From Myxococcota bacterium (lineage in GTDB: Bacteria > Myxococcota > UBA727 > JAHDBA01): 64,000 nucleotides of DNA. Location: assembly GCA_020627505.1 (NCBI GenBank), contig JAHDGS010000002.1, positions 4,213 to 68,212 on the forward strand, written 5' to 3'. The position numbers and the translations under genes were made by a program. The first letter of the stretch is position 1; each line of letters starts with the position of its first letter. Of the stretch, positions 1 to 64,000 are shown piece after piece. Under the pieces are notes generated by a model. The model searched no databases and had not been told where the DNA came from. It saw only the letters and a list, made by a program, of their open reading frames with translations.

Positions 1-121
1 GATTGTCGTCGGTCGTGAAGATCGTCCAAAGCACTATCGTGTCGAAATGATTACCGTGACGAAGGGCTCTGTATACGATCGTGATTTTATCGGCTACGCC
101 GACTGTCCATAAAACACGCAC

Positions 122-376
122 TTACTTTTTACGCGAAGAAAGGCCCATCCCAAGCTCAATTAATGGATCGGGCGCATCGCGTAGAATTGCCGTATAGGCA
201 GTCTCTCCGGTTTCGAGCATCCGCTTGACATAGGGTCGACACATGCCACAGCCTTTGCCGAAATCACAGGCCTGCCAAAGCGGTATAAATTCCGTCAACG
301 CATGTGTCTCCGCATATGCTTTGATCTCTTCAAATGATGTATCGTGACAGACACAACGATCGATCAGTAACCCCAT
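122..376 (-). CDS. BFD-like (2Fe-2S)-binding domain protein (bacterioferritin-associated ferredoxin-like)
   Basis: 84 aa. The Cys pattern CVCH ... CDFGKGCGMC matches the BFD-like [2Fe-2S] domain and the E. coli Bfd layout. Confidence 0.55.
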   Translation of the reverse strand: MGLLIDRCVCHDTSFEEIKAYAETHALTEFIPLWQACDFGKGCGMCRPYVKRMLETGETAYTAILRDAPDPLIELGMGLSSRKK

Positions 377-446
377 ATAACAAAGCTATGCCGACAACAG
401 AATATCGTCAAATTGGCGTCATGAGACAATTACGATAAGCTTCAAT

Positions 447-890
447 ATGACTCAAGTGACCATTCATCAATGTGCAGCGCATGAAATATGGCCCCTTAGA
501 AATTCGATGCTCGCCATTGCGCCAAACACAACCTATCCACCATATCCACAAGATGATCTGGCAAGTTCAATACACCTAAAGGCATGTCTCGAATATCATG
601 ATATCGGATGCTTGAGCCTTGTTGAAGATATTCATGAGAATTTTAATAAAGCACAGCAGATTCGACTACGGGGAATGGCGGTATTAACCCATGCTCAACG
701 GAAAGGTATCGGTGCAAAGCTCATTAATTATGCAGTCGAAATTCTCCGAGAGCGGAATCAAACCTTCCTCTGGTGTCACGCACGGTCGGCGGCTGTTCCA
801 TTCTATAAAGCTCAAGGTTTTCATACCAATGGAGAAGAATATATGATCGATGGTATTGGCCCACATTATTTGATGTTTCAACAGCTGTAA
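447..890 (+). CDS. GNAT family N-acetyltransferase
   Basis: 147 aa. Acetyl-CoA binding motif QRKGIGAKLINYA and a C-terminal FYKAQGF segment typical of the GNAT fold. Confidence 0.6.
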   Translation: MTQVTIHQCAAHEIWPLRNSMLAIAPNTTYPPYPQDDLASSIHLKACLEYHDIGCLSLVEDIHENFNKAQQIRLRGMAVLTHAQRKGIGAKLINYAVEILRERNQTFLWCHARSAAVPFYKAQGFHTNGEEYMIDGIGPHYLMFQQL

Positions 891-940
891 CTTCTCAAAT
901 CTAAACTTTCTTGTCACGTTATGATTTGGTATCAAGAACT

Positions 941-2533
941 ATGTTATTGACCACGCGATATCTTATTGTTTCAACTGTTCTTGGCGTGCTTTTTTCAGGC
1001 TGCCAACTGGGCTGTTTTCAAAAAGAAAAAAGAAGTGAAATACAGACAGTACCAGCAGCCCTCGAAGAGAAATCTGTTAAAGTCGAAACCACCAAGACCG
1101 TAGCAGAAGCCTTCACATGGCAGGCATGGCCACAAGATGAATCGACCAAAAAACGGTTCATGATTTTTTATACAGGCAATGTACAGGGCTATGTTTCGCC
1201 ATGTGGCTGCACAGCAGAACCACTTGGTGGCATTGCCCGATTCGGTGCACTCAAAAAACAAGCAGATGATGTCTACGGGAAGGATAAAGTCTTTTTTGTG
1301 GATGCAGGCGATCTTTTATTCGAAAAAGAAACAGACAACCTTCCAGCTGATGAATGCCAAACAAAAGCAAGGCATGAACTTTTACTATCAACTTATAAAT
1401 CACTTGGTTTAACGACAACCAATATGACTTCGAAAGATATGTCAGTCAGGCAACCTGAGTGGCCCAAAGCACTACTCCAGAAAGAAGCGATACCTTATCT
1501 TTATAATCCAAAACTAAAAGAGCCACTTGGCTTACTCAAGACTATCGATGTACTCAAAGATGAAAAGCTTCCAATCATCATTAGCGCCACAGCAAAAGAT
1601 GCTATTCCACTTCCACCCAAACAAGAGGATGGAATGCTCCACTTTTATACCTCTCTTCAAAGCCAGTACGCGACTGTCATTGAGCTCAACCTGAATGGAG
1701 AAGGTCAATTAAAGCTCGACGACCGTGAAAGTAAACGTCAAGCACGCATTAAGGCGCTGACGAAAAAGATTGCGACATACACGAAAGCCATTACAGCTGG
1801 CGATGCACGCGCAGCAATTTACCTGAAGAAGGTGACGAAAGCACAAGAAGAGATTAAAGCGCTCAAAAAACCGGAGGCCCTCGGCCCAGAACCTGCGCCT
1901 CCGTGGGCTCGATTTCATGCGATACCTCTCAAGCGAGGCATGCCTGAGGATGAACAGATTGCCAAAAATCTAAAAGCCTATGAAGACAGTATTCCGACAT
2001 TGGTTTCACAATGTGAAGAAAATATTGTCTGCCCTGAACCCAAGGCTGATGAGGCCAGATATGTGGGTATGCAAACCTGCTATGCCTGCCATCAAGAAGC
2101 AGTGAAATTTTGGAAGAATGCGCTGGTTGAGGTTGAAGGGACACATCAAGATGGGACCAAGTTTAAGAGAAAGTCTGGTCACGCAAAGGCCTGGCAAACA
2201 TTAGTCGACGACAATAAAGAAAAAGATCGAACATGTATTGGTTGTCATTCAGTCGGTTTCAACAAGCCTGGTGGTTACTGTAAAACATCAGATGTGATGG
2301 ACTTTGAAAATGTTCAATGCGAATCATGCCATGGGCCTGGCTCAAAGCACGTCGCTGCTGGTGGCGGAAATCGCTTCATTCAGAAAGAAGTACCTGAAAC
2401 CACATGTCGAGGCTGTCATGAAGTGCCACATATTCCAAGTTATGAAAGTTTCGTGTATGAAGATCGTTTACGCAGTATTCTTGGCCCAGGTCATGGACTT
2501 GCCAAATTGAAATCACTCGCAGAAAGCGAGTGA
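941..2533 (+). CDS. Multiheme (4x CxxCH) cytochrome c family lipoprotein
   Basis: ATG at 941 gives MLLTTRYLIVSTVLGVLFSGC, a lipoprotein signal; the longer ORF opens with TTG at 911. Four CxxCH heme-binding motifs (CYACH, CIGCH, CESCH, CRGCH) lie in the C-terminal 170 aa. The N-terminal roughly 370 aa is non-heme and Lys-rich. Confidence 0.7.
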   Translation: MLLTTRYLIVSTVLGVLFSGCQLGCFQKEKRSEIQTVPAALEEKSVKVETTKTVAEAFTWQAWPQDESTKKRFMIFYTGNVQGYVSPCGCTAEPLGGIARFGALKKQADDVYGKDKVFFVDAGDLLFEKETDNLPADECQTKARHELLLSTYKSLGLTTTNMTSKDMSVRQPEWPKALLQKEAIPYLYNPKLKEPLGLLKTIDVLKDEKLPIIISATAKDAIPLPPKQEDGMLHFYTSLQSQYATVIELNLNGEGQLKLDDRESKRQARIKALTKKIATYTKAITAGDARAAIYLKKVTKAQEEIKALKKPEALGPEPAPPWARFHAIPLKRGMPEDEQIAKNLKAYEDSIPTLVSQCEENIVCPEPKADEARYVGMQTCYACHQEAVKFWKNALVEVEGTHQDGTKFKRKSGHAKAWQTLVDDNKEKDRTCIGCHSVGFNKPGGYCKTSDVMDFENVQCESCHGPGSKHVAAGGGNRFIQKEVPETTCRGCHEVPHIPSYESFVYEDRLRSILGPGHGLAKLKSLAESE

Positions 2534-2565
2534 TGTTCGGGCGATTTGACTACTGGTTCAGCTGA

Positions 2566-3375
2566 TTACATTGCTTTATAAAAGTTTACTTCGACTTCAC
2601 CACCACCATTGTCGCTATTGAAGACACAGTTGACGTTTGCAACCATCAAGCCTGATTCAGTACCCGGTGTTGGAGTGACCTCACATTCACCGCCACCGCC
2701 GCCACCTTGACCCGGTGTCGTATCTGCTTGCCACGCGCCAATGCCTTGACCTGTACACAGATAAACAGACATCATCTCACCACCGATTTCCACAACATGG
2801 TCTTGCGTGCTCACGAAATTCACTTGAAAGGTTGTTGACGCTGTGACATTGAGCCAGTCCCACGTTGCGCCTTCCATTCTCACCATAGATTGCGGGCGAT
2901 AAGGATTCGTTGTTGTTCCAAGGATTTGAACATCTGAGCCCATCACACCTGTGACAGTCAATTCATTTGACTCAACCATATCTGAGTTGTGCATACGTCC
3001 AGTCATTGAGCCTGTGACCAAATCATCATTCGAGATGTATTCCAGGTTTGCACCACCGCCACCAATAACAGTATCTGTGTCATTTTCGATATCCGTCTCA
3101 GCATTGTCATCACCGATACCACGATCGTTTGGCTCACCTGTTGATGGTCCACCGATTGTTAAATCAATATTCTCTTCTTCAATGTCGCCCTCATCATTTG
3201 TCACATCTGTTTCATCAACCAGATTTTCTTCATCGATAGGATTTGTTTCGTCAGGAATCGTGACTGTATCTGTTGGGGTATTGTAATGCACTGGCGTATA
3301 CTGTGTTTGATTCGTCGGCATACCACACGCTGCAGAGAAAAGACCGGCCCATGTGATTGTAATAAGTTTCTTCAT
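2566..3375 (-). CDS. Secreted acidic lipoprotein, function unknown
   Basis: An internal ATG at 3375 follows a strong RBS (AGGGGGAUUU). The N-terminus MKKLITITWAGLFSAAC is a lipoprotein signal. Asp/Glu/Thr-rich repeats, then a Gly-run and Cys-containing C-terminus. Confidence 0.6.
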   Translation of the reverse strand: MKKLITITWAGLFSAACGMPTNQTQYTPVHYNTPTDTVTIPDETNPIDEENLVDETDVTNDEGDIEEENIDLTIGGPSTGEPNDRGIGDDNAETDIENDTDTVIGGGGANLEYISNDDLVTGSMTGRMHNSDMVESNELTVTGVMGSDVQILGTTTNPYRPQSMVRMEGATWDWLNVTASTTFQVNFVSTQDHVVEIGGEMMSVYLCTGQGIGAWQADTTPGQGGGGGGECEVTPTPGTESGLMVANVNCVFNSDNGGGEVEVNFYKAM

Positions 3376-3506
3376 AAATCCCCCTACATTTAATATCTCA
3401 AAAACCACCTTCAAAAGGCTATCGGCTTTGTGGCTGAACGATATTTCGTCAGATATACATGAAATGTAGGACAAACATAAGCAGCTAATAGATAAAGGAA
3501 AACCCA

Positions 3507-3536
3507 CATTAGTGTGGGTTTATCTTTGGTGGCGTG
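3507..3536 (-). terminator. Putative intrinsic terminator hairpin (aaacccaca...tgtgggttt) downstream of the 3543-4484 gene
   Basis: A 9-bp inverted repeat with a short loop and flanking T-rich tract, located in the gap between two minus-strand genes. Confidence 0.35.
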
Positions 3537-3542
3537 GTGCTC

Positions 3543-4484
3543 TCAATCTGAGAACACATCCGAACCAAATGCATTGATGTCGACTTCTAATAATTGATCG
3601 TCTGCGACTTGATAGAATATCGGATCACTTTCAACACCCTGATTGTCTTTCAACATGACTTCTAATATATCTCCACACATTCCTTTGAAGGCGAGCTTAT
3701 GGTTTTCAGCTTTCACATCACCATATTTAGAAGAAAGATTTCTCACAGAAATCTCTGCAGTCGTCTCGATACCCCCTCTAAAGTCAAGCTCACCTGACTC
3801 AGGGGTATATTTTGGTTTTTGAGCCAAAAATGGTTTTCGTGTATCTTGCACCTTTTGTGTTGAGATTGGCATATCTTTATATGTATTCAGCCCATCCAGA
3901 AACCGATGTAAAAAGCTCGATACGATCACTGAAGTTCGACCATTATTTCCTAAAAACCATAGTGAATTTTTACTTTGCACAGAAGTGGTGTCAAAGCCTG
4001 GCAAATAACCAAAATCAGCCGCATACTCTTTTTCAAAGGTTGCTTTTCCGTTATGGTTTTTTGAGCCCAAATCTGTATTTACGCGAACACGTATCGAATC
4101 GGAACGTAGTCCACTTTTATCAATCGCGCATAATTCAAGCTCGTCACCTGGCTGCAGATCATACTCTTGCATTTGTTCATTCGAAAGTGTCAGGGCACCA
4201 CGTCTTTGCTCAGTGTCATAACCTGTCAGCTCGAACACGGTCTCATCTGACCAAGTTGCATCTGGCTTTTTCGATCGATTGATGAAAGATATTTTTGAAT
4301 TCGGCTCCATATCCCCAAGAAGAATGTAAATGGGATCTCGTTTCACACTCGCCTGCGCATATCCATGAACAGCATCTTCTTTAATAAAAGCGAATGCTCG
4401 AATAAGCTCAGGTTTTTGCGGTTTAGTTATATCAGTGCAGTGATTTTTGGTTTCGGTAAATGTACACGGTTTAATACTTGTCAT
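3543..4484 (-). CDS. Hypothetical protein (313 aa)
   Basis: Long ORF with no recognisable motif and no signal peptide. Confidence 0.5.
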   Translation of the reverse strand: MTSIKPCTFTETKNHCTDITKPQKPELIRAFAFIKEDAVHGYAQASVKRDPIYILLGDMEPNSKISFINRSKKPDATWSDETVFELTGYDTEQRRGALTLSNEQMQEYDLQPGDELELCAIDKSGLRSDSIRVRVNTDLGSKNHNGKATFEKEYAADFGYLPGFDTTSVQSKNSLWFLGNNGRTSVIVSSFLHRFLDGLNTYKDMPISTQKVQDTRKPFLAQKPKYTPESGELDFRGGIETTAEISVRNLSSKYGDVKAENHKLAFKGMCGDILEVMLKDNQGVESDPIFYQVADDQLLEVDINAFGSDVFSD

Positions 4485-4602
4485 AATGTTCTCCCTTCTA
4501 TGAGCATGAACGCTCCAAACTATATGTTACGAAGACTTACATTTCGTCACACTGGGTCACATTTTTATTTATTCAAAGAAAGACTAGTACTTGGCAATAC
4601 AA

Positions 4603-6000
4603 TTACATTTTTCGACAGCTCAAAAAGGCTTCTGTTTTCTCTAAAATGATCTCTGTGCTCTCTTCTGAGTGAAGATCCACTTCAATCTCTGGACGCATCG
4701 CAAGTTCTTTGATGAATTTCTTTTGTGCTTCTCCAAAGATTTGAGCCTCGTGATACGGACAATCTGAGAAGGTCACCATATGATATTGTGTCATATAACG
4801 CTTCGGGAAATGCGCGCAGATTTTTTTCTCGATTGCGCGACACCTTAAATATAACGCATTCGTCACATGATCTCTCATCTCGATAAAATTATGAAGTGCC
4901 AAGTCGGCAATCGCATCGGCATCTTTCTTACGCTGTTTCGAATAGCGCTCAAATGCTGTTTCTAAATTACCCGATTCTTCAAGTAACTGATCCAATACAA
5001 AACAATCTTCAAAACCCGCATTCAATCCTTGTCCATAAAAAGGCACAATCGCATGTGCAGCATCTCCAAGTAAACATGCTTTATTTTGATAATGCCATGG
5101 CTCACAACGTACCGTCCCCAAATCACTTACCGGGTTCGCAAAAAATTCTTGTGCCAAATCAGGCATAACTTTTAACACATCAGGAAATGTTTCATCGAAA
5201 AACTGAAGCACGGCTTTTTTAGTGCCCAATTTAGCAAAGCTCATCGCATCGTCTTCTGATTCATGCGCTAAAAATAATGTTGCCGTAAAGCTCTTATCGA
5301 GATTGGGTAATGCGATCAGCATGTATTGACCACGTGGCCAAATATGAAGTGTATGTGGCTCTAGGGCATAATCCCCCTGTACAGCTGGTATCGTCAACTC
5401 TTTATAACCATGCTTTAAAAAAGACTGACTATAGTTATAGCGTCGATTCTTCATCAACGCACGACGTACAATTGAGTTCGCACCATCGGCACCAAAAATG
5501 ACATCTGCCGAAACCGTATAATCGATATTTCGATAATCATCTGTAAACTGAGCGCGTGCTGTATCAAGATCGATTCGATTACAGCGATGTTCAAAATGCA
5601 CGGGCTTATCACCATGCGCTGAGGCATCTTGCTCAGCCAAATCGAGAAGTAGAGCATTCAAACGACCACGAGAAACAGATAATATTGAGTCACCTTGATG
5701 AGAATATGGATGCAGACTTGTCGAACCATCGAGCGCATGAATCAAGCGCCCATGCATGGGTATACCCAATGCTTCAATATCGCTTTTCAACCCAACATGT
5801 TCAAGGGCCTTTAAGCCGCGAAATGAAAGTGCAAGATTAATCGATCGACCAGAATCCGCCATCAGATGGCGTAGATCGGGACGGCGCTCAAATAAAGAAA
5901 CCTTAAAACCACGACGAGATAAATAGATCGACCATAGCGAACCGACCAGACCTGTCCCAATGATCATCGCATGTTTTGAGGCACCAATTTGTTTAACCAT
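4603..6000 (-). CDS. kmo: Kynurenine 3-monooxygenase (FAD-dependent)
   Basis: N-terminal FAD Rossmann motif IIGTGLVGS. GRSINLALS, HGYKELTIP, HIWPRGQYMLIALPN, GDAAHAIVPFYGQGLNAGFEDC and MVTFS are collinear with eukaryotic and bacterial KMO. Confidence 0.88.
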   Translation of the reverse strand: MVKQIGASKHAMIIGTGLVGSLWSIYLSRRGFKVSLFERRPDLRHLMADSGRSINLALSFRGLKALEHVGLKSDIEALGIPMHGRLIHALDGSTSLHPYSHQGDSILSVSRGRLNALLLDLAEQDASAHGDKPVHFEHRCNRIDLDTARAQFTDDYRNIDYTVSADVIFGADGANSIVRRALMKNRRYNYSQSFLKHGYKELTIPAVQGDYALEPHTLHIWPRGQYMLIALPNLDKSFTATLFLAHESEDDAMSFAKLGTKKAVLQFFDETFPDVLKVMPDLAQEFFANPVSDLGTVRCEPWHYQNKACLLGDAAHAIVPFYGQGLNAGFEDCFVLDQLLEESGNLETAFERYSKQRKKDADAIADLALHNFIEMRDHVTNALYLRCRAIEKKICAHFPKRYMTQYHMVTFSDCPYHEAQIFGEAQKKFIKELAMRPEIEVDLHSEESTEIILEKTEAFLSCRKM

Positions 6001-6008
6001 GGTTCACT

Positions 6009-6419
6009 CTAATTGTTCACTTGTGTATTTTCAATTGCCTTGACTGATTTACCGGCGATCTCTTGGACTTTGGTACCAACCTCTTTCTGGATCGCTTCTT
6101 TACCTGAGTCAACAATCTCTTTTGCACCTTCTTGAACACCCTCTTTAATCTTTTCACTCGCTTTCGAGGCCAATGCTTTTCCTTTCTCTGATATTTTCTG
6201 AACAGCTTGTTCACGTGCCGTATTCAAACGCTGATTGATTTCGCCCTCAACCGATTTAAAATCACCTTGTTGAATACTTGTGCGAATGACCGATTGTTTC
6301 TCTTCAGGCATTTTGGTGTAGTAGTAATAACCGGCTCCCCCCAGAACGATTGCAAGGATAACCAGACGCTTTATAAATTTTTGAATCATTCGGAACTCCA
6401 CAATTTGATTGCCTTTCAA
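6009..6419 (-). CDS. Membrane-anchored Lys/Glu-rich protein, function unknown
   Basis: An N-terminal TM helix (LVILAIVLGGAGYYYY) followed by a charged low-complexity region. Confidence 0.4.
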   Translation of the reverse strand: MKGNQIVEFRMIQKFIKRLVILAIVLGGAGYYYYTKMPEEKQSVIRTSIQQGDFKSVEGEINQRLNTAREQAVQKISEKGKALASKASEKIKEGVQEGAKEIVDSGKEAIQKEVGTKVQEIAGKSVKAIENTQVNN

Positions 6420-6441
6420 GATGGCTCTTGTAAATTTATGT

Positions 6442-6879
6442 ATGAATTCAACTTTTGCAAGACAGTCTCGCTTTTCTGTTCAAACATCAGGGCGTGGTCT
6501 AATCAATATTACGACGGAGCTACGACATCATCTCGATCAAATGCTTGGCCAGTCGTCCGGTTCAGGTCTTTTAAACGTCTTTTTACAACATACAAGTGCC
6601 AGCTTGATTATTGGGGAGAATGCTGACCCTTCGGTATGTGATGATACCCTCGCTTTCTTCGAGCGCTTAGTTGAAGATGCCGCACCATACTTTACCCATA
6701 CCGCAGAAGGACCAGATGATATGTCTGCGCATCTTCGAAGTCTGCTCACCACCAATAGCCTATCGATACCGATCACGAACGGCCAGCTTGCTTTGGGCAC
6801 ATGGCAAGGTGTTTTTCTATTTGAACACCGCACGCATCCGCATCGACGCAACATCGTATGTACGTTGGTTGCTAATTAA
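6442..6879 (+). CDS. YjbQ/UPF0047 family protein (secondary thiamine-phosphate synthase-like)
   Basis: LQHTSASL, GPDDMSAHL and GTWQGVFLFEHR follow E. coli YjbQ. The start was moved to an internal ATG to avoid overlap with the upstream gene. Confidence 0.6.
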   Translation: MNSTFARQSRFSVQTSGRGLINITTELRHHLDQMLGQSSGSGLLNVFLQHTSASLIIGENADPSVCDDTLAFFERLVEDAAPYFTHTAEGPDDMSAHLRSLLTTNSLSIPITNGQLALGTWQGVFLFEHRTHPHRRNIVCTLVAN

Positions 6880-6893
6880 TATACAAGCCCCCC

Positions 6894-7994
6894 TCAAAAG
6901 TAAGGCGCAGGGTTGATTGGCTGTCCATTATGACGAAGCTCAAAATAAAATGGCACGTTCGCACCCTCAGGTTGATATTGACCAATCAACTGACCAAGCT
7001 GAACATCTTCGCGCTGCTTAACTTTGGGTGCTGCAATATGCGCGTATAAGGAGAAGACTCGATCGCCATGATCAATGATCACCATTTGACCAAAACCACG
7101 CATGCGTCCGACAAAAACAATTTTACCTGCAGCTGAAGCACGAATCCCCATGACTGTGTTGAGTTGATAATATAATCCACGTGCTGGGGCATCTTCTCCT
7201 GCCACCTGTTCACCATATCGCTTGACAGGTTGTTCAGCGACCGGTGCTCGTAATTGCAAACTCAGTTTTTTATCAAATGTTTCGTCATGTGAAGCCGCAT
7301 TAATTTGTTGCCAGATATTTCGCTTCTGACTGACCAGACGGCGAATTTGTTTAACACCCAGTGCTTTTTGAACAGAGATATCCTCTAACAACATTTTCCT
7401 TTTAACAAGCACATCATGTAGTAAAGCTTCCTCACGCTGCAGTAAATCAAGACTCCGTCTTACATCCATTAAATGGGCGCGTTGAAAGGAAGCTTCTTTC
7501 TCTTCCTGCAAATACGATTGATGCTGCTCGACATAATGACGTGATCGTTCCTCAATTAAGCCCTGCACATGTTTGAGCTCTTGTTCGCGAACCTGCTTTC
7601 GAACTGCGTCCTGCTGATATCGATTCGAGGCTGATAAAATCAGAGCATAGGTCATAAGTTCTTGTGACGATTCCTTTATTTCCTTGAGCGCATTCTTGGT
7701 TTGCTGCTCTTTTTCATTCAACGTCTCATGACGCCGCATATGTGTGTCATAAACTGTTCGAATTACATCGATCTGTTTTTCGAGCGGTCCTAGTTTTCGT
7801 TCAATTTTTTTTAACTCTAAGACTGAGTCACGTTCATCTTGCATGATGGTTCGTATTTCTTTTGATAGCTTTTCGAATCCATATTCGAGTCGTTTTAGGC
7901 GCTTATGTAGCGGCGACGACTGTGCATATGTGGTTGTTGCACAAAAGAAGATAACAACAAGTACACCATCAAACGGTCGAAATATCGCCTTCAC
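6894..7994 (-). CDS. M23 family peptidase / murein hydrolase activator (EnvC-like)
   Basis: Signal peptide, a long coiled coil, and a C-terminal LytM domain (GIRASAAGKIVFVGR...IIDHGDRVFSLYAH). Immediately downstream of ftsX-like and ftsE-like genes. Confidence 0.75.
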   Translation of the reverse strand: MKAIFRPFDGVLVVIFFCATTTYAQSSPLHKRLKRLEYGFEKLSKEIRTIMQDERDSVLELKKIERKLGPLEKQIDVIRTVYDTHMRRHETLNEKEQQTKNALKEIKESSQELMTYALILSASNRYQQDAVRKQVREQELKHVQGLIEERSRHYVEQHQSYLQEEKEASFQRAHLMDVRRSLDLLQREEALLHDVLVKRKMLLEDISVQKALGVKQIRRLVSQKRNIWQQINAASHDETFDKKLSLQLRAPVAEQPVKRYGEQVAGEDAPARGLYYQLNTVMGIRASAAGKIVFVGRMRGFGQMVIIDHGDRVFSLYAHIAAPKVKQREDVQLGQLIGQYQPEGANVPFYFELRHNGQPINPAPYF

Positions 7995-8782
7995 AATTCA
8001 GCCTCTTTAGCGGCATAAATCGTCGCCAGAATGACAAACACATTGACGACGATTATCAGACTAACCAATGCGGTCATGCTCAATCCTTTTTCGCTAAATA
8101 TACTAAAGAGTGCGATGCTTAAGGTGATACACAGTACGCCCCTGACAAGACGTCTCCATAATCGCTTCATATATAAGCGCTTAAGGTCGTGCGCAGACAT
8201 TCCTAAAAATAGTGCATAGCCTTTAAAGTTCAGTTCAGCGACACGTGACCGCCGCTCTATCATGATACACAACAATACCAAAACAACACACCCCATGCCA
8301 AGTGCGAGTAGTCTATCTAAGGTTGATGATTCGTCTTTTTGAATCGGGTTTTCTATATTTGTTAGCGTTTTGGCATTCAGTACTCTTTCTAATTCTTGCG
8401 CAATAGAAGATTCATCTTCTTTCAACATTTCAATTTCAATAATGGGTTGAAAGCCATCTAATAACTGAGATACACGTTCTTTATCTCGCATGAGTGTTTT
8501 GGCATAATCACCGCCCATCAACTGATGAGAAATAATTTGGGTATTTGATTGAAGTGTCTCTTCTAGTTCATGCGCTGAGATATCATTCACTTGATAATAA
8601 CCATACACACGCTTCGATTCTGCAAGACTGGCTTCGAGTGTTTGATATAGGTGGGCACAATAAGCAGTCAGTCCGGCCATACAAAGCAACACAAGCCCAT
8701 TGAACCACTTATCGTTTTTTCGATATTGATCGAGAGCATTTGATGTCCTTTGTGCAATTTGATGTCGTGATTCAACGGTCAT
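7991..8782 (-). CDS. ftsX: Cell-division ABC permease FtsX-like
   Basis: Four predicted TM segments with a periplasmic loop. Its start overlaps the ftsE-like stop and its stop overlaps the envC-like start, the classic ftsEX-envC arrangement. Confidence 0.55.
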   Translation of the reverse strand: MTVESRHQIAQRTSNALDQYRKNDKWFNGLVLLCMAGLTAYCAHLYQTLEASLAESKRVYGYYQVNDISAHELEETLQSNTQIISHQLMGGDYAKTLMRDKERVSQLLDGFQPIIEIEMLKEDESSIAQELERVLNAKTLTNIENPIQKDESSTLDRLLALGMGCVVLVLLCIMIERRSRVAELNFKGYALFLGMSAHDLKRLYMKRLWRRLVRGVLCITLSIALFSIFSEKGLSMTALVSLIIVVNVFVILATIYAAKEAEL

Positions 8783-9384
8783 GACGCCTCTAATACCATG
8801 AGCTGAGTTGGCAAAGATGCAAAATCTTGTGGACGATGTGTGGCGATAAACAAATAACGATCCTTATAGTGTGTTCGAATATGTGTGAATAATTTTTTCG
8901 CTAAATATGGAGATAATCCTGCCATCGGATCATCGAGCACAACAATAGGTGCTCCTCTGAGCACAGCCAATGTCGCGAATAGATATTGAAACTGTGTATC
9001 AGACAGCATGGATAAAGACATATGCTGCCATTCCAAAATAGCTGTTTCTTTCAATTCTGCTTCAAAGGTAGATGAACTGACAGTCAGTGCTGCCATATCT
9101 TCAAGAATGTTTGATACATGTCGCTTTTCCGGCATCTCTTGACGGGATGGTATGTAGGCCACATTTTCTCGGTACGCTGATTGGGCCATCACATCGCTCA
9201 CAGAATATTGCACGCCCTCAAAACAAATAACACCGGTGTGAGCTGTACGTACTCCAGCTAACGTTTTCAATAAGGTTGATTTTCCACAGCCTGAATGACC
9301 TACCAGAACCACTGGTTCACCTTTTCGACATATTATATCAATCGGCCGCTGAGAATCATCAGATTGCCATTGTTCGAGTATCAT
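8779..9384 (-). CDS. ftsE: ABC transporter ATP-binding protein FtsE-like
   Basis: Walker A GHSGCGKST, degenerate signature LSDTQ, Walker B IVVLDDP. Sits directly upstream of the FtsX-like permease. Confidence 0.55.
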   Translation of the reverse strand: MILEQWQSDDSQRPIDIICRKGEPVVLVGHSGCGKSTLLKTLAGVRTAHTGVICFEGVQYSVSDVMAQSAYRENVAYIPSRQEMPEKRHVSNILEDMAALTVSSSTFEAELKETAILEWQHMSLSMLSDTQFQYLFATLAVLRGAPIVVLDDPMAGLSPYLAKKLFTHIRTHYKDRYLFIATHRPQDFASLPTQLMVLEAS

Positions 9385-9483
9385 ATAAAGTTAATCGCAT
9401 AGAATCATTAATTTTTTCAAGTTTATAGGGCCGGTTAATTTCCGCCAAAATCAGCAGACAATACTATATAAACTTGAGGTCAT

Positions 9484-10317
9484 ATGCAGAACTGGCAAGA
9501 GATGAATGAAACAGGGTTTGAGTCAAATCAAAAACCGCGTCTTCATGATATGAATTGTCGCTTTCCGAGAAAGAAAGGTGAGATACCTCAACAAAAGCCG
9601 CCTCAAAAAGGTCTGGCGAAAAAGCCACAGCTCACTGCAGTACAACTCAATCAAATCAAACATCAACATCATCTGTCATTATTTGAAACCAAACTGCCAT
9701 TGACCCAAAAAAGAAAGGCGACGTCTTCGCCAAGACGTCAAAACAAGATGTTTTTGTATAGCGTCTTATCTATATTAGGTTTGTCAGTTCTTGTTTATCA
9801 AGCTTCTATCGATATTGCAGCAACCCTGGCTACGCCTGGACAACAGAGAATGCTGAGACGAGACAAACGGGGAAAGGACGATTCTGAGCGTCATCAAAAT
9901 ACATCCGTACAATCAACGAGATCAAAAATAATTCCACTGGCTGAGTATACGACAGCCTCAGCTGTCGAGGGCAAACACAAACAACAACTGGATAACCTCT
10001 CCGGGTCAATTGACATTTCTGATGCACAAGCTCCATATCATCAAGAAAAAACAATCTCTTTTGAGCAGCATGACGATACCACCGCTCAACACAAGGATGT
10101 CGAGGCAGCTATCGCCCAAGCCATTAGCGAGCAAACGCCTGAGCGACAGAAGCATGTTCAACAGCTTTTCGAAAAAACGCATAAGGCATATAGACAAGGT
10201 GCGTATCAACATGCGCTGCAATATTTAACTGAAATGACACAATCATCACTCCACGTGAGTGAGAAAAACCATGTTCGGAAAATTGCCTTGTTGATTCAGA
10301 ACCATCACAAGATTTAA
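9484..10317 (+). CDS. Hypothetical Gln/Lys-rich protein with one TM segment
   Basis: ORF with a central hydrophobic stretch FLYSVLSILGLSVLVY. No recognisable domains. Confidence 0.4.
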   Translation: MQNWQEMNETGFESNQKPRLHDMNCRFPRKKGEIPQQKPPQKGLAKKPQLTAVQLNQIKHQHHLSLFETKLPLTQKRKATSSPRRQNKMFLYSVLSILGLSVLVYQASIDIAATLATPGQQRMLRRDKRGKDDSERHQNTSVQSTRSKIIPLAEYTTASAVEGKHKQQLDNLSGSIDISDAQAPYHQEKTISFEQHDDTTAQHKDVEAAIAQAISEQTPERQKHVQQLFEKTHKAYRQGAYQHALQYLTEMTQSSLHVSEKNHVRKIALLIQNHHKI

Positions 10318-10955
10318 GATTGTAAACACATTCCTGTTACATCGCATTCAGCCCAATCAGGGCAGTCACTATCATTTCGGCAGCAATAACCAGGATAGTC
10401 ATCTACGTCACTTCTGCAAGATGTTTCACCATAGCGGCCACAAATATTTAAATAACAGAATCCATTTTCTTCGTAACAATCTTCATCTTCACGACACAGC
10501 TCCTCGAATCCTCCAGGCTGTGTACAACGTCCATCGACACCACAATACTCGCTTAAACATAGCGGATCTGTATCTTCACCAAGCAATCCATCAAATGAAC
10601 AATATTCTCCGTCTTCGAAACTTCTAGCAAGGATGCATCTGGGCACGTCATATTGGCATTCGCCGAGGCGACATAAACGTGAACATATTCCGCTAAAGCA
10701 TAGTTCTTCTAACCCGTGACAAATCTCTTCACTACTGAGAGAGCCTCGTTCAAAGCAACTTGATATACCGCTATCTTGTTCTGTTACGCACCAGCCGTTC
10801 CCACCACAAGGATTCTCATGTTGTTTACAGCATTCAGCACCATACGCTTGTACCGGTTCTATTCTATTACAAGCCTCAGGTACTTCAGAATCACATGAAG
10901 CGATCAGTAGAAGAAAGAAAAAAGAAAAAAGTGCTTTTTTATGAGTATTTTTAAC
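10314..10955 (-). CDS. Cys-rich secreted lipoprotein; no canonical start codon (possible pseudogene or unusual initiation)
   Basis: The reading frame is continuous from the stop at 10956-10958 down to 10314. It encodes a lipoprotein-type leader (..HKKALFSFFFLLLIASC) and about 30 Cys. There is no ATG/GTG/TTG before the internal GTG at 10646. Confidence 0.45.
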   Translation of the reverse strand, partial: VKNTHKKALFSFFFLLLIASCDSEVPEACNRIEPVQAYGAECCKQHENPCGGNGWCVTEQDSGISSCFERGSLSSEEICHGLEELCFSGICSRLCRLGECQYDVPRCILARSFEDGEYCSFDGLLGEDTDPLCLSEYCGVDGRCTQPGGFEELCREDEDCYEENGFCYLNICGRYGETSCRSDVDDYPGYCCRNDSDCPDWAECDVTGMCLQS

Positions 10956-11046
10956 CTAAACTTCGTCAAATTACAAAAGCCCTCTTATTCTTAAGAGGGA
11001 AACAGGGGACACGCTCACGTTTCACGAAGCGTGCCCCCCAGAATTA

Positions 11047-11085
11047 AAAAAGGCCCTCGAGTTGAGAGCCTTTCTATATCTGTAT
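11047..11085 (-). terminator. Putative intrinsic terminator for the TSP3 surface-protein gene
   Basis: On the minus strand, an imperfect hairpin (aggctctcaactcgagggcct) is followed by a T7 run just 3' of the stop at 11093. Confidence 0.4.
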
Positions 11086-11092
11086 CTGGTGA

Positions 11093-13589
11093 CTATGCGC
11101 GACGTCGTCGACGCATTATAACAAGGCCTAAAGCAGATAACATCAGTGAGGGGTCTGTTGTTTGACAATCGCATCCACCGCCTGTGACAACTGGACCATC
11201 ACCACCATCTGTTTCAGAAGGTTCGTCATCATCACCATCGTTGCATGTCGAGGCGCTTGAAGAAGGGCTACATCCATCATTTGGGTCGCTGCCGTTAGCG
11301 ACTTCGTCACCATCGTTCACACCATCACCATCAGTGTCAGCGTTATTTGGGTTGGTACCTAGAGCTGCCTCTTGTGCGTCAGTCAAGCCATCATTATCAC
11401 GGTCGTCACCTTCTCCACGACAGGCAGCATTATCGACACTTGGAGAACATGGGTCATTTGGATCGGATTGTCCTTTCACTTCAGTCAGTGAGCCCATCAT
11501 CATCGCTATCACGATCATTTGGATCGGTTCCAAGCTGACGCTCTTCCGCATCTGTTAAACCATCATTATCAGAGTCTTGGTTATCTTGAGAACATGCATT
11601 GGCGTTTGGATTTGGCTCACATGGATTTGTTGGCTCTGTATCATTTGCAATACAGACATTTGCGACCGCTAAATCACCATCACAATAACCGTCATTATCA
11701 GAGTCTGGATTATTCGGATTGGTTCCAGCTGCGATTTCCTCTGCAGCAGTGAGACCATCATTATCCGTATCCTCATCAAGATTCTGTTGGCACGCTGTCG
11801 CATTTGGATCTGGATCACATGGATCTGTTGGACTTGATCCTTGCTCGATTTCAGTCCGGTCATTGAGCGTATCACCATCCGTATCAGCAACCGCAGGGTT
11901 ACTGCCAAGGTTTGCCTCTTGCTCATTTGTGAGTCCGTCACCATCGCGGTCACAGGTTGGTGCATCTTGAGAAGGCACGCATGGATTATTATCATCAGGA
12001 TCTGTCGATGCATCAGACCCATCACGATCATTATCAACAGTTGTTCGATCACAGTTTGGATGTGAGGCATCAGGAATACACGCATTATTTGGTGCACTAT
12101 CTTCATTATCATTCACACCATCACCATCAGAATCAACTGATGTCGGATTACTGTTTTCATTATTTGGATCTGTACCCGCTTCAACTTCTTCGCCATCTGT
12201 GAAGTCATCGCCATCAGAGTCTGGGTTTGTCGGATTTGTTCCAGCATCAGCCTCTTCATCATTTGTTAAACCATCATCATCTTGATCGCATGTTCCTGCA
12301 GTGGCACTCGGTACACACGGGTCATTTGGCGCACTATCTTCATCATCTTCGACACCATCGCCATCACGATCGAGTCCATCAGGCTCATCTGTACATTCTT
12401 GCTCTTCAGGGTCACAGTAACCAGAGTTACAGATGATATCTTCAAGGCAGAAGGCACCATTTTCAAACCGACAATTTGGCAGACATTGGTCTCCACCGAT
12501 AGTCTCTCCTCCACCCGGTCCTTCATCACAACCTTCACCAGGTTGGTGCAGATCATTTGCCGTACCACCAATACACAGAGATTCTGTCAGCGCGGGTCGA
12601 CCACCTCGACATATACCGATCGTACAAACATCACTGTCACAGTCGCGGTCTAAGATACAGTAGTCAGTATCTCGACACTCATTGCAGTTTTCTCCACCAC
12701 AATCCACATCTGTTTCATCTTGGTTGCGAAGTCCATCAGCACAACTCACGTTATCAAAGTCTTCTTCACAGGCTACAGTCGCAAAACTGGCACCAACAGG
12801 TGGGAAGAACTTGTTAAACGTACCAGTATTCACTGTAATCGTGTCAGGGAGTTCCCGAAGCTTATGGCCACCTTCTTTTTCACCGATCAACATATTTAAA
12901 TCACCATTCACAACCAAGCGCGCAACCGGACTGTTTACGACGAGATTTCGACCTCTGGTAAATTCGGCAGCAATCACTTTATCATTGTCTGATTCAACAA
13001 GAATATTTTCTTCTTCAACATTACCAATCAAACGGGAGCGACGTGCGCGAATATCAGATTGACAACCTGCTGATGTCCCAAACTGTTCATAAGGGTCGAA
13101 TATCGCATCACGTCTGACCGAACCCAAGTTTAAGAAACCACCGCGGTTACGGGTTTCTGATAAATCAAAATCAGCACCATTTAAGACATTCGCTCGAAGA
13201 ATTCTTTGCGCTGCATCTGTCGCATTATCACAACAATCTGACTCCATTTGAACGTAAACATAGCCGCCCTGGTTCAAAAACCACGTTAAGGCGACACCTT
13301 CAATTGGCTCAAGTTCTTGATCTGTAAAATAGAGTACCCAATCAAAACCATTCACGGCATCTTGAGAGGTGTGATAAAGCTCAACCTGCCCACCACCAGC
13401 GTCACGCGGAAAATCAAAAAAGAACGTGACATTATGACCATCATTTCTCATTTGCTGTAAAAACTCTGGACGAAAACGAACACCGGTATGATCTTCGTCA
13501 GTGACAACGAGTACTTTAGCAGCTTGTGCAGTATAACTGGCTGATAATAGTGTAAAAATAAGTAAAAGCCGAAAAAACGATCTAGACAT
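11093..13589 (-). pseudogene. Large secreted surface protein with TSP3 (thrombospondin type-3, Asp-rich) repeats and a MYXO-CTERM-like anchor, split by a 1-nt frameshift near 11482
   Basis: An ATG at 13589 with an AGGAG RBS gives the signal peptide MSRSFFRLLLIFTLLSASYTAQA. A roughly 270-aa globular domain and a Cys-rich region follow, then more than 10 DTDGDGLTD-type repeats. The frame ends at 11481. The -1 frame continues the repeat ([15 protein letters not shown]...) and ends with [29 protein letters not shown]. Confidence 0.6.
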
Positions 13590-13729
13590 AGATTGATCTC
13601 CTAATAAGCGGTATGTGTGACAACATACCACATACGGGAGATCTTTCTATATGTTTTTTATCAGATCAAGTACAGATCTTTACAGTATATAATAAAGATA
13701 AACCGACTCAAGCTCTGGGCACAGCCTTT

Positions 13730-15094
13730 TTAAGGGACTGTTGTCCAGTTCTCCAGTGTTTCCTTCAAATCTGCCATGAAAATATCTGCTGTCGCGCCAT
13801 CGATCAATCGATGATCGAATGACAAGGAAACAACACCCATATTTCTAATCGCAATTGAATCAACACCATCGACCGTCATGACAACCGGTTCTTTCTTAAT
13901 ACGACCAACACCCAAAATAGCGACTTGAGGCTGATTGATAACTGGTGTACCGATGATGGCACCATAATTACCTGGATTGGTAATCGTGAATGTTCCACCA
14001 CTTAACTCATCTGGTTTCACACGACGGTTGCGCGTACGCACAGCCAAATCAGCAATTGAATGTGCCAAACCTCTAATATTCATCTTGTCTGCATGCGAAA
14101 TAACAGGGACCATGAGACCAGGCTCTGGCTTGTCAATCGCAACCGCAATGCCAAGATGCACATCTTTTTTAAACACGATATCCGTACCACGAATCTCAGC
14201 ATTAATATACGGATGTCGCTTGAGAACTTCTGTCACTGCTGCTGCAATGAAAACGGTATAAGTTAGGCTCACACCTTCTTCTGCTTTAAAGCGTGCTTTA
14301 TGCTCAGCGCGAATTCGGTCGATCGCTGTATAATCAATATCGAAAAACGTCGTCACGTGTGCTGATGTTTGTTTCGAGCGAACCATATTCTCCATGATCA
14401 CTTTACGCATTGTCGATGCACGCTCAATCGTCTCACGCCCATTTGAAGAAGTGGCTGGGGTTGTCGAAGATGGTGCAGGCACAGTTGATTGTTGGACAAC
14501 AGGTGCCGATGAAGCTGCTGGGGCTGCCGCAGGTGCTGCACCACTGCCACGGTTTGCAATATATGCTCTAATATCTTTCTTGGTCACACGCCCGTTGTTT
14601 CCAGTACCAGGCATACTATCTAACTCTGCGTCGGAAATGCCATTTTCTCCAGCGATACGACGAACCAATGGAGAAACAAAACGTGCCCCTCCGGATGATT
14701 GAACAGGTGTCGCCGCTGCAGCCGGAGCAGCTGGTGGCGGTGGTGGTGGCGGAGGTGGTGGCTCAACTGCTGCTGGTTGAGGTGCCGAACTTTGTGGAGG
14801 AAGGGTCTCATTCGCTTCAGCAGAAGTCGGCGTCGCAGACGGTGCTGCAGATTCGCCAGCACCGCCAACCTGCGCTAATACAGTCCCCACATCGACAGTT
14901 TCTCCTTCCGGAACAGCTATGCTCAGGAGAACACCATCAGAAGGTGCTGGTATCTCGGCTTCCACTTTATCTGTTGAGATCACACAAATATCTTCATCTT
15001 TTTTGACCGCATCGCCTGGCTGTTTAAGCCATTTGACGATGGTCCCTTCTGCAATAGATTCACCTAGTTGTGGCATGACGACGTTTTCGGCCAT
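13730..15094 (-). CDS. 2-oxo acid dehydrogenase complex E2 component (dihydrolipoamide acyltransferase)
   Basis: Lipoyl domain (STDKVEAEIP with the lipoyl-Lys), a Pro/Ala linker, a peripheral subunit-binding domain, and a catalytic domain ending DHRLIDGA. Confidence 0.85.
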   Translation of the reverse strand: MAENVVMPQLGESIAEGTIVKWLKQPGDAVKKDEDICVISTDKVEAEIPAPSDGVLLSIAVPEGETVDVGTVLAQVGGAGESAAPSATPTSAEANETLPPQSSAPQPAAVEPPPPPPPPPPAAPAAAATPVQSSGGARFVSPLVRRIAGENGISDAELDSMPGTGNNGRVTKKDIRAYIANRGSGAAPAAAPAASSAPVVQQSTVPAPSSTTPATSSNGRETIERASTMRKVIMENMVRSKQTSAHVTTFFDIDYTAIDRIRAEHKARFKAEEGVSLTYTVFIAAAVTEVLKRHPYINAEIRGTDIVFKKDVHLGIAVAIDKPEPGLMVPVISHADKMNIRGLAHSIADLAVRTRNRRVKPDELSGGTFTITNPGNYGAIIGTPVINQPQVAILGVGRIKKEPVVMTVDGVDSIAIRNMGVVSLSFDHRLIDGATADIFMADLKETLENWTTVP

Positions 15095-15234
15095 GAGTTC
15101 TCCCTGATTGAATTGTTGCCATGGTTATACTGTAAGCACATCCTTTTTCATAGTCTTTTTCGACTCAGATTTTAACGGCCCTCATGAAATCAGACAATTC
15201 GCAATTAAATGCGAATCTATGATACCGCTGTTGC

Positions 15235-16104
15235 ATGTCAAATCGAGGACAACAGCCAAAAGCGCAAGCACCATTTGAGTTTAAGATTCACAAAAAAGGG
15301 AATCCAATACGCCCAATTGATGATATCTATCACGCGATATTGCATACCTCTGGTCGGCGCCTTTTTTTATACGGTAGTTTAATATACATACTCACAAATC
15401 TATGTTTTGCGTTTCTTTATTTTGCCATTCCGAATAGTATCTCGACAGAACGTTCGCTGACCTTCGCTGATGCCTTCTTTTTTAGCGTGCAAACAATGGC
15501 AACTGTCGGTTACGGCACGTTGTCACCTCAAGGATTGATTGCAAATATCATCGTCACCATCGAAGCAGCTTTTGGTCTTTTACTTGTTGCAGTGATTACA
15601 GGACTTGTCTTTGCACGTCTTTCTCGACCAAAAGTGCATATCATTTTTAGTGATAAAATGGTGCTCTCAAACTTCAATGGCGAGCGTTGCCTGTCATTCC
15701 GTATGGCCAATGCACGTGGTAATGACCTCATTGAAGCACATGTGAGTGTCACTGCCCTTTTCAATGAAATTACCGAAGAGGGCGAGCGCTTTGCACGGGT
15801 TAAGAATCTCAAACTTAAAAGAGCACAGACACCATTTTTTAGACTGTCTTGGTCAGTCTTTCATGTGCTGGACGAAACATCTCCGTTACATGGTTTCGAT
15901 CTTGAAGATGATCGTCTCAGAGCGATCAGTATTACCCTCACCGGCCATGATGGTACTTATGCAACAACAGTCTATGCGAGACATAATTATCAATCGACTG
16001 ACATTTATAAAGACCACTATTTCGAAGATGTGATCGAGCAAAATAGTCTGTCTGAGCTCACAATTGATTATTCAAAATTTCATGAATTGAAGTCCATACA
16101 CTAA
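15235..16104 (+). CDS. Inward-rectifier K+ channel, KirBac family
   Basis: Two TM helices flank a P-loop carrying the selectivity filter TVGYG. The cytoplasmic Kir C-terminal domain is collinear with KirBac1.1 (GLVFARLSRPK, FNGERCLSFRMANAR). Confidence 0.85.
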   Translation: MSNRGQQPKAQAPFEFKIHKKGNPIRPIDDIYHAILHTSGRRLFLYGSLIYILTNLCFAFLYFAIPNSISTERSLTFADAFFFSVQTMATVGYGTLSPQGLIANIIVTIEAAFGLLLVAVITGLVFARLSRPKVHIIFSDKMVLSNFNGERCLSFRMANARGNDLIEAHVSVTALFNEITEEGERFARVKNLKLKRAQTPFFRLSWSVFHVLDETSPLHGFDLEDDRLRAISITLTGHDGTYATTVYARHNYQSTDIYKDHYFEDVIEQNSLSELTIDYSKFHELKSIH

Positions 16105-16197
16105 TTGATTGAATATTTCCTTTTGAGACACGTCTATGCTGATGTTGATATGCGCACTGAAAAGAGCGTAATTAGGATATGTACAAAGGAGACAAAC

Positions 16198-16629
16198 ATG
16201 ATTGAACAACTTATTTCTCAAGCAACTTCACAACTCGGTATTGGTGAGGATGTTGCCAAAAGCGCAGCTGGTGGCGTTTTAGGCTTGATCAAAGATCAAG
16301 CAGGTGACGACACATTTGGTAAACTCGCAGGTGCGATTCCTGGCGCATCAGACCTCATCGGTGGCGCAGAACAATCTTCGGGCGGTGGCTTGATGGGTGC
16401 CGTCTCAGCACTTTCAAGTGGCAATGTGATGGGTGCCGTCACTGGACTCATGGGTGGCGGAGGCGGTCTCGCCGGTGCTGTTGCCGCGCTCTCTGATTCA
16501 GGACTCAATGCCGATCAAGCCTCAGGATTTCTTGGACTTGCTTTGAACTTTTTGAAGCAAAATGCAGGGGATTCTATTATGGGCGAAATCGTCGAAAAAG
16601 TCCCATTCTTAGGGGAGCTACTCGATTAA
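16198..16629 (+). CDS. DUF2780 family protein
   Basis: ATG at 16198 after an AAGGAG RBS. Gly/Ala-rich, with MIEQLISQATSQLGIGEDVA...LLD typical of DUF2780. Confidence 0.5.
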   Translation: MIEQLISQATSQLGIGEDVAKSAAGGVLGLIKDQAGDDTFGKLAGAIPGASDLIGGAEQSSGGGLMGAVSALSSGNVMGAVTGLMGGGGGLAGAVAALSDSGLNADQASGFLGLALNFLKQNAGDSIMGEIVEKVPFLGELLD

Positions 16630-16655
16630 GTTTATCAATCGATTTCGTCGCAAAA

Positions 16656-16681
16656 CGTCGGGGCCTGCCCCGATTTTTTCG
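16656..16681. terminator. Bidirectional intrinsic terminator
   Basis: gtcggggc-ctg-gccccgac-type GC hairpin (cggggcctgccccg) followed by TTTTTT. Lies between convergent genes ending at 16629 (+) and 16699 (-). Confidence 0.6.
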
Positions 16682-16698
16682 TTTGTAGAGTTATTGAT

Positions 16699-17658
16699 TT
16701 ATAAATGCCCCATATGCCCTGCACGATAATCGGCAAATGCTTGGCGCAGTTCATCCACAGTATTCATCACAAAGGGACCACGGGCAGCGACGGGTTCATT
16801 TAACGGCTCTCCACTCAACACAAGAACGCGGCTTTTTTGGGTCGCCTCAAATATAACTTCCCCCTCTGTTTCAGCATTCATTAACGCAATTTGCCCAGCT
16901 CTCAGATGAGTTGATTCTTGAAGACGACCTGCACCTTCCATCATAAAGAAGAGGGTATTATGACCTTTAGGTAGAGTGAAACGTGTTGTTTGAGATACCT
17001 CAATCTGAAAATCAAATACTGTCATCGGTGAAAATGTTTTCGCGGCCCCTGTCGAGTCGCCAAGCTCACCTGCAATGAGTCTGGCGGATACATTCCCAAT
17101 TTGAACACGTGGAAATGAGCTGTCGACCAACGCTTGATAACGCGGTGCTGTCATTTTATCTTTCGCTTTGAGGTTCACCCATAACTGAACCATCTCAAAC
17201 AAACCGCCTTTTTCGCTCCAGGCTTTAGAATGAAACTCTTCATGGACGACCCCACTCCCTGCGGTCATCCATTGGACATCTCCAGGAAAGATCGTGCCGC
17301 CACCGCCTGCAGAATCTCGATGGGTGACTTCACCTTGATATGCAAAGGTCACTGTCTCAAAGCCGCGATGTGGATGTTCACCCACGCCGCGCTGAATTGA
17401 AGATGCTTCGAAGTGATGCGGATCAGCATAATCCATCAAGATGAATGGACTGGTTTTTTCTGGCTCGATTTGAAAGGGTGAAAACATTGTTCGAACAAAA
17501 AAACCATCTCCAACCCAATGACGTTGATCTTCAGAAATCACCATATCGATTGAACGTAAATTCATGGCTGTCGTCCCTTTTGTTCGGAATTTTTTTTGAG
17601 AGATGAAGCCAAAGGCAGCCGCACCAATCCCAAAAAGCACCCATCTTCTTTTGGGCAT
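16699..17658 (-). CDS. Pirin family protein with an N-terminal Tat/Sec-like leader
   Basis: Cupin motif HPHRGFETVTFAYQGEVTHRDS with a second cupin repeat. The start is placed at MPKRRWVLFGIGAAAFG to avoid overlapping the upstream gene's stop. Confidence 0.75.
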   Translation of the reverse strand: MPKRRWVLFGIGAAAFGFISQKKFRTKGTTAMNLRSIDMVISEDQRHWVGDGFFVRTMFSPFQIEPEKTSPFILMDYADPHHFEASSIQRGVGEHPHRGFETVTFAYQGEVTHRDSAGGGGTIFPGDVQWMTAGSGVVHEEFHSKAWSEKGGLFEMVQLWVNLKAKDKMTAPRYQALVDSSFPRVQIGNVSARLIAGELGDSTGAAKTFSPMTVFDFQIEVSQTTRFTLPKGHNTLFFMMEGAGRLQESTHLRAGQIALMNAETEGEVIFEATQKSRVLVLSGEPLNEPVAARGPFVMNTVDELRQAFADYRAGHMGHL

Positions 17659-17659
17659 T

Positions 17660-18454
17660 TTATCGTGTTCGTATGATGACGGCGACTTGCAAAGAAACAG
17701 GCTCACCGAGTCGTTCACCTGAGATTGTCAATACATGTCGACGACCATTTTCGAATGGCACACCACTTGTTGAACCGAAACTGACAAGTACACGATCACC
17801 TGTTTTCAATGTTCGCGCACCATCATCGTAACTCCCTCGGATGGAGTGGATATGGAAATCGCCTGCAGATGCATATTCAAGAGAGTAATAAAGTGTTTGC
17901 GGACGACCATCGATCAATTGTGGATAAAGAAAGTCATCACAAAATGCTGATGTGCATAAACGATCGCCACCACGAAATGCCAAAGTATCATACGGATGAT
18001 TCGTACACGCCATGTCTTCAACACAACCAGTATCATCTTGATATGTTTGGCCTTCACCACAAGTACAACCTGCCCCTTGACTCACTTCATCAACCGCCCA
18101 GCCACAGACGTAATTTGTTGCTCGACTTGTTCGATCGCCACCCGTTTCTAAACACAGATCCACGCATTCATTTCTATCTGTTAGATATACTTGCCATGAC
18201 TGTGGGCACGCCACTGTGACAGCCTCGACTTCAACGTCCTCTTCTTCAATTGAGGTCTCAATTTCCTCAGGCACTTCATTTAATACTTCATCATCATTTT
18301 CTTCAACAGATTCTTCTTCAAAGCCGAGAACAGCTTCTTCCGCTGTGTCGGATTCTGAGGCAGTGACGATTGCAGCCGGGTCGACACCACAACCAATAGG
18401 AGAGACCATAAATAAGATGATCGTACAATTTTGACGGATCGATAAAGACTTCAT
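17660..18454 (-). CDS. Secreted acidic, Cys-rich protein, function unknown
   Basis: Signal peptide, a Glu/Asp-rich stretch (EEESVEENDDEV...), then a Cys-rich domain. Confidence 0.5.
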   Translation of the reverse strand: MKSLSIRQNCTIILFMVSPIGCGVDPAAIVTASESDTAEEAVLGFEEESVEENDDEVLNEVPEEIETSIEEEDVEVEAVTVACPQSWQVYLTDRNECVDLCLETGGDRTSRATNYVCGWAVDEVSQGAGCTCGEGQTYQDDTGCVEDMACTNHPYDTLAFRGGDRLCTSAFCDDFLYPQLIDGRPQTLYYSLEYASAGDFHIHSIRGSYDDGARTLKTGDRVLVSFGSTSGVPFENGRRHVLTISGERLGEPVSLQVAVIIRTR

Positions 18455-18595
18455 GTAAACGGTATAGCCTATCTACACCTACATTTAAATACATTTTATG
18501 ATGTTGATATATTGTAAATGAAATATCTTCGATCGTTCAATATTTTACCCTTAGAGTATAGCTCAATAGCGTTATTCAAACGCCAATAAATAAAA

Positions 18596-19426
18596 TTATG
18601 CTTTAATATTAGGCTTGTGCCGATCCCGTCGAAAGTCGACCTCCTGGCGGCGTTCACCGATATCTAAGAAGGCTTCTCGCTCGGCTTTCCACTCTTCAAC
18701 AAGATGTGTTGTTACATCTCGAATAAACAAAAGTGCATATTCAAGCATTTCTCGCTCATCCCCCCATCCGCGAACACGTGGCCCCTGGGACGGATGACTT
18801 GGCCGCAATCCAATTGATATAAGCCCCACCACAACACCAATCGCATGTGATGTTTTGATACTCGCTCTTTGCGCACTTGTTTGTAGATCTCGCATCGCGG
18901 TGCGATAATCTTTCATTGACAGTTCCCACAACTTCGCTTGAGGATGATGTTTTAAAACAGCTTCAATATGAGGACGCATCCGGCCAAGTGCTCGACACAA
19001 AGCGCTTAAGGCATCATGTTGAATCAATTTGGTTTGACGTGGAATTGATAAATCCCCAAGTAAATGACCTAGTATGAGATGCACCCCCTCTTCACCCGTT
19101 AACCTTTTGGTCGCGCGATTTGCTAACACAGCCTCTTTCAAATCAGTCGTCGCGATTTCAATAATATCCATATAAGTCATGAAGTGTTCTGCTTCAGCAC
19201 TCAATGCTTTTTTCTCCCACAAACGCTCACTGGGCATGGCTTTTTTTTGTCGCTTTTTCTGAGATGCGTCTTTTTGATCTTTTTGCGCTTCAACAAATGT
19301 CACATATGCATTATCAGCCTGTTCAAGTGCAACAACCGCTTTTTGGCACGCAGATATTTGACGTGGTGTTTTTGTTAAAGATTTAAAACTTTTTCTAACG
19401 ACCATAATTGATCGTCGCACAATCAA
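18596..19426 (-). CDS. Hypothetical protein (276 aa)
   Basis: Long ORF with no recognisable motif. Confidence 0.4.
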   Translation of the reverse strand: MIVRRSIMVVRKSFKSLTKTPRQISACQKAVVALEQADNAYVTFVEAQKDQKDASQKKRQKKAMPSERLWEKKALSAEAEHFMTYMDIIEIATTDLKEAVLANRATKRLTGEEGVHLILGHLLGDLSIPRQTKLIQHDALSALCRALGRMRPHIEAVLKHHPQAKLWELSMKDYRTAMRDLQTSAQRASIKTSHAIGVVVGLISIGLRPSHPSQGPRVRGWGDEREMLEYALLFIRDVTTHLVEEWKAEREAFLDIGERRQEVDFRRDRHKPNIKA

Positions 19427-19454
19427 ATGTAAAATTCTATCGTTTCACTTTTAA

Positions 19455-19967
19455 ATGGGCTATTTAGAGAATATGGCTAAACCGCTTGACGTCCTGAATC
19501 AGCAATCCGAAGAGGAGCAGATCACGCTTGAGTCGGAACGCCTAGCTTGGGTCATGAAGTGGCCAGAACCATTACAACACTTTTCAGAAGAAGAGCGTAC
19601 GACCATGATTGAAGCTGGCGAAATTAAACAAGGTTCGGATACGTTGATTTGGCATTCCAAACAAACCAACGGTCAGATAAACACAAGAGGCTTCGTCCGT
19701 GGGCTATTACAAGTGCCTTTACATGAAGCTGATGGTTCGATCTACTCTTGCTTTTTCGAAGTGGATCGCGAGGCTTATATCGCACTCCAGCATGCATTTA
19801 AAAACCAGGAGAGTGCACAAGTCACTGGACGCGTCGCGAACCAATTACCGTACTTATCAGGCGTATTGGGTGTCGAAGTCATTTTGAAAGAAAGTGGTCA
19901 AAACACGCGTGTTCGTGTTATTGATAGTCCTGAAAGATTGATTTTACAGGGGCCTGACGTTCTTTAA
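19455..19967 (+). CDS. Hypothetical protein (170 aa)
   Basis: ORF only; the true start may be the downstream ATG at MAKPL. Confidence 0.4.
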   Translation: MGYLENMAKPLDVLNQQSEEEQITLESERLAWVMKWPEPLQHFSEEERTTMIEAGEIKQGSDTLIWHSKQTNGQINTRGFVRGLLQVPLHEADGSIYSCFFEVDREAYIALQHAFKNQESAQVTGRVANQLPYLSGVLGVEVILKESGQNTRVRVIDSPERLILQGPDVL

Positions 19968-19990
19968 CGTCTGACCGGAGGGATTCACAC

Positions 19991-20404
19991 ATGGCTAAAG
20001 CAACACAACATAAAGTGACCAGCGATCAAGACACGCCTTTGGTCGAAGTGATTATTCGAGAAGAAGATCACCAACCACAAGGATTTCGTATTCGAGAGCC
20101 AGGGCGCGCCTTGCTTCTATGGACGATCGGTTTTCTCACTGCGGTTGTTTCATTCTTGGTCGGCAGCTGGATTTCAAATAAATTTGTCACGTGGCACTTT
20201 GGTGGCCGAGCAGAGCATGACAATCCAGCGATTGCACAGGGTATGATGCGTGAAATTGCCGATAGTAATTTTTACATGGCAGGTGGGCAGCTTTTTGTCA
20301 TGTTGATCATTTTTATGATCACCTTCTTAACCTTATGGGGCATGGCCAAAAAACCACGACGTGCGGAACTCGTCGACTTGCCTGAAGATCTCGTCGACAC
20401 ATAA
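19991..20404 (+). CDS. Small membrane protein, function unknown
   Basis: Two hydrophobic helices. GGAG sits upstream of the ATG. Confidence 0.4.
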   Translation: MAKATQHKVTSDQDTPLVEVIIREEDHQPQGFRIREPGRALLLWTIGFLTAVVSFLVGSWISNKFVTWHFGGRAEHDNPAIAQGMMREIADSNFYMAGGQLFVMLIIFMITFLTLWGMAKKPRRAELVDLPEDLVDT

Positions 20405-20440
20405 CGTATTAGCGACCGAACATCGTCGCTTTATAGGACT

Positions 20441-21994
20441 ATGATGTTTACTTTAGAGTTTCATGCGATTTTAGGTATCATTCTTCCGATTTTCGCGATT
20501 GTATTAAGTCTCGTCACGAAGCGCATTATTGTCGCGCTATCGTGTGCAGCATTTTTAGGGCATCTCCTACACAGTGGTCTCGGAGGCGTGCTGACTTTTT
20601 TGCAATCCATCGTCAAAAATGTCACGGACGTGGGGCACCTTCAAATTCTCGCCTTCACTTTTTTTATGTCGATTATGGTGGGTTGGATGGATATCTCCGG
20701 CTCACTTTCTTCCATCGTTTTTAAACTGACAGCACGTATTAAAACGCGGCGGCAAGTTGGTGTATCGAGTGCGCTTTTAGGCACTGCTTTTTTCTTTGAT
20801 GATTATGCCTCTGTGATGATTTGTGGAAACACGCTCAGACCACTCACAGACAAATTTCGCATATCACGTCAAAAACTGGCATATTTGATCGATTCAACGT
20901 CTGCGCCAATTGCCTCGCTTGCCGTGGTCTCAACCTGGATCGCTTATGAACTGTCTATGATGGAAGAATCGATGAAATCGAGCGGCCTCACATTCGAGCC
21001 GATGCAAGTTTTTCTCGATGGCTTACCTTATCGATTTTATCCTATCATCGCTCTTATCATCACGCTGTTGGTCGCTGTCTTCAATATCAATATCGGCCCC
21101 ATGAAAAAAGCTGAGCGAGAAGCCAGAACAGATTCGAAAAAAGAGGACACAACGATCGATCATGACACAACAGAAAGAAAGCACGCTCCATTTATCTACG
21201 CAGCTCTACCAATCGGTGCACTATTGATTTTGATGTTTTTATTTATGCTGATCGGTCCACATTTATTTTCAGGGCTACCTGCATATATTGATGCAGGTAT
21301 GCCGCTTCGTATACACCCTGATTATGACCCGTACGCATCTCTTGTTTGGAGCTCTCTTTTAGGCGCTGCCTTTGCACTATTTGGCGCCATCCGAAACAAG
21401 CAACAACAACAACTGATGAAAGGTGCGCAAAAAGCATTACATGAGATGAAAGATATTTTCATTATCTTGGTTTTAGCGTGGACCTTCGCGGAACTCATCA
21501 ATACACTTGAGGCCGGAAAAACCATCGCAAGTCTCATTCCTTCAGATCTCAATATTCGAACATTACCATTGATCACGTTTGTCCTATCTGGTCTTGTTGC
21601 CTTTTCGACCGGAACAAGCTGGGGCACGATGGCGATTTTGTTTCCGATCGTCACGCCAATTCTTGTGAGCCAGACAGGCACAAACTTCATAGAAGGTTCT
21701 ACCGAATATACGCTTTTAGCCTCGACCATGAGTGCGATTCTAGCAGGTGCCGTCTGGGGCGATCATTGCTCTCCCCTATCAGACACAACCATCTTATCTG
21801 CAGCGGCAGCTGGGACAACCGTCGTCGACCACGTCAATACGCAATGGCCTTACGCCATTATTGGTGCTGTGATTGCTGTTATTTGTGGGTATATACCCTA
21901 CATATTTGACCTCGGGATACCATTCATTCTACTCTTTTCATCTATAGTGTTAGCGCTATCAGTTTTTGGCTATAGGTTGCGATACACAGAATAA
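20441..21994 (+). CDS. Polytopic membrane transporter, probably Na+/H+ antiporter NhaC family
   Basis: Roughly 11-12 TM segments. Overall architecture and size (517 aa) resemble the NhaC family. Confidence 0.4.
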   Translation: MMFTLEFHAILGIILPIFAIVLSLVTKRIIVALSCAAFLGHLLHSGLGGVLTFLQSIVKNVTDVGHLQILAFTFFMSIMVGWMDISGSLSSIVFKLTARIKTRRQVGVSSALLGTAFFFDDYASVMICGNTLRPLTDKFRISRQKLAYLIDSTSAPIASLAVVSTWIAYELSMMEESMKSSGLTFEPMQVFLDGLPYRFYPIIALIITLLVAVFNINIGPMKKAEREARTDSKKEDTTIDHDTTERKHAPFIYAALPIGALLILMFLFMLIGPHLFSGLPAYIDAGMPLRIHPDYDPYASLVWSSLLGAAFALFGAIRNKQQQQLMKGAQKALHEMKDIFIILVLAWTFAELINTLEAGKTIASLIPSDLNIRTLPLITFVLSGLVAFSTGTSWGTMAILFPIVTPILVSQTGTNFIEGSTEYTLLASTMSAILAGAVWGDHCSPLSDTTILSAAAAGTTVVDHVNTQWPYAIIGAVIAVICGYIPYIFDLGIPFILLFSSIVLALSVFGYRLRYTE

Positions 21995-22066
21995 TTGAGC
22001 ACCAAAAAAGCCGTATAAAGTATTAAATATCATTGTCTTATCAACTTCAAAAGGCTAGCAGAAGCT

Positions 22067-23788
22067 ATGCAAACAGGGAAAAGTGCATTTCGAGCAGGAT
22101 TGGTCGTACTGAGTGCGTTGGTGATCGGCATATACTTTTTCGTTTCCAGTCGAAACTCCACCATCAACGAACGCAATGCATCCTTGTATTACGCGTTTCT
22201 TGAAAATGCGAGTGGCCTCTCAGCCAAGAGCCTTGTGACCGTCGCGGGCTTACAAGTCGGGATTATTGAAGAAATCAAATTGGTCGAGGTCACACGTGGG
22301 GAGTTTACCAATAACCCAGAAATTGAGCGGGTGAATGACGTCATGCGTGTGGCACGGGTGAATCTACGTATCAATAAAGATGTCACGATTCCTGAAGACT
22401 CTCGGCTGCGAAAAGAGTCTCTCGGCTTACTCGGTTCTCAAGCGCTCTTCCTCGATATCGGAACATCACCTGTCTTTCTTCAAGATGGCGAACGCATCGT
22501 CCGAGTTAAAGGCGTCGGCGGAATGGATGCATTGTTTGGAAAAATGGAGACATTGATCGATCGAATTGACGATAATCTCACCGGTATTGTCGCTGATATC
22601 AAAGGTATTACAGGTCAGTTAAACACAGTTGTCACTGGTGGTGATGGTGGTGATGATTTCGCAAAAGTATATCGTGACGTCATGGCACAACTTCAACAGA
22701 CTGTCGGTTCTATTAAAAGCGCAGTTGAAAGTATTGATGGCTTAGTCGATGAAAATAACGGTACTATTACGGCGCTATTAAACAATATTAACGGCATCAC
22801 AGGTGATATCCGACAGATTACAGAGAATGAAGATGGGCGTGGCGATGTTCAAAATACTGTTCGTGCCATTCGTCAAGTTTCGACTGACTTAGCGCTGATT
22901 ACAGGTAAGATTCGCGACGTCGTCGGTGAAAACGATGGTGAAATCGATCGAAGTATTACAGAGTTTAGACAGACCCTTGCTCGATTGAATCGATCGCTTG
23001 AATCCATTGCCAATATCACAGCAAAGGTTGAACGCGGTGAAGGTGCAGCTGGTAAGTTGCTTGCAGATGAGCGGCTTGGTCAACAACTCGAAAGTGCAAT
23101 TGCTGGCGCATCTGACTATATTACGGATGTCACGTCACTTGAAACACATGTTGATATGGGCGCATACCAATCATTGAAAAGACAGGTCTCAAACGTTTCA
23201 TTTCAATTACGTTTACAACCAGCACCTGATAAATATTACTTCCTTGAAGTCGTCAGCGATCGTGGATACGTCGAAAGCGTCAATCAGACTGGTTACTATA
23301 ATGACCAAAATGCAATCGGTGATGATATCATCGTCAGACGTGAGCGGAGCTACCAAATCGACAATCGCATTCGAATTACGGCAATGTACGCGAAGATTTT
23401 CTACGATTTCCTTGTTGTCCGCGCAGGTATTCTTGAAACAAGTGGTGGTCTTGGGATGGACTTTAAGTTTTTGAATGACCGTATCATTCTTAGAAACGAT
23501 CTATTTAACTTCACCGGCCCACGAGACCTGGCGCTTACAGGTGACCCATTCTATGATGACCGAAACTTTCTTCCGCGTCTTCGAACAATGTTGAAGATTC
23601 AGCCTGTTCCATTCTTTTACCTCAATCTTGGTATCGACGACCCGTTGAACTCAATCAACTTTGCCAACGATCCTAATTTCTACTCGCCTGACCCATTTGT
23701 TGATGGCTATGGACTCGACTATATCTTTGGCGTCGGACTTCGATTTACAGATAGTGACCTCAGAGCAATCCTTCCATTCTTGCCCTAG
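22067..23788 (+). CDS. MlaD/MCE family protein with a long C-terminal helical extension
   Basis: N-terminal TM anchor then an MCE domain (NASGLSAKSLVTVAGLQVGIIEEIKLVEV). About 400 aa of repetitive helical sequence follows. Confidence 0.65.
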   Translation: MQTGKSAFRAGLVVLSALVIGIYFFVSSRNSTINERNASLYYAFLENASGLSAKSLVTVAGLQVGIIEEIKLVEVTRGEFTNNPEIERVNDVMRVARVNLRINKDVTIPEDSRLRKESLGLLGSQALFLDIGTSPVFLQDGERIVRVKGVGGMDALFGKMETLIDRIDDNLTGIVADIKGITGQLNTVVTGGDGGDDFAKVYRDVMAQLQQTVGSIKSAVESIDGLVDENNGTITALLNNINGITGDIRQITENEDGRGDVQNTVRAIRQVSTDLALITGKIRDVVGENDGEIDRSITEFRQTLARLNRSLESIANITAKVERGEGAAGKLLADERLGQQLESAIAGASDYITDVTSLETHVDMGAYQSLKRQVSNVSFQLRLQPAPDKYYFLEVVSDRGYVESVNQTGYYNDQNAIGDDIIVRRERSYQIDNRIRITAMYAKIFYDFLVVRAGILETSGGLGMDFKFLNDRIILRNDLFNFTGPRDLALTGDPFYDDRNFLPRLRTMLKIQPVPFFYLNLGIDDPLNSINFANDPNFYSPDPFVDGYGLDYIFGVGLRFTDSDLRAILPFLP

Positions 23789-23804
23789 CGTAAGTTCATA
23801 AATT

Positions 23805-24083
23805 AAAAAATCCGGCTCAAAGGCCGGATTAAAAGGGAAGTTGTGGAGATCGTTTATCTATCTACTCGGCAGTTTCTCTTCATCAGGGTTTTCGTCATGT
23901 CGGTGAATAAAATTGGTTATTTTTTTTATCCGTCAAATGATCGACAAAAATATATGTATGGTCGAAGTGAAAAATCGAATCTCGTTCGTCTTCTATATTG
24001 TAGGCAGAAAGGTCCTCACGGAAATGATGCCTCCTATATGTGTGTTCTTCTAAAACGTCCTGGTTTTCCAGGCGTTTTTTTTG
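23805..24083 (+). repeat. Copy A of a ~275-bp non-coding repeat family (core only)
   Basis: Near-identical to 51992-52267 and 52418-52696, and to the reverse complement of 45112-45262. Bounded by hairpin atccggcTCAAAggccggat at the 5' end and cctggTTTTccagg plus a T8 run at the 3' end. Confidence 0.85.
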
Positions 24084-24120
24084 CCAACACAAAGTTAGCG
24101 CACTTCATACAATAAGATGT

Positions 24121-25035
24121 TTAATGATGTTGTCGCCGTGAGGCAAAAAAGCGATTGAGTTGTGCTTCACATTCATCAGCCAATAAGCCGCTCGTAAACA
24201 TCGTTTGAGATTCCGCCAACCGTTCAAATAAATTCCGATGCAATTTGGTTTGGCGGGTTTGACTTGCGCCAAAGTAAATTTGCAGAATACCTGCGTGCGC
24301 AATCGCGCCAAGACACATCTGGCACGGTTCAAGTGTCGAATATAATACGCAGTCAGAGAGACGCCATCGAGCAAGCTTTTTGCTTGCTTCCGCTATCGCC
24401 AGGCATTCTGCATGCGCCAGGACAGTTTTTTGTTCTTCAACACGATTGAAAGAAATCGATAAGCACGTATCGCCCTGATAAATTGATGCCGCAATTGGAA
24501 TTTCTACTGAATCTTCAGGAATTGCCATACAAAGTTTATGCATACGCGCTCGGTGTTTTGCATGTTCAGCATCGGATAAAAGTTTCTTGGGTTGCCACAT
24601 TGTGAGCTGTTGACGGGCAAGTACATTTAATACGTCGAAGCTTTTTTGTTCTTTCAATGCCAAATCACATTTGCGTATGATCGTCATGACATTTTCATGA
24701 TGCATGTCAGCATAACCATTCTGCTCATCAAGCAACTGGCAATATAGTTCGAATAGAATTGAACGATCGATTGCTGTCACATCGATATGGACTAACACTT
24801 TCGAACGTGATTTTAAGTATAGTCTATACTGCCCCTCATCGTCGTCCAACCAAACGAAATAGCGCCCGCCCTGTTCAAAGAAGAGTGCTACCGCCGATGA
24901 TTCGGGTTCCCGTGTTGTAAGATATAAGTGCACAGGCTCTTTGTCATCGCCACCGAAACTGATCTCCCAGTCTTGCTCAGTCTGGCCAATCACGCGAAGA
25001 CGTTCATAGGCTTTCATTCTGAAACGGGTACCCAC
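24121..25035 (-). CDS. TadA-like tRNA adenosine deaminase domain (C-terminal ~150 aa) fused to an N-terminal ~150-aa domain of unknown function
   Basis: The C-terminal half is collinear with E. coli TadA (HAECLAIAEA ... EPCQMCLGAI ... LADECEAQLNRFFASRRQ). The N-terminal half has no recognisable motif but is in frame with no stops. The start overlaps the upstream ATPase gene by 22 nt. Confidence 0.65.
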   Translation of the reverse strand: MGTRFRMKAYERLRVIGQTEQDWEISFGGDDKEPVHLYLTTREPESSAVALFFEQGGRYFVWLDDDEGQYRLYLKSRSKVLVHIDVTAIDRSILFELYCQLLDEQNGYADMHHENVMTIIRKCDLALKEQKSFDVLNVLARQQLTMWQPKKLLSDAEHAKHRARMHKLCMAIPEDSVEIPIAASIYQGDTCLSISFNRVEEQKTVLAHAECLAIAEASKKLARWRLSDCVLYSTLEPCQMCLGAIAHAGILQIYFGASQTRQTKLHRNLFERLAESQTMFTSGLLADECEAQLNRFFASRRQHH

Positions 25036-27341
25036 AATAACCGAAGTGACTTCAATTCAATATCTGATTTCTCGAGCCGAATCTCTTTCTCCTCAATTGC
25101 TTTCGCTTCTTCCAACATCTCAAACTCAAGATCTTCAATCGCCGTACTCAGCTCCAGTTCAAGCGCTTTGATATCCTCAGTAATTGCATCTCTTTTATCT
25201 TCAGCTTGTTCAATACGTTGCTCGGCTTTACCAACTCGATTATGGGAACGCATTGAACCTGAAATAGAACGACGTCGCCCCATAAAAACACCTAAAATTG
25301 TCTCACCGACATTCATCAGACGTTCCGATTTACGATCTTCTAAGTCTGCCTCATATGTTTCGACTTTATCAACAGCCACATCTAATCGGTCTTTTAGCTT
25401 TTTATGTTTGACTGAAAATCGTTCTTTAAGCTGTGTCAGCTTGTCAAGATGACACGCCTCATATGCATTCATCACACGTTCTGTAAATACTTCTTTGGTT
25501 TCATCTCCAAGACTACGAAGCTTCATTTTTTTGTGAATAAATTGTGTTTTTGAAGCTTCAGCATAGAGCTGTGCCTTAAGGGCTTTTCCTGCTTTTGCGA
25601 CTTCTTTTTGCTCATCAAGAGACGCCGGCAGATCTTCATATGCCCAGTCATACTCTGCCTCTCGAAGTGTTTCTTCAGTATTCACTTCAAAACGTTTCCA
25701 ACGATCTTCTTCAAGTGGATACATGATATAAGAATGCGTCTCATTCACGACATAGTCACCACGTGTATCATCAAATCGACACGCCATTTCAGCGAGCAGG
25801 GCCGGTTTGTATATTCGTTTAGACGCAGGATTTGTTGGCGCAACGCCAAAATATTCGTGGCTGGTTGGGTGATAAACTTTATACTGTGATAGGTATATAT
25901 CATCGATCGGTGCGATCGGTTTAACTGACTGTCCCCTGGCTTTTGCGTTCGACACGGCTTCATTTTGAGGTTCTTTGTCAGCCGCTTTACGTTGCCCAAT
26001 CGGCGTCTCTACATTGATATTAAAGTCTGATACCAGTTTCTGTTCAGCCAGTTTAGGAAACTCTTGTTCAGTGATCGGTCCTCGCAAATATGCGATCGCA
26101 TGTCGACTCGAAATCACTTCGGGCCCATCAAACTTTGGGTGTTGAACTAAAAATTCTCGAGGCGCCAAAGCTTGTATTGTCTCATCCAGATCTGGTCGCC
26201 CCATTCCGTCGAGCAAGCGGCTTCGATCTTGCTTCGTTTGCAGGCGACCAACACACCATAAGCCCGCATTTGAAATTGCCTTGTAGTCGAGATCGATTGG
26301 ATTCTGCGTCGCGAGAACCACTCCAAATCCAACAGCCCGACTCTGTTTCATTAACGTGAGAATCGGGTCTTTGGTGACTGGATTTTTAGGTGCAGGTGGT
26401 AAGAAACCGGCGACTTCATCAAAGAACAGCAAACCCTCTAAATCTTCTGAGCCTTTTTGTGTCCGGGTATACGCCAGTATCTGTGACAATAAAATTGACA
26501 AGAAAAAATGGCGTTCCGATTCACTCAAGTGTGCCAGCGTAAAGATTGATACAGGAACACGTCCGTCTGACCGATCCATGAGCTTGTCAATCGATAATGC
26601 TGGTCCAGTTCGCCAAGCCTCAAAAGTTGGTGCAGCGAGTAGGTTATTCAACGCCATCGCAAGCGCCATTCTTTTCTTTTCTGGACATACAGTTTCAACG
26701 GGAAAAAATCCAATCTTCTCAAATGGTGGATTCATCACTGCAGGAATCAAAGACTCAACAGAGAAATTGAGCTCATCAATTGAGAGATGTTCGAGAATGG
26801 AGCATAGCAATATATGCTCAGGGTCATTAATCGGATCAATATCACGATCGAGCAGCGTGAATAGCCCGGAGACATAAGAGCGTATTAAGTCTGTCTTCGT
26901 TTCAGCTGTCACGCTGCCTTTCATCTCTGGCGCAGCAAGAAGATTGATCGGCGTTGCCGTTGTTCGTCCTGGGGTAAAGAGTTGCACATTCATTTTTTGC
27001 CGTAATGCCGACACATCAGTCTCAGAAATGCCGATTTCTTCAACACCTGTTCGCCAGCGCTGTGCAACATCGGTGGCATCTTCACCTTCTGGCGTCCATG
27101 CGCTAAAATTGGCTGCATTCATTTCTTCAAAAACCAGTGCAAGGTTTGTCAGATCGCCTTTTGGATCGATGGCAATAATAGGAATATCTTGCGCAATCAA
27201 AGACTCCAACAGTGTGACAGAGAAGCCTGTTTTACCGCTGCCTGTCATACCGACAACGATTCCATGTGTTCTCAACCTTTTTGGTTGAATAATAAATGCT
27301 TCATTTTTTTGGGTGAAGCCATTGATTTGAATACTTTTCAT
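25014..27341 (-). CDS. P-loop ATPase of the HerA/FtsK superfamily (DUF853/DUF87-like) with a C-terminal coiled coil
   Basis: Walker A GMTGSGKTG near the N-terminus. IIAIDPKGD, LLFFDEVAGF (Walker B-like) and VLATQNPIDLD ... GRLQTKQDRSRL resemble HerA/YjgR-type ATPases. The last ~150 aa form a charged coiled coil. Confidence 0.55.
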   Translation of the reverse strand: MKSIQINGFTQKNEAFIIQPKRLRTHGIVVGMTGSGKTGFSVTLLESLIAQDIPIIAIDPKGDLTNLALVFEEMNAANFSAWTPEGEDATDVAQRWRTGVEEIGISETDVSALRQKMNVQLFTPGRTTATPINLLAAPEMKGSVTAETKTDLIRSYVSGLFTLLDRDIDPINDPEHILLCSILEHLSIDELNFSVESLIPAVMNPPFEKIGFFPVETVCPEKKRMALAMALNNLLAAPTFEAWRTGPALSIDKLMDRSDGRVPVSIFTLAHLSESERHFFLSILLSQILAYTRTQKGSEDLEGLLFFDEVAGFLPPAPKNPVTKDPILTLMKQSRAVGFGVVLATQNPIDLDYKAISNAGLWCVGRLQTKQDRSRLLDGMGRPDLDETIQALAPREFLVQHPKFDGPEVISSRHAIAYLRGPITEQEFPKLAEQKLVSDFNINVETPIGQRKAADKEPQNEAVSNAKARGQSVKPIAPIDDIYLSQYKVYHPTSHEYFGVAPTNPASKRIYKPALLAEMACRFDDTRGDYVVNETHSYIMYPLEEDRWKRFEVNTEETLREAEYDWAYEDLPASLDEQKEVAKAGKALKAQLYAEASKTQFIHKKMKLRSLGDETKEVFTERVMNAYEACHLDKLTQLKERFSVKHKKLKDRLDVAVDKVETYEADLEDRKSERLMNVGETILGVFMGRRRSISGSMRSHNRVGKAEQRIEQAEDKRDAITEDIKALELELSTAIEDLEFEMLEEAKAIEEKEIRLEKSDIELKSLRLLWVPVSE

Positions 27342-27356
27342 AGCTTCTTTTAACAG

Positions 27357-28331
27357 TTATCGCCGCGTCAGCCAAATGCCTTTGGTCGAAACAATCTGTT
27401 CGTCATTTTGCGACATGAAATCTCGGCCAAGTGGCATCTTTACGATGTCGAATTGAATCTGATATTTATGAAAAGCATGTTCAACTGTATCGAATAAACT
27501 CGTATGGTTTAGACGTCGACTATTACATGCAAAACACAAAAAGCCGCCTGGTGATAGAAGCTGTGCACAGGCTTCGGCTAAGGTCAAAAGCTGCGTGCTG
27601 GCCTGCATATTGTCTCCACGCGCTTGAGACGCACCACGAGAAAAGACTGGCGGATCACAAAAGATAATATCATAACGACGTTCTTGTCGGATCAGTCGCT
27701 TTAAAAATTTGAATGCATCGTCGATAATGAATCGATGTGCTTTCGGATCGCCCCCATTGAGCGCATAGTTATGTGCAGCCCATGTTGCTGTTTTCCGTGC
27801 TGCGTCAACATGATCGATATGTGCTGCACCACCACATATCGCCGCCACACCTGTAGCACCAGCATGCGCAAAAAGGTTGAGTACTTTTTGCCCTGGTGCG
27901 AGGTATTCGATGCGATCTCTTGTTAAGCGTTGATCGAAAAAGATGCCGACACCACCAGCCCCTGCGTCACCTAGGCGAACGTTGACGCGCCGATTTCGCT
28001 CACGAATCTGTACTTCTACTTCATGGACCGTGTCATGAATAACTTTAATGCGCCCTTTTTTCTGGCGAAGAATCGAAACAATCCCTTGTGGATTGACCCG
28101 GTGAGAAATGAGCTGACAGATATCCGAATTCATTCCTGCAAGATTCGGATCGTAATACTCTACGCGAATATAGTCGCCGTAACGATCGATGACGAGGTCA
28201 GCACAACCATCACCAGATCGATCGAATAGACGATGACTATGATGACAGACGTCATCAACACCTTCTGAAAACCATTTAAGCCGAAGCGATATCGCACGCT
28301 CGATATCGGCTAATACTTTTGAACGCTGCAT
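27357..28331 (-). CDS. Class I SAM-dependent RNA methyltransferase, RlmI/RlmK-like
   Basis: DLVIDRYGDYIRVEYY (RlmI N-terminal-domain-like), GVAAICGGAAHIDHVD (SAM binding) and IIFCDPPVFSRG (catalytic DPP/F motif). Confidence 0.6.
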   Translation of the reverse strand: MQRSKVLADIERAISLRLKWFSEGVDDVCHHSHRLFDRSGDGCADLVIDRYGDYIRVEYYDPNLAGMNSDICQLISHRVNPQGIVSILRQKKGRIKVIHDTVHEVEVQIRERNRRVNVRLGDAGAGGVGIFFDQRLTRDRIEYLAPGQKVLNLFAHAGATGVAAICGGAAHIDHVDAARKTATWAAHNYALNGGDPKAHRFIIDDAFKFLKRLIRQERRYDIIFCDPPVFSRGASQARGDNMQASTQLLTLAEACAQLLSPGGFLCFACNSRRLNHTSLFDTVEHAFHKYQIQFDIVKMPLGRDFMSQNDEQIVSTKGIWLTRR

Positions 28332-28332
28332 T

Positions 28333-28707
28333 CTACGCCCTAAAACGATCGCGCCGACGATCTTCTATTCGCTCACTCAAGGCATGAAGTATTGCCAACG
28401 GACTCGGCGCCTCAGTTTCAGTCGACGATGCCTTCTCTTCAAAATGGGCTTCAACAACAGCTTTATCTTTTGAAAAAATATTCTGAGCCGCTGTCGGCGG
28501 AATCGTCTCTTTCACCTGTTGAAACAACGCATACCATTTGACCCAATTTTGATGGGCATCAAACACCAAAGGATGATTGATGGACTGAAAAATGGGATAT
28601 GCTTCCGAAACACATTGAACTGCACGACCAAAATCTCGTGCCTGCGCCGCTTCAAGCGCAGCCTCCCATTTGGTCATCGCGATTTCATATTGCGATTGGC
28701 GACTCAT
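28333..28707 (-). CDS. Hypothetical protein (124 aa)
   Basis: ORF in tight operon context: 1-nt gap to the downstream gene and 4-nt overlap with the upstream gene. Confidence 0.4.
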   Translation of the reverse strand: MSRQSQYEIAMTKWEAALEAAQARDFGRAVQCVSEAYPIFQSINHPLVFDAHQNWVKWYALFQQVKETIPPTAAQNIFSKDKAVVEAHFEEKASSTETEAPSPLAILHALSERIEDRRRDRFRA

Positions 28708-29993
28708 GCGTCTTTTTTTCCGTGGCCCGTTTTTTTAACAGTCTTCTTTTTTGTTGTCGCCTTTTTAACAACCTTTTTGGTCACTTTCTTGGTCGTCTTT
28801 TTTATTGTTGTTTTTTTGGTGGTCTTCTTTTTCGCCGTCGATTTTTTTGCAGGTGTTTTTTTGGCCACTTTCTTTTTTGTTGTCTTTTCGGCTGCCTTTT
28901 TGGTTGCCTTTTTCGTCGATTTTTTCGCAGCCTTCTTCGCAGGCTTTTTTGACTCTATTGTTTCGGCAGAATGAGCGGCTTGTTCTATCAGCTGCTCTTC
29001 GACATCGGGCTTTTCATCGGCAGGCACAGCTTTGCCTTCAAGTACAACCGCCTTTTGGGAAGAAATATCTCCCTTATTCTCAAGCTTCTCAGTATCAATA
29101 TCAGATTCAACAACCGCATTGGGTTTGGGTGTATGACTCGATATTTCTTCTTGCTGTTGTAACATTTCAAGATGTTTCTTCAATGCGTCCGAGTACAGAT
29201 CAAAATCTGATTTAGGTAGGACAACAAGTCGAATACGGTCTTTCGGGTGTGGGTTCACAATTCGATTCAGCACATAATTCAAACTCGATAAAGCAACATT
29301 GCCAAGCGCAAAAACCGGCTGCGCCGCATGGTCTGCAAGCACACTGCTCTCACCGGCCTTGATGGCACCTTGCTCATCGATCGTCAGAACCAGTCGCGGA
29401 TGGCGCGCATGCTCAAAGACATGCGCCATTATATCAGCCTGCCGAAATCCAAGTTTTAAGATCTGCTGCAATGCTTCTTTGGCACGCGTCGACTTTTCGT
29501 CTATCGAAGAAGCTAATTGATATTTATATCGATCGTCTTGAACAAAGTCGAAGAATTTAGGTAAGCGAATATCCTCGCCTGATCCATTATGGGTTTTGGG
29601 ACTCAGTAACCGATCGAGCTGTCGTTGTTCTTCGCCTGCATTTTGTGCAACACGCGCACGGTTTGCATCACTTGATACCAACGGGTTAACCCCACCAACA
29701 ACATAACGTCCAAGACGTTGATAAGGTTGATTACTGACACGACGTCTTTTATTATTTTTGGTATTGTTGGCACCTGGTAATAGGCCACTCAAATCATGTG
29801 TGGGGTTGACTTCGATTCTATTACCAAAATTATCGACGACGGTCTGCTCTTCTTCAATACTTTTCTTTTCGTTGCCTAAACCATCTGGTGCCTCTTTCAG
29901 TCGAGACTTGAGAACGCGATTGCCAATGCCATCGCCCGGCTGAATCCCATTTGGCTCACCGGAGTAGACGCGTTTTTTTCTTCTTCTTCGCAT
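28704..29993 (-). CDS. Protein with a histone-H1/AlgP-like Lys-Ala-Thr-rich C-terminal tail
   Basis: The C-terminal ~90 aa are KKAAKKSTKKATKK...-type repeats. The N-terminal 330 aa have no recognisable motif. It sits immediately downstream of yidC. Confidence 0.5.
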   Translation of the reverse strand: MRRRRKKRVYSGEPNGIQPGDGIGNRVLKSRLKEAPDGLGNEKKSIEEEQTVVDNFGNRIEVNPTHDLSGLLPGANNTKNNKRRRVSNQPYQRLGRYVVGGVNPLVSSDANRARVAQNAGEEQRQLDRLLSPKTHNGSGEDIRLPKFFDFVQDDRYKYQLASSIDEKSTRAKEALQQILKLGFRQADIMAHVFEHARHPRLVLTIDEQGAIKAGESSVLADHAAQPVFALGNVALSSLNYVLNRIVNPHPKDRIRLVVLPKSDFDLYSDALKKHLEMLQQQEEISSHTPKPNAVVESDIDTEKLENKGDISSQKAVVLEGKAVPADEKPDVEEQLIEQAAHSAETIESKKPAKKAAKKSTKKATKKAAEKTTKKKVAKKTPAKKSTAKKKTTKKTTIKKTTKKVTKKVVKKATTKKKTVKKTGHGKKDA

Positions 29994-30016
29994 ATTTTCC
30001 TCGACTCAAGACGGCG

Positions 30017-31795
30017 TTATGTCGCCGCCGACTGGCCATCACCATATTGACGCTTAATATAAGCTTGCTGAATCATCGTCAGCGCCGAATTGGTAATCGA
30101 ATATATCGCCAAACCAGACGGCATCGAAAAGTATAAGACAACCATAAAAACCGGCATCCCCATCATAATGTATTTCATTTGTGGTTGATCTTGTGGTGTT
30201 GGTTGAAAAGCTGTTTGTGCAAACATCAATGCACCAACAATGAATGGTAAGAGTGGTAGACCGAGCAACGGCAACATATCAGGTTGGCTTAGATCAGTGA
30301 TCCATGAAACAAAAGGTTGTTGATAAAGCTCAACTGAGTTCCACAATGTTCTAAACAGCGCGAACCAAATCGGCATCTGTAGAAGCATCGGCAAACAGCC
30401 AGCAAGCGGGTTGATACCCTTCTCTTTGTAAAGTTCCATTTGTTTTTGACCAAGCATCGCACGATCGTGTGCATACTTCTTTTGCAGTTCTTTCAACGCC
30501 GGACCAACAACTTTCATCTGCTGCATCGAAACATAAGATTTCTGTGTCAGCGGGAATGTCACCACTTTGATGAGGACAGTCAGCACAATAATCGCCCAAC
30601 CAAAGTTACCCAACAAGCCATAGAGCCAAACAAGCACCCAGAGAATCGGTTTCGAAATAAACTCAAAGAATCCGAATTCAAGATTCTCTTCTAAACCAAC
30701 ATCGACCGCTTCTAATAGCTCCAACTGTTTCGGCCCTAGGAACGCTTTTGACGACAGCGTCTTATTGGCGCCAGGACTTAAGGCAAACTTTTTGTATTGC
30801 AAGCGATTATGCAGAACACCCGGGTCATCTTCTTTTTGCTCACCAAGGGAACCGGGAACATAACATGACTCCACATCACCCGCATTTGGCACAAGCGCTG
30901 CGATAAAATAGTGCCATGAAATTGCGCTGTATTTGATATGTCCATCAAGCTGGCCATGTTCTTCTTCGAGATCGTTACGGGTATAATGCGCACGCTCTTC
31001 TTCATTTTTACAAACAGATTGAAACTGTGCTGAACTCGCTGCAAACATGCCACCGCCACTCTCGATACCGGCGCCGGCTAGACCAATATCAAGGGCGACA
31101 TTTGTTGAACGAACGCCTCGATTTTCGATCGTGATGTCGTGGGCGAGTGTAAACTCGCCCGGGTGAAATGTATACGCACGACGAATAACGACCTGTTCAT
31201 TGGTCACATGTTCATAAATGATTGTCTGTTCCCCATCTGGTGCAACGTCATTTTTGACCAGTTGATATGTCGCATTTGGGCGAAGTGTAAAATCACTTTC
31301 ACCACGTGTTGAAAGTGACATCAAACCAACTTCGGCACCACCTTGATCGGATAATCCCAATGTAATTTTTCCATCCGCATCGACGCGAGAACCTTCTGGT
31401 GCATCGTAGCCATCCAAGACAAAGTCTTTAATGTATGCACCCTTGTTCGAGATTGTCGCAATATAGCCTCCTCGAACAGCTGCATCATCACGCGTCTCAG
31501 AAACGGGTATTTGTATTGATTTTGTTGATTCAGGTGTGTTGTCCTCAGTTGCCTGTTGTTCTTCGATGTTCCCGTTCGCGACGTTTGCATTCGTCGAATT
31601 CGCAACAGTTCCTTGCGTATTATTATTTTTAGCAACTGCCTCTGTTGATGCCACTTGATTTTCATTATCAACAGATGGATCTGCCGGTGGCATAAACATC
31701 GTTTGATAAAACATCATAAATATCGCCGCCATCATCACGGTGAGTCCAAAGCGGGTGTTATTTTGTCCTTGGGCAGGATCACTCATTTGGTGCAT
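30017..31795 (-). CDS. yidC: Membrane protein insertase YidC
   Basis: 592 aa: N-terminal TM helix, a large periplasmic domain, and a C-terminal 5-TM core with conserved YidC segments (ILWVLVWLYGL..., GCLPMLLQMPIWFALF, PSGLAIYSITNSALTMIQQ). Confidence 0.85.
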   Translation of the reverse strand: MHQMSDPAQGQNNTRFGLTVMMAAIFMMFYQTMFMPPADPSVDNENQVASTEAVAKNNNTQGTVANSTNANVANGNIEEQQATEDNTPESTKSIQIPVSETRDDAAVRGGYIATISNKGAYIKDFVLDGYDAPEGSRVDADGKITLGLSDQGGAEVGLMSLSTRGESDFTLRPNATYQLVKNDVAPDGEQTIIYEHVTNEQVVIRRAYTFHPGEFTLAHDITIENRGVRSTNVALDIGLAGAGIESGGGMFAASSAQFQSVCKNEEERAHYTRNDLEEEHGQLDGHIKYSAISWHYFIAALVPNAGDVESCYVPGSLGEQKEDDPGVLHNRLQYKKFALSPGANKTLSSKAFLGPKQLELLEAVDVGLEENLEFGFFEFISKPILWVLVWLYGLLGNFGWAIIVLTVLIKVVTFPLTQKSYVSMQQMKVVGPALKELQKKYAHDRAMLGQKQMELYKEKGINPLAGCLPMLLQMPIWFALFRTLWNSVELYQQPFVSWITDLSQPDMLPLLGLPLLPFIVGALMFAQTAFQPTPQDQPQMKYIMMGMPVFMVVLYFSMPSGLAIYSITNSALTMIQQAYIKRQYGDGQSAAT

Positions 31796-31936
31796 TTAAA
31801 ATCCTATTTCGAGTTACACGAAGTTTAGTCGCTTAAGCTTGGCTGACAAGGGGCAATTATAGAAGATATCAGCAATATGACAACGATGCCCCTTGAATAT
31901 TGTCATCGTAACACATATGAAAAATCAGGAGTTTAT

Positions 31937-32341
31937 ATGGGATCTCAACCAAGCAAAGATATTCAACGTTTTGATAACCCGAGCCCTGAGCGGGACTACG
32001 AAATCTATTTCGAGTGCCCAGAATTCACGTGTCACTGCCCGCTGACTGGGCAGCCTGATTTCGCGCATTTATATATCAAATATATTCCAGATCAATACTG
32101 CGTCGAGACAAAGAGCCTTAAACTGTATTTGTGGTCTTATCGAAATGAAGGCGCCTTTCATGAGAAGGTCACAAATACCATTTTAGAAGATTTGGTCGCG
32201 GCAATTGGGCCCCGAAAAATGACGATTAAAGCTGATTTCTTGGTTCGTGGTGGTATTCGAACGATCGTGACAGCCAAATATAAGAAAGGCAAAAGCAAAG
32301 AAATTCCGCTTCGTGAAGATGTTTCTGTGCGCCAAGGGTAG
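31937..32341 (+). CDS. queF: NADPH-dependent 7-cyano-7-deazaguanine reductase QueF (preQ0 reductase)
   Basis: ATG at 31937 after an AGGAG RBS. The type-I QueF motifs E(F/Y)xCPEFTCxCP...QPDFA and the catalytic Cys are present. Confidence 0.85.
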
Positions 32342-32344
32342 TTT

Positions 32345-32737
32345 ATGGCGCGTCCATTCAATAAAAAACAAACAATCGCGGCAACTACCGTATTTATCAT
32401 TTATACATTGCTCACATATGGTCGCGGCTTTTTAGAAAAAAAGCAGAATGCGACCAATTCGACAAATAAAGCCAAAATGATCATCACCAAGCATGCGGCG
32501 TGTCGAATGGACTGTCGCCATATCGACCAATCCGAAGTCAACGAAGTATTGGCCTTTGGCCAGGAAAACAAAAGTAAATCGAATGCGAATGCGCGGCCTT
32601 GCCCAACGATTGTGAAGGAGTTTCGCAGCTCTCAAGATCAACAACTCATTCGAACAGTGGTCGCCAACTGCGCTGATAAGCGAAAATTGGTTACTGTTAT
32701 CGATCTTGAAAACGAGTATGATTGTCATTGTGAATAA
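32345..32737 (+). CDS. Hypothetical protein, possibly DUF4258-like
   Basis: The segment ITKHAACRMDCRHIDQSEVNEVL resembles the DUF4258 core. The match is weak. Confidence 0.3.
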   Translation: MARPFNKKQTIAATTVFIIYTLLTYGRGFLEKKQNATNSTNKAKMIITKHAACRMDCRHIDQSEVNEVLAFGQENKSKSNANARPCPTIVKEFRSSQDQQLIRTVVANCADKRKLVTVIDLENEYDCHCE

Positions 32738-32970
32738 ATAGAATCTTTTTCTCGATTCTAACATGCTGTTTTTATTGACTTATTTATTTTTTAGGCATTT
32801 TTTTTGCCCCATCTAAGTGAAACATCGGTCATTTGTCGTCTTCTATAGTATAGCGGGGGAAATCTCAGGGGGGATACTGGAAATCCAATGCTCGACTAGC
32901 ATACAAACTCAGTGACGTGACAAGCGCACTGAGTTTTTCTTTTGTGTCTGACTTTTGATAATATTTTGAA

Positions 32971-33609
32971 ATGAAGTCTATCTCTCATGATGAAGACCCA
33001 ATTATGTTGCCACTCCCAAGTTTGGAGATGCCAGAACTTCCACTTTTTGTGCGACAACAAGCTGAACAAATTGATGCGCAACAGGTATTTATCGCGAGTA
33101 TCCGCAATCCTATTTTTAAAACGCCGACTGCATTTGTTTCTGCTTATGTGCTGTTCATCACTTTAAGTATGCAAATTGTAACCATGTGGCCTTTTCTCAA
33201 TCAAGAATTGACGACGCTCAACATTAATGGTGTATCAACACCTTATACATTGAGTGAATATCTCCTTTCATATTTTTTCTGGCTCTTTCTTATACCGACA
33301 ATTATCGCTGGTTTTGTACTGACACAATCAATTAAAAATGCGCTTTGGCGGACAAGCTATTTCGCCTTAACAGGAAACCAAATTTGTATTTTCCGAAAAC
33401 GAAGACTACGTTTTCAAGATTTAGATACTCTTTCAAATATATTGGTTGGAGAAAATTGGATTGAAATATATCTGCGTCCTCAAATTCTTAAAATAACTGA
33501 CCTTGAAGATGTTCCGCTTCTACAGCAATACTTTCAGCGACTAAAGGAGCAAGCCATGCGAGAGAAGAAGAACAAGACACAAAGCTCACGAAGAAAACTT
33601 TCGCTTTAA
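32971..33609 (+). CDS. Membrane protein, function unknown
   Basis: Three hydrophobic helices and a Lys-rich C-terminus. Confidence 0.4.
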   Translation: MKSISHDEDPIMLPLPSLEMPELPLFVRQQAEQIDAQQVFIASIRNPIFKTPTAFVSAYVLFITLSMQIVTMWPFLNQELTTLNINGVSTPYTLSEYLLSYFFWLFLIPTIIAGFVLTQSIKNALWRTSYFALTGNQICIFRKRRLRFQDLDTLSNILVGENWIEIYLRPQILKITDLEDVPLLQQYFQRLKEQAMREKKNKTQSSRRKLSL

Positions 33610-33626
33610 CAGCATATTCATTACTT

Positions 33627-34466
33627 TTATTGACGCCGATTTCGACGGGCGTACAGCAACATTGAAATAGACAGTATGAACCAGTCAGCCGATACATCTG
33701 AAGTCGCACATCCACCTTCTGGATCTTCAAATACGACCGTCTCAACATCAGCTTGATTTAGGATTTCACCATTTAAACGAATCGCTGCAAACTGAACATC
33801 AAGGTCATCTCCTGGGTCACTAATTGTTAAACTAACTTCACTTACACTATCAGTGTTTGGGTAGGCTGCTGTTTCAGTTAATGAAGCTGAGAGCTCGTCA
33901 ATATGTTCAATTGGTTCTGCCTGAGGCTCATATGCAAAATATAGTTGAAATGACTCACGTTCGGTCGTCGTTGTGTAACGAACTTTAGCTGGTATTTTAT
34001 TGGCAGCCAAACATCCCAAAGTTCCTTCTGGGTTTTTAGAAGGGAGAAATTCTTCATAAGTAAAATTCGGTGGGCTCTCTTCTGGCAAGTTATCTACTTT
34101 CACTTCAAATCGTCCAATGATGAAAAAACTTATATCTTCATCTGTTAAAGATTTGTTCCCAGAAACAACAAAATATGTTTCTCCTACTTCTAAAGGCACG
34201 TCCGGTTGCAAGTATCCAAGTCCATCAAAATTGCCTTTTGTTGCAGCGATTTGAACAGAATCTTCAATTGGCTCTCGTAAATTAAATAGGCGACAGGTTT
34301 CACATCGACCCCCCTGAAAAAATACCAATGTATCGGTCGGTACATTTTTCGTGCTTTCATTTGGTATTGTTGTTGAGATGAAATCAAACGGTCTTTGGGG
34401 AATAACAATCGATGACAAATTAAACGCGGTTAGCACTAAAGCTAATAATAATAATATCTTTTTCAT
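33627..34466 (-). CDS. Secreted protein with a MYXO-CTERM-like C-terminal sorting signal
   Basis: Signal peptide MKKILLLLALVLTAFNL. The C-terminus GGCATSDVSADWFILSISMLLYARRNRRQ is GGC, then a TM helix, then an Arg cluster. Confidence 0.55.
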   Translation of the reverse strand: MKKILLLLALVLTAFNLSSIVIPQRPFDFISTTIPNESTKNVPTDTLVFFQGGRCETCRLFNLREPIEDSVQIAATKGNFDGLGYLQPDVPLEVGETYFVVSGNKSLTDEDISFFIIGRFEVKVDNLPEESPPNFTYEEFLPSKNPEGTLGCLAANKIPAKVRYTTTTERESFQLYFAYEPQAEPIEHIDELSASLTETAAYPNTDSVSEVSLTISDPGDDLDVQFAAIRLNGEILNQADVETVVFEDPEGGCATSDVSADWFILSISMLLYARRNRRQ

Positions 34467-34471
34467 AAATC

Positions 34472-35314
34472 CTACTTATTTTTATCAATCCAAGTCTTGA
34501 AATACTCTTGCACGAACGGGTGCTCGCATTTCAACATGTCTTCTTTGGTACCGCGTGCAATGATTTCGCCATAGTAAACGAAAATAATATTGTCAGCGAT
34601 ATTAAATGCCGAGGCGATATCATGACTAATGACGATCGATGTCACTTTGAGGGCCTTTTGGGCATCGAGAATCATTTGATCGACTTGATCGGTGGTAATC
34701 GGGTCTAGACCTGTGGTCGGTTCATCATAAAGAACGATTTGCGGATCAAGGGCGACGGCACGGGCCAAACCAACACGTTTACGTTGACCACCTGAAAGTT
34801 CTGATGGAAACTGACGCCCATGAATATCGGCATCAAGTGTAAACATATCAAAGAGTGAGCGCACTTTTTTATCGATATCTGCTTCCGACATGTCTTTGCG
34901 GTGTTCACGAAGTGGAAATGCGACGTTATCGTAATTACTCATCGAGTCGAAGAGTGCTGCATTTTGAAAAACCATACCGAACTTCGCACGAACACGCTTC
35001 AGCTCGGTTGGTCCCATTGTGGTAATTTCTTCACCATCAACTTTAATTGAGCCCTCATCAGGTTTGAGCAAACCGATGATGTGTTTCATCAATACGGATT
35101 TACCCATTCCTGAACCGCCAAGCACAACCAACGTCTCACCACGTTGAACATTGACGGACATACCCTTTAGGATTTGTGGTCCATTGCCAAACGTTTTTTT
35201 GATGTTGTCGACTTCGATCATATAGTCATTGGTCGAAGCACCTTCTTTAGAAGGCCCTTCTTCTGACATCTGGGGCACCATAGAATGTAGCTGTTCTTCA
35301 AACATGGACATCAT
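34472..35314 (-). CDS. mlaF: ABC transporter ATP-binding protein MlaF
   Basis: Walker A GGSGMGKS, signature LSGGQRKRV, Walker B VLYDEPTTGLD. Immediately downstream of the MlaE permease. Confidence 0.75.
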   Translation of the reverse strand: MMSMFEEQLHSMVPQMSEEGPSKEGASTNDYMIEVDNIKKTFGNGPQILKGMSVNVQRGETLVVLGGSGMGKSVLMKHIIGLLKPDEGSIKVDGEEITTMGPTELKRVRAKFGMVFQNAALFDSMSNYDNVAFPLREHRKDMSEADIDKKVRSLFDMFTLDADIHGRQFPSELSGGQRKRVGLARAVALDPQIVLYDEPTTGLDPITTDQVDQMILDAQKALKVTSIVISHDIASAFNIADNIIFVYYGEIIARGTKEDMLKCEHPFVQEYFKTWIDKNK

Positions 35315-36216
35315 TAACCCGGCAAAGCGTTGAAACCATTACTGTGGAGGAATGGTTGTAGAAGTTCAGTAATAAAATACGATGCAATGAACACAGCAAC
35401 CGATGAAAAAACAACAGCATCTGTTGCGGCTTGCCCCACACCACGCGCGCCACCGCGGGCAAAAAAGCCTCTGAAACAACTAAATGTTGAAATCAAGAAA
35501 CCGAAAAACACAGCTTTGATATACCCCTCGATGAAATCAGGCGGGTCTGTCATGCCAAATGATTGTTCAAAGAAAATACCAGGGTCTGTTCCGCTACGAA
35601 TCACAACGATAAAATATGCACCGAGAAAACCCATTCCCGTAAAAATCGACACCAAGACAGGCATCATCACCATTGACGCAATCGTTCTTGGGACAACCAA
35701 ATATTGAATTGGATTCACGGCAAGTGAATCAAGTGCATCAATTTGTTCTGTCACGCGCATGGTACCAAGTTCGGTCGCCATGCCTGAGCCAGAGCGCCCC
35801 GACACCATCAGGCCAGTAAAAACAGGGCCAAGTTCACGGGCCAAAGCGATCAGTGTCGCCGGACCAACCAATGATTCAGCGCTAAAACGCGCAAAAGCGA
35901 CCAAGCTTTGTAGGCCAATAACGAGCCCGGTAAATAGACCTGTTAAGACCACAATAAACAGAGCACCATAACCAATGTCTGCAAGTTGATTTAGTAACAG
36001 GCGAAAACGGAATGGGCCTTTGAACGTCCAATAGAAGACTTGGCGCAAAAACAAGATGTACTCACCAAGTCCTTCGATGAATGATAGCACGGGCTGCCCG
36101 AGCGCTTCGATCAAGCGGACAAATGGCGAGACGGACTTATCAGACATATGCCTGTATTGACTGCATTGAGTCAAAAACACAAGGGGTTGATAGACGATTC
36201 TGTCCATCAACCCCAC
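35314..36216 (-). CDS. mlaE: ABC transporter permease MlaE
   Basis: About 5 TM segments. Conserved MlaE-family segments are present (QIDALDSLAVNPIQYLVVPR, TGMGFLGAYFI). Confidence 0.7.
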   Translation of the reverse strand: MGLMDRIVYQPLVFLTQCSQYRHMSDKSVSPFVRLIEALGQPVLSFIEGLGEYILFLRQVFYWTFKGPFRFRLLLNQLADIGYGALFIVVLTGLFTGLVIGLQSLVAFARFSAESLVGPATLIALARELGPVFTGLMVSGRSGSGMATELGTMRVTEQIDALDSLAVNPIQYLVVPRTIASMVMMPVLVSIFTGMGFLGAYFIVVIRSGTDPGIFFEQSFGMTDPPDFIEGYIKAVFFGFLISTFSCFRGFFARGGARGVGQAATDAVVFSSVAVFIASYFITELLQPFLHSNGFNALPG

Positions 36217-36251
36217 TCATCAATCAAACTAGAATCTGTGAGCTGTCAATA

Positions 36252-36686
36252 TTATGCATTATCAATGCAATATTCTCCAGAACCGTTACTAACCTCTTCA
36301 CAATCCCAAAAAGTTGGGCAATCTGAAAATGAGTCACAAGGTTTAGTACAGTAACCAACAACTGATTCATCTAGGTCATCAAATAAACACAGTGAGGCCT
36401 CGCAATCATCTGATGAACGACAAGGCTCGCCAGTATCATCGGTACTATTATTTTGGTCATCGCCTTCATCTTCACTCGAGCCGTTTTGAGTCGATTCGCT
36501 GTCAGAACCATTATCTGTGTTATCAACGTTATCATTATCATCGGTTCCTGAGTTGGATGAAGAATCATCATCGTTTTCTGTTGTTTCATTATCATCAGAA
36601 GTCGCTGATTCCTCAGAATCACATGCCATAAAGCATGCAACTCCACATAGAAATAGGCATAGCCTACATATATTCATTGTTCTCAT
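36252..36686 (-). CDS. Small secreted acidic lipoprotein with a C-terminal Cys-rich module
   Basis: Lipobox FMAC, a long Asp/Ser/Asn-rich region, then C-x-SDDC-x-LC...GYCTKPC-x-DCPTFWDCEE, similar to the C-terminal module of the 10314-10955 protein. Confidence 0.55.
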   Translation of the reverse strand: MRTMNICRLCLFLCGVACFMACDSEESATSDDNETTENDDDSSSNSGTDDNDNVDNTDNGSDSESTQNGSSEDEGDDQNNSTDDTGEPCRSSDDCEASLCLFDDLDESVVGYCTKPCDSFSDCPTFWDCEEVSNGSGEYCIDNA

Positions 36687-36827
36687 ATATTCTCCTCGGG
36701 TTGATTCCCACTCATAGGTTTCATGAGCCGGTTTTATTCGTCACAAGAGTTAAAATTCGTAGCGTATTATTAGTCGATCCCGAGTGGCACTGTGTTGTTT
36801 ACCGCTGACTTATGTTAAGTCTTATCT

Positions 36828-37592
36828 ATGCGCTCAGTCCAGTTGAACATTGCGTCCAAGCCGCCACCAGAAAGTGTCGATGAATTGATGCAGCGTGCAG
36901 CACATATGATGGGTCAAACGTTTGGTACGCTTTGCCAGCAGCACGGTTATACGCAAGATGTTTTCGCCAAAAGACACAAAGGTGGTGCCGGAGAGCTCAT
37001 CGAGCGTGTACTCGGTGCAGATGCACGGAACCATGATGGCCCTGACCTGATGCATCTTGGTATTGAAATTAAAACACTACCACTCGACGAACGTGGTCGT
37101 GTGGCGGAGTCAACATATGTTTGTCGCTGTCAACTTGATCAATTAGCGCAGGCTCAATATGAGCAGAGTCGTCTATATGCAAAAACACGACAGATTTTGT
37201 TTGTATGTATCGATGGTGCCAAAGTCGCGCCATTTGCAGAGCGAACGGTTGGCTTATCTTTTCTCTGGTCACCGACACCCGCTATCGATCCTGTTTTCCG
37301 GGCTGATTGGACAGATGCCACCGATTTAATTGCCTCAGGATTTCGCGATGGACTCGATGCACGACGCGGTCAGATTATTCAGGTGCGTCCCAAAGGTCGA
37401 AATCAGCATGACACCATGCTGCTCGCTCAAGCCGGAGAGCAGCACGCAATTAAAACCTGTGGTTTTTATATCAGGCAACGTTTTACCAACTTACTCATCG
37501 ACAGCCTCGCAGCTGGCGATACAAATCAACAACAACAATATGGAGTGACCCATGTATCAACCCATTTCGGATATTCCGAAGTCCGTTTTTGA
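36828..37592 (+). CDS. mutH: DNA mismatch repair endonuclease MutH
   Basis: Collinear with E. coli MutH: GELIERVLGA, catalytic DLMHLGIEIKT (D-x(n)-E-x-K), ERTVGLSFLWSP and IIQVRPKGRN. Confidence 0.8.
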   Translation: MRSVQLNIASKPPPESVDELMQRAAHMMGQTFGTLCQQHGYTQDVFAKRHKGGAGELIERVLGADARNHDGPDLMHLGIEIKTLPLDERGRVAESTYVCRCQLDQLAQAQYEQSRLYAKTRQILFVCIDGAKVAPFAERTVGLSFLWSPTPAIDPVFRADWTDATDLIASGFRDGLDARRGQIIQVRPKGRNQHDTMLLAQAGEQHAIKTCGFYIRQRFTNLLIDSLAAGDTNQQQQYGVTHVSTHFGYSEVRF

Positions 37593-38412
37593 AAACTGCC
37601 GCCTCCTCGCCTTTGATGTCGATGGTACGGTCACTCGGGATCATCAATTTGACGCGAATTTTATTCGTACATGCCAACAACTTCAACAAGCGGGCGTTCA
37701 ATTGGTCGCAGTCACTGGCAGATCACTTGCGTTTGGCCGTATCTTGGTCGATTTTTTCGGATTAGATGCCGCGATTGCAGAGGGCGGCTCGGTCTGTATG
37801 TACCGTCTCAAGCAGCTCGATGAACATCAATCTACTGAAGGTACGATCTATTTCGAAGATGAAAGCTCTCGGCGCCAGGCAGCGGAAGCGCGACTCGAAA
37901 ACACAATCAAAGAACTCAAAGGTCAATTTAGTGATTTGGAAGATGCAGAAGATCAAACTGGACGAAAATATGACCGCGCTTTTCAATTAAATACGCTCAA
38001 CGCACCTCAACTCGAGCGAGCAGACGACATCATAGAAGTGGCCCAAAAACATGGCATTTCAGCAAGTCGGAGTAATGTCCATATCAATATGTGGGTCGGC
38101 TCATTTCATAAGCAATTTATGTTTAAAAAAATGATTGAGCGGCTCTATCCTGCGTTTGGTTTTGATACTGCTGAAGCAGCATATTCAGCCTATCTATATA
38201 TTGGTGATTCTTTGAATGATGCACCGATGTTCCAAGCCTGCCCTTACTCCATTGGTGTTGCCCAAGTCACTCGGGTTGAAGACCAGTTAAAGCAGATAAA
38301 CGCATTGCCTAAATACATCACACAACAAACCGAGGTTGATGGATTCTATGAACTCACGACGTATATCTTGGATACCAAGTTTAAAGAGCCAAAGTCAGGC
38401 CATCATCACTAA
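37552..38412 (+). CDS. HAD-IIB (Cof-type) family hydrolase
   Basis: Motif I FDVDGT, motif II near VTGR, and motif IV GDSLNDAPM near the C-terminus. Confidence 0.6.
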   Translation: MYQPISDIPKSVFENCRLLAFDVDGTVTRDHQFDANFIRTCQQLQQAGVQLVAVTGRSLAFGRILVDFFGLDAAIAEGGSVCMYRLKQLDEHQSTEGTIYFEDESSRRQAAEARLENTIKELKGQFSDLEDAEDQTGRKYDRAFQLNTLNAPQLERADDIIEVAQKHGISASRSNVHINMWVGSFHKQFMFKKMIERLYPAFGFDTAEAAYSAYLYIGDSLNDAPMFQACPYSIGVAQVTRVEDQLKQINALPKYITQQTEVDGFYELTTYILDTKFKEPKSGHHH

Positions 38413-38486
38413 ATGACCTGCCATTTAGTGAATATAAATACTTCTACAGCTATCATTTCTTTGGCGACTTATGTTAATGATGTTAA

Positions 38487-39848
38487 ATGGAATTTGTGGA
38501 TGTACAATTCACCGAGTCGGCCTCGCGAGGACCTGACACAATTAAGTTAAGCTGCGATGTGACAGTTGGGCGCCCCCATGTTGACTTTACATACATGCGA
38601 CTGCTCAAAGATGATTCCATTGTCGTGATCGACCCTGAAGATATTTACCCAGAACGTTCACATGTTGGTTCTGAAGAATTTCAAAAAGCACTGGCTTCGA
38701 TCGATCGGGCTGACGCACTTTGGATCGACGAAGCAACAAACCCAAGCGCCTGGAATCGACTCAGCTTATCTGAACAAATTTCAGCTGCGAAATATTTAAG
38801 ATGGATGGGATATAATCCGATATGGCTTGATGCCCAAGCCATCAATGGTGATCTTTCTGAAGACGCTTTACATATCGCTTTTCAACAAACAATCGAGGCG
38901 ATGCAATCGGGTGATTTATTAGCGACATCGAAAGCCTTAAAGGAATTCGATGCATTTGCAGAACCGGATTCATTTGAGCAACTTTTGTTTAGAGCTCACG
39001 AAGCCCTTTTACATCAAAAACGTCATATTGCGATCGACGCGTTCACTCAGATTGCCCAATCTGATTTAAACCATGTTCATTCACGTCTTTGGCTTGGTCG
39101 CTTGGCATTTGAGGTCAATGATATTGCCCGTGCTGGCACATTATTTGAAATGGCGAGCACGATTGCGCCACATGACTTCCAGCCTGTTTATGCATTTACG
39201 GAGCTCATGGTACAAGGGCAACAACCTGTTGAGGCCATTAATAAGTTGTCAGATTATATCGAACGTTTTCCAGAGCATCGGAATGCGCATATTCGACGCA
39301 TTACGATTGCGTTAGAGCTGAATGCGCTCGATTTGGCTGAGGCCTATATTGAAGAAATGCGCATGCGATTACCTGGAGATCAAAGCATACCGATCTTTTT
39401 GTTACAGCGTTCCGTCTTGGCACGTGATTTTAAGTTGACCGAAGAGTTACTTGAAAAAATCAAACCAGACGATCTCGAGGACTCCGCTCTCAAAATTTAC
39501 TTACATGTATCTGCCCAACTTGAGGCCAATCGTAATGGTTTAAACGACGTTGCTTTACGATATTTTGTCGATGCTTATAAGATCTTACCCGGCGATACCA
39601 ATTTCGGGATAGGGCTTGTTGAAGCATTACTCAATCTCGGGCGAGACGATATGCTCGAAGAGGTCATCGACGATATGAGAGGTGTGAATGTGCCTATCAA
39701 TGAAGATCTCCATTTAGCGGCTCTACTTAAACGACATCAAAAAGAAGAATTTTATCAAGAGCGAAAAGCCATCATCGTCGCAACTGCGGCTGACACAGAA
39801 ATCGAATCCGATGTCGATGATGCACTTGCACAAATAGAAACTCACTAA
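38487..39848 (+). CDS. TPR-repeat protein, function unknown
   Basis: Repeated about 34-aa helical units with the W-LG-Y / A---F-A pattern in the C-terminal two thirds. Confidence 0.45.
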   Translation: MEFVDVQFTESASRGPDTIKLSCDVTVGRPHVDFTYMRLLKDDSIVVIDPEDIYPERSHVGSEEFQKALASIDRADALWIDEATNPSAWNRLSLSEQISAAKYLRWMGYNPIWLDAQAINGDLSEDALHIAFQQTIEAMQSGDLLATSKALKEFDAFAEPDSFEQLLFRAHEALLHQKRHIAIDAFTQIAQSDLNHVHSRLWLGRLAFEVNDIARAGTLFEMASTIAPHDFQPVYAFTELMVQGQQPVEAINKLSDYIERFPEHRNAHIRRITIALELNALDLAEAYIEEMRMRLPGDQSIPIFLLQRSVLARDFKLTEELLEKIKPDDLEDSALKIYLHVSAQLEANRNGLNDVALRYFVDAYKILPGDTNFGIGLVEALLNLGRDDMLEEVIDDMRGVNVPINEDLHLAALLKRHQKEEFYQERKAIIVATAADTEIESDVDDALAQIETH

Positions 39849-41434
39849 ATTTCAAGTAGTTGTATATAGTAGTCACTCTGACACCGGTCGCGAAACTCGG
39901 GTATCGACCGCTGAGCGCATTCATCATACGCCTGATAACCCACCCAAACCAAATCTGCTGATAGGGCAAGCGATTGACCAAAGAGATCGTTGTTCAAGTG
40001 CTGACGAAGCAGCAATTCTTTATCAAACCGAATCTCGTCATCCCACTCATAAAGATAGACTTGACCACGCTCTCGACAATCATCTGGCATGTCACTAGCA
40101 CATCGTTCTTCTCTTGGAGCCGCAACGACAAAGAAATCACGACCAAGTCCGATCGATAGCCCATACCGTGCAGAACTATCGACGTTCGGTGGTTTAATAT
40201 AAGCGCGTTGTCGCCAAGCTTCACTTGACCGTTCGAATGCATAAACTGCTCCTGAAGCGGTACATGAACGATCATCACTCTCTTTCATTTCTTGAATAAT
40301 ATTTTCATCACAACTATTATCACGATGTGCACTCACCAATAATTTCTCACCATCAAGTCCTACTTGTTGTCCAAATAAACCAGCCTGTCCTGCAATATTT
40401 GTTTTAATATAGGTATGTTGTGACCAAGTATTATTCTCCAAAAAAAATACCTCTACAGCACCTGACTGTATACAATCCCACCGGTCTTCTCCAACAGGAT
40501 TAATCCCACTCAGGCAATTTGTATCTTGTGGCGCCCCAACAGCGAGCCATTCGCCATCAACAGCGAGTGAAAATCCAAAAGCCGAGCCTTCGTGAATTCG
40601 GTCAGATTTCAAATAGCCATCGACTTGCCATTGGTCTGATATTTTACGAAACAAGTATACACTTCCGGCATCTGGACAATTGGTATCTGTATTTGCACGC
40701 GTCGACTGACAATTATCATCTCTCGGCACACCAACAAAGATGGTGTCATCATTCACAGCAACACTTGAACCAAATCGTATATTCTCGGGCAGGCCATCTG
40801 GCTTAATATAGCCTGTTTGGCGCCATTCTATTCCTTGACGTTCGTAGATGAATATAGCGCCGATATTTTCACAGCCTGCATCTCGATTCGAGATATCATT
40901 AGCGCAACTGGAATCTCCTATCGCTCCGACAACCAAAATATTATCTGATAATGCAAGCGTTTCTCCAAACATCAAACCAGCTTCAACCAGCTCATTGCCC
41001 TCGGCATCCTGTGGACGAATGATCTGCTCTAACTGCCAACCAATATCCGTTTTATTCAGTACATACACTTCTCCTGACTGTTGGCAGACAGGATAATCTT
41101 CACCTCGAACGAATAAACAATCTTCTAATGTTGGGGCAGCGATAGCAACACGTGTTTCTGTTGCAGACATAACACGACCAAAACTCAAACGGGATAATGT
41201 AGATTGACCCGGTGAAAAAATATTTGAACCTGACGTCACACATAGTTCACCTGTACATGACGTGCTGCAATCATCATCATCACATTCTTGTGGCTCATCA
41301 TCTGTCGCAGGTGACCCACCATCAACAATGCCACCATCACCATCTGCAGACTCGCCCTCAACCCAAATGTCACGCTCACAATTAAGGGAAAAAAGTCCAA
41401 ATAATAGATAAACAAGAAGTTGGCGAGCACGCAC
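39845..41434 (-). CDS. Secreted FG-GAP repeat (integrin-alpha beta-propeller-like) protein with an acidic Cys-rich N-terminal region
   Basis: Signal peptide. At least six FG..LA......V.VGAP-type repeats (FGETLALSDNILVVGA, FGSSVAVNDDTIFVGVP, FGFSLAVDGEWLAVGAP, FGQSLALSADLVWVG). Confidence 0.55.
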   Translation of the reverse strand: MRARQLLVYLLFGLFSLNCERDIWVEGESADGDGGIVDGGSPATDDEPQECDDDDCSTSCTGELCVTSGSNIFSPGQSTLSRLSFGRVMSATETRVAIAAPTLEDCLFVRGEDYPVCQQSGEVYVLNKTDIGWQLEQIIRPQDAEGNELVEAGLMFGETLALSDNILVVGAIGDSSCANDISNRDAGCENIGAIFIYERQGIEWRQTGYIKPDGLPENIRFGSSVAVNDDTIFVGVPRDDNCQSTRANTDTNCPDAGSVYLFRKISDQWQVDGYLKSDRIHEGSAFGFSLAVDGEWLAVGAPQDTNCLSGINPVGEDRWDCIQSGAVEVFFLENNTWSQHTYIKTNIAGQAGLFGQQVGLDGEKLLVSAHRDNSCDENIIQEMKESDDRSCTASGAVYAFERSSEAWRQRAYIKPPNVDSSARYGLSIGLGRDFFVVAAPREERCASDMPDDCRERGQVYLYEWDDEIRFDKELLLRQHLNNDLFGQSLALSADLVWVGYQAYDECAQRSIPEFRDRCQSDYYIQLLEI

Positions 41435-42408
41435 TATTCAGCCCCGCATAAACGACGCTCTTTCTTCGTCAATGAAATACCTTGTCTCTTTATCACAGAA
41501 AGAGCTTCTTCACAGGCGCCAATTTCTGACGCCGCCTTGAGATAATTCACCGCAATATCATGTCGCCGGGATTGGTGTCGGCCTGATTCAACAACGCGGC
41601 GACCATAAAAAACAGCATCTTTAACATAGTGCCGGCGCAGCGAAATTTCAAAAAGATAAAGTTCGGCATCAGCGCGCAATTGCCCTTTTGAAAAGCGAGA
41701 CAAATAGTCTTCGAACAGTGTTTGTGCTTTGTCATATTTATGACTTCTATAAAGGTTCACACCACGTTCAAATGTTGCGAGTTCTGCTTCAGCACTGAGA
41801 TCAATTTGTGTTTTTGTGAGATGCGCCGATTTCAAAGCTGGAATTGATTTACTTGACCCGCGACGTCGCTGCTTCACACTTGATTTATCAGAGGTGACGA
41901 AAGCAGCTGCTTCAGGTTTGAGTACTTCACCTTCTGAATTTTTCTGCAATGCATTGAGCGTCGCTTGCATATCTTTATATTGCATTTCGAGTGTTTCGTA
42001 GGCCGCTTGCATATCAGCTTGTTTTTGCTCTTGTGCTTCCATCCTGGAAGACATGAAACCAAATGTGATCGCTGTCCCTGCAATAAATGATGCCACACCG
42101 GCGATCCCCAATTTCGTGGCAAGTGCTGAGCCAAAACCCGTTGCACCACCTGTCGACCCAACGCTTGTTGCTGCTGCTGCACCAGACCCTGCGCTCCCAT
42201 TAAATAGAGTTGAGGACATCAATGCCGCAATTCCGGTTGATTGGGCTAGCCGTTTTGCGAAGCGCTCGGTGTCGATCCGCTTTTGGTCTGTATATACTTC
42301 CGATGGTGACAAATCCGTCATATGCAGAATGCTAGGCAGCTCTTCTACGAATAGATCTTCCATCGGTGTTTTCACCGTTAAATCAATATCATCATTTCTC
42401 TTATTCAT
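41434..42408 (-). CDS. Putative anti-sigma factor (single-pass membrane protein with a TPR-like periplasmic domain)
   Basis: Its start overlaps the ECF sigma gene stop by 8 nt. N-terminal cytoplasmic segment, a Gly/Ala-rich TM region, and a C-terminal helical repeat. Confidence 0.4.
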   Translation of the reverse strand: MNKRNDDIDLTVKTPMEDLFVEELPSILHMTDLSPSEVYTDQKRIDTERFAKRLAQSTGIAALMSSTLFNGSAGSGAAAATSVGSTGGATGFGSALATKLGIAGVASFIAGTAITFGFMSSRMEAQEQKQADMQAAYETLEMQYKDMQATLNALQKNSEGEVLKPEAAAFVTSDKSSVKQRRRGSSKSIPALKSAHLTKTQIDLSAEAELATFERGVNLYRSHKYDKAQTLFEDYLSRFSKGQLRADAELYLFEISLRRHYVKDAVFYGRRVVESGRHQSRRHDIAVNYLKAASEIGACEEALSVIKRQGISLTKKERRLCGAE

Positions 42409-43012
42409 TTAATCCTTCCATTTGCAATTCTTGATACCGCATTTTGAATTTTTTGCGGCCGAGTCGAATACGGCTACTCACAGTATTGATGGAAATATTG
42501 AGCGCTGCTGCAATTTCTTTTGAAGTCAGCCCTTGAATATCATGCAGAATTAATACCTCCGAAAAAATATCTTCAAGCTCTTCCAGAATCGTGCGGAGCA
42601 TCATTCGTTGGTTGCTTTTTTGATCGTGCACAGCGTCAACGTCAACAAAGCGTTGCATTTCATCATCAGCATCTGTTTTTTGCCGGGTTTTCTTGGAAAC
42701 ATGATTCATCATTTTATTTTTTAAAATGGCATAAAGCCATGCACGACCGTTTTCGACTTGTTCGCCACCATGTAATTTTTGATGTGCCGTTAGAAATGTT
42801 TCATGCATGATGTCTTCGGCGTGTTCAGTCGAGCGCAACCGAAGGACTGCATAACGCTCTAGCTCATCTGCATAGTCTTCGTAAAGACCTATCAAAATTT
42901 CATCAGGACTGCCCTTAATTGGATTCTCATTTTTGAGTGTTTCGATTAACTCTTCAGCAGTCCTGGTATGCTCCAGATTTAATTGACGCTCAGGCAAATC
43001 CATATCATTCAT
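42401..43012 (-). CDS. RNA polymerase ECF-type sigma-70 factor
   Basis: Region 2 (DIMHETFLTAHQKL, AWLYAILKNK) and region 4 HTH (LTSKEIAAALNISINTVSSRIRLGRKKF). Confidence 0.8.
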   Translation of the reverse strand: MNDMDLPERQLNLEHTRTAEELIETLKNENPIKGSPDEILIGLYEDYADELERYAVLRLRSTEHAEDIMHETFLTAHQKLHGGEQVENGRAWLYAILKNKMMNHVSKKTRQKTDADDEMQRFVDVDAVHDQKSNQRMMLRTILEELEDIFSEVLILHDIQGLTSKEIAAALNISINTVSSRIRLGRKKFKMRYQELQMEGLNE

Positions 43013-43088
43013 CTTATGTGAAGTTTTTTTAAAATGGAAATTTCGTCATGGGTTTTCATTATTTGCGCATAAAAGAAAGAGCTAAAAA

Positions 43089-44111
43089 TCACAAACCGAT
43101 GCGTAGTCTCACAAAAGGTGTGAGCACTGCTGCACGCTGCGAGGTCGTCAAGCTCCGATATATCGAGCGGTGCCAAGGCACGGTAACGCCACACTCGAAT
43201 AAGATGTGTCGCCCAAAACCAAATCCTAAAACACCATCTGTCTCAAGATGAATAAGCTGCGGGTTTCGATTAAATGTAAAACCTTCGCCTTGAACAGACA
43301 GTCCACCTAAACGCTGACGTACGCCAAAAAGAAATGAAGATTTTGCCGACACATATTGCAGCCCCCAGTCTCCTAGAAGATAAATATAGCGTGCCAGTGC
43401 TGTACCTGGTTGAATAGAAACTTTTTGAGATTGTCGATAACCTGCGCCAATACCAAGGTATGAAAAGCGATGTGCATGTGTTCTTCGATTGAACAGCCGA
43501 TAATCCAATCCGATACCATATGACAGTGAAGATAGTGAGGTATCGTACAGTCCATCAATAAAAATACCCAGCTGCCTTGGCTTTAAAATACAATCCTCAC
43601 CGCAGATATAATCACCATTTTGATTCGATGTTAAGATCTCTTCACGAGTATTCGGTCGATTATCATCATCTATGCCTGCAACAGAGGCATTCGCTCGACG
43701 CTGAAGCACGGCTGTTTCGTGAGAATGATTTTGATCGTCCTTTGCGTGAGGCAGCTCAATTTCATGAGCGGTCTCTAAGGTATGAAAATCTTGGATATCC
43801 TCTTCGATTCGCTCAATCCAAATGCGGACATAACGTGGTAAATTCACGCAAATATCTTCTTTGACCTCAAATGACGTTTTATCTTGATGAACGCCTCTCA
43901 CGTAATTTACCCGTATCTGTCCTTCGGCCTCGAAAATGACGATTGAACGCTCTAGTTTTTCTTGCGATACCTGAAGATGATCTTGAAGATGCTCAACAAG
44001 CGGCGCACGTTTGACACAATCGGATGCCGTCACCTCAAGTTTTAGTGCAAATAGTGATGGGCACCAATACATGAAAATTATTGACCAAAATATCCATCTG
44101 CCCAACTGCAT
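43089..44111 (-). CDS. Hypothetical protein, possibly outer-membrane beta-barrel
   Basis: Signal-like N-terminus. The C-terminal half has alternating hydrophobic beta-strand patterns. Transcribed divergently from the ECF sigma gene. Confidence 0.35.
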   Translation of the reverse strand: MQLGRWIFWSIIFMYWCPSLFALKLEVTASDCVKRAPLVEHLQDHLQVSQEKLERSIVIFEAEGQIRVNYVRGVHQDKTSFEVKEDICVNLPRYVRIWIERIEEDIQDFHTLETAHEIELPHAKDDQNHSHETAVLQRRANASVAGIDDDNRPNTREEILTSNQNGDYICGEDCILKPRQLGIFIDGLYDTSLSSLSYGIGLDYRLFNRRTHAHRFSYLGIGAGYRQSQKVSIQPGTALARYIYLLGDWGLQYVSAKSSFLFGVRQRLGGLSVQGEGFTFNRNPQLIHLETDGVLGFGFGRHILFECGVTVPWHRSIYRSLTTSQRAAVLTPFVRLRIGL

Positions 44112-44219
44112 ACGTATTTATAACGCTGCATCATCTCAAAAACCAATAATCGCCGTGACGATTATTCTTTTGAGACAAAACCTCCTGACGAAAAAGACAA
44201 ATCAATAGAAGGAGGATAT

Positions 44220-44909
44220 ATGTCTAATCAATCACTCAGCCTTTATGGCTCAACCGTTCCGTTTGCCAATACACCTGAATACTATATAGGTCTCGCTCAA
44301 AATGTCGGACTTATTTTGGATAGTCAAGAAGGTGAAACCCTTCAGCAAATCTATGATACCTATGCCGCCAACAATGACGTTTCATGGTGTGATTTCTACA
44401 CAAATGGCTTTGTTCCGGCATACAATGAAAATTTGAGAAACGCTTTAATCCGGCGGGGGCAATCACGTGAAGGTTGCCAAAACCCCCTTGATCAACTTAG
44501 TTGTGAGACAGATTTTGACGCACTCAAACTTAGTGGTGCAGAAGATCTTGCGAGACAGATTTTCGGAGATTATATCGATGACTATAAATCTAAAAATCAA
44601 GGACGCTATTCTCTATATCAAGCAAATTCGATACTGATGGGCGGTGTAGGGACTGTCGCCGCTGCATTTAACATGAATGATATAATTTTGAATGGCCAAT
44701 CAAGTGGGATAGCATCTCAATTTCTCTCCAGTACTTTAGGTCTAGCTAGTCTCTGTGGACTCAGTCTTGCTGCATTCACAGGCTATAAATCATACCAAAT
44801 ACAACAAGGCTATGAGGCTAATGAAGAACTTAAGGTACAGATTGACAATTTTATCGAGTCAATTGCGCAGGGCCAACCCCTTCGTTTTGATGGCTACGAT
44901 ATTGATTAG
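44220..44909 (+). CDS. Hypothetical protein (229 aa)
   Basis: Strong RBS GAAGGAGG 7 nt before the ATG. No recognisable motif. Confidence 0.45.
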   Translation: MSNQSLSLYGSTVPFANTPEYYIGLAQNVGLILDSQEGETLQQIYDTYAANNDVSWCDFYTNGFVPAYNENLRNALIRRGQSREGCQNPLDQLSCETDFDALKLSGAEDLARQIFGDYIDDYKSKNQGRYSLYQANSILMGGVGTVAAAFNMNDIILNGQSSGIASQFLSSTLGLASLCGLSLAAFTGYKSYQIQQGYEANEELKVQIDNFIESIAQGQPLRFDGYDID

Positions 44910-44977
44910 ACTTAGCCCGAAAATATCTTAAATCAATCCGACCAGCAGGTCGGATTTTTAGTGGATAAATCAAGTCC

Positions 44978-45262
44978 CCCACAAAACGAAGCGCCGACCA
45001 AGGCCGGCACTTCTGAACACACATATCGGAGGTCATTTCCTTGAAGGTTATTCCCTCATAGAGAGGTTTCATATCTCCACTATTTTCGTCACGACATGTT
45101 GTGGTTTCACCAAAAAAACGCCTGGCGAACCAGGACGTTTTAGAACACACATATAGGAGGCATCATTTCCGTGAGGACCTTTCTGCCTACATAATAGAAG
45201 ACGAACGATAATTGATTTTTCACTTCGACCATCCATGTTTTTTTATCGGAAAAATGACCGAT
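44978..45262 (-). repeat. Copy B of the repeat family: 5'-truncated core plus extension module, inverted orientation, immediately 3' of ftsK
   Basis: The reverse complement matches 52130-52397 (core 3' half plus extension) and includes both terminal hairpins. Confidence 0.8.
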
Positions 45263-45281
45263 GGTTTTGAGTATAAAGTGA

Positions 45282-48170
45282 TTAGCGAACAAAGATCTCG
45301 CGGTCACCTTTCGCATTCTGTTGGGGCCCAACAATACCTTCCGCTTCAAGTGAATCTACCAGACGCGCCGCTCGATTATAACCGATGCCAAGATGACGTT
45401 GCAGCCATGATGTAGAACACTTTTGATGTTGTCGAATCAAATCAATTGCAGCGCCCCATTTTTCGTCCTGCTCTTTTTCATCATCTTCAGATGCTTCAGG
45501 GACAGGTGGATTGAGGATTTCCATATTATAGTTAGGTGTGCCCTGCTTTTTAAGGTGCTCAACAACCCGATGAATTTCATGCTCTGAAATAAATGCACCG
45601 TGGACACGGGTCACGTTACTTGTCCCAGCAGGCATGATGAGCATGTCACCTTTACCAAGCAACTTCTCTGCACCTGGTCGATTGATGATGGTTTTCGAGT
45701 CATGTGTTGATGCAAGGCGGAAACCCATTCGAACAGGGAAGTTCGCTTTGATCACACCTGTGATGACGTCGACCGAAGGACGCTGGGTTGCAAGCATGAC
45801 ATGGATACCTGCAGCACGCGCTTTTTGAGCGAGGCGCATCACATATCCTTCAACCTCTTTGCCTGCAATCGATAAGAGGTCGGCATACTCATCGATGACA
45901 ATCACAATGAATGGGAGTTTGTCGTACGGTTTTCCATCTGCACCAATCGGTGCTTTACGTTTCGCCGGGTCTTTTCCAGCACGAATTTTTTTGATGACCT
46001 TATTGAATCCGTCAATACTTCGAACACCGATTTCACTCATCGCCAAGTAGCGACGCTCCATCTCTGCAACAGCCCACTGTAAGGCATTGGCTGCTTTCTT
46101 TGAATCAATGATCGGTGGCAAGAGTAGATGCGGAATCCCTTCATATATTGAAAGCTCGAGCATTTTGGGGTCGATCATCATGAACTTGACCTCATCGGGT
46201 TTCGCTCGATATAAGATCGATGTAATCATCCCATTCACACTCACAGATTTACCGGAGCCTGTTGTCCCAGAAATTAGGGCATGTGGCATTTCAGCCAGGT
46301 TGGCGTAGTATGGCTTTCCTTCAATATCCTTGCCGAGTGCCATTAATAACTTATCATCCAACTTAGATTGATATGTCTTATCGGCCATGATCTCTTTTAA
46401 GAACACCGTTTCACGACGCTCATTTGGAATTTCAATCCCAACCGCACCTTTGCCAGGTATTGGGGCAACAATACGAACTTGAACAGCCTCCATTGCCATC
46501 GCAATATCATCAGACAATGACGCTATTTTTGAGAGCTTAATACCAGGTGCTGGGACGAATTCAAATGTTGTGACCACAGGTCCTGGCCGAACTTCTTTAA
46601 CACGTCCTTCGATACCAAAGTCTTTAAATTTACGGACAAGCTTATCTGCCTCGATCTGAAGCTGATGACCATCGATCGGTAATCGATTGGGCGCATCAAA
46701 ATCGAGAAGTTTTAATGGTGGGTAAACATATTTTTTGTCTTTCTGAATCGCACGATCGTCAATATCGATATGCTCGTCAGCACGCTGAACAATTTTGAAA
46801 GCCTCATCTTCTTGTGTTGATGATTCGGTTTTGACAACTGTCTTCGGTTCCGGTGCCACAGCTGCCTCATATTTGGCATTTGCCTTCTTTTGAATACCAC
46901 TCGGCCGTGCTGATTGTGTAATGGCGTCACCATCATCAGATTTTAAATCAACAGGCTCAGAGAGGGCTCGCTGATTCTCAAGAGAGCGTGGCGTACTGCA
47001 CTGCGTGATATTGTTGAGCGTCGGGTCTTTGCTTAAATGTGCTCGGCTGACTTCAGATTTGTCTGAATCATCCCGCGCTGAGGCGGTATGCTCAAAGTCG
47101 AGATCTGGTAAGAAATTTCTTCTCGATGCCGTTTCTTGAACCTCTTCTAAATAAAGCTCATCTTCATCATCTAGAAAATCTTCCCAGGCATTGTTCCCGC
47201 GTCGCGGCATTTGAACAAGGTATGAAAAAGCAGAGCCCATGTGTTTGAATAATGTTCGGATCGACATATTGTAAAAGACCAAAATGCCCGACAAAATTAA
47301 AACAAGACTAAATAGACCCGTCCCGACAACTGCCAAGAGTGGAACAAAGGTTTGATACCACAACGCACCAACCCAACCACCTGCGGCAAAATACTCAACC
47401 TCAGGTGCTCTAAACCCTATTTCAAGCAGTGTTGCTGTACCCCAGACGCCGAGCATGAGGCCCCCAACATGCATGCCATTTGGCCAGGCGAGCGTGGCCC
47501 CCAGAAAGAGTGCCCCCAAATAAAAGAAGAAGAGTGGCATAAGGTAGGATAAATAACCCATAAACTGAGTGAGGCCATCAGCGACAAGGACGCCAATTGG
47601 ACCAACCCAATTGTTGTGGATATGTCCTGAAGTGAGTAAAGAGATACCCTGCGTGCTTTGAACGTCAGGTTGTAGAGATATGACCTGCTCTGGCGCAAAA
47701 GAAATGAGTGCTAAACTGATTAAAACACCGACAAATATCAACATAACACCAAAAATCTCACTTTCGAGACCAACATCTTGTGATATTTTGAGAGTAGAGG
47801 CGCGTCGTTTTGCATGAAAAGCGCGTGGCGTCATTGATTGCTCTTTAGTGGGTTTTGATACCATGGCGTCGACGCGAGAAGGTTCTGGTAGAAATGAAGC
47901 CGGTGCAATCGCTTGTTCGGGTATGGCATCATCTAATTCAATGGGAAGTGCCCGTTTCGTATGCGCCAATCTCAATCTTGGAGAGTTTCGATTTGATGAA
48001 GGTATCTCCGCAGGACGAACACGCGTTGAAGCATTCGCCAAACTTGTTCGTCGTCCAGCCTTTAAAATTGAAGGTACAGCATATCCTTCAACTTGGCTGT
48101 GTTTCGTTTTTGTTTGAACATGCTGTTCTCCGACAGATTTTTTTCGAAATTTAGAAATAAGTGATTTCAA
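45282..48170 (-). CDS. ftsK: DNA translocase FtsK
   Basis: N-terminal TM segments, a Pro/Gln linker, a motor domain with Walker A GTTGSGKS and Walker B DEYADL, and a C-terminal gamma domain (WLQRHLGIGYNRAARLVDSLEAEGIV). Confidence 0.9.
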   Translation of the reverse strand: MKSLISKFRKKSVGEQHVQTKTKHSQVEGYAVPSILKAGRRTSLANASTRVRPAEIPSSNRNSPRLRLAHTKRALPIELDDAIPEQAIAPASFLPEPSRVDAMVSKPTKEQSMTPRAFHAKRRASTLKISQDVGLESEIFGVMLIFVGVLISLALISFAPEQVISLQPDVQSTQGISLLTSGHIHNNWVGPIGVLVADGLTQFMGYLSYLMPLFFFYLGALFLGATLAWPNGMHVGGLMLGVWGTATLLEIGFRAPEVEYFAAGGWVGALWYQTFVPLLAVVGTGLFSLVLILSGILVFYNMSIRTLFKHMGSAFSYLVQMPRRGNNAWEDFLDDEDELYLEEVQETASRRNFLPDLDFEHTASARDDSDKSEVSRAHLSKDPTLNNITQCSTPRSLENQRALSEPVDLKSDDGDAITQSARPSGIQKKANAKYEAAVAPEPKTVVKTESSTQEDEAFKIVQRADEHIDIDDRAIQKDKKYVYPPLKLLDFDAPNRLPIDGHQLQIEADKLVRKFKDFGIEGRVKEVRPGPVVTTFEFVPAPGIKLSKIASLSDDIAMAMEAVQVRIVAPIPGKGAVGIEIPNERRETVFLKEIMADKTYQSKLDDKLLMALGKDIEGKPYYANLAEMPHALISGTTGSGKSVSVNGMITSILYRAKPDEVKFMMIDPKMLELSIYEGIPHLLLPPIIDSKKAANALQWAVAEMERRYLAMSEIGVRSIDGFNKVIKKIRAGKDPAKRKAPIGADGKPYDKLPFIVIVIDEYADLLSIAGKEVEGYVMRLAQKARAAGIHVMLATQRPSVDVITGVIKANFPVRMGFRLASTHDSKTIINRPGAEKLLGKGDMLIMPAGTSNVTRVHGAFISEHEIHRVVEHLKKQGTPNYNMEILNPPVPEASEDDEKEQDEKWGAAIDLIRQHQKCSTSWLQRHLGIGYNRAARLVDSLEAEGIVGPQQNAKGDREIFVR

Positions 48171-48233
48171 TGGTCGCCTCTCCGTCTTGTGATTATTTAG
48201 AATTCAAGACAAGAAAGCAAAAAAATGGCCACG

Positions 48234-50216
48234 TTAGCGCGTATTTTCTGATATGAGCCCCGTGTCATCAACCGTGTTAAAAAATTGCTTTAATGCATCG
48301 AAGCGGCTTCGCTTTTTTCGGCCAAATCGATATTTATATGACGCAATTTCTTTGTCTGTATACACTTCTGGGCGTTCCGGCGTGTTTCTCAAGTATGTTT
48401 TGAAAAAATCGATTTCTGCCTCTGAAATATTACCGGTTGGCGTGTCGAAGAAGCGCAATGCAATAATTTCTTTGATGAGGGGATACGACATCGGATTATA
48501 GTCAAGTGCTTCAATCAACATTTCAATCGCATCTTCGGAATTCGTATCAAAAAGGCGACGCGCATCGCGAATACATGGTTGATGAATTTGATATCGAAAC
48601 TGGGTCGAGTGAGATGCAGAACGTGCCGCATTCAACACTGTGCGACAGGAATCTAAATAGGGGTCTACAAGATTGGATATCGGTACTGCATCTAGTTTAG
48701 CAAGCCCGAAATCATATCCGGATGCACCACAAAATGGAATCGCGTTACTCACACCAATACTATTCTTGAGTGCACCGGCATGTGACTTTGGATGCCCAGA
48801 GCTGAGTTGCAAACCTTTCAATATTGGATCTGCGTATTCACACGGATGAACAACATGTTGCTGATTCATCGTTGATGCTGCCGCTTTTGGGATTAGCCCT
48901 CCTCCGAGCCACCCATTAAGGTATCGATAAGCATGGCCATAACTTTTTAATCGTTGGTAGACATTCGCCTTAAACCACATCTTCGGGGTGTGACCCGTCT
49001 TTGACCAGTATGAAGCTGGACGGCCAGAAACGATGTCGATGATTTTGCGAGATGCAATTTTCAATTTTTGCGCATCTCCCTCGATATTTGATGCTAAGGC
49101 AATCACTAAGTCATGTTCGGGGGCAATCAACAAAAGCGTACTTGTTTCAGGTTGACCACCAGCATGACCGATGAGCCACGTGCCAGCATAGGGAAAGACG
49201 GCAAAGCCGTGTGCATAATCAACGCGTCGACCATGGTTTGTAAATCGACTTTGAGCAATATATCGACGCTGATGTTCTTTGAGTAGACGATCGTTTAATA
49301 GTGCACGGCCAAACTGAAGCAAATCGCTTAAGTTTCCACGTGTACCGCCGCCGCCAAATCGACTTGAAATATCAACTTGACGTGATTTTTTAATTCGACC
49401 CGCATAGCGATAACCTTGAACCCAATTCTTGGTTCGCGAACGTTCAAATTCTACAAATGTGTGCTGCATGTTGGCAGGGTCGAAGATCTTCTCTTCTAAA
49501 ATTTCCTGGAAAGATTTTTGGTAGATCGACTCCAACATTCCGGCGAGTAGATTGAAGCCGTAAGACGAGTATGTATATTTCTCCCCAGCTGGCGCAACCA
49601 ATTCCCAGTGCTTAAAAATATCGATGGCAGCTTTGGTATTGTGGTGATTTTTATGGAAACACTCATGTGCACAGTTTTTATATCCTGAGATACCGGAGAG
49701 ATGAGCGAGTACGTCTTTGATGATAACAGGCGATTCTTTTGGCCATAAGTCAGTGTGGGCAGCAACACGATCGGTTAGTTTTAGTCGACCTTCTTCTTCA
49801 GCCTTTAGGACAGCGACTGCCGTGAACATCTTTGTGATAGATGCATATCGAAATAAACTCTCTGAATGAAAATCGTGACCATGTTCTCGATCGGCTTGAC
49901 CTTTGTACCAGGTGGTTTGTTCTCCCGCGTGATCGATACCAATTGCCATCCCAACATGTGGAAATTCTATCGTTAAACGTTCAATATATTGCTCAATTGC
50001 TTGCAACTGTGCCTCAGAAAGCCGTGGCGAAGCATGATGTTTGTGTTGCGACCTTGCAACACGCTCAATAGATTGCTCTGGAATTTGGTAGGGTGCTTGA
50101 GTTAACGATTGATTTTCTGCAGAAAAATCCGTCGCAAAACCTGAGAATGAGCATAAGATCGCCGAAAGAAAATATATCAATTGTCGACCTGAGGATGCCA
50201 TACACAATGCTATCAA
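48234..50216 (-). CDS. Serine hydrolase of the beta-lactamase/transpeptidase-like family with a large C-terminal extension
   Basis: Signal peptide. S-x-x-K (ASITK), Y-x-N (YSSYGFN) and an H-x-G box (HAGGQ). About 250 extra C-terminal residues. Confidence 0.65.
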   Translation of the reverse strand: MIALCMASSGRQLIYFLSAILCSFSGFATDFSAENQSLTQAPYQIPEQSIERVARSQHKHHASPRLSEAQLQAIEQYIERLTIEFPHVGMAIGIDHAGEQTTWYKGQADREHGHDFHSESLFRYASITKMFTAVAVLKAEEEGRLKLTDRVAAHTDLWPKESPVIIKDVLAHLSGISGYKNCAHECFHKNHHNTKAAIDIFKHWELVAPAGEKYTYSSYGFNLLAGMLESIYQKSFQEILEEKIFDPANMQHTFVEFERSRTKNWVQGYRYAGRIKKSRQVDISSRFGGGGTRGNLSDLLQFGRALLNDRLLKEHQRRYIAQSRFTNHGRRVDYAHGFAVFPYAGTWLIGHAGGQPETSTLLLIAPEHDLVIALASNIEGDAQKLKIASRKIIDIVSGRPASYWSKTGHTPKMWFKANVYQRLKSYGHAYRYLNGWLGGGLIPKAAASTMNQQHVVHPCEYADPILKGLQLSSGHPKSHAGALKNSIGVSNAIPFCGASGYDFGLAKLDAVPISNLVDPYLDSCRTVLNAARSASHSTQFRYQIHQPCIRDARRLFDTNSEDAIEMLIEALDYNPMSYPLIKEIIALRFFDTPTGNISEAEIDFFKTYLRNTPERPEVYTDKEIASYKYRFGRKKRSRFDALKQFFNTVDDTGLISENTR

Positions 50217-50297
50217 ATTACGAATATTTAAAGCAATTTGAGCCTTGAGTTATCTATTTTGAGTCAGAAAACCAACCAACTCAATTATAATTTAAAC

Positions 50298-51947
50298 TTA
50301 GTGTTTTGAGTTGATGGAGTCGCTCAATTGCAAAAAGAACTGCTTCCCTTTTTGAGTCAACGCCTCACCCTCAAGATAGCCATGTGTCCTTAATAATTCC
50401 GAAGTCATATCATGTTCTGATAACCGATGGATAAGCCTTGTGACGACTATACTCGAATCGTGTTTATCATTATCTTCTTCTTGGATCTTGAAAATTGTGT
50501 TGAGTGTTTCTAGTTGTTCTTCACCAAGTTCAAAATAAGATGTATTTTCAATTTCTTTCATAAATGCGTCAGCAAATAGATAACCAATTAAATCCAATCC
50601 ATGCCGTCTCGGGTGAACCATATCATCATGCATCCAACCGCGCTTGGCGAGTTTTTTGATCGCGCCACGTCCGCCCATCGCTTCAAATGTATTCCAATAA
50701 GCACAGCCGAGTTCTAATGACTTTGTCTTGAATAATTGATTGATGGGCTTCAGTTGCTTGCGGGTGATATATCGCGGATTTTGCGATAATGGGTAAATAT
50801 TCTCGATTGGACCAATGATAATGCATTCTGCCCGTGGGAGAATAGAACGAATTTCAGAAATGCGATCTTCAATTCCTTCTTCTATCTTTTTAAGCGTTCT
50901 TTTACCCCAAGCTAAACGCTTAATCTCATTCCCGCCAAGCGAAAATATAATGAGGTCTGAATCAAGGGCTGATAGCTGTTTTCGAACTAGCGCAGGATCT
51001 CTTTTTTCAAAAGTGACAAAGTCCGCGGCTGGTACACCAAATGTATCAACAATGACGCCTGGCTGTTCCATTTCTAATGAAAGTCCATGAACGACGTATC
51101 CACCCTTTCCGGTCAGTTTTACCTTTTCGACGTGTTCAGGAATAGGAATAGAATGCTGACCATGCCCTTTCACCGAATCGATGGTCATCACAAAATCCTG
51201 ACCGACTAATCGAGGTTGATGTGATTCTTCGATATGAATGGACTCAATAAAGGGCCTGATGATTTTTTCTTTTTTCGTGAAGAAGGTCGCTGATGCCGAA
51301 CGGTGCTTTGGGGCGACATGCAATACACCCGCGAGCCCATGCGGGTATTCTCCAAATGAACCCATCGCAATATTGTGGGTCTTAAAGCCGCGCGCATATT
51401 TGCCGGTTCGCGTTCGACGACCATACTCTGCCATCCGATCGGCCAGCATCCATCCACGCCCACCATCACCGAAGTGATGCTGAAATGTGTCACGAATGAC
51501 ATCAATGATATGATCTGAAGCAATCAACGAGTTACCAAAAACCGAAATTCGAAAGTGACGACTCGCATCATAAGTTGAAAATTGCTGCTGTCGCATGTCC
51601 TGCAATCGCGATAGTCTTAATCGACTGTAGGAAAGTGCATCAATGATGCAGTGACCATCAAGTTTTAAATTACACGGTATATCAAGGAATGCAGAAGGCA
51701 TCCTCATCTTTTGCGCAGTTGCTCGCGACCGCTTAACCGGCTTCATCGGAACATATTTGTATGCTTGTGCAAGGATCGGCATACTTGCCTGAAGCTGATT
51801 CAATGCTTTTTCTTCTGGTGTCACTTCTGGAGGAGACACTTTAATCTGGCGATTATCATTTTCAGTGACATCGACTTGATGCTTTTCACCACATGCCAAG
51901 AATATTGTTAGATAAGGTATACATCCTAAATAAATGAGCCCGCGCAT
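50298..51947 (-). CDS. Lipoprotein with a C-terminal SGNH/GDSL-hydrolase-like domain
   Basis: Lipobox LACG. The C-terminal region has a GGNE block and a DDMVHP (D-x-x-H) block typical of the SGNH fold. The assignment is tentative. Confidence 0.4.
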   Translation of the reverse strand: MRGLIYLGCIPYLTIFLACGEKHQVDVTENDNRQIKVSPPEVTPEEKALNQLQASMPILAQAYKYVPMKPVKRSRATAQKMRMPSAFLDIPCNLKLDGHCIIDALSYSRLRLSRLQDMRQQQFSTYDASRHFRISVFGNSLIASDHIIDVIRDTFQHHFGDGGRGWMLADRMAEYGRRTRTGKYARGFKTHNIAMGSFGEYPHGLAGVLHVAPKHRSASATFFTKKEKIIRPFIESIHIEESHQPRLVGQDFVMTIDSVKGHGQHSIPIPEHVEKVKLTGKGGYVVHGLSLEMEQPGVIVDTFGVPAADFVTFEKRDPALVRKQLSALDSDLIIFSLGGNEIKRLAWGKRTLKKIEEGIEDRISEIRSILPRAECIIIGPIENIYPLSQNPRYITRKQLKPINQLFKTKSLELGCAYWNTFEAMGGRGAIKKLAKRGWMHDDMVHPRRHGLDLIGYLFADAFMKEIENTSYFELGEEQLETLNTIFKIQEEDNDKHDSSIVVTRLIHRLSEHDMTSELLRTHGYLEGEALTQKGKQFFLQLSDSINSKH

Positions 51948-51991
51948 GACAGAAGCATAAGTGATTTATGAAATAAGGTGAATCAGAGAAC

Positions 51992-52397
51992 AAAAAAATC
52001 CGGCGCAAAGGCCGGATTAAAAGGGGAAGTTGTTGAGATAGTTTGTCTATCTACTATGCCGTTTCTTGGCATCAGGGTTTTCGTCATATATATGAATAAA
52101 ATTGGGGATCTTATTTATCCGTCAAATGACCGATAAAAAAACATGAATGGTCGAAGTGAAAAATCAAATATCGTTCGTCTTCTATCCTGTAGGCAGAAAA
52201 GTCCTCACGGAAATGATGCCTCCTATATGTGTGTTCTAAAACGTCCTGGTTCGCCAGGCGTTTTTTTGGTGAAACCACAACATGTCGTGACGAAAATAGT
52301 GGAGATATGAAACCTCTCTATGAGGGAATAACCTTCAAGGAAATGACCTCCGATATGTGTGTTCAGAAGTGCCGGCCTTGGTCGGCACTTCGTTTTT
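51992..52397 (+). repeat. Copy C of the repeat family: full core (51992-52267) plus extension module (52268-52397)
   Basis: See copy A. The extension ends in its own 9-bp hairpin (gaagtgccg...cggcacttc) followed by GTTTTT. Its last 60 nt are a diverged duplicate of the core's 3' end. Confidence 0.85.
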
Positions 52398-52417
52398 ATC
52401 ATGTATTTTACTGCCAC

Positions 52418-52696
52418 AAAAAAATCCGGCGCAAAGGCCGGATTAAAAGGGGAAGTTGTTGAGATAGTTAATCTATCTATAAAGAGATTTTTCCACACAA
52501 GTCTTTTCGTCATATATATGAAGAAAATTGGTCATTTTATTTGTCCGTCAAATAACCGATAAAAAATATGAATGGTCGAAGTGAAAAATCGAAGATTGTT
52601 CGTCTTCTATTGTGTAGGCGGAAAAGTCCTCACGGAAATGATGCCTCCGATATGTGTGTTTTTCTAAAACGTCCTGGTTCGCCAGGTTTTTTTTTT
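52418..52696 (+). repeat. Copy D of the repeat family (core only), in tandem with copy C
   Basis: Starts 20 bp after copy C with the same A-run/hairpin atccggcGCAAAGgccggat. Ends with cctggTTCGccagg plus a T10 run. Confidence 0.85.
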
Positions 52697-52720
52697 ATGG
52701 CAATTTGTTAGGGAGAACCT

Positions 52721-53497
52721 CTAATCCAGCTTGTATTTGACCCCAACTGAAAGCGTTGAGTCTGGGTTCAGACCATCTCCAAGTTCTCCGGCTGCGATAG
52801 CTGTTGAACCTCGAAAGGACAGCGCTGCCGAATCTGACACATCATAATCAACACGCGCAGCAAGCCTAAATACAGCGCCATACGAATCTTCCCCCGGGGC
52901 GATATCTAAATTTTTTAAGACACTAAGTGTCGGTTTTGCTTCGAGATATAATGTTCGACCGCCACCACCGATATATTGAGAGAGCTGAGATACCATGCCA
53001 TCGATATGTAGCCCCACATTCCCTTGACCAAAGGCGACACCTGCACCAAGCGTTGAGGCTGTCTTTTGCCCTCGAATCACACCACCGATATTGATCATAT
53101 TCAAGCCATCATCAAACTCATACGCAATGGAGGGAAGATTCATATCCCAGTAGTCACTCGCAAGAGCGACTCTGAGCTCGGCATGCTCAAGGTTCGTATG
53201 CCCATTAAAATCACTGGCAAATTCAATTCCTGCACGTCCAAGTAACATGTCAGACGTCCCCTCAGAATCATAGTCCTGAATCATGAACGAATATTCACTA
53301 CCAAAAGTCATTTGTGGTGTTCGATCGACTGTAGCCCCTAAGTTGATAGCAACCCCACGCGTATAGCCGCTTAAGTCTCTATTCGGTGGATCTGTCTCTT
53401 CCGTTGCCTCTGAATTTTGTGTCGACTGATTTTCGACAGATATTTCATTTTTCGTTTGAGGGGGAATAATATTCTGAACTCGATTATTAATCTTCAT
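52721..53497 (-). CDS. Hypothetical protein (258 aa), last gene of the ppk1 operon
   Basis: Gly-rich with alternating-hydrophobic segments. No clear signal peptide. Confidence 0.4.
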   Translation of the reverse strand: MKINNRVQNIIPPQTKNEISVENQSTQNSEATEETDPPNRDLSGYTRGVAINLGATVDRTPQMTFGSEYSFMIQDYDSEGTSDMLLGRAGIEFASDFNGHTNLEHAELRVALASDYWDMNLPSIAYEFDDGLNMINIGGVIRGQKTASTLGAGVAFGQGNVGLHIDGMVSQLSQYIGGGGRTLYLEAKPTLSVLKNLDIAPGEDSYGAVFRLAARVDYDVSDSAALSFRGSTAIAAGELGDGLNPDSTLSVGVKYKLD

Positions 53498-53660
53498 AAG
53501 GACTCCGATCGTAACATCCGATTCTCATTCGGCGCCCTGATAGATTATCAGAGACAAGTATATTTTTCTCATCCTTCACTTATATGGCTAAGTCTGAGAC
53601 GGTTATTCCTTCTCAATTAAGCTTTTCAAGTCAATATTAGGATAAATTGGCCGTACCAGA

Positions 53661-54665
53661 TTAATTCCCGATCTTCGGCAAAACCACAACAGGTTGATCG
53701 ATATACCACGATAGTAAACGATTCACACGAACACGACACCGCAAGATCCACATCAACGAGGCATTATCCACACCTCTTAAAAATTTGTCTTTTGTATTTG
53801 CGAAGGATTGCCACGAGTATATTTGTCGATGTGGACAGACAACTTGGTCTTCTATCTTATAAAAACCTTCGCGAGGACAGTCTCCCGTAAACAGTCTTTT
53901 CTTCACATGCGTATGTTCATGCTGGATTGATTTACGATGCTTTCCTTTACCCACATAAACGACCTCTTTATGTAATAACTCGATGGAGAGTAAATCAATC
54001 GGCAACTTTCTATATATCTCACCTTGTATTCGAAAAGAAACAGTATCGCCAGGCGTGATATAACCCGGGTCGATGTCAAGAAGAACGGTTCCATATCTGA
54101 GCTTTGTCCACCGCTCCAATGGAATATCTCGCATGCGAACAATATATGGGGCAGACATATTTCGATGCGCTTCGATCTCGTCGGCACTCGGCTCATGATT
54201 ATCGTAGTCTCTCACAACCGGGATGACCATCCCACGTTCGCCTGAGACACTCATATTTTGATCCAGCATGGACTGCTCGAACTGACCATAATGTCTTGGC
54301 CATGCTTGCTTTATCTCAACTTCTTTGCTTGTTTTCGCATCAATTGCCCAAGGCCGATCGATCACAACTGAGATTTCATGTGCTATCTCTAGATACACCC
54401 CTCTGTATGTAATGGGTCCATTTGGACGTATGAACTCAAATGTCTCTATGTGTTTATCATTGGCAGCAAGCTTGATTTTAACTTTTTTGGTTTGTTGAGC
54501 GAGTACATAAGTATCAACCGACCGATCTCGTCTAACACGAAGCGATAAGATGATCTTTAATCCATTTACGTTCTCGGGTATTGAACCAGTCTCAAGCACA
54601 ACACGCCCCGTCAATCGACGACGGTCTATATCATTCTCTATGATTTCAATTTTTGGAATTATCAT
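53661..54665 (-). CDS. Hypothetical protein (334 aa)
   Basis: Its start overlaps the PAP2 stop by 1 nt (translational coupling). No recognisable motif. Confidence 0.45.
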   Translation of the reverse strand: MIIPKIEIIENDIDRRRLTGRVVLETGSIPENVNGLKIILSLRVRRDRSVDTYVLAQQTKKVKIKLAANDKHIETFEFIRPNGPITYRGVYLEIAHEISVVIDRPWAIDAKTSKEVEIKQAWPRHYGQFEQSMLDQNMSVSGERGMVIPVVRDYDNHEPSADEIEAHRNMSAPYIVRMRDIPLERWTKLRYGTVLLDIDPGYITPGDTVSFRIQGEIYRKLPIDLLSIELLHKEVVYVGKGKHRKSIQHEHTHVKKRLFTGDCPREGFYKIEDQVVCPHRQIYSWQSFANTKDKFLRGVDNASLMWILRCRVRVNRLLSWYIDQPVVVLPKIGN

Positions 54666-55615
54666 CAGAAATCCGCTCCGATCGATAGTCCAATAGACTG
54701 CAATCCTATCAATGGCTGTACCTTGATTGATGCTTTCTGAATGAAAAGCTGACGATGATGTCGAAGAAAGAACGTACTCGCTACGCCAAGGCCAATGACC
54801 GCTCCCACCAGCACATCAGATAAGTGGTGCTTATTATCAGTCATACGTGTACTTGCCACCCAGCCAGCACCAGTCAGTAATAGAAGTTGCCCAAGCAGTG
54901 CGACTGTTTTTGAGCGCCGGGTCCGATTTTTGGCCCAGACAAATGCTTCTCCCAGCATCAGTGCACCGTAGCCAGCCATTGCGAACGCATTAGATGTATG
55001 CCCAGAAATAAAGCTTTTTCGAACATCAGATAATTCATCATTGAGGTGCATATCACAGTTCGCCTCGGGGCTTTCACAACCAAGAGATCTATAGACTTGA
55101 AGAAAGTTTGGTCTCAAACGACCAAAGCTCAACTTGAAGCCCTCTGTGAGCACATGTGTGCTCACCAAGGTCTCGGCAAGTCCAAGAAATGCACGTGGCC
55201 ATTGCGACGTTTTTGCAGCCTCCGAATGCATGGCAATAGCTGTCGCGGCAAGAGCACTCCCCGTAAATATCGACGCAGAAACCACTGTCGGGACAGTCGA
55301 GCCTGTACTCATTCGATTGATCGACTCAGGTCGTTCGCCATCAATCACATTCGATAGTTTTGGACCAATCCATGCATTTTTATTTGGAGATAACTGTGTG
55401 AATCCTGCTGAAATTAGCAAGCCACCGCCTAGTAGGGTCATGTCAGTTGCTATATTTGATTGAAATTGTTTATTGTCCAATGACACGTCTTCATATGACC
55501 AAACTGAACGAGAGATAAACGCACAATACAATACAAATAACGTTTTTAAACACGTGTTCAAAACATTACGACCTTTTCTTGGCACGTGATTTTTTCTTCG
55601 CCACTTTCGCTTCAC
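54665..55615 (-). CDS. PAP2 superfamily phosphatase (phosphatidic acid phosphatase type 2 / haloperoxidase fold)
   Basis: Three PAP2 motifs: KLSFGRLRP, SGHTS and SRMTDNKHHLSD. The annotated start overlaps the ppk1 3' end by 50 nt, so the real start may lie downstream. Confidence 0.7.
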   Translation of the reverse strand: MKRKWRRKNHVPRKGRNVLNTCLKTLFVLYCAFISRSVWSYEDVSLDNKQFQSNIATDMTLLGGGLLISAGFTQLSPNKNAWIGPKLSNVIDGERPESINRMSTGSTVPTVVSASIFTGSALAATAIAMHSEAAKTSQWPRAFLGLAETLVSTHVLTEGFKLSFGRLRPNFLQVYRSLGCESPEANCDMHLNDELSDVRKSFISGHTSNAFAMAGYGALMLGEAFVWAKNRTRRSKTVALLGQLLLLTGAGWVASTRMTDNKHHLSDVLVGAVIGLGVASTFFLRHHRQLFIQKASIKVQPLIGLQSIGLSIGADF

Positions 55616-57713
55616 TATTTTGAAAGTGCTTCATCAATCGTCGCTGTGGGTTTTGTTTGATCGACACTGATTCGTCGCGGTGGTATCGACCAAGTGCATC
55701 AAGTTGCCAGCAATCAGTCGGCGCCGATAAATAAACATCGATACATTCACGCATAATTCGTTTACGTATCTTTTTATCAAGAATCGGTACCATATGTTCG
55801 AAGCGTTTAAACATATTACGTTCCATCACATCTGCACTTGACAACCAAATAGACATTTTGTCCTCAACACCAAATGCAAACACGCGGCTATGCTCTAAAT
55901 ATCGACCAAGGACAGAGAATACACGTATATTTTCAGAGAGCCCTTTGACACCCGGCTTAAGTCGACACATGCCTCGAATGATCAAATCGATATCAACGCC
56001 AGCCTGACTCGCTTTATAGAGCGCCTTAATAATCTTGGGTTCGATCAGTGAGTTGCATTTTATCACGATTCGTGCGGGCTTACCTTTTTCGGCTCGCTCT
56101 CGCTCGCGATCAATCTTTTTGAGCAACTGAGGATGAATATTCAATGGCGACAACCACACATGGTTCATTGGCGGCATCGACTGTTGCCCCGTTAAGCAAC
56201 CAAATGCCATATGAATTTCATCAGCAATAGATTGTTCTGCTGTAAATAGGCTCAAGTCGGTATAATGAAGGGCTGTGCCTTTATGATAATTGCCGGTCGA
56301 CAGGTGAACGTAGCCTTTTAATTTTCCTTTGGTTCGGCGAACGATATGGATCATTTTCGCATGGGTTTTATAGCCCATCAATCCATAAGAAACATTGGCA
56401 CCTGATTCTTGAAGTTGTGCTGCAAAATCGATATTCGCAGCCTCATCAAACCGCGCCTTGATTTCGATTACTGCAGTGACTTCTTTACCTTGCCGCGCTG
56501 CGCGTTTGAGTGCTTCCACAACATCAGAGTTTGATGCTGTTCTGTAGAGGGTCATTTTTATTGCGAGAACATCTGGATCGTCAGCGGCATGGTTCAGCCA
56601 ATCGATCACATGTGTAAAGCTTTGAAAAGGCCGATGGACAAAAATGTCACCATGATCGATCGCTTCGAAAATCGAGCGCCCCTCAATTTTTTTATTTAAT
56701 CTGGGTAAAAACACCTTATCTCTTAGATCTGCATGTGGCTCTGTCGCCGCATAAAGCTCCATCAATCGATGCAGGTTTACAGGTCCATTTACTTTAAAAA
56801 CACGTGAAGGGGCTAAATCGAATTCAGATAATAAGTGCTCTATCACTTCTGGTTGACAATCAGCCGCAATTTCAAGACGTACAGGTTCGCCATACGAACG
56901 ATGATGCAGTTGGCCTTTGTAGGCTTTTAAAAGATCGTCAACATCTTCATCGGTGACGCCAATATCAGAGTCTCGCGTGACACGAAACGGCCATGCACCC
57001 AATACGCGCATTCCAGGAAAAAGCTGATCGATATTCGCGCGAACAATGGAAGAAAGCAGCACATATTCATGTTCTTGTTCTTTACGCTTAATTCGAATCA
57101 CCCGTGGCAACGAACGTGGTATCCGAACAATTGCGATTTCATTGCTTCGTCCAAAATCATCCGTCCCTTCGAGGCGGACGACATAATTGAGACTCTTATT
57201 TTGAACTTTCGGAAATGGGTGCGCTGGATCGAGGGCAATTGGACTCAACACGGGATACACGTCCTGACGGAAAAGCTCGGATACCCACAGATGTGTTTCT
57301 TCAGACCAGTCTTTTCGCTGCAGTAAATGAATCCCTTTTTTAGCCAGTTGTGGTATCAGCTCCGTATTATAAAACCGATACTGTTCCGAAACCATCGCGC
57401 GCGTGAATGCATTGACTCGCTCAAGTGTTTCAACTGTTGTCAGACCATCTATGCCTTTTTTATTCAGCCCGAGATCGATTTTCTCTAGTAAGCGCGCATA
57501 CCTTGTTTCGAAAAATTCATCGAGATTGCTTGACGATATCGCGAGAAACTTAAGACGTTCCAACACTGGAATATCTTCTCGCATCGCCATTTGAAGGACC
57601 CGATGGTGGAATTGTAACAAACTGATATCTCGGCTTAAAAATGGATCGACACCATCTTGGCGAACAATATTGTCGAGCGCATCCAGATGCGCTTGATTAG
57701 ATACAACGTCCAT
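55566..57713 (-). CDS. ppk: Polyphosphate kinase 1
   Basis: 715 aa. N-terminal PPK1 motif (DISLLQFHHRVLQMA ... LKFLAISSSNLDEFFE) and two PLD-like HKD-type domains (YGLMGYKTHAKM). Confidence 0.9.
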   Translation of the reverse strand: MDVVSNQAHLDALDNIVRQDGVDPFLSRDISLLQFHHRVLQMAMREDIPVLERLKFLAISSSNLDEFFETRYARLLEKIDLGLNKKGIDGLTTVETLERVNAFTRAMVSEQYRFYNTELIPQLAKKGIHLLQRKDWSEETHLWVSELFRQDVYPVLSPIALDPAHPFPKVQNKSLNYVVRLEGTDDFGRSNEIAIVRIPRSLPRVIRIKRKEQEHEYVLLSSIVRANIDQLFPGMRVLGAWPFRVTRDSDIGVTDEDVDDLLKAYKGQLHHRSYGEPVRLEIAADCQPEVIEHLLSEFDLAPSRVFKVNGPVNLHRLMELYAATEPHADLRDKVFLPRLNKKIEGRSIFEAIDHGDIFVHRPFQSFTHVIDWLNHAADDPDVLAIKMTLYRTASNSDVVEALKRAARQGKEVTAVIEIKARFDEAANIDFAAQLQESGANVSYGLMGYKTHAKMIHIVRRTKGKLKGYVHLSTGNYHKGTALHYTDLSLFTAEQSIADEIHMAFGCLTGQQSMPPMNHVWLSPLNIHPQLLKKIDRERERAEKGKPARIVIKCNSLIEPKIIKALYKASQAGVDIDLIIRGMCRLKPGVKGLSENIRVFSVLGRYLEHSRVFAFGVEDKMSIWLSSADVMERNMFKRFEHMVPILDKKIRKRIMRECIDVYLSAPTDCWQLDALGRYHRDESVSIKQNPQRRLMKHFQNSEAKVAKKKSRAKKRS

Positions 57714-57816
57714 AAGAATGCATTAGCACAATTCGACCTCATGCACAGTGTTTTTGGCAAGAGCATATTCATTATCAATGCGTTTGACTCCAACATAAAA
57801 CGACATAGAATGAGAT

Positions 57817-58710
57817 ATGAAAACAGCAATTGTGACAGGTGCAAACTCAGGCATTGGCTTTGTGACTGCCCGAGAATTACTCAAAGATGGTTATCGTGTT
57901 CTATGCTTATCTCGCAATATGCGTAAACTCGATGCAGCTGTACAAAATCTAGCCACACAAACAGGCTCAAAAGAGTGTCTTGCCATTCGATGTGACCTCG
58001 CCTCATTTAAATCTATTCGAAATGCAGTTCAATCTGTCAAAGACTGTACTGATGAAATCCACTTACATATCAATAATGCTGGTTTAATTTTAAGTGAGCG
58101 ACAGATCACTGAAGATAGTCACGAAGCGACATTTCAGATCAATCATCTGGGTCCATTTCTGTTGACGCAATCTTTACTTCCGCTGATTGAAAAAGCAGCC
58201 GGGGCATCAGGAGATTGTTCACGTATCATTAATGTTTCATCGATCGCACACAAAGCCGGTCTCAAAAATTTTTGGGACTTCAAAGCTGAAAAATCTTATA
58301 AACAGTTTGATGTCTATGGTCGTTCGAAGCTGGCTAATATTCTGTATGCCAAAGCACTCGCGACACGTCTTGACCCGGCGATATGTACCGCGAACGCATT
58401 ACACCCTGGTGTCATCAAGTCTGCATTTGGCGCCGATGGCGATACCAAAGGTCTTTTTGCTTGGGGCGTCAAGTTGATGCCAAAGTTGCCTAACTTTATT
58501 TCTGGCTTGATGACCGTCGAACAAGGTGCCGAAACGACATTATACGTTGCGCGCTCAGAAGAGGGCAGTCAGGTCACCGGGCAATATTTTAAGAACAGCC
58601 GAATTGCAAAACCGAAGACTTTGGGCGACGAAGCGATCGAACGCTTTTATCACTATAGTTTAACGTGCAGCGGCGCACCTGAAATACCTGCTTCATTCTC
58701 TTCTCATTGA
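57817..58710 (+). CDS. SDR family oxidoreductase (retinol-dehydrogenase-like)
   Basis: TGANSGIG Rossmann motif, NNAG, and catalytic Y-x-x-x-K (YGRSK). Confidence 0.8.
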   Translation: MKTAIVTGANSGIGFVTARELLKDGYRVLCLSRNMRKLDAAVQNLATQTGSKECLAIRCDLASFKSIRNAVQSVKDCTDEIHLHINNAGLILSERQITEDSHEATFQINHLGPFLLTQSLLPLIEKAAGASGDCSRIINVSSIAHKAGLKNFWDFKAEKSYKQFDVYGRSKLANILYAKALATRLDPAICTANALHPGVIKSAFGADGDTKGLFAWGVKLMPKLPNFISGLMTVEQGAETTLYVARSEEGSQVTGQYFKNSRIAKPKTLGDEAIERFYHYSLTCSGAPEIPASFSSH

Positions 58711-59984
58711 GTGCTTTCTTTCTTCACATCAGATTTTATCTGTGACAACAAAATCTCAAAAGCATTCTCAGCGGTGGTTACAAACCCCCATGTTTGTCTT
58801 TGGTAATCAAGAGCTCGAGATGCGACTTGGCTTTTGATAGGGTGAACAACAGAATATGACTTGCGCCGAATTGCCTTCATCGACGCTTCCAAACCTGATA
58901 ATTTATACTGTAGTTCAAAAGCATTTTTTCGTAATAGCCCTTGATCAGAAAGTGTCGTGACGACCTCCTTACAGACCGTGAAGATATCCGCCAGCTCGGT
59001 ATCAATGTCATTTACCCCCTGCTGAGTACTCAACTCTTTTAACAACAAGGGTAGGTTCGTAAAATAACCAATTAAACCAGATTTCTGCGCATCATCATCT
59101 AGGATCTCTTCAAGCCGTGACCCTCTATCAGTCAGCGCCTCAACTTTTAAACAATGCTCTTCTATTTCCTCTTGTATCGTTTCACTACCGACCCATGCTT
59201 GGGCTATTTTTTCATACGAATCTTCCCCCGTGCTATCTTGCGTCGACATCTGGAAATGCATATGCTTCCACACCAATCTGGCAGCCTGTAACTGCATATA
59301 TTCATATCCTGGTTCAAGTTCGAGTTTAAGTTGATTATTTAAATCACACACCATCCAGCTGTCGGATGGCGCACTTGGACTGCTCTCAAACAATCTCTCT
59401 GTACGGGTGATTTGAATTTGTAGACGATGGACATCAAAGTATCCGTTCGTCATTTCCTGCCAAAAAGATGCCAAATCCTTCAAGATACTTTGATGTTCAT
59501 CTGCCAAACCATTCTGTGCCAACTTTTCAAGTTGTCTATCAAAATTCGAAATAATCTGCTCAAGCTCTGCAATTGGTTTTGACCGAATAGGGAGAGAATT
59601 TTCAGATTTGAGTATTTCTTGAAATAGATAGTTAATTTGAAGAATTGGTAAGTTCATTTGAACGAGTCTATCTCGTCGTTTTTGAATGATCTCATCAAGC
59701 TTTTCTTCTGGGATGCTTTCATTAGCCGCCAAATACGCATCGATGCTATGCCGGGCTCTTTCTTTGAGCTGTTCTATATTCAGCTTTTCAAGTCCTTCAA
59801 CAAACGCATGATGATCATGAAGCGCATCTAAATAGTCACTTATTTGCGGAGTCATCACCTTATCGAAGCCATAATGAAATTTAATATTTTGAAGATATTG
59901 ACCGAAACCATTAAGCAGTCCACGGCTCCGATTATTTAGCCTGTTGAATATCATAACTCCCCGACATCTTAAGACGAGCATCAA
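58704..59984 (-). CDS. Hypothetical protein (426 aa)
   Basis: Long ORF, mostly helical. No recognisable motif. Confidence 0.4.
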   Translation of the reverse strand: MMLVLRCRGVMIFNRLNNRSRGLLNGFGQYLQNIKFHYGFDKVMTPQISDYLDALHDHHAFVEGLEKLNIEQLKERARHSIDAYLAANESIPEEKLDEIIQKRRDRLVQMNLPILQINYLFQEILKSENSLPIRSKPIAELEQIISNFDRQLEKLAQNGLADEHQSILKDLASFWQEMTNGYFDVHRLQIQITRTERLFESSPSAPSDSWMVCDLNNQLKLELEPGYEYMQLQAARLVWKHMHFQMSTQDSTGEDSYEKIAQAWVGSETIQEEIEEHCLKVEALTDRGSRLEEILDDDAQKSGLIGYFTNLPLLLKELSTQQGVNDIDTELADIFTVCKEVVTTLSDQGLLRKNAFELQYKLSGLEASMKAIRRKSYSVVHPIKSQVASRALDYQRQTWGFVTTAENAFEILLSQIKSDVKKESTQ

Positions 59985-60252
59985 TTGAATTTTCGCTTCA
60001 ATAGCGACTCTACATCTATCTTTATTGGATCCTTGACCGATGCTTTCTTCTACTCAGAACAAGTCTGATGCAAAACATACTCAAAACATCATGATATACC
60101 ACGAAAGCGTCCTTAAGAACTCGAGATACTTATCAAGTATTTATCACCAGAAAAGTGATTTGGCAGCTTCATTATGCGAGACGCTGCTCATCACCTTTCC
60201 GAACTTGGGTAAGACGTCTTTTCAATATATCTTCCAATCGCTTGAACAAGCC

Positions 60253-61473
60253 TTAGGATTTTTCTACATACGTCAATGTTTCGACGGGCTGATGCAATGC
60301 CTTATGCACAGGACACTTATTTGCAATCTCTTCAAGTTTTGTTCGTTGTTCTTCAGACAACGATGCCGCGACCTGTATGGCGCGCTGAATTTGGTACATG
60401 CGGTTTGTTTCATCTTGGTGGCATTCACTCTCTTTTGGTTGCACCCATTCACCGACGAGATCTACTTTTATCTCACCAAGCTCCCAACCTTTTCGTTCTG
60501 CATACATTCGTAATGTCATCGATGTACATGCGCCCAGTGCTGCCTGTAGTAATTCAAATGGCGCCATACCTGTATCATCACCACCTACTTTTTGGGGCTC
60601 ATCCGCATATATAATATGTTCCCCAGCCCTGAGCATTGTTCTGAATTTATAGCCTTCAACAGAGACCGTGCTGATATCCGGAAGTGCTGACTTGTCGATG
60701 GTTTTCTTGTCTTCCTTCGGTAAATTAATTTGTAGAGCACGTTGTGCCCAGCGTGCAATGACCTCGCCGACATAACGTGCATCGTGTTCTTTTGTTAGAA
60801 GATGATCTGCTTGTTCTATCCTTATCAAACTTGCGGTATCACCAATTTCATTGCGTAACGTCGACGCGTTATCAAAGCTAACCGTTTCATCTTCTGGTGC
60901 ATGCATAATCAGTGCTGGTATTGTGATATTTTTATGGCGATGTTCTTTAGAAACACGCTCAACAGCTTCTATAAATTCTTTCTGTATTGTGAATTGGCGC
61001 CCAGCAAGATCGACAATTGCTTCTCCTTCTTCGAGGATATGATCGATAGCATACTCAAATTGTCGCACAACATGCTCTGGTCTTGATGGTGCACCATATG
61101 TCGCAACGGCATCAATATGATCGTCACGGCTTGCATAATTTAGAACAGCTGCGCCACCTAAGCTATGTCCAATTAAGAGTCGAGGCGGCATGTTATTATC
61201 ACGCATCCATGCAATCACATCTTCTAAGTCGTGCAGATTGGTTTCAAATGTGGTCTCAGAAAAGTTTCCTTCACTTCTACCTAGCCCCGTAAAGTCGAAT
61301 CGTAAAACAGCGAAGCCGTGCGCTACCAGCATTTCAACAATTCGTTTTGTCGCCTTTAAATCTTTCGTGCACGTAAAGCAATGCGCAAAAATAGTATATG
61401 AATGAGAATCATGTGAGCGTTCCAATTTGGCATTGAGCTTTGTTCCTCGCCTCGTTTCTATCAAAATCTCCAT
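60253..61473 (-). CDS. Bifunctional alpha/beta-hydrolase / OsmC-family protein
   Basis: N-terminal hydrolase with the nucleophile elbow GHSLGG. C-terminal OsmC/Ohr-like domain (ALGACTSMTLRMYAERKGW ... CPVHKAL). Confidence 0.7.
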   Translation of the reverse strand: MEILIETRRGTKLNAKLERSHDSHSYTIFAHCFTCTKDLKATKRIVEMLVAHGFAVLRFDFTGLGRSEGNFSETTFETNLHDLEDVIAWMRDNNMPPRLLIGHSLGGAAVLNYASRDDHIDAVATYGAPSRPEHVVRQFEYAIDHILEEGEAIVDLAGRQFTIQKEFIEAVERVSKEHRHKNITIPALIMHAPEDETVSFDNASTLRNEIGDTASLIRIEQADHLLTKEHDARYVGEVIARWAQRALQINLPKEDKKTIDKSALPDISTVSVEGYKFRTMLRAGEHIIYADEPQKVGGDDTGMAPFELLQAALGACTSMTLRMYAERKGWELGEIKVDLVGEWVQPKESECHQDETNRMYQIQRAIQVAASLSEEQRTKLEEIANKCPVHKALHQPVETLTYVEKS

Positions 61474-61690
61474 ATCGTCTCCAATATCAGGTTACTTGAC
61501 CGATTTCCTAAATGATTGTTTACTCTGGTATCCTTCCTGGGCATAGCTGTTCGACCATTTTTCAAAAACTGCGAATAAGCTTTCCTCTAGCCGTTTCCTA
61601 CACAAACATTTTTCAAATGGATTCCTGATCACTACGATAGTAAGAGCGACTTTGTTTCAAACAGGATCTCTTAAAAAAATCATACCACTC

Positions 61691-63046
61691 TCACTCTGAG
61701 CAGAATAAAACGCCATCAGGACTTACATTACATTCTGAGGCACAGCCCATACATTCACAGTAGTTTTCTGAATCCAGACATGCGTCATCTGTTGTACAGC
61801 CAGTATCAGCGTTATTGAGGACACGGCAGATTTCTTCTGCACTACATTCCCATGTTGGTCCCATTGTGAGCATACAATCTCCTTTGAGATAGTCTTTTGA
61901 TCGCATCGTGAGCTCAAAACCACTCTCAACAACATCACCAATCAAATCATGTGCTGTATCAGCCAAGCGAAAAATAACGTCAGCTTCGGCACCGACCATT
62001 ATACCTGTATCGAAGTCCCCTTCGAAATGTATTGTCGCTGTCAGACCATCTGAAGATAGATTGAGTTCATATGGTATCGGTGACACCAAAACATGATTTG
62101 ATTCAACACGCATCGCCTCAAGGAGTGATTCGCGGTCCATCGGCACAGTAAAATCAATACCAAGTTGTGTTGCATAATTGATACGTTCATCTGGTTCTCT
62201 TGCTAAGCCTCTCGGGCGGGTCTCAACAACACCCACCGGTCCAATTGCTGTTTGAAAAATCTCACTAATACCACTTGAGATAGTCCCACCTGAAGCGAGT
62301 TCAACTGTGCCAGGTATAACAACAAGGTAGTCTTGACCATAATTCAACGCTTCAGTTGGCGTAAACAACAGTTCCGTATTGCCAGCCGACCATGCCAATA
62401 CGCCTTCTAGCCGCTCGCGATTGGTTGCACCATCATACTTATAAAACTCAATAAAATTTTCTCCAAAATCAAATTGTTGTTCAACATTAATTGGCGCAGG
62501 AAAATTCACCCGCAGCCACGTATCTATAGGTACGTAAATAGCGCCATCAAGTTCTCCTGATTCTTCATCAACACGCACAAGCTTTCCACGTCGAGTCGAA
62601 ATCTCAAGATAGGCATCATCTGTCATAAAGTTGAACATGAAAGGTTCTTCAAGCGCTAAACCATCTGCAGATTGAAACGATGTTGTGAGTTCTCCTGAGT
62701 AGTTTTCGTTGCCATCAAGGGGGACTTCAAAAGTAATAGACAAAACCGTGTTTTCTTCAGACCAATTGAAGATGGCATCTAACCGGGGTCCTCCATTTTG
62801 AGCTGATAGTAAAAAATCAGAGGATGTCGCGTCGACAGATGATGCTGTCACACTGGATGGATCCATCTCCTCTGAAAACGCCACAACAATCGCCTGCAGT
62901 GGGTCAACTGCCGTTGCACCAACGTCTGGCGTGATTGAAATGACTGTTGGCGGTTCAGGTTCAGGAGTTGGCTCAGGTTCCGGCTCAGAAGAACATGCTA
63001 AAAATATCAATGTAAATAAACTCAAGAGACCTAGATTAAACTTCAT
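61691..63046 (-). CDS. Lipoprotein with an Ig-like (SbsA-type) domain and a Cys-rich C-terminus
   Basis: Lipobox FLAC followed by a PEPEPT linker. The C-terminus is CTTDDACLDSENYCECMGCASEC. Confidence 0.45.
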   Translation of the reverse strand: MKFNLGLLSLFTLIFLACSSEPEPEPTPEPEPPTVISITPDVGATAVDPLQAIVVAFSEEMDPSSVTASSVDATSSDFLLSAQNGGPRLDAIFNWSEENTVLSITFEVPLDGNENYSGELTTSFQSADGLALEEPFMFNFMTDDAYLEISTRRGKLVRVDEESGELDGAIYVPIDTWLRVNFPAPINVEQQFDFGENFIEFYKYDGATNRERLEGVLAWSAGNTELLFTPTEALNYGQDYLVVIPGTVELASGGTISSGISEIFQTAIGPVGVVETRPRGLAREPDERINYATQLGIDFTVPMDRESLLEAMRVESNHVLVSPIPYELNLSSDGLTATIHFEGDFDTGIMVGAEADVIFRLADTAHDLIGDVVESGFELTMRSKDYLKGDCMLTMGPTWECSAEEICRVLNNADTGCTTDDACLDSENYCECMGCASECNVSPDGVLFCSE

Positions 63047-63227
63047 CGAAAACTCCTCGGCTTAGTGGTAACGAATATCATGCTATTTTAAAAGTCATTT
63101 GAACAACAAAGCTACACGATTAACTTACTTACAAAACACATTGGTATGTATGTACGAGGTACATATTTGATTCGCAGATAGCCTGCTCAAGCAGATTTAT
63201 CTTCATCACATACCTGTTCACACAAAT

Positions 63228-63258
63228 AAAAAAGGCACCCGAAGGTGCCTTTTCGTTC
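63228..63258 (-). terminator. Intrinsic terminator downstream of the OmpA-family gene
   Basis: aaaaaaggcacc-cgaa-ggtgccttttcg. On the minus strand the hairpin is followed by a T6 run. The same structure is a bidirectional A-run/hairpin/T-run. Confidence 0.65.
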
Positions 63259-63271
63259 AAGTGCTCAGTAC

Positions 63272-64000
63272 TTATTCTTTTGGATCGACCACTTTAACGG
63301 CCTCGACCTCTGTTCGAAGCGGTTCAGCTTCAACGATAAAGAAGTCAACACGACGATTCTTTTGCCGACCTGCTGACGTATTATTTGAAGCGATTGGCTT
63401 TGTCTCACCATAGCCTTCAGACTCAAGATGATCAGCTGCAACACCATGCTCCATCAAGTAGGCCATCACAGCAGCCGCTCTATCTTTTGATAGTTGCATA
63501 TTGTAGTCATCACCACCTTGGCTATCAGTATGGCCTTCTACCCGAATTTTCTTAATCTCAGGATGATGATTAATAATCGTTGCCACTTGATTCAACAAGT
63601 TGAAACTCCGTTCTTTAATCGTTGACTTAGCTGTGTCAAAGTAAACAGATTCACGAATTTCAATTTTGTTTTGTGTCAGCTTAACAAGCGTCTTACCCTT
63701 ATCTGGGCACCCGTCTTCATCTTCGTTACCGTTGATTGTTTCTGGCTCTTTTGGACACTTATCAACATTGTCAGGAATACCATCACCATCCGTATCTGGA
63801 CAACCACCAAACATACGTGGACCAGCAACATCTGGACACTTATCTTCACTATCTTCAATGCCATCACCATCTTTGTCCGCCAATGGGCAGCCTTGACGTG
63901 ATTCAGGACCAGCTTGTTCCGGACACTTGTCTTGATCGTCTGGGATACCATCTTGATCTTTATCTGAGATTGGGCAGCCTTTGCGCTCAACAGTACCTGG
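63272..64000 (-). CDS. OmpA/MotB-domain protein with N-terminal TSP3 (Asp-rich) repeats; 5' end lies beyond the window
   Basis: C-terminal OmpA-like domain (RVEGHTDSQGGDDYNMQLSKDRAAAV ... GYGETKP). Upstream DKDGDGIPD-x-DKCP repeats continue in frame to the window edge. Confidence 0.75.
   Translation of the reverse strand, partial: PGTVERKGCPISDKDQDGIPDDQDKCPEQAGPESRQGCPLADKDGDGIEDSEDKCPDVAGPRMFGGCPDTDGDGIPDNVDKCPKEPETINGNEDEDGCPDKGKTLVKLTQNKIEIRESVYFDTAKSTIKERSFNLLNQVATIINHHPEIKKIRVEGHTDSQGGDDYNMQLSKDRAAAVMAYLMEHGVAADHLESEGYGETKPIASNNTSAGRQKNRRVDFFIVEAEPLRTEVEAVKVVDPKE

Follow-up and report, generated by a model that had tools for sequence, protein, structure and literature searches.

Copy A of a repeated element, at 23805-24082, is probably one locus of a family of paralogous ('sibling') small regulatory RNAs (sRNAs), a reading that we hold with moderate confidence. 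The repeated unit is about 280 nt long and would hold two candidate genes back to back, a left one on the minus strand (L) and a right one on the plus strand (R). Other copies occur elsewhere in the window, the 64-kb stretch of DNA that was analysed as a whole. The element very probably acts at the level of RNA, and the family of copies is most likely made up of two small regulatory RNA genes arranged back to back and present several times.

Copy A lies between two convergent genes. Its opening A-run, at 23805, is the 17th base past the stop codon of the upstream gene, in agreement with the 17 bp given in the preliminary description. The same description had set the end of the copy at 24083, which is one base too far; the closing run of eight T residues (T8) ends at 24082. 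The flanking genes are as follows.

22067-23788, plus strand: MlaD/MCE-family gene, upstream of copy A, with its TAG stop codon at 23786-23788 and a Pfam MlaD match at 2e-10
24121-25035, minus strand: open reading frame (ORF) with a TadA-like deaminase domain, convergent and downstream of copy A, with Pfam MafB19-deam and dCMP_cyt_deam_1 matches at residues 160-300

The product of the MCE gene also has NCBIfam MCE/MlaD matches, which fall under the curated cut-offs, and its nearest non-self homologue is 52% identical. The deaminase ORF scores 80.6 bits with the NCBIfam TadA model against a cut-off of 150, and is probably over-extended at its 5' end.

That copy A belongs to a repeat family can be seen from a direct repeat search, in which 218 nt of it (23831-24048) were 87% identical to a copy from 52020 and 61% identical to a copy from 52445. 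An inverted partial copy at 45142-45262 was also linked to it. A profile HMM was built from the three full copies and run with nhmmer on the 64-kb window. It recovered copy A (23802-24083, E = 8.8e-99), copy C (51990-52269, E = 1.9e-100) and copy D (52416-52696, E = 3.4e-97), as well as the right half only of copy B on the minus strand (45262-45110, E = 4e-48). The family proposed in the preliminary description is thus real, with E-values of about 1e-97 to 1e-100 for A, C and D. A further module related to R, here called R2, follows two of the copies.

52263-52400: R2 module, about 130 nt, after copy C
45116-44983: R2 module, about 130 nt, after copy B

The stretch formed by R and R2 (280 nt) is 96% identical between B and C. 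R2 itself has a 1-nt deletion just upstream of the sequence CCTCCnATATGTGTG, and is otherwise not alignable with R. The modules are combined as L+R in A and D, as R+R2 without L in B, and as L+R+R2 in C, which gives four copies of R, two of R2 and three of L in the window. Copy A had been called core-only, and it does lack the extension of about 130 nt that is seen after C and B. The limits of homology among the copies coincide exactly with the A-run and the T-run, where the two transcripts are proposed to end. The genomic settings of the other copies vary. Copy B begins 20 nt past the stop of ftsK, in the same orientation and with no terminator between, and faces a convergent ORF. Copies C and D stand in tandem, flanked by two minus-strand genes (50298-51947 and 52721-53497), and their R units have no co-oriented upstream gene.

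Three hairpins can be drawn in copy A, and they are as the preliminary description gave them, including the loop differences and the single mismatch in the second. Hairpin 1 (23809-23830) is formed by AATCCGGC and GCCGGATT around a TCAAAG loop; hairpin 2 (23847-23863) by AGATCG and CTATCT around TTTAT, with a single C.T mismatch; and the 3' hairpin (24059-24072) by CCTGG and CCAGG around TTTT, followed by CG and then T8 at 24075-24082. Between copies the stems of hairpin 1 and of the 3' hairpin are retained and the loops change: that of hairpin 1 is TCAAAG in A but GCAAAG in C and D, and that of the 3' hairpin is TTTT in A but TTCG in the other three copies.

How such a repeat is read is decided by the strand that carries the U-tract of each hairpin. 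In each of A, C and D, a terminator scan flagged hairpin 1 solely on the minus strand. Read on that strand, AATCCGGCC..GCCGGATT runs into TTTTAATTT or TTTTTGT, and the plus-strand tail, TTAAAAGGG, is not a U-tract. The 3' hairpin was flagged on the plus strand only in the same three copies, and the R2 terminator was flagged too; copy B has the same R hairpin and T-run. The two predicted terminators of copy A are these.

23803-23830, minus strand: predicted L intrinsic terminator, stem AAUCCGGC/GCCGGAUU with a 6-nt loop, then UUUUAAUUU on the minus strand
24055-24082, plus strand: predicted R intrinsic terminator from the terminator scan, CCUGG-UUUU-CCAGG with an ACG/CGU extension and U8

All eight pairs of the L terminator are invariant in three copies (its plus-strand tail reads UUAAAAGGG), and the five core pairs of the R terminator are invariant in four, its loop being variable. 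On its reverse side, the minus strand, the R terminator has a UUUUAG tail with four U residues, and it may act weakly on the convergent deaminase gene as well. A Rho-independent terminator on its own strand, a general mark of sRNA genes, is present for both L and R in A, C and D. The two terminators face outwards, lie 230 nt apart and have conserved sequence between them. As they bound a conserved unit, two transcripts would have to start in its middle and run outwards, and from this arrangement we infer two transcription units and the positions of their 3' ends.

This polarity bears directly on an earlier view of the locus. The preliminary description had placed the whole unit in the sense orientation of the MCE gene, which does not fit hairpin 1, whose T-run in A, C and D is confined to the minus strand. 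It had also assigned the 3' hairpin and T8 to the MCE gene as its terminator. This is correct in so far as they form the first canonical plus-strand terminator after the gene, where read-through could end, but the hairpin next to the gene is one that terminates on the minus strand.

The whole unit could also be a sense 3'UTR or terminator-associated element of the MCE gene, with read-through transcription stopping at the 3' hairpin and T8 to leave a stable and perhaps processed RNA. In keeping with this, no canonical plus-strand terminator lies between the MCE stop (23788) and 24059-24082, copy B likewise stands 20 nt past the ftsK stop without an intervening terminator, and there is a known class of sRNAs that come from mRNA 3' ends, by processing or by transcription from an internal promoter (PMC9438474). 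We nevertheless regard this explanation as unlikely. Copies C and D are placed between two minus-strand genes and have no co-oriented upstream ORF, so the required layout is impossible there and a 3'UTR origin cannot explain the family. The T-run of the left hairpin is on the opposite strand in the three full copies, and B is without the entire left half. In addition, the block upstream of R is shared with two other loci of the window (E and F), with homology that ends near the predicted start, which suggests that R has its own promoter. The earlier wording of a '3'UTR-derived or terminator-associated RNA element' can accordingly be kept for the RNA level and the conserved stems, but not for the 3'UTR origin. 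Because of the module combinations, the promoter-like block of R and the context of C and D, copy A is more plausibly a pair of small RNA genes in their own right, placed by chance between convergent genes.

The L unit is predicted to be about 100 nt long, running on the minus strand from about 23902 to 23803. Upstream of its terminator, the following parts are distinguished.

23909-23936, minus strand: proposed L promoter, with a -35 element TTGACG (23936-23931), a 16-nt spacer and a -10 element AATTTT (23914-23909)
23889-23902, minus strand: invariant 5' block AUGACGAAAA with the approximate start site, placed from the position of the -10 element; 0 of 10 columns vary
23864-23888, minus strand: hypervariable 25-nt segment; 15 of 25 columns vary
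23847-23863, minus strand: hairpin 2, AGAUAG/CUAUCU in C and D, with one mismatch in copy A
23831-23846, minus strand: C/U-rich single strand and proposed seed, CACAACUUCCCUUUUAA in A; 2 of 17 columns vary among A, C and D

The hexamers of the proposed promoter and their spacing are identical in all three copies that have L (A, C and D). The promoter falls under the scan threshold because its -10 element matches at just three of six positions. No hairpin common to A, C and D was found in the hypervariable segment, either in folds or in a pair check. In hairpin 2, five of the six pairs are invariant and one is broken in A, and the loop varies at two positions. The C/U-rich stretch, CAACAACUUCCC(C)UUUUAA, is unpaired in the folds of C and D. 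Against shuffled sequence, L folds with z = -1.6 to -4.4. The best near-match of Rfam, PrrF (RF00444), aligns to L on the minus strand, promoter part included, at 19-28 bits, against a gathering threshold of 90. A Fur box, for which this near-match prompted a search in the L promoter, was rejected: the best site agrees at 10-11 of 19 positions, which is background, as a score of at least 11 is reached by over 700 19-mers of the window.

The R unit is predicted to be about 80 nt long, on the plus strand from about 24003 to 24082. Before its terminator it has two parts.

24003-24031, plus strand: R 5' stem-loop, GGCA/UGCC around UCC-UCAC-GGA, taken from folds, with a 5' end uncertain by about 10 nt
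24030-24054, plus strand: single strand CCUCCUAUAUGUGUGUUCUUCUAAA, which contains CCUCC and is the proposed anti-Shine-Dalgarno seed; unpaired in all folds

All seven pairs of the stem-loop are kept in the four copies, with one A-U to G-U change in D. The sequence CCTCCnATATGTGTG is kept in four R and two R2 copies, making six occurrences in the window. Since it is kept in R and R2 across a 1-nt indel that breaks the reading frame, its conservation is at the nucleotide level. R folds better than its shuffles in three of the four copies (z = -2.2 to -2.9), but that of copy D folds no better than they do (z = +0.13).

A conserved block precedes R, and it is this block that extends beyond the repeat family.

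23965-23999, plus strand: R upstream block, made up of AAGTGAAAAATC (23965-23976), nine variable bases, TCGTCTTC (23986-23993) and a -10-like TATATT (23994-23999)

Its general form is AAGTGAAAnATC-N9-TCGTCTTC-TATNNT, with AAGTGAAA, TCGTCTT and TATNNT as its elements. The pattern AAGTGAAANATC-N9-TCGTCTT has five exact matches in the window, in A, B, C, D and at E (32815-32842), and a sixth with two mismatches on the minus strand at F (59971-59998), where 0.06 upstream-block matches of any quality are expected by chance. Alignment of the six shows similarity from about -75 to just past TATNNT. What follows the block is then of three unrelated kinds: the R body; an RNA-like unit at E, which has its own terminator and folds well (z = -4.3); and, at F, the start of a protein gene (58704-59984). 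As the shared segment ends at the predicted start and precedes different products, it points to a promoter-like or regulator site rather than to homology of a coding sequence or of an RNA body. TATNNT, with variation only at its two middle bases, is common to A, B, C, D and E. The two middle positions of the sigma-70 -10 element are those at which change is best tolerated. The block has no recognisable -35 hexamer. No known sigma or regulator consensus could be matched to it; those for sigma-54, sigma-28, sigma-32 and ECF-type factors, compared with it by eye, were rejected, as none fits in both sequence and spacing. It is probably bound by a dedicated activator or an alternative sigma factor.

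The block and the R unit are overlapped by a small reading frame, which offers another reading of the right half.

23958-24053, plus strand: small 31-codon ORF (MVEVKNRISFVFYIVGRKVLTEMMPPICVFF) that overlaps both the R block and R

The right half would here be a protein of 30-31 residues, MVEVKN..FVFY.VG.KVLTEMMPPICVF(F), with the proposed R RNA as either the 3' portion of its mRNA or an RNA of dual function. A, B, C and D have the ATG and the TAA in common, the sole indel is of 3 nt and in frame, four changes are synonymous, and the stop lies 3 nt before the terminator in a compact layout. With only about 6% divergence, however, survival of the ORF in four copies is weak evidence, and the variable sites are spread 3:4:4 over the first, second and third codon positions, the third showing no excess. 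In codon 14 (I/P/C/Y) the first two positions vary and the third is fixed, as would be expected for TATNNT. The nucleotides are also kept where the protein is not: E has both boxes but an in-frame TAA and no ATG, and R2 keeps the 3' nucleotides across the 1-nt deletion that breaks the frame. The ATG has no Shine-Dalgarno sequence ahead of it. When 1.84 billion representative proteins were searched with a profile, the only matches were three long repeat proteins, through a reiterated Y-x-EGRKVL-x-EM, and no small-protein family came up. A protein-coding right half is improbable on these grounds, and the RNA gene R remains the preferred reading of it. Three other reading frames were also set aside. 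A 90-residue plus-strand ORF (23843-24115) is present in A only; most changes in the plus-strand peptide MNKIGDLIYPSNDR fall at first codon positions; and an L-strand ORF read from ATGACGAAAA differs in length among the three copies, at 14, 34 and 96 codons.

A small ORF next to a divergent L also recalls type I toxin-antitoxin systems. Loci in which a small ORF and an sRNA are divergent, in a layout that resembles that of L and R, include tisB/istR, shoB/ohsC and zorO/orzO. The multi-copy arrangement seen here resembles these, but the peptide is not a hydrophobic helix and has charged residues throughout, the energy of the L-R duplex is matched by 22-26% of shuffles, and B has R without L. 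A related suggestion, that the family titrates CsrA/RsmA, draws on the three GGA motifs carried by R2 and by E. R itself has one GGA, which lies inside a predicted 3-bp stem and not in a loop as in the Csr/Rsm clan (CL00106), and the rsmX model scores 13.8 bits against a gathering threshold of 56. We consider it very improbable that the copies are either a toxin-antitoxin-like pair or a CsrA/RsmA-titrating family.

That conservation follows the stems has modest support in the copies. The preliminary description had named substitutions that are random with respect to stem pairing as the result that would speak against it. Among A, C and D they are not random, as the variable columns of the three hairpins described number 3 of 42 in the stems and 5 of 15 in the loops (Fisher p = 0.024); taken over the full set of predicted stems in these copies, 4 of 56 stem columns are variable compared with 51 of 223 others (p = 0.008). 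No compensatory changes occur in R, and the sole 'double change' in L falls in an unconserved hairpin. What the stems show is plain invariance, which fits purifying selection on terminators and, equally, recent duplication. By segment, 0-18% of columns vary in the terminators, the proposed seeds, the invariant 5' block of L and the upstream block of R, 23-30% in the L promoter and the central spacer, and 60% in the 25-nt variable segment of L.

Conservation that is so uneven along the unit argues against uniform neutral decay, and thereby bears on the possibility of a selfish or neutral dispersed repeat, MITE- or REP-like and bounded by hairpins, without RNA function and with promoter- and terminator-like parts that are incidental. 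Several properties suit such a repeat: the copies are multiple and strictly intergenic, with hairpins at both ends and sharp homology boundaries, and pattern scans found no homologues elsewhere. Its decay, on the other hand, ranges from 0% to 60% variable columns by segment, and the modules occur in three combinations and not as one fixed unit. Apart from the A/T runs the ends are not inverted copies of each other, inspection of the flanks showed no target-site duplication, and both end hairpins are properly oriented outward intrinsic terminators. We think it doubtful that a functionless repeat accounts for the copies, and prefer the pair of RNA genes.

Comparative searches were made beyond the window. 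Exact-pattern scans with the R seed gave no matches in genome and metagenome collections, and the corresponding loci of the closest relatives, 83 kb in all (MCE homologue 52% identical, FtsK motors 68-73%), contain no element, motif or seed. A scan of the genome collection with the upstream block gave seven matches, all in unrelated genomes (Prevotella, other Bacteroidales and one Tateyamaria), which were treated as chance. As no homologue was found outside the window, all the evidence from conservation comes from three to four paralogues within one 64-kb window, and these may be young duplicates or have been homogenised by gene conversion. The window proteins that were checked form singleton clusters in a collection of 15 billion proteins. 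The FtsK motor is 53-73% identical to the matches listed, and those of them that name an organism are Myxococcota or Myxococcales metagenome-assembled genomes (MAGs). The host thus appears, from its proteins, to be an unsampled lineage related to Myxococcota MAGs. Rfam 15 gave no matches in the whole window at gathering thresholds. Under relaxed settings, A, C/D and E gave PrrF (28.1 bits against 90), rseX (21.6 against 50) and rsmX (13.8 against 56), none of them credible. A search for tRNA and tmRNA genes found none.

A working model can be put together from these features. L would be transcribed from its sigma-70-like promoter (TTGACG-16-AATTTT) to end at the hairpin beside the MCE gene, and would expose a C/U-rich single strand (..CAACUUCCCUUUUAA) just before the terminator. 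R would be driven by the upstream block, begin with the short 5' stem-loop followed by single-stranded CCUCCUAUAUGUGUGUUC, and end at the CCUGG/CCAGG hairpin and U8. We infer that both RNAs act in trans, their pyrimidine-rich single strands pairing with the ribosome-binding regions of target mRNAs: the stretches CCUCC.. (R and R2) and CUUCCC.. (L) would pair with purine-rich sequence there, and CCUCCUAUAUGUGUG and CUUCCCCUUUU are the seeds proposed for it. Multiple copies may provide dosage or separate control. Facing outwards, the terminators of locus A may in addition block transcription that runs on from the two convergent genes. A search for targets in the window found the seed complement only in the elements themselves, and a duplex scan of 318 candidate start regions in the window found only internal or doubtful starts.

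A bolder proposal builds on the recurrence of the block. In it, a dedicated regulator or alternative sigma factor of an unsampled lineage related to Myxococcota would use AAGTGAAAnATC-N9-TCGTCTT as its promoter, and small RNAs would make up most of its regulon, with five or more RNA units and one protein gene in 64 kb; L and R would be a co-duplicated back-to-back cassette, and R might also encode a 30-residue peptide as a dual-function RNA. Taken as a whole this is speculative, and we rate it as rather unlikely. If the RNAs are expressed, the six occurrences of the motif in 64 kb would give a direct handle on one regulon. Expression would also make the copies a new sibling sRNA family with a recognisable common promoter motif, in a lineage for which almost nothing is known about RNA regulation, and a clear case of two unrelated sRNA genes that were duplicated together. 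A lesson for annotation is that a hairpin-bounded repeat right behind a gene need not be the 3'UTR of that gene.

Several known systems resemble parts of this arrangement. Bidirectional intrinsic terminators are found between convergent genes, and locus A is likewise convergent, with an R terminator that has four U residues in reverse. It differs in having two separate outward hairpins in place of one symmetric hairpin, and the left hairpin is without a plus-strand U-tract. PrrF1/PrrF2 (RF00444) are also tandem or multi-copy sRNAs of about 100-150 nt, with a TTGAC -35 element, a C/U-rich 3' part and a terminator; L is nonetheless not a member, as it scores far under the gathering threshold and has no Fur box.

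MicX, DapZ and MicL are sRNAs that arise at mRNA 3' ends from a promoter of their own and use the terminator of the mRNA (PMC9438474). Similarly, R at A and B comes directly after a co-oriented ORF with no terminator between, and the R terminator would end the mRNA. In contrast to these sRNAs, the proposed R promoter is outside the ORF, C and D have no parental mRNA, and the family is defined by its own promoter-like block and not by a host gene.

The closest parallel is with sibling sRNA families, of which Listeria LhrC1-5 and the Streptococcus csRNAs are examples with anti-Shine-Dalgarno seeds. Anti-Shine-Dalgarno sibling sRNAs in tandem in intergenic regions are an established class, as in NmsRA/B of Neisseria, which pair in this way with the ribosome-binding regions of their targets (PMC5362039). 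Duplicates of csrB are another example of sibling sRNAs, whose copies have been discussed in terms of dosage or differential control (PMC6262261). A sibling family is recognised by at least two paralogues with a common seed and regulatory motif, and here the seed and the motif each occur six times. As in NmsRA/NmsRB, LhrC1-5 and the csRNAs, the paralogues are of 70-100 nt, intergenic and in some cases tandem. They have an apparent promoter of their own and an intrinsic terminator, and a single regulator is implied by the motif that they have upstream in common. A pyrimidine-rich single strand (CCUCC, CUUCCC), likewise conserved, would suit pairing with ribosome-binding sites. They differ from these families in showing no sequence or Rfam relationship to them, and in that the unrelated L and R were co-duplicated as a back-to-back pair. 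The kind of element is thus well known, and what appears to be new, judged from the sequence, is a family that is not in Rfam, its unusual co-duplicated pair and its distinctive promoter-like block.

The promoter-like block that precedes R, one of the two small RNA genes (L and R) proposed to lie back to back in the ~280-nt repeat, recurs at two further loci in the window, denoted E and F.

32812-32945 (+): locus E, R-type upstream block followed by a different RNA-like sequence
59930-60045 (-): locus F, diverged R upstream region

The block AAGTGAAACATC-N9-TCGTCTTCTATAGT is common to locus E and the R copies. The RNA-like sequence that follows it at locus E (~90 nt) differs from R, has its own terminator and three GGA motifs, and folds well (z = -4.26); a comparison with Rfam gave no match. 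Locus E is probably a further small RNA whose control is shared with R. At locus F the R upstream region extends from approximately -75 to +5, with two mismatches in the motif, and is located directly before an ORF at 58704-59984, or at its start. The 426-residue product of this ORF has no match in Pfam, NCBIfam or PADLOC, and the ORF may be a protein-coding member of an R/E regulon.

R itself can be accompanied by a second, related module, R2, which is carried with R on both arms of an inverted duplication.

44983-45262 (-) and 52117-52396 (+): inverted duplication containing R and R2, 280 nt, 96% identical

R2 has three GGA motifs and a terminator stem of 11 bp, and the motif GTGAAA..AATAGT is possibly its own promoter. 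The two R+R2 loci are 7 kb apart, and their similarity looks like the result of recent duplication or gene conversion.

Two further features of the repeat concern its coding potential and the divergence of L.

23958-24053 (+), 52147-52239 (+), 52572-52667 (+) and 45140-45232 (-): ORF of 30-31 codons, conserved in four copies
23864-23888 (copy A): 25-nt variable segment of L, with matching segments in copies C and D

The small ORF runs across the promoter-like block of R and into the RNA itself, overlapping both, and a search for small-protein homologues among 1.84 billion representative proteins found none. Across copies A, C and D, 60% of columns vary in the L segment compared to 0-18% in the flanking blocks, which could reflect relaxed constraint or a diversifying second targeting region.

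The source genome (window GC content ~44%) is isolated in public data, with all window proteins checked being singletons at 90% identity. The MCE protein encoded upstream of copy A shares 52% identity with its best non-self match, and the FtsK motor at most 73% among the matches listed, the named ones being Myxococcota MAGs. In one related MAG (record L012, 12380-12790), the 640-nt gap after ftsK contains a large near-perfect inverted repeat (arms roughly 12380-12530 and 12630-12790), which has no sequence relation to the L/R element.

Other genes and repeats were also seen in the window.

11330-12371, within region 11093-13631 (-): 69-nt direct repeat families D2 and D4
24121-28331 (-): neighbouring genes for a TadA-like deaminase, a HerA/FtsK-like ATPase and a methyltransferase

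Most of the direct repeats lie inside ORF 11481-13631, and the first is located in the adjoining ORF 11093-11551. Pfam assigns thrombospondin type 3 repeats of the bacterial kind (TSP3_bac) to the product of ORF 11481-13631, probably a repeat protein of an ordinary type. In the second region the ATPase has 775 residues, and the deaminase ORF is probably over-extended at its 5' end. Matches of this cluster to PADLOC were weak (mad8, 6.8e-13; mad2, 7.7e-17), and it may be either housekeeping or defence-related.

Follow-up and report, generated by a model that had tools for sequence, protein, structure and literature searches.

Directly behind the ftsK gene, in the window analysed here (the whole stretch of DNA, 64,000 nucleotides long), lies copy B of a sequence that recurs elsewhere in the same window, and the locus raises the question of whether this copy is a decayed repeat or a gene locus in its own right. 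In the repeat search of the window, positions 44983–45262 of the minus strand pair with 52117–52396 of copy C over 280 nt at 96% complementarity. This match bears out the preliminary description of B as an inverted copy that holds the second half of a core and a 130-bp extension. The neighbouring ORF 45282–48170(-) encodes FtsK (NCBIfam, E=6.7e-148). Its stop codon occupies 45282–45284 and is followed by 19 nt before the B homology begins, so that B adjoins the 3′ end of ftsK in the sense orientation, as had been proposed. It was also correct that the first ~110 bp of the element are missing, as ~100–130 nt that are present upstream in copies A, C, and D (in C, upstream of 52117) are absent from B. 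Since the motifs common to the copies are expected 0 times in shuffled sequence, chance can be excluded as the source of these matches.

Describing B as a 5′-truncated copy is misleading, on the other hand, as can be seen from the composition of the other copies. The repeat is modular and comprises an R unit, an extension X, and an L unit on the strand opposite to R. Copy C has an L unit at 51990–52125(-), delimited by alignment, terminator scan, and predicted folds. It is followed on the plus strand by R (52154–52267) and X (52268–52397), and this R plus X segment (52154–52397) is the partner of B in the repeat and terminator searches. Copies A and D were both obtained in the repeat search and have an L and an R unit each, at 23803–23936(-) and 23965–24082(+) in A (23803–24082 as a whole) and at 52416–52551(-) and 52579–52696(+) in D (52416–52696), which stands in tandem with C. 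In A, C, and D, the L unit runs from TTGACGG through a variable hairpin region to CAACAACUUCCCC and a terminator, AAUCCGGCCUUUGCGCCGGAUUUUUUU. In all three copies, the U-tract of L lies on the strand opposite to R, so that L is divergent from R rather than forming its 5′ end. The part that B lacks is accordingly an independent opposite-strand unit with its own terminator. B itself is R plus X without L, intact from ~60 nt upstream of the R motif through the last U-tract; as a complete motif-to-terminator unit with a paralogue behind it, it is not a broken element. The L units at 23803–23936, 51990–52125, and 52416–52551 (all on the minus strand) may themselves be small RNA genes, of a second family that runs divergently from R.

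The 5′ homology boundary of B and C, located by comparing the two copies, is marked in B by an imperfect palindrome, ATCGGTCATTTTTCCGAT, at 45245–45262(-). At the palindrome position, A, C, and D carry TTGACGG, the putative −35 element of the L unit, on the opposite strand, and this element is missing from B. Five of the 11 differences between B and C fall within this segment. At the other end, the identity of B and C is ~50% just beyond the X terminator, and weak homology of B continues past 44978. Here, 31 nt beyond the X terminator of B (T2, see below), an L-type hairpin, AATCCGACCAGCAGGTCGGATT, is followed by TTTTT on the plus strand (44935–44961). The hairpin itself (44935–44956) has the form AATCCG-N10-CGGATT, which is found four times in the window against 0.06 expected. 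Its spacing and orientation equal those of the L terminator of D relative to the X unit of C, and, judging by its location, it is placed to terminate the convergent gene 44220–44909(+).

The R unit is present four times, at the positions given above for A, C, and D and at 45225–45115(-) in B. Its first component is a two-block motif that resembles a promoter; a short hairpin follows, then the single-stranded stretch CCUCC-UAUAUGUGUGUUC, and a terminator closes the unit. In the alignment of the copies, block 1, AAGTGAAAAATC, located at 45214–45225(-) in B, does not vary among A, B, C, and D and is conserved at 11 of 12 positions in a fifth locus, E. Block 2, TCGTCTTCTAT, begins 9 nt past block 1 and runs into TATnnT (together 45191–45204(-)). 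The latter is a −10-like hexamer in which T1, A2, T3, and T6 are invariant and positions 4 and 5 vary, and the invariant positions include the ones with the greatest weight in a −10 hexamer. Comparison of the four R copies shows variation at 5 of the 9 spacer sites and at the two n positions of TATnnT, against 0 of 30 sites in the flanking blocks (Fisher p = 1.5e-5, with a partition chosen post hoc). Such spacer-confined variation reads as the signature of a DNA-level bipartite signal with fixed spacing.

Locus E (32815–32944(+)) was identified by pattern search and folding. Its motif at 32815–32846, AAGTGAAAcATC-N9-TCGTCTTCTAT, has the same spacing as in the R units and 0 mismatches to the pattern, and the R profile matches the locus at E = 1.7e-4. 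Behind the motif lies another hairpin RNA, GGGGGAAAUCUCAGGGGGGAUACUGGAAAUCC..., which is unrelated to R and has three GGA motifs and its own terminator. Being common to a non-homologous locus, the motif points to a DNA-level regulatory signal. Locus E sits between a DUF4258 gene and an unannotated ORF.

A sigma-70 consensus promoter was found at neither of the scanned loci (B and C/D), where the −35 position is weak or non-canonical, and for this reason the argument for a promoter in front of R is one from conservation. An ECF-type sigma factor gene (42401–43012(-)) is situated 2 kb from B and is followed by an unannotated ORF and a gene for an FG-GAP repeat protein. The ECF sigma factor was considered as the cognate factor and no link to the RNA loci emerged, since it has no R-type motif upstream and the spacing of the motif is unlike the usual ECF layout of AAC-N16/17-CGT. 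In nhmmer, GAAGCGAAAATTCAATTGATGCTCGTCTTAAG at 59971–60022(-) aligns weakly with the upstream portion of the R profile (E = 0.033). This segment overlaps the start of ORF 58704–59984 and could be a chance match or a diverged copy of the motif.

Downstream of the motif, the motif search and the predicted fold place a putative R RNA of ~70–75 nt at 45115–45188(-), with a presumptive 5′ end. In this fold, the hairpin AGGCA...UGCCU carries CACGGAAAUG in its loop, and the stretch CCUCCUAUAUGUGUGUUC at 45160–45143(-) is single-stranded. The consensus of this stretch is CCUCC(U/G)AUAUGUGUGUU, and CCUCC-N-AUAUGUGUGUU recurs in four R and two X RNAs, six in all; the predicted folds of R leave it unpaired. 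CCUCC..UGUGUGUUC is the most conserved single-stranded element. The unit ends with the terminator T1, AAAACGUCCUGG-UUCG-CCAGGCGUUUUUUU, which the terminator scan located at 45115–45141(-), with its stem at 45134–45121.

In B and C, R is followed by X. The X unit of B (44984–45114(-)) was recognised by its match to the R profile (E=7e-5) and by predicted folds; in nhmmer, the two X units score E = 4e-5 and 7e-5 against the profile, with alignments confined to the RNA part. X keeps the layout of hairpin, single strand, and terminator with other stem sequences. Its hairpin GAGG..CCUC holds CAAGGAAAUG, and the stretch CCUCCGAUAUGUGUGUUC lies at 45032–45015(-). X thus retains CAAGGAAAUGA-CCUCCGAUAUGUGUGUUC, although the stem around it is another one (GAGG/CCUC) and the terminator is longer than that of R. 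Because of the profile match and the kept layout, X is regarded as a diverged tandem duplicate of the R RNA. No R-type motif was found upstream of X. Its terminator, T2, was found by the terminator scan at 44984–45013(-) and has an 11-bp stem, spanning 45013–44988 on the sense strand, followed by GUUUU, with a U-tract on the sense strand only. The 5′ part of X (~45109–45093) is able to pair with its own CCUCCGAUAUGUGUG stretch, the 3′ part of which pairs with the 5′ region of X in the predicted fold; without its terminator, X has z = −1.9. The complementary segments on the minus strand are GAAACCACAACAUGUCG (45093–45109) and the seed CGAUAUGUGUGUUC (45015–45032). The former could equally pair with the R seed, and may thus represent a built-in seed-masking or sponge helix.

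Several features speak for RNA genes on the sense strand. In A, C, and D, both outer limits of homology coincide precisely with terminator U-tracts, as does the 3′ limit in B. Intrinsic terminators, recognised as sense-strand stems with U-tracts, are present on the transcribed strand in the units of A, B, C, and D, and terminator-like sites are enriched at two loci (3 observed and 0.5 expected at one, 5 and 0.6 at the other). An ungapped comparison of B with C in the minus-strand sense yields 11 differences, nine of which lie in 45262–45192, one at 45179 (a loop position), and one at 44992. Nine of 74 upstream positions therefore differ, compared to 2 of 205 in the putatively transcribed stretch, 45188–44984(-) (p = 1.5e-4). 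The low divergence in the RNA part is compatible with selection acting on the RNA and also with gene conversion confined to this part; a recent conversion tract, in place of selection, could account for how little B and C differ here. The 205-nt stretch folds with −66.9 kcal/mol (z = −3.6) on the sense strand, compared to −55.5 kcal/mol (z = −2.2) on the antisense strand.

The difference at 44992 is the only one between B and C in the last hairpin, where B has GAAGTGCCGG..TCGGCGCTTC and C has ..TCGGCACTTC (in the full reading, GAAGTGCCGGCCTTGGTCGGCGCTTC versus ...GGCACTTC). The G-U-compatible change that the preliminary description had reported in this terminal hairpin is confirmed, as the change replaces a U-A pair of T2 by U·G on the sense (minus) strand, whereas the antisense strand has a C/A mismatch at this place. 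Stem transitions number three across all copies (in stem 1 of D and in the terminators of D and B). Every one of them is compatible with G·U pairing on the sense strand, and none is so on the antisense strand; one stem transversion breaks the pairing on both strands. The pooled count agrees in direction and is not significant (p = 0.125). One of the three changes may also be uninformative, since TATnnT as a −10 element could put the outer 5′ helix partly upstream of the start. The argument from G·U changes to a sense-strand transcript stays weak at this p value, and the observation itself adds little. The transcript gains from the U-tract, the upstream motif, and the fold, with which all three G·U changes agree, and a sense-strand RNA from B is likely, mostly on these other grounds. 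The family comparison covers five loci of one genome, in a 64-kb window, and no true covariation was found among them; the structural alignment of core and extension has no usable covariation because the stems lie in shifted registers.

All five loci are intergenic and have an ordinary chromosomal context, with neighbouring genes for YidC, QueF, MlaE, polyphosphate kinase, the E2 component of a 2-oxoacid dehydrogenase, and the ECF sigma factor. No transposase or integrase was found among the ORFs scanned (~40 of the 52 large ORFs in the window). An ORF just downstream of copy A, 25014–28331(-), has an N-terminal HerA/FtsK-like ATPase signature (775 aa) and adjoins a SAM-dependent methyltransferase, with which it may form a defence-type or DNA-handling pair. 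The window also contains 69-nt direct repeats at 11330–12371. These lie inside ORF 11481–13631(-), which encodes a TSP3-repeat protein (Pfam PF18884, E = 1e-26), and are coding repeats unrelated to the RNA family.

Searches for relatives beyond the window gave no further members. Rfam 15 returned 0 matches for the whole window at gathering thresholds. Permissive Rfam scans of three loci gave sub-threshold matches only, the best of which was PrrF with 28 bits against a threshold of 90; the weak PrrF-model matches (24–28 bits against the gathering threshold of 90) fall on the L units and arise mainly via the terminator. In a scan of 185,579 species genomes, the module motif turned up solely as chance matches within a coding gene of Bacteroidales. 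No further copies were found in metagenome scans and viral contig scans, and blastn against plasmids and phages gave no match. In the C-terminal half, FtsK shares 68% identity with its closest relative. The contigs of this relative (L007 and L008) showed no module; they are non-syntenic and, in the stretch read, high in GC. The polyphosphate kinase is at most 52% identical to others, which are a mix of Planctomycetota and Gammaproteobacteria. In sequence searches, the source organism is thus an orphan lineage.

Other explanations of the locus have to be weighed against these observations. BOX, ERIC, BIME/REP, and Correia elements are modular, hairpin-rich intergenic repeats that occur in varied combinations and orientations and can supply terminators. 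The family could be a mosaic repeat of this kind, whose hairpin-rich modules were spread or shuffled by recombination and are kept as a supply of terminators, with no trans-acting RNA function. The module combinations do vary (L+R, L+R+X, and R+X+L-hairpin), the modules of B give the sole terminators for ftsK and for gene 44220–44909, and a canonical promoter was not detected. However, the copies lack the terminal inverted repeats of MITE-type or Correia-type mobile elements, their two ends being unrelated hairpins, and no transposase was seen among the ORFs scanned. Unlike those of BOX, ERIC, BIME, and Correia elements, the boundaries lie at terminator U-tracts, and an internal bipartite motif with a variable spacer is common to a non-homologous RNA locus. 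This sharing and the spacer-confined variation are hard to explain by a mosaic repeat, and the divergence of B and C is strongly non-uniform, so that we consider this explanation unlikely. A still less probable alternative is that the RNAs are real and sequester a CsrA/RsmA-like protein via hairpin GGA motifs instead of base-pairing. As in CsrB and RsmX/Y/Z, GGA lies in or near hairpin loops (CACGGAAAUG in R, CAAGGAAAUG and GAGGGAAU in X, and three motifs in E), and there are several paralogues with intrinsic terminators; GGAAAU is repeated in R, X, and E, and a weak rsmX-like match of 13.8 bits was obtained. This score is far below the gathering threshold of 56 bits (E = 7), and the GGA count is one in R, where the motif is partly paired in the predicted fold, two in X, and three in E. 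The csrA gene is absent from the window, and the most conserved single-stranded element is CCUCC..UGUGUGUUC rather than GGA. The CsrB and RsmX/Y/Z RNAs are not characterised by a long, conserved, unpaired CCUCC stretch, and GGA-mediated protein sequestration is less well supported than base-pairing.

It is very improbable that B is merely the 3′ UTR and terminator of ftsK, with a cis role in 3′-end formation or stability and no independent promoter. The location of B 19 nt past the stop codon in the same orientation and the fact that T1 is the first sense-strand terminator after the stop would agree with this role. However, the R unit is found at three other places that are not behind a same-strand gene (A, C, and D follow an opposite L), and the complete upstream motif is retained in B. 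Hardly any credence can be given to the R unit as the coding region of a protein of ~47–55 residues (MNGRSEKS...), even though all four copies (A to D) have the frame open and keep its ATG, with a sole indel of 3 nt, and gene callers annotated two ORFs, P0138 (55 aa) and P0139 (72 aa). The variable sites are distributed as 5/3/5 over the codon positions, with mostly non-synonymous changes, and a ribosome-binding site is absent, though many genes here have GGAG-type sites. The frame crosses the terminator hairpin into unrelated C-termini, and the frame through the shared motif of locus E stops within block 2, as judged by reading the sequence. An exhaustive protein search returned no homologue outside this genome; P0140–P0142, which are repeat-rich and apparently eukaryotic, represent summed weak repeat matches, not homologues. 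The ORFs overlapping R are 52143–52310(+) in C, one with its ATG at 45236–45234 in B (-), and P0139 over A. Two further candidates were rejected. A type I toxin-antitoxin system was dismissed as the L and R ORFs are neither conserved nor hydrophobic in the frames read, and no L/R complementarity is seen by eye; a riboswitch or leader was dismissed as the A and D units have no same-strand gene downstream.

Based on these comparisons, we hold it to be somewhat probable that B is a paralogous locus of lineage-specific sibling small non-coding RNA genes and not a decayed repeat. The R/X pair most likely represents duplicated small regulatory RNA genes, each with its own terminator. As far as sequence can tell, the small RNA family would be undescribed and the class of element ordinary. 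In the proposed mechanism, AAGTGAAAAATC and, after 9 nt, TCGTCTTCTAT/TATnnT would drive the transcription of a ~75-nt R RNA from the minus strand. This RNA would carry a hairpin at its 5′ end, continue with CCUCCUAUAUGUGUGUUC as an unpaired anti-Shine-Dalgarno stretch, and end in an intrinsic terminator. X, directly after R, would be a duplicate with a CCUCC-AUAUGUGUGUUC stretch and its own stronger terminator. Since X has no promoter motif of its own, it would probably be made by read-through of T1. The terminator scan detected no sense-strand terminator between the ftsK stop and T1, and the R unit is therefore where ftsK transcripts probably end. Transcription, the start site, and co-regulation with locus E are all features that we infer.

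CCUCC is the complement of the GGAGG ribosome-binding site, and the CCUCC stretch most likely would pair with the ribosome-binding sites of target mRNAs and repress their translation, with the UG-rich tail giving specificity. For the seeds CCUCCUAUAUGUGUGUUC and CCUCCGAUAUGUGUGUUC, the predicted target-side complement is ACACAUAU(A/C)GGAGG at start regions. The self-complementary 5′ part of X may mask the X seed. When the seeds were matched to the window's 52 translation-start regions, no target stood out, as shuffled seeds gave duplexes at least as good as the best ones.

A more far-reaching proposal, which we put forward tentatively and consider possible at best, is that these loci form a regulon of at least seven small RNAs (4 R, 2 X, and 1 E), with the three opposite-strand L units in addition. 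R and E would depend on one non-canonical bipartite promoter, read by an alternative sigma factor or a dedicated activator, and R and X would share an anti-Shine-Dalgarno seed. The B gene would double as the ftsK terminator and couple ftsK transcription with small RNA output. The small RNA family and the promoter type would then both be undescribed and belong to a deep-branching bacterium.

Several known systems resemble the family in part. DapZ and MicL of enterobacteria are small RNAs that are embedded in the 3′ ends of genes and have their own promoters. B is similar in that it lies directly behind a same-strand coding gene and would share a terminator with the mRNA. Unlike in DapZ and MicL, the promoter-like motif of B is found after the stop codon and not within the coding sequence, and the R unit is also free-standing at other loci. 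The short sRNAs LhrC1-5 of Listeria monocytogenes are encoded by several genes that are almost identical; some of these form a tandem and the rest are dispersed, all depend on one regulator, LisRK, and each has its own terminator (PMC4132741). Their C/U-rich single-stranded sites pair with the ribosome-binding region of the targets (PMC4132741). The R/X family is likewise multicopy, tandem and dispersed, with a C/U-rich single strand and its own terminators. It has no sequence similarity to LhrC1-5 and belongs to another lineage; its seed is CCUCC with a UG-rich tail, whereas LhrC has redundant UCCC sites, and a shared regulator is suggested here by the conserved motif, compared to LisRK for LhrC.

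The sibling sRNAs Qrr1-5, PrrF1/F2, OmrA/B, AbcR1/2, and NgncR_162/163 are duplicated paralogues that are often adjacent (PMC4211561). In these siblings, the seed and the terminator are conserved, the 5′ parts are more variable, and promoter elements are common (PMC4211561). Pairing with translation-initiation regions is typical of them (PMC4211561). With regard to PrrF, the model matches the present family weakly, on the L unit only and mostly at the terminator.

For annotation, the ORFs called on R units (P0138 and P0139) are probably false genes. If the proposed explanation is true, the loci would represent a multi-copy small RNA family with a seed that targets ribosome-binding sites and a shared unusual promoter signal. 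They would also provide a clean case of small RNA gene duplication with concerted evolution, and an entry to post-transcriptional regulation and promoter architecture in an experimentally unstudied lineage.

Follow-up and report, generated by a model that had tools for sequence, protein, structure and literature searches.

Terminator-ended intergenic modules in a Myxococcota bacterium: a candidate family of sibling small RNAs

In a 64,000-nucleotide stretch of a Myxococcota bacterium contig (the window), an intergenic repeat of ∼275 bp is, on sequence comparison, a mosaic of three module types, each ∼110–130 nt long and ended by a predicted terminator. In every ∼275-bp unit a control region connects two halves that face outward, X (minus strand) and A (plus strand), while the third module, B, forms the spacer between two units at 52 kb and is a diverged relative of A. 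We favor, with moderate confidence, the interpretation that the modules constitute a lineage-specific family of sibling sRNA genes, organized as divergent X/A pairs about a palindromic control region and as A–B tandems. A first-pass annotation had proposed an sRNA of ∼275 nt for each unit. The sRNA part of that proposal is still the best reading, given the terminators, the conservation of stems, the lack of codon periodicity and the lack of a known family, but in place of a single RNA two divergent units were found, X on the minus and A on the plus strand, with the palindromic control region between them. Features evident in the sequence itself are the modules, their terminators, the conservation of stems relative to loops, the modular rearrangement and the want of a coding signature or known family.

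Modular anatomy of the repeat

Comparison of unit 1 with the window by blastn returned unit 1 itself (51986–52275), a second full copy at 52416–52695 (+; 87.3% identity), a third (u3) at 23805–24081 (+; 87.8% identity) and a partial copy at 45104–45249 (−; 96.6% identity). The unit is thus repeated as first described, although of the four copies counted then three are full and the fourth comprises the 3′ half only. The two units at 52 kb, which had been called near-identical, are 87% identical and lie not 20 bp apart but on either side of a ∼140-bp spacer (unit 1 ends at 52275 and unit 2 starts at 52416), which is itself a structured module, B (52279–52398), recurring at 44983–45100 (−). The location of the pair between two minus-strand genes was correct (flanking ORFs 50298–51947 and 52721–53497).

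Module order at 52 kb is X1-A1-B1-X2-A2. X1 (51990–52100, −) carries a conserved 5′ motif, ATGACGAAAA, an internal hairpin, AGATAG-loop-CTATCT (52036–52052), a C/U-rich stretch, CAACAACUUCCCCUUUUAA, with a predicted unpaired probability of 0.97, and a terminator at 51997–52018 with a U7 tail. Beyond the control region (52078–52140, two dyad symmetries, assigned to no strand) lies A1 (52143–52267, +), in which the 5′ hairpin region, GAAGUGAAAA...UCGUCUUC, is accompanied by a middle hairpin whose arms AGGCA...UGCCU surround UCC-UCAC-GGA, by the block GGAAAUGAUGCCUCCUAUAUGUGUGUUC, which is conserved, and by a U7-tailed terminator at 52245–52258. B1 (52279–52398, +) has GGAAAUGA-CCUCCGAUAUGUGUGUUC in common with A and an 11-bp terminator of its own (52366–52391). 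The second X copy, X2 (52416–52526, −; terminator 52423–52444), is followed by a control region (52504–52566, no strand) in which both dyad symmetries occur again, with GTCAAATAACCGATAA at 52547–52562, and by the second A copy, A2 (52568–52696, +; terminator 52673–52686 with a U10 tail).

At 23.8 kb the order is X3-A3, with an MlaD/MCE-like gene on one side and a deaminase-like gene on the other. X3, the third X copy (23805–23914, −; terminator 23809–23830), begins 20 nt past the stop of the MlaD/MCE-like gene (22067–23788), and A3, the third A copy (23954–24082, +; terminator 24059–24072 with the loop TTTT), is convergent with the deaminase-like gene (24121–25035, −); A2 and A3 sit 24–38 nt from convergent genes. 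At 45 kb, A4-B4 lies on the minus strand directly after ftsK. A4 (45112–45258, −; terminator 45121–45134) is an A copy without X, with a half-site, GTCATTTTTCCGATAA, at 45258–45243 that starts 24 nt after the ftsK stop (stop codon 45282–45284), and B4, the second B copy (44983–45100, −; terminator 44988–45013), follows A4 directly. The window therefore contains four copies of A, three of X and two of B, with A occurring both in the company of X (twice at 52 kb and once at 23.8 kb) and without it (after ftsK). A4-B4 (45249–44983) is an inverted copy of A1-B1 (52130–52396), gapless over 267 bp and 97.8% identical, and the limits of the copied block coincide exactly with the CCGATAA half-site at its start and fall on the T-run of B at its end.

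Two more distant relatives were detected. Unit C (32806–32946, +) contains the 5′ hairpin region of A, AAGTGAAA-N13-TCGTCTTCTAT (32812–32862), and is closed by a terminator of its own, ACTCAGTG...CACTGAGT followed by a T-run (32908–32943). The 60-kb leader (59971–60037, −) combines the promoter-like motif of A (GTCAAGGATCCAATAA) with its 5′ hairpin (GAAGCGAAAA...TCGTCTT), upstream of, and overlapping the 5′ end of, an orphan gene (58704–59984, −). A covariance model built from A1–A4 matched B1 and B4 over their full length (35.8 and 34.4 bits, E ∼1e-6) and, weakly, C (32801–32944). Pairwise tests gave z values of 12.6 for A–B and 4.8 for A–C, and nhmmer E-values were 2.9e-4 for C and 4.8e-4 for the 60-kb leader. 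The best-conserved block of A and B, GGAAATGA(TG)CCTCCKATATGTGTGTTC, has six exact sites in the window versus 0 expected. The similarity of the X sequence to those of A and B was not significant, with scores in the shuffle range; X as a relative of A and B was rejected on these pairwise scores, and a 9-mer shared between them, TGACGAAAA, is at about chance level. A further match to the A model at 63171–63267 (15 bits) was judged to be an ordinary gene terminator.

Terminators were described for both ends of the unit in the first-pass annotation, and both were recovered. The unit opens with an A-run and the hairpin ATCCGGC-GCAAAG-GCCGGAT, which, read on the minus strand, gives an 8-bp stem and then T7, at the three X-terminator positions given above; the minus-strand end of X is AATCCGGC-loop-GCCGGATT plus T7, and this hairpin is a terminator on the minus strand only. 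The unit closes with CCTGG-TTCG/TTTT-CCAGG plus T7–T10 at all four A-terminator positions. The A terminator could act in both directions, since it has an A-run on its 5′ side. On the plus strand B ends in its own hairpin and T5. All told, nine of the nine modules end in a GC-rich hairpin with a T-run (T5 to T10, B4 having only four T; terminator scan). Five terminator-like sites were found in the 861-bp region versus 0.6 expected from shuffles; over the 40 kb scanned such sites were not enriched (20 versus 17.6 expected, and 25 versus 18.6), and the strongest terminators in the surrounding 40 kb lie almost all within the modules. Homology among the three full units is bounded exactly by the outer A-run and T-run of the outward-facing terminators, and the least conserved stretch of the unit falls inside X (52056–52075).

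Control region, folding and conservation

Two dyad symmetries were identified in the X1/A1 control region, TTTTCGTCATAT/ATATGAATAAAA at 52078–52101 and TTATTTATCCGTCA/TGACCGATAAAAAA at 52111–52140. The motif GTCAW-N4-CCGATAA occurs there on both strands, reading outward (52121–52136, +, and 52130–52115, −), and thereby forms a dyad at the X/A junction; a TTGACG hexamer is present on the minus strand of the same region. Exact matches to GTCAW-N4-CCRATAA in the window are confined to A1, A2, A4 and 60022–60037 (−), the last lying upstream of gene 58704–59984 and being followed, as in A, by the first hairpin of A, GAAGYGAAA...TCGTCTT. The combination of motif and hairpin upstream of this gene fits a promoter plus 5′ leader. 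We infer that the same segment in the modules would be a promoter–operator plus 5′ leader, with X and A as divergent units. A promoter scan detected no consensus sigma-70 promoter in the region (0 versus 2.5 expected). Sigma-28, ECF and sigma-54 promoter assignments were attempted by eye, and none fits with correct spacing in all copies.

The claim that stems are kept while loops vary was borne out across three hairpins, namely the two of X (internal and terminator) and the terminator of A. One of 38 stem positions is variable; for loops the figure is 5 of 15, and for the remaining positions it is 53 of 241 (Fisher tests, P=0.005 for stem versus loop and P=0.0017 for stem versus other, values which are indicative only because the hairpins were picked after inspection). 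In the AGATAG/CTATCT hairpin, one pair is broken in u3. When the paralogues were folded together with RNAalifold, A was predicted to form a 5′ hairpin, a middle hairpin and the terminator, and X a hairpin, an unpaired C/U stretch and the terminator. The X stretch CUUCCCCUUUU, which sits between hairpin and terminator, is predicted to be unpaired with a probability of 0.94–0.97 in X1 and X2 and of only 0.47 in X3, where the hairpin is mutated. The conserved block of A and B has predicted unpaired probabilities of 0.4–0.7, and a predicted stem partly occludes their CCUCC motif. Single-sequence folding z-scores ranged from −0.6 to −4.8 overall; those of the A copies were modest (−0.6 to −4.1), and B1 reached −4.8.

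Covariation, which had been put forward as a check on the structures, was not observed, as no predicted pair shows a double compensatory change among the three to four paralogues and only a few one-sided G-U changes are present, a result attributable to paralogues that are too few and too similar. Two candidate signals were rejected. For the middle hairpin, covariation of A with B that is consistent by column was considered, but the helices there form in shifted registers, and a long-range 5′–3′ closing helix in A and B is possible, but its variable position does not covary (examined by hand).

Coding potential and searches for relatives

The statement that ORFs within the copies are not conserved since indels shift the frame applies to one half of the unit. 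In the X half, u3 has a stop and a 1-nt deletion; in the A half, two overlapping ORFs are open in four of four copies, and the sole indel among A1–A4 is of 3 nt. Frame 1 of A encodes 47–55 aa and runs through the terminator, and frame 2 encodes 30–31 aa and stops just before the hairpin. Substitutions among A1–A4 are distributed over codon positions as 5:5:7 and 5:7:5 in the two open frames, a distribution without third-position excess, and by hand count the 30- to 31-aa frame has ∼9 nonsynonymous versus 3 synonymous changes. Despite indels of 4, 2, 3 and 2 nt, the nucleotide block of A is retained in B, whose equivalent ATG opens a 2-codon ORF. Since the best-conserved A/B block spans the 2-nt indel, conservation is at the level of nucleotides and not of reading frame. 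Protein searches matched two ORFs only, both gene-caller predictions on the same contig, at A3 and A4 and in the other frame. A peptide profile search against 1.84 billion representatives returned low-complexity matches only, and a Pfam search of the A peptide gave no match. The A peptides are charged, with no purifying selection seen. A Shine–Dalgarno sequence is present in only about one-third of the genes in the window, and several of these genes have a promoter-like −10 element 6–9 nt before the ATG and no Shine–Dalgarno sequence. This pattern suggests that leaderless translation is common here and that several genes may be leaderless.

The absence of a known family was upheld by a search of Rfam 15, in which no match reached the gathering threshold over the whole window. 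The best subthreshold match was to PrrF, on the minus strand of X (28.1 and 24.2 bits versus a gathering threshold of 90), and owes its score to the terminator and to the 5′ end, which is promoter-like. A Fur-box reading of this weak match was discarded, as the candidate box is not conserved between copies. Outside the window, the A/B core had no match in an exact-pattern scan of 185,579 species genomes or in JGI metagenomes. A looser A/C hairpin pattern gave nine metagenome matches, all of which were rejected as chance because nhmmer found nothing further in them. Viral contigs gave no match, and neither did a blastn search of plasmids and phages. The element was absent by blastn from 80 FtsK-anchored loci of related genomes, taken with 10-kb flanks, and the covariance model found no match in the 17 closest FtsK loci or in the loci of the closest FtsK among 5.8 billion proteins (68% identity). 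Searching inside the window for complements of the seed returned the modules themselves only.

The surroundings are ordinary chromosomal DNA, with genes for FtsK, YidC, MlaE, PPK and MutH, and the modules occupy the “three largest intergenic gaps but one.” The best FtsK matches come from metagenome-assembled genomes labelled Myxococcota or Deltaproteobacteria and have at most 74% identity in the best segment; the best match among the 5.8 billion proteins is 68% identical. The lineage is isolated and almost unexplored. For a neighboring 258-aa protein no homologue was found, and many proteins of this organism are orphans.

A MITE, the alternative named by the first-pass annotation, was not supported. 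The unit ends match only in their A-run and T-run, with alignment scores reached by 115, 18 and 859 of 1000 shuffles in the three full copies, so that terminal inverted repeats are not significant; the 12-nt flanks of these copies share no direct repeat that would indicate a target-site duplication; and the unit splits into modules that occur independently. Neither a transposase or integrase domain nor a RAYT-like/Y1-transposase domain was found in the ∼50 larger ORFs of the window that were scanned. With lengths of 110–130 nt and long non-palindromic bodies the modules differ from REP/BIME elements, and with charged, non-conserved peptides they differ from type I toxin–antitoxin loci. Local similarity and complementarity of X to A and of X to B were not above those of shuffles.

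Interpretation and comparison with known systems

As in families of sibling sRNAs, at least two homologous copies are present and each unit has a predicted Rho-independent terminator. In the scheme we propose, a unit would consist of a promoter-proximal motif, a structured body of ∼100–130 nt and the terminator, whose U tail would provide a stabilising 3′ end. The ∼275-bp repeat would be a divergent gene pair, with X transcribed leftwards and A rightwards from a common control region of ∼60 bp, in which the two dyad-symmetric sites are likely operators for a dimeric regulator. B would represent a duplicate of A that has diverged and lies in tandem downstream of A, perhaps also reached by read-through of the A terminator, reminiscent of PrrF1–PrrF2/PrrH. 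The RNAs may act in trans by base pairing with mRNAs via their most conserved, largely unpaired segments. For A and B this segment is CCUCCKAUAUGUGUGUUC, for X it is CAACAACUUCCCCUUUU, and each is complementary to purine-rich sequences of the Shine–Dalgarno type. Transcription as sRNAs, start sites, regulator binding, function by base pairing and the targets are here what we infer.

Of several other possible explanations, the most serious is that the modules form a mosaic repeat of intergenic DNA akin to REP/BIME, ERIC or Correia elements. Recombination or some unknown mechanism of mobilisation would then have spread them, and they would serve, if anything, as terminators or insulators with no sRNA. 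We consider this unlikely. The modules do combine as a mosaic and do lie at gene ends (X3 20 nt and A4 ∼24 nt past stops, A2 and A3 24–38 nt from convergent genes); they supply almost every strong terminator in a compact stretch otherwise devoid of them, and the A terminator is possibly bidirectional by virtue of its 5′ A-run. A hairpin of ∼20–30 nt is, however, enough to terminate, yet 100–130 nt are conserved, unpaired blocks included. The lack of significant terminal inverted repeats, of target-site duplications and of transposase or RAYT-like domains in the ∼50 larger ORFs scanned also argues against such a repeat, as does the recurrence of the 5′ part of A as the apparent promoter and leader of a protein-coding gene. 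That the copies are neutral remnants of a recent segmental duplication or gene conversion of intergenic DNA, with no function beyond inherited terminators, is very unlikely. The 97.8% identity of the A-B blocks, the lack of any relative beyond this genome in the collections searched and the lack of covariation among paralogues would all be expected of such remnants. Drift sits poorly with copies that are 13% apart and nevertheless keep their stems (1 of 38 positions variable) while loops and linkers change, with block boundaries that fall on functional-looking signals (the half-site and the T-runs), and with specific sub-motifs retained in the diverged relatives B, C and the 60-kb leader.

That A is instead a small-protein gene, encoding the 30- to 31-aa peptide MVEVKNQISFVFYPVGRKVLTEMMPPICVF(F) on a leaderless or near-leaderless mRNA with its TAA just before the terminator, is quite unlikely. 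An ORF from the ATG at 52147 is open in four of four copies with a conserved start and a conserved TAA a few nucleotides before the hairpin, the single indel is exactly 3 nt, several genes in the window look leaderless, and the gene caller predicted ORFs, albeit in the other frame, on A3 and A4. Against these points stand the codon statistics (5:7:5, and ∼9 nonsynonymous to 3 synonymous changes), the retention by B of the nucleotide block but not the frame, its equivalent ATG giving just two codons, and the outcome of the profile search (1.84 billion representatives, low complexity only) and of Pfam (nothing). Also open are the other, overlapping frame and, on the reverse strand over A1, a frame of 55 aa (52111–52278), which indicates a compositional effect. 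The A peptide has no transmembrane-like segment and is thus unlike a type I toxin. Least probable of the explanations considered is the original proposal of one ∼275-nt plus-strand RNA per unit whose 5′ end is insulated by a reverse-facing terminator. The three full copies do keep X and A together in unchanged order and spacing, but A also exists without X, its promoter-like motif retained, and a dyad motif facing both ways lies in the middle of the unit. Furthermore, the X hairpin is U-tailed on the minus strand only and homology stops at that tail, and the least conserved stretch (52056–52075) is inside X.

For a family of sibling sRNA genes, the interpretation we prefer, the closest analogues in kind are tandem sibling sRNAs such as PrrF1/PrrF2 with PrrH, OmrA/B, AbcR1/2 and the csRNAs. 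Tandem siblings are described for PrrF1/PrrF2 with the read-through RNA PrrH in Pseudomonas aeruginosa, for OmrA/OmrB and for AbcR1/AbcR2, and csRNA1–5 of Streptococcus are multicopy sRNAs with C-rich/anti-Shine–Dalgarno motifs (PMC4211561). Like PrrF1/PrrF2, the modules are homologous units of ∼100–150 nt placed head-to-tail in one intergenic region with their own Rho-independent terminators, and the A–B spacing is short enough for a composite read-through RNA, as when PrrF1–PrrF2 gives PrrH. As in tandem sibling sRNAs generally, conserved blocks alternate with divergent ones. Unlike those systems, the modules include a divergent partner, X, across a palindromic control region, and the copies occur at three loci within 30 kb; membership of the PrrF family itself, by sequence or structure, is not indicated (28 and 24 bits versus 90). 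LhrC1–5 of Listeria and CcsR1–4 of Rhodobacter are likewise multicopy sRNAs with C-rich/anti-Shine–Dalgarno motifs. In common with these and the csRNAs, the modules have several paralogues per genome, some in tandem, and short C/U-rich motifs (CCUCC, CUUCCCC) near the 3′ hairpin that could pair with ribosome-binding sites, whereas the known families come from unrelated phyla and none of them scores here in Rfam.

Mosaic intergenic repeats include BIME/REP and ERIC elements of enterobacteria and Correia elements of Neisseria, some of which act as terminators or carry promoters; REPs have reportedly also been described as 3′UTR elements. REP/BIME sequences are imperfect palindromes of ∼20–40 nt, often in inverted pairs and associated with RAYT transposases. 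The modules resemble such repeats in being hairpin-rich, strictly intergenic and variously combined at gene ends. Their length far exceeds that of REPs, and neither the terminal inverted repeats nor the target-site duplications typical of Correia elements and MITEs are present; unlike in BIME/REP, ERIC and Correia elements, their hairpins are canonical U-tailed terminators that point outward. Divergent type I toxin–antitoxin loci (tisB/istR, shoB/ohsC, zor/orz) and the Escherichia coli Sib/Ibs “QUAD” and Ldr “LDR” repeats are similar in forming intergenic units of ∼150–500 bp with two small, sometimes divergent, terminator-ended transcription units. In contrast to these, conserved hydrophobic peptides are not encoded here in any copy, one of the X copies has a disrupted ORF, and no extended X–A complementarity was detected.

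On a practical note, the locus illustrates that what is first read as a single long, structured repeat can turn out to conceal several shorter units lying on both strands. A-B occurs in inverted 267-bp copies on either side of ftsK, an arrangement that could allow a segment of 6.9 kb to invert. A bolder extension, which we regard as doubtful, is that the modules are portable sRNA cassettes, each made up of half-operator, body and terminator, that duplicate, invert and recombine as units in a deep-branching bacterium for which no close relative has been sequenced. If so, nine or more sRNA genes within 64 kb would share one palindromic operator type and form a single regulon, at least one protein gene (58704–59984) would have been recruited to it by gaining the same promoter–leader, and the locus would offer an unusually clear view of how a family of sRNAs and the accompanying regulon originate. 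Should the modules be transcribed, they would represent a new multi-member sRNA family without an Rfam counterpart in an almost unexplored lineage, a compact example of sRNA gene duplication and divergent pairing around a shared operator, and an example of promoter–leader exchange between sRNA genes and a protein gene.

Inverted A-B blocks and other contexts of module A sequences

The terminator-ended candidate sRNA module A, which makes up the plus-strand half of a ~275-bp repeat, and its diverged relative B form two blocks, 44983-45249 (minus strand) and 52130-52396 (plus strand), that constitute a gapless inverted repeat of 267 bp. The two blocks are 97.8% identical, far above the ~87% observed for other copies, and the 6.9-kb segment between them contains ftsK, a beta-lactamase-fold gene, a GDSL-lipase-like gene, and X1, a copy of the minus-strand module X. 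Inversion or gene conversion could act on this inverted pair.

Unit C, an intergenic, terminator-ended unit with a DUF4258 gene on one side and an orphan gene on the other (32806-32946, plus strand), has only the 5' hairpin region in common with A (AAGTGAAA-N13-TCGTCTTCTAT), whereas its body and terminator (ACTCAGTG...CACTGAGT, then a T-run) are unlike those of A. The promoter-like motif of A (GTCAW-N4-CCGATAA) and the first A hairpin are found in a second context at 59971-60037 (minus strand), upstream of the orphan gene 58704-59984 and overlapping its start. It looks as if a promoter-leader cassette is common to this protein gene and the sRNA-like modules.

Hairpins and direct repeats outside the modules

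A single strong hairpin in the 20-40 kb region lies outside the repeat modules (36183-36214, minus strand). This hairpin, GGGGTTGATGGAC...GTCTATCAACCCC, has a 13-bp stem followed by a weak T-run and is positioned at the 5' end of an MlaE-like ORF, immediately downstream of gene 36252-36686. Following the plus-strand gene 44220-44909, a hairpin with a T-run (AATCCGACC-AGCA-GGTCGGATT; 44925-44960) has a stem similar to that of the X terminator (AATCCGGC...GCCGGATT). Two explanations of this stem similarity are that the genome favors one terminator form or that the hairpin is an X-module remnant adjoining B4, the nearby copy of B. The 69-nt direct repeats of families D2 and D3 (11330-12371), in and beside a 716-aa ORF (11481-13631, minus strand), match bacterial thrombospondin type 3 (TSP3) calcium-binding repeats (Pfam PF18884) and are ordinary coding repeats.

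Source lineage and gene starts

The source lineage is isolated and has 43.8% GC. The closest FtsK sequences reach at most 68-74% identity and derive from MAGs labeled Myxococcota or Deltaproteobacteria, mostly of high GC. For many ORFs in the window, neither Pfam nor NCBIfam gives a match, and a 258-aa neighbor protein (52721-53497) has no homologue among 5.8 billion proteins. The window also encodes MutH and a DUF2780 (VcgC/VcgE) protein.

Three plus-strand sites (32950-32961, 36807-36818, and 38466-38477) carry the 12-mer GACTTWTGWTAA, each ~10 nt 5' of the ATG of a downstream gene (32971, 36828, and 38487, respectively). The GDSL gene is preceded by TTCACC-17-TATGCT, just 6 nt 5' of its ATG (region 51948-51996, minus strand), and a Shine-Dalgarno-like motif is present in only ~18 of 53 ORFs. 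This pattern of gene starts suggests that leaderless mRNAs may be common in the source organism.
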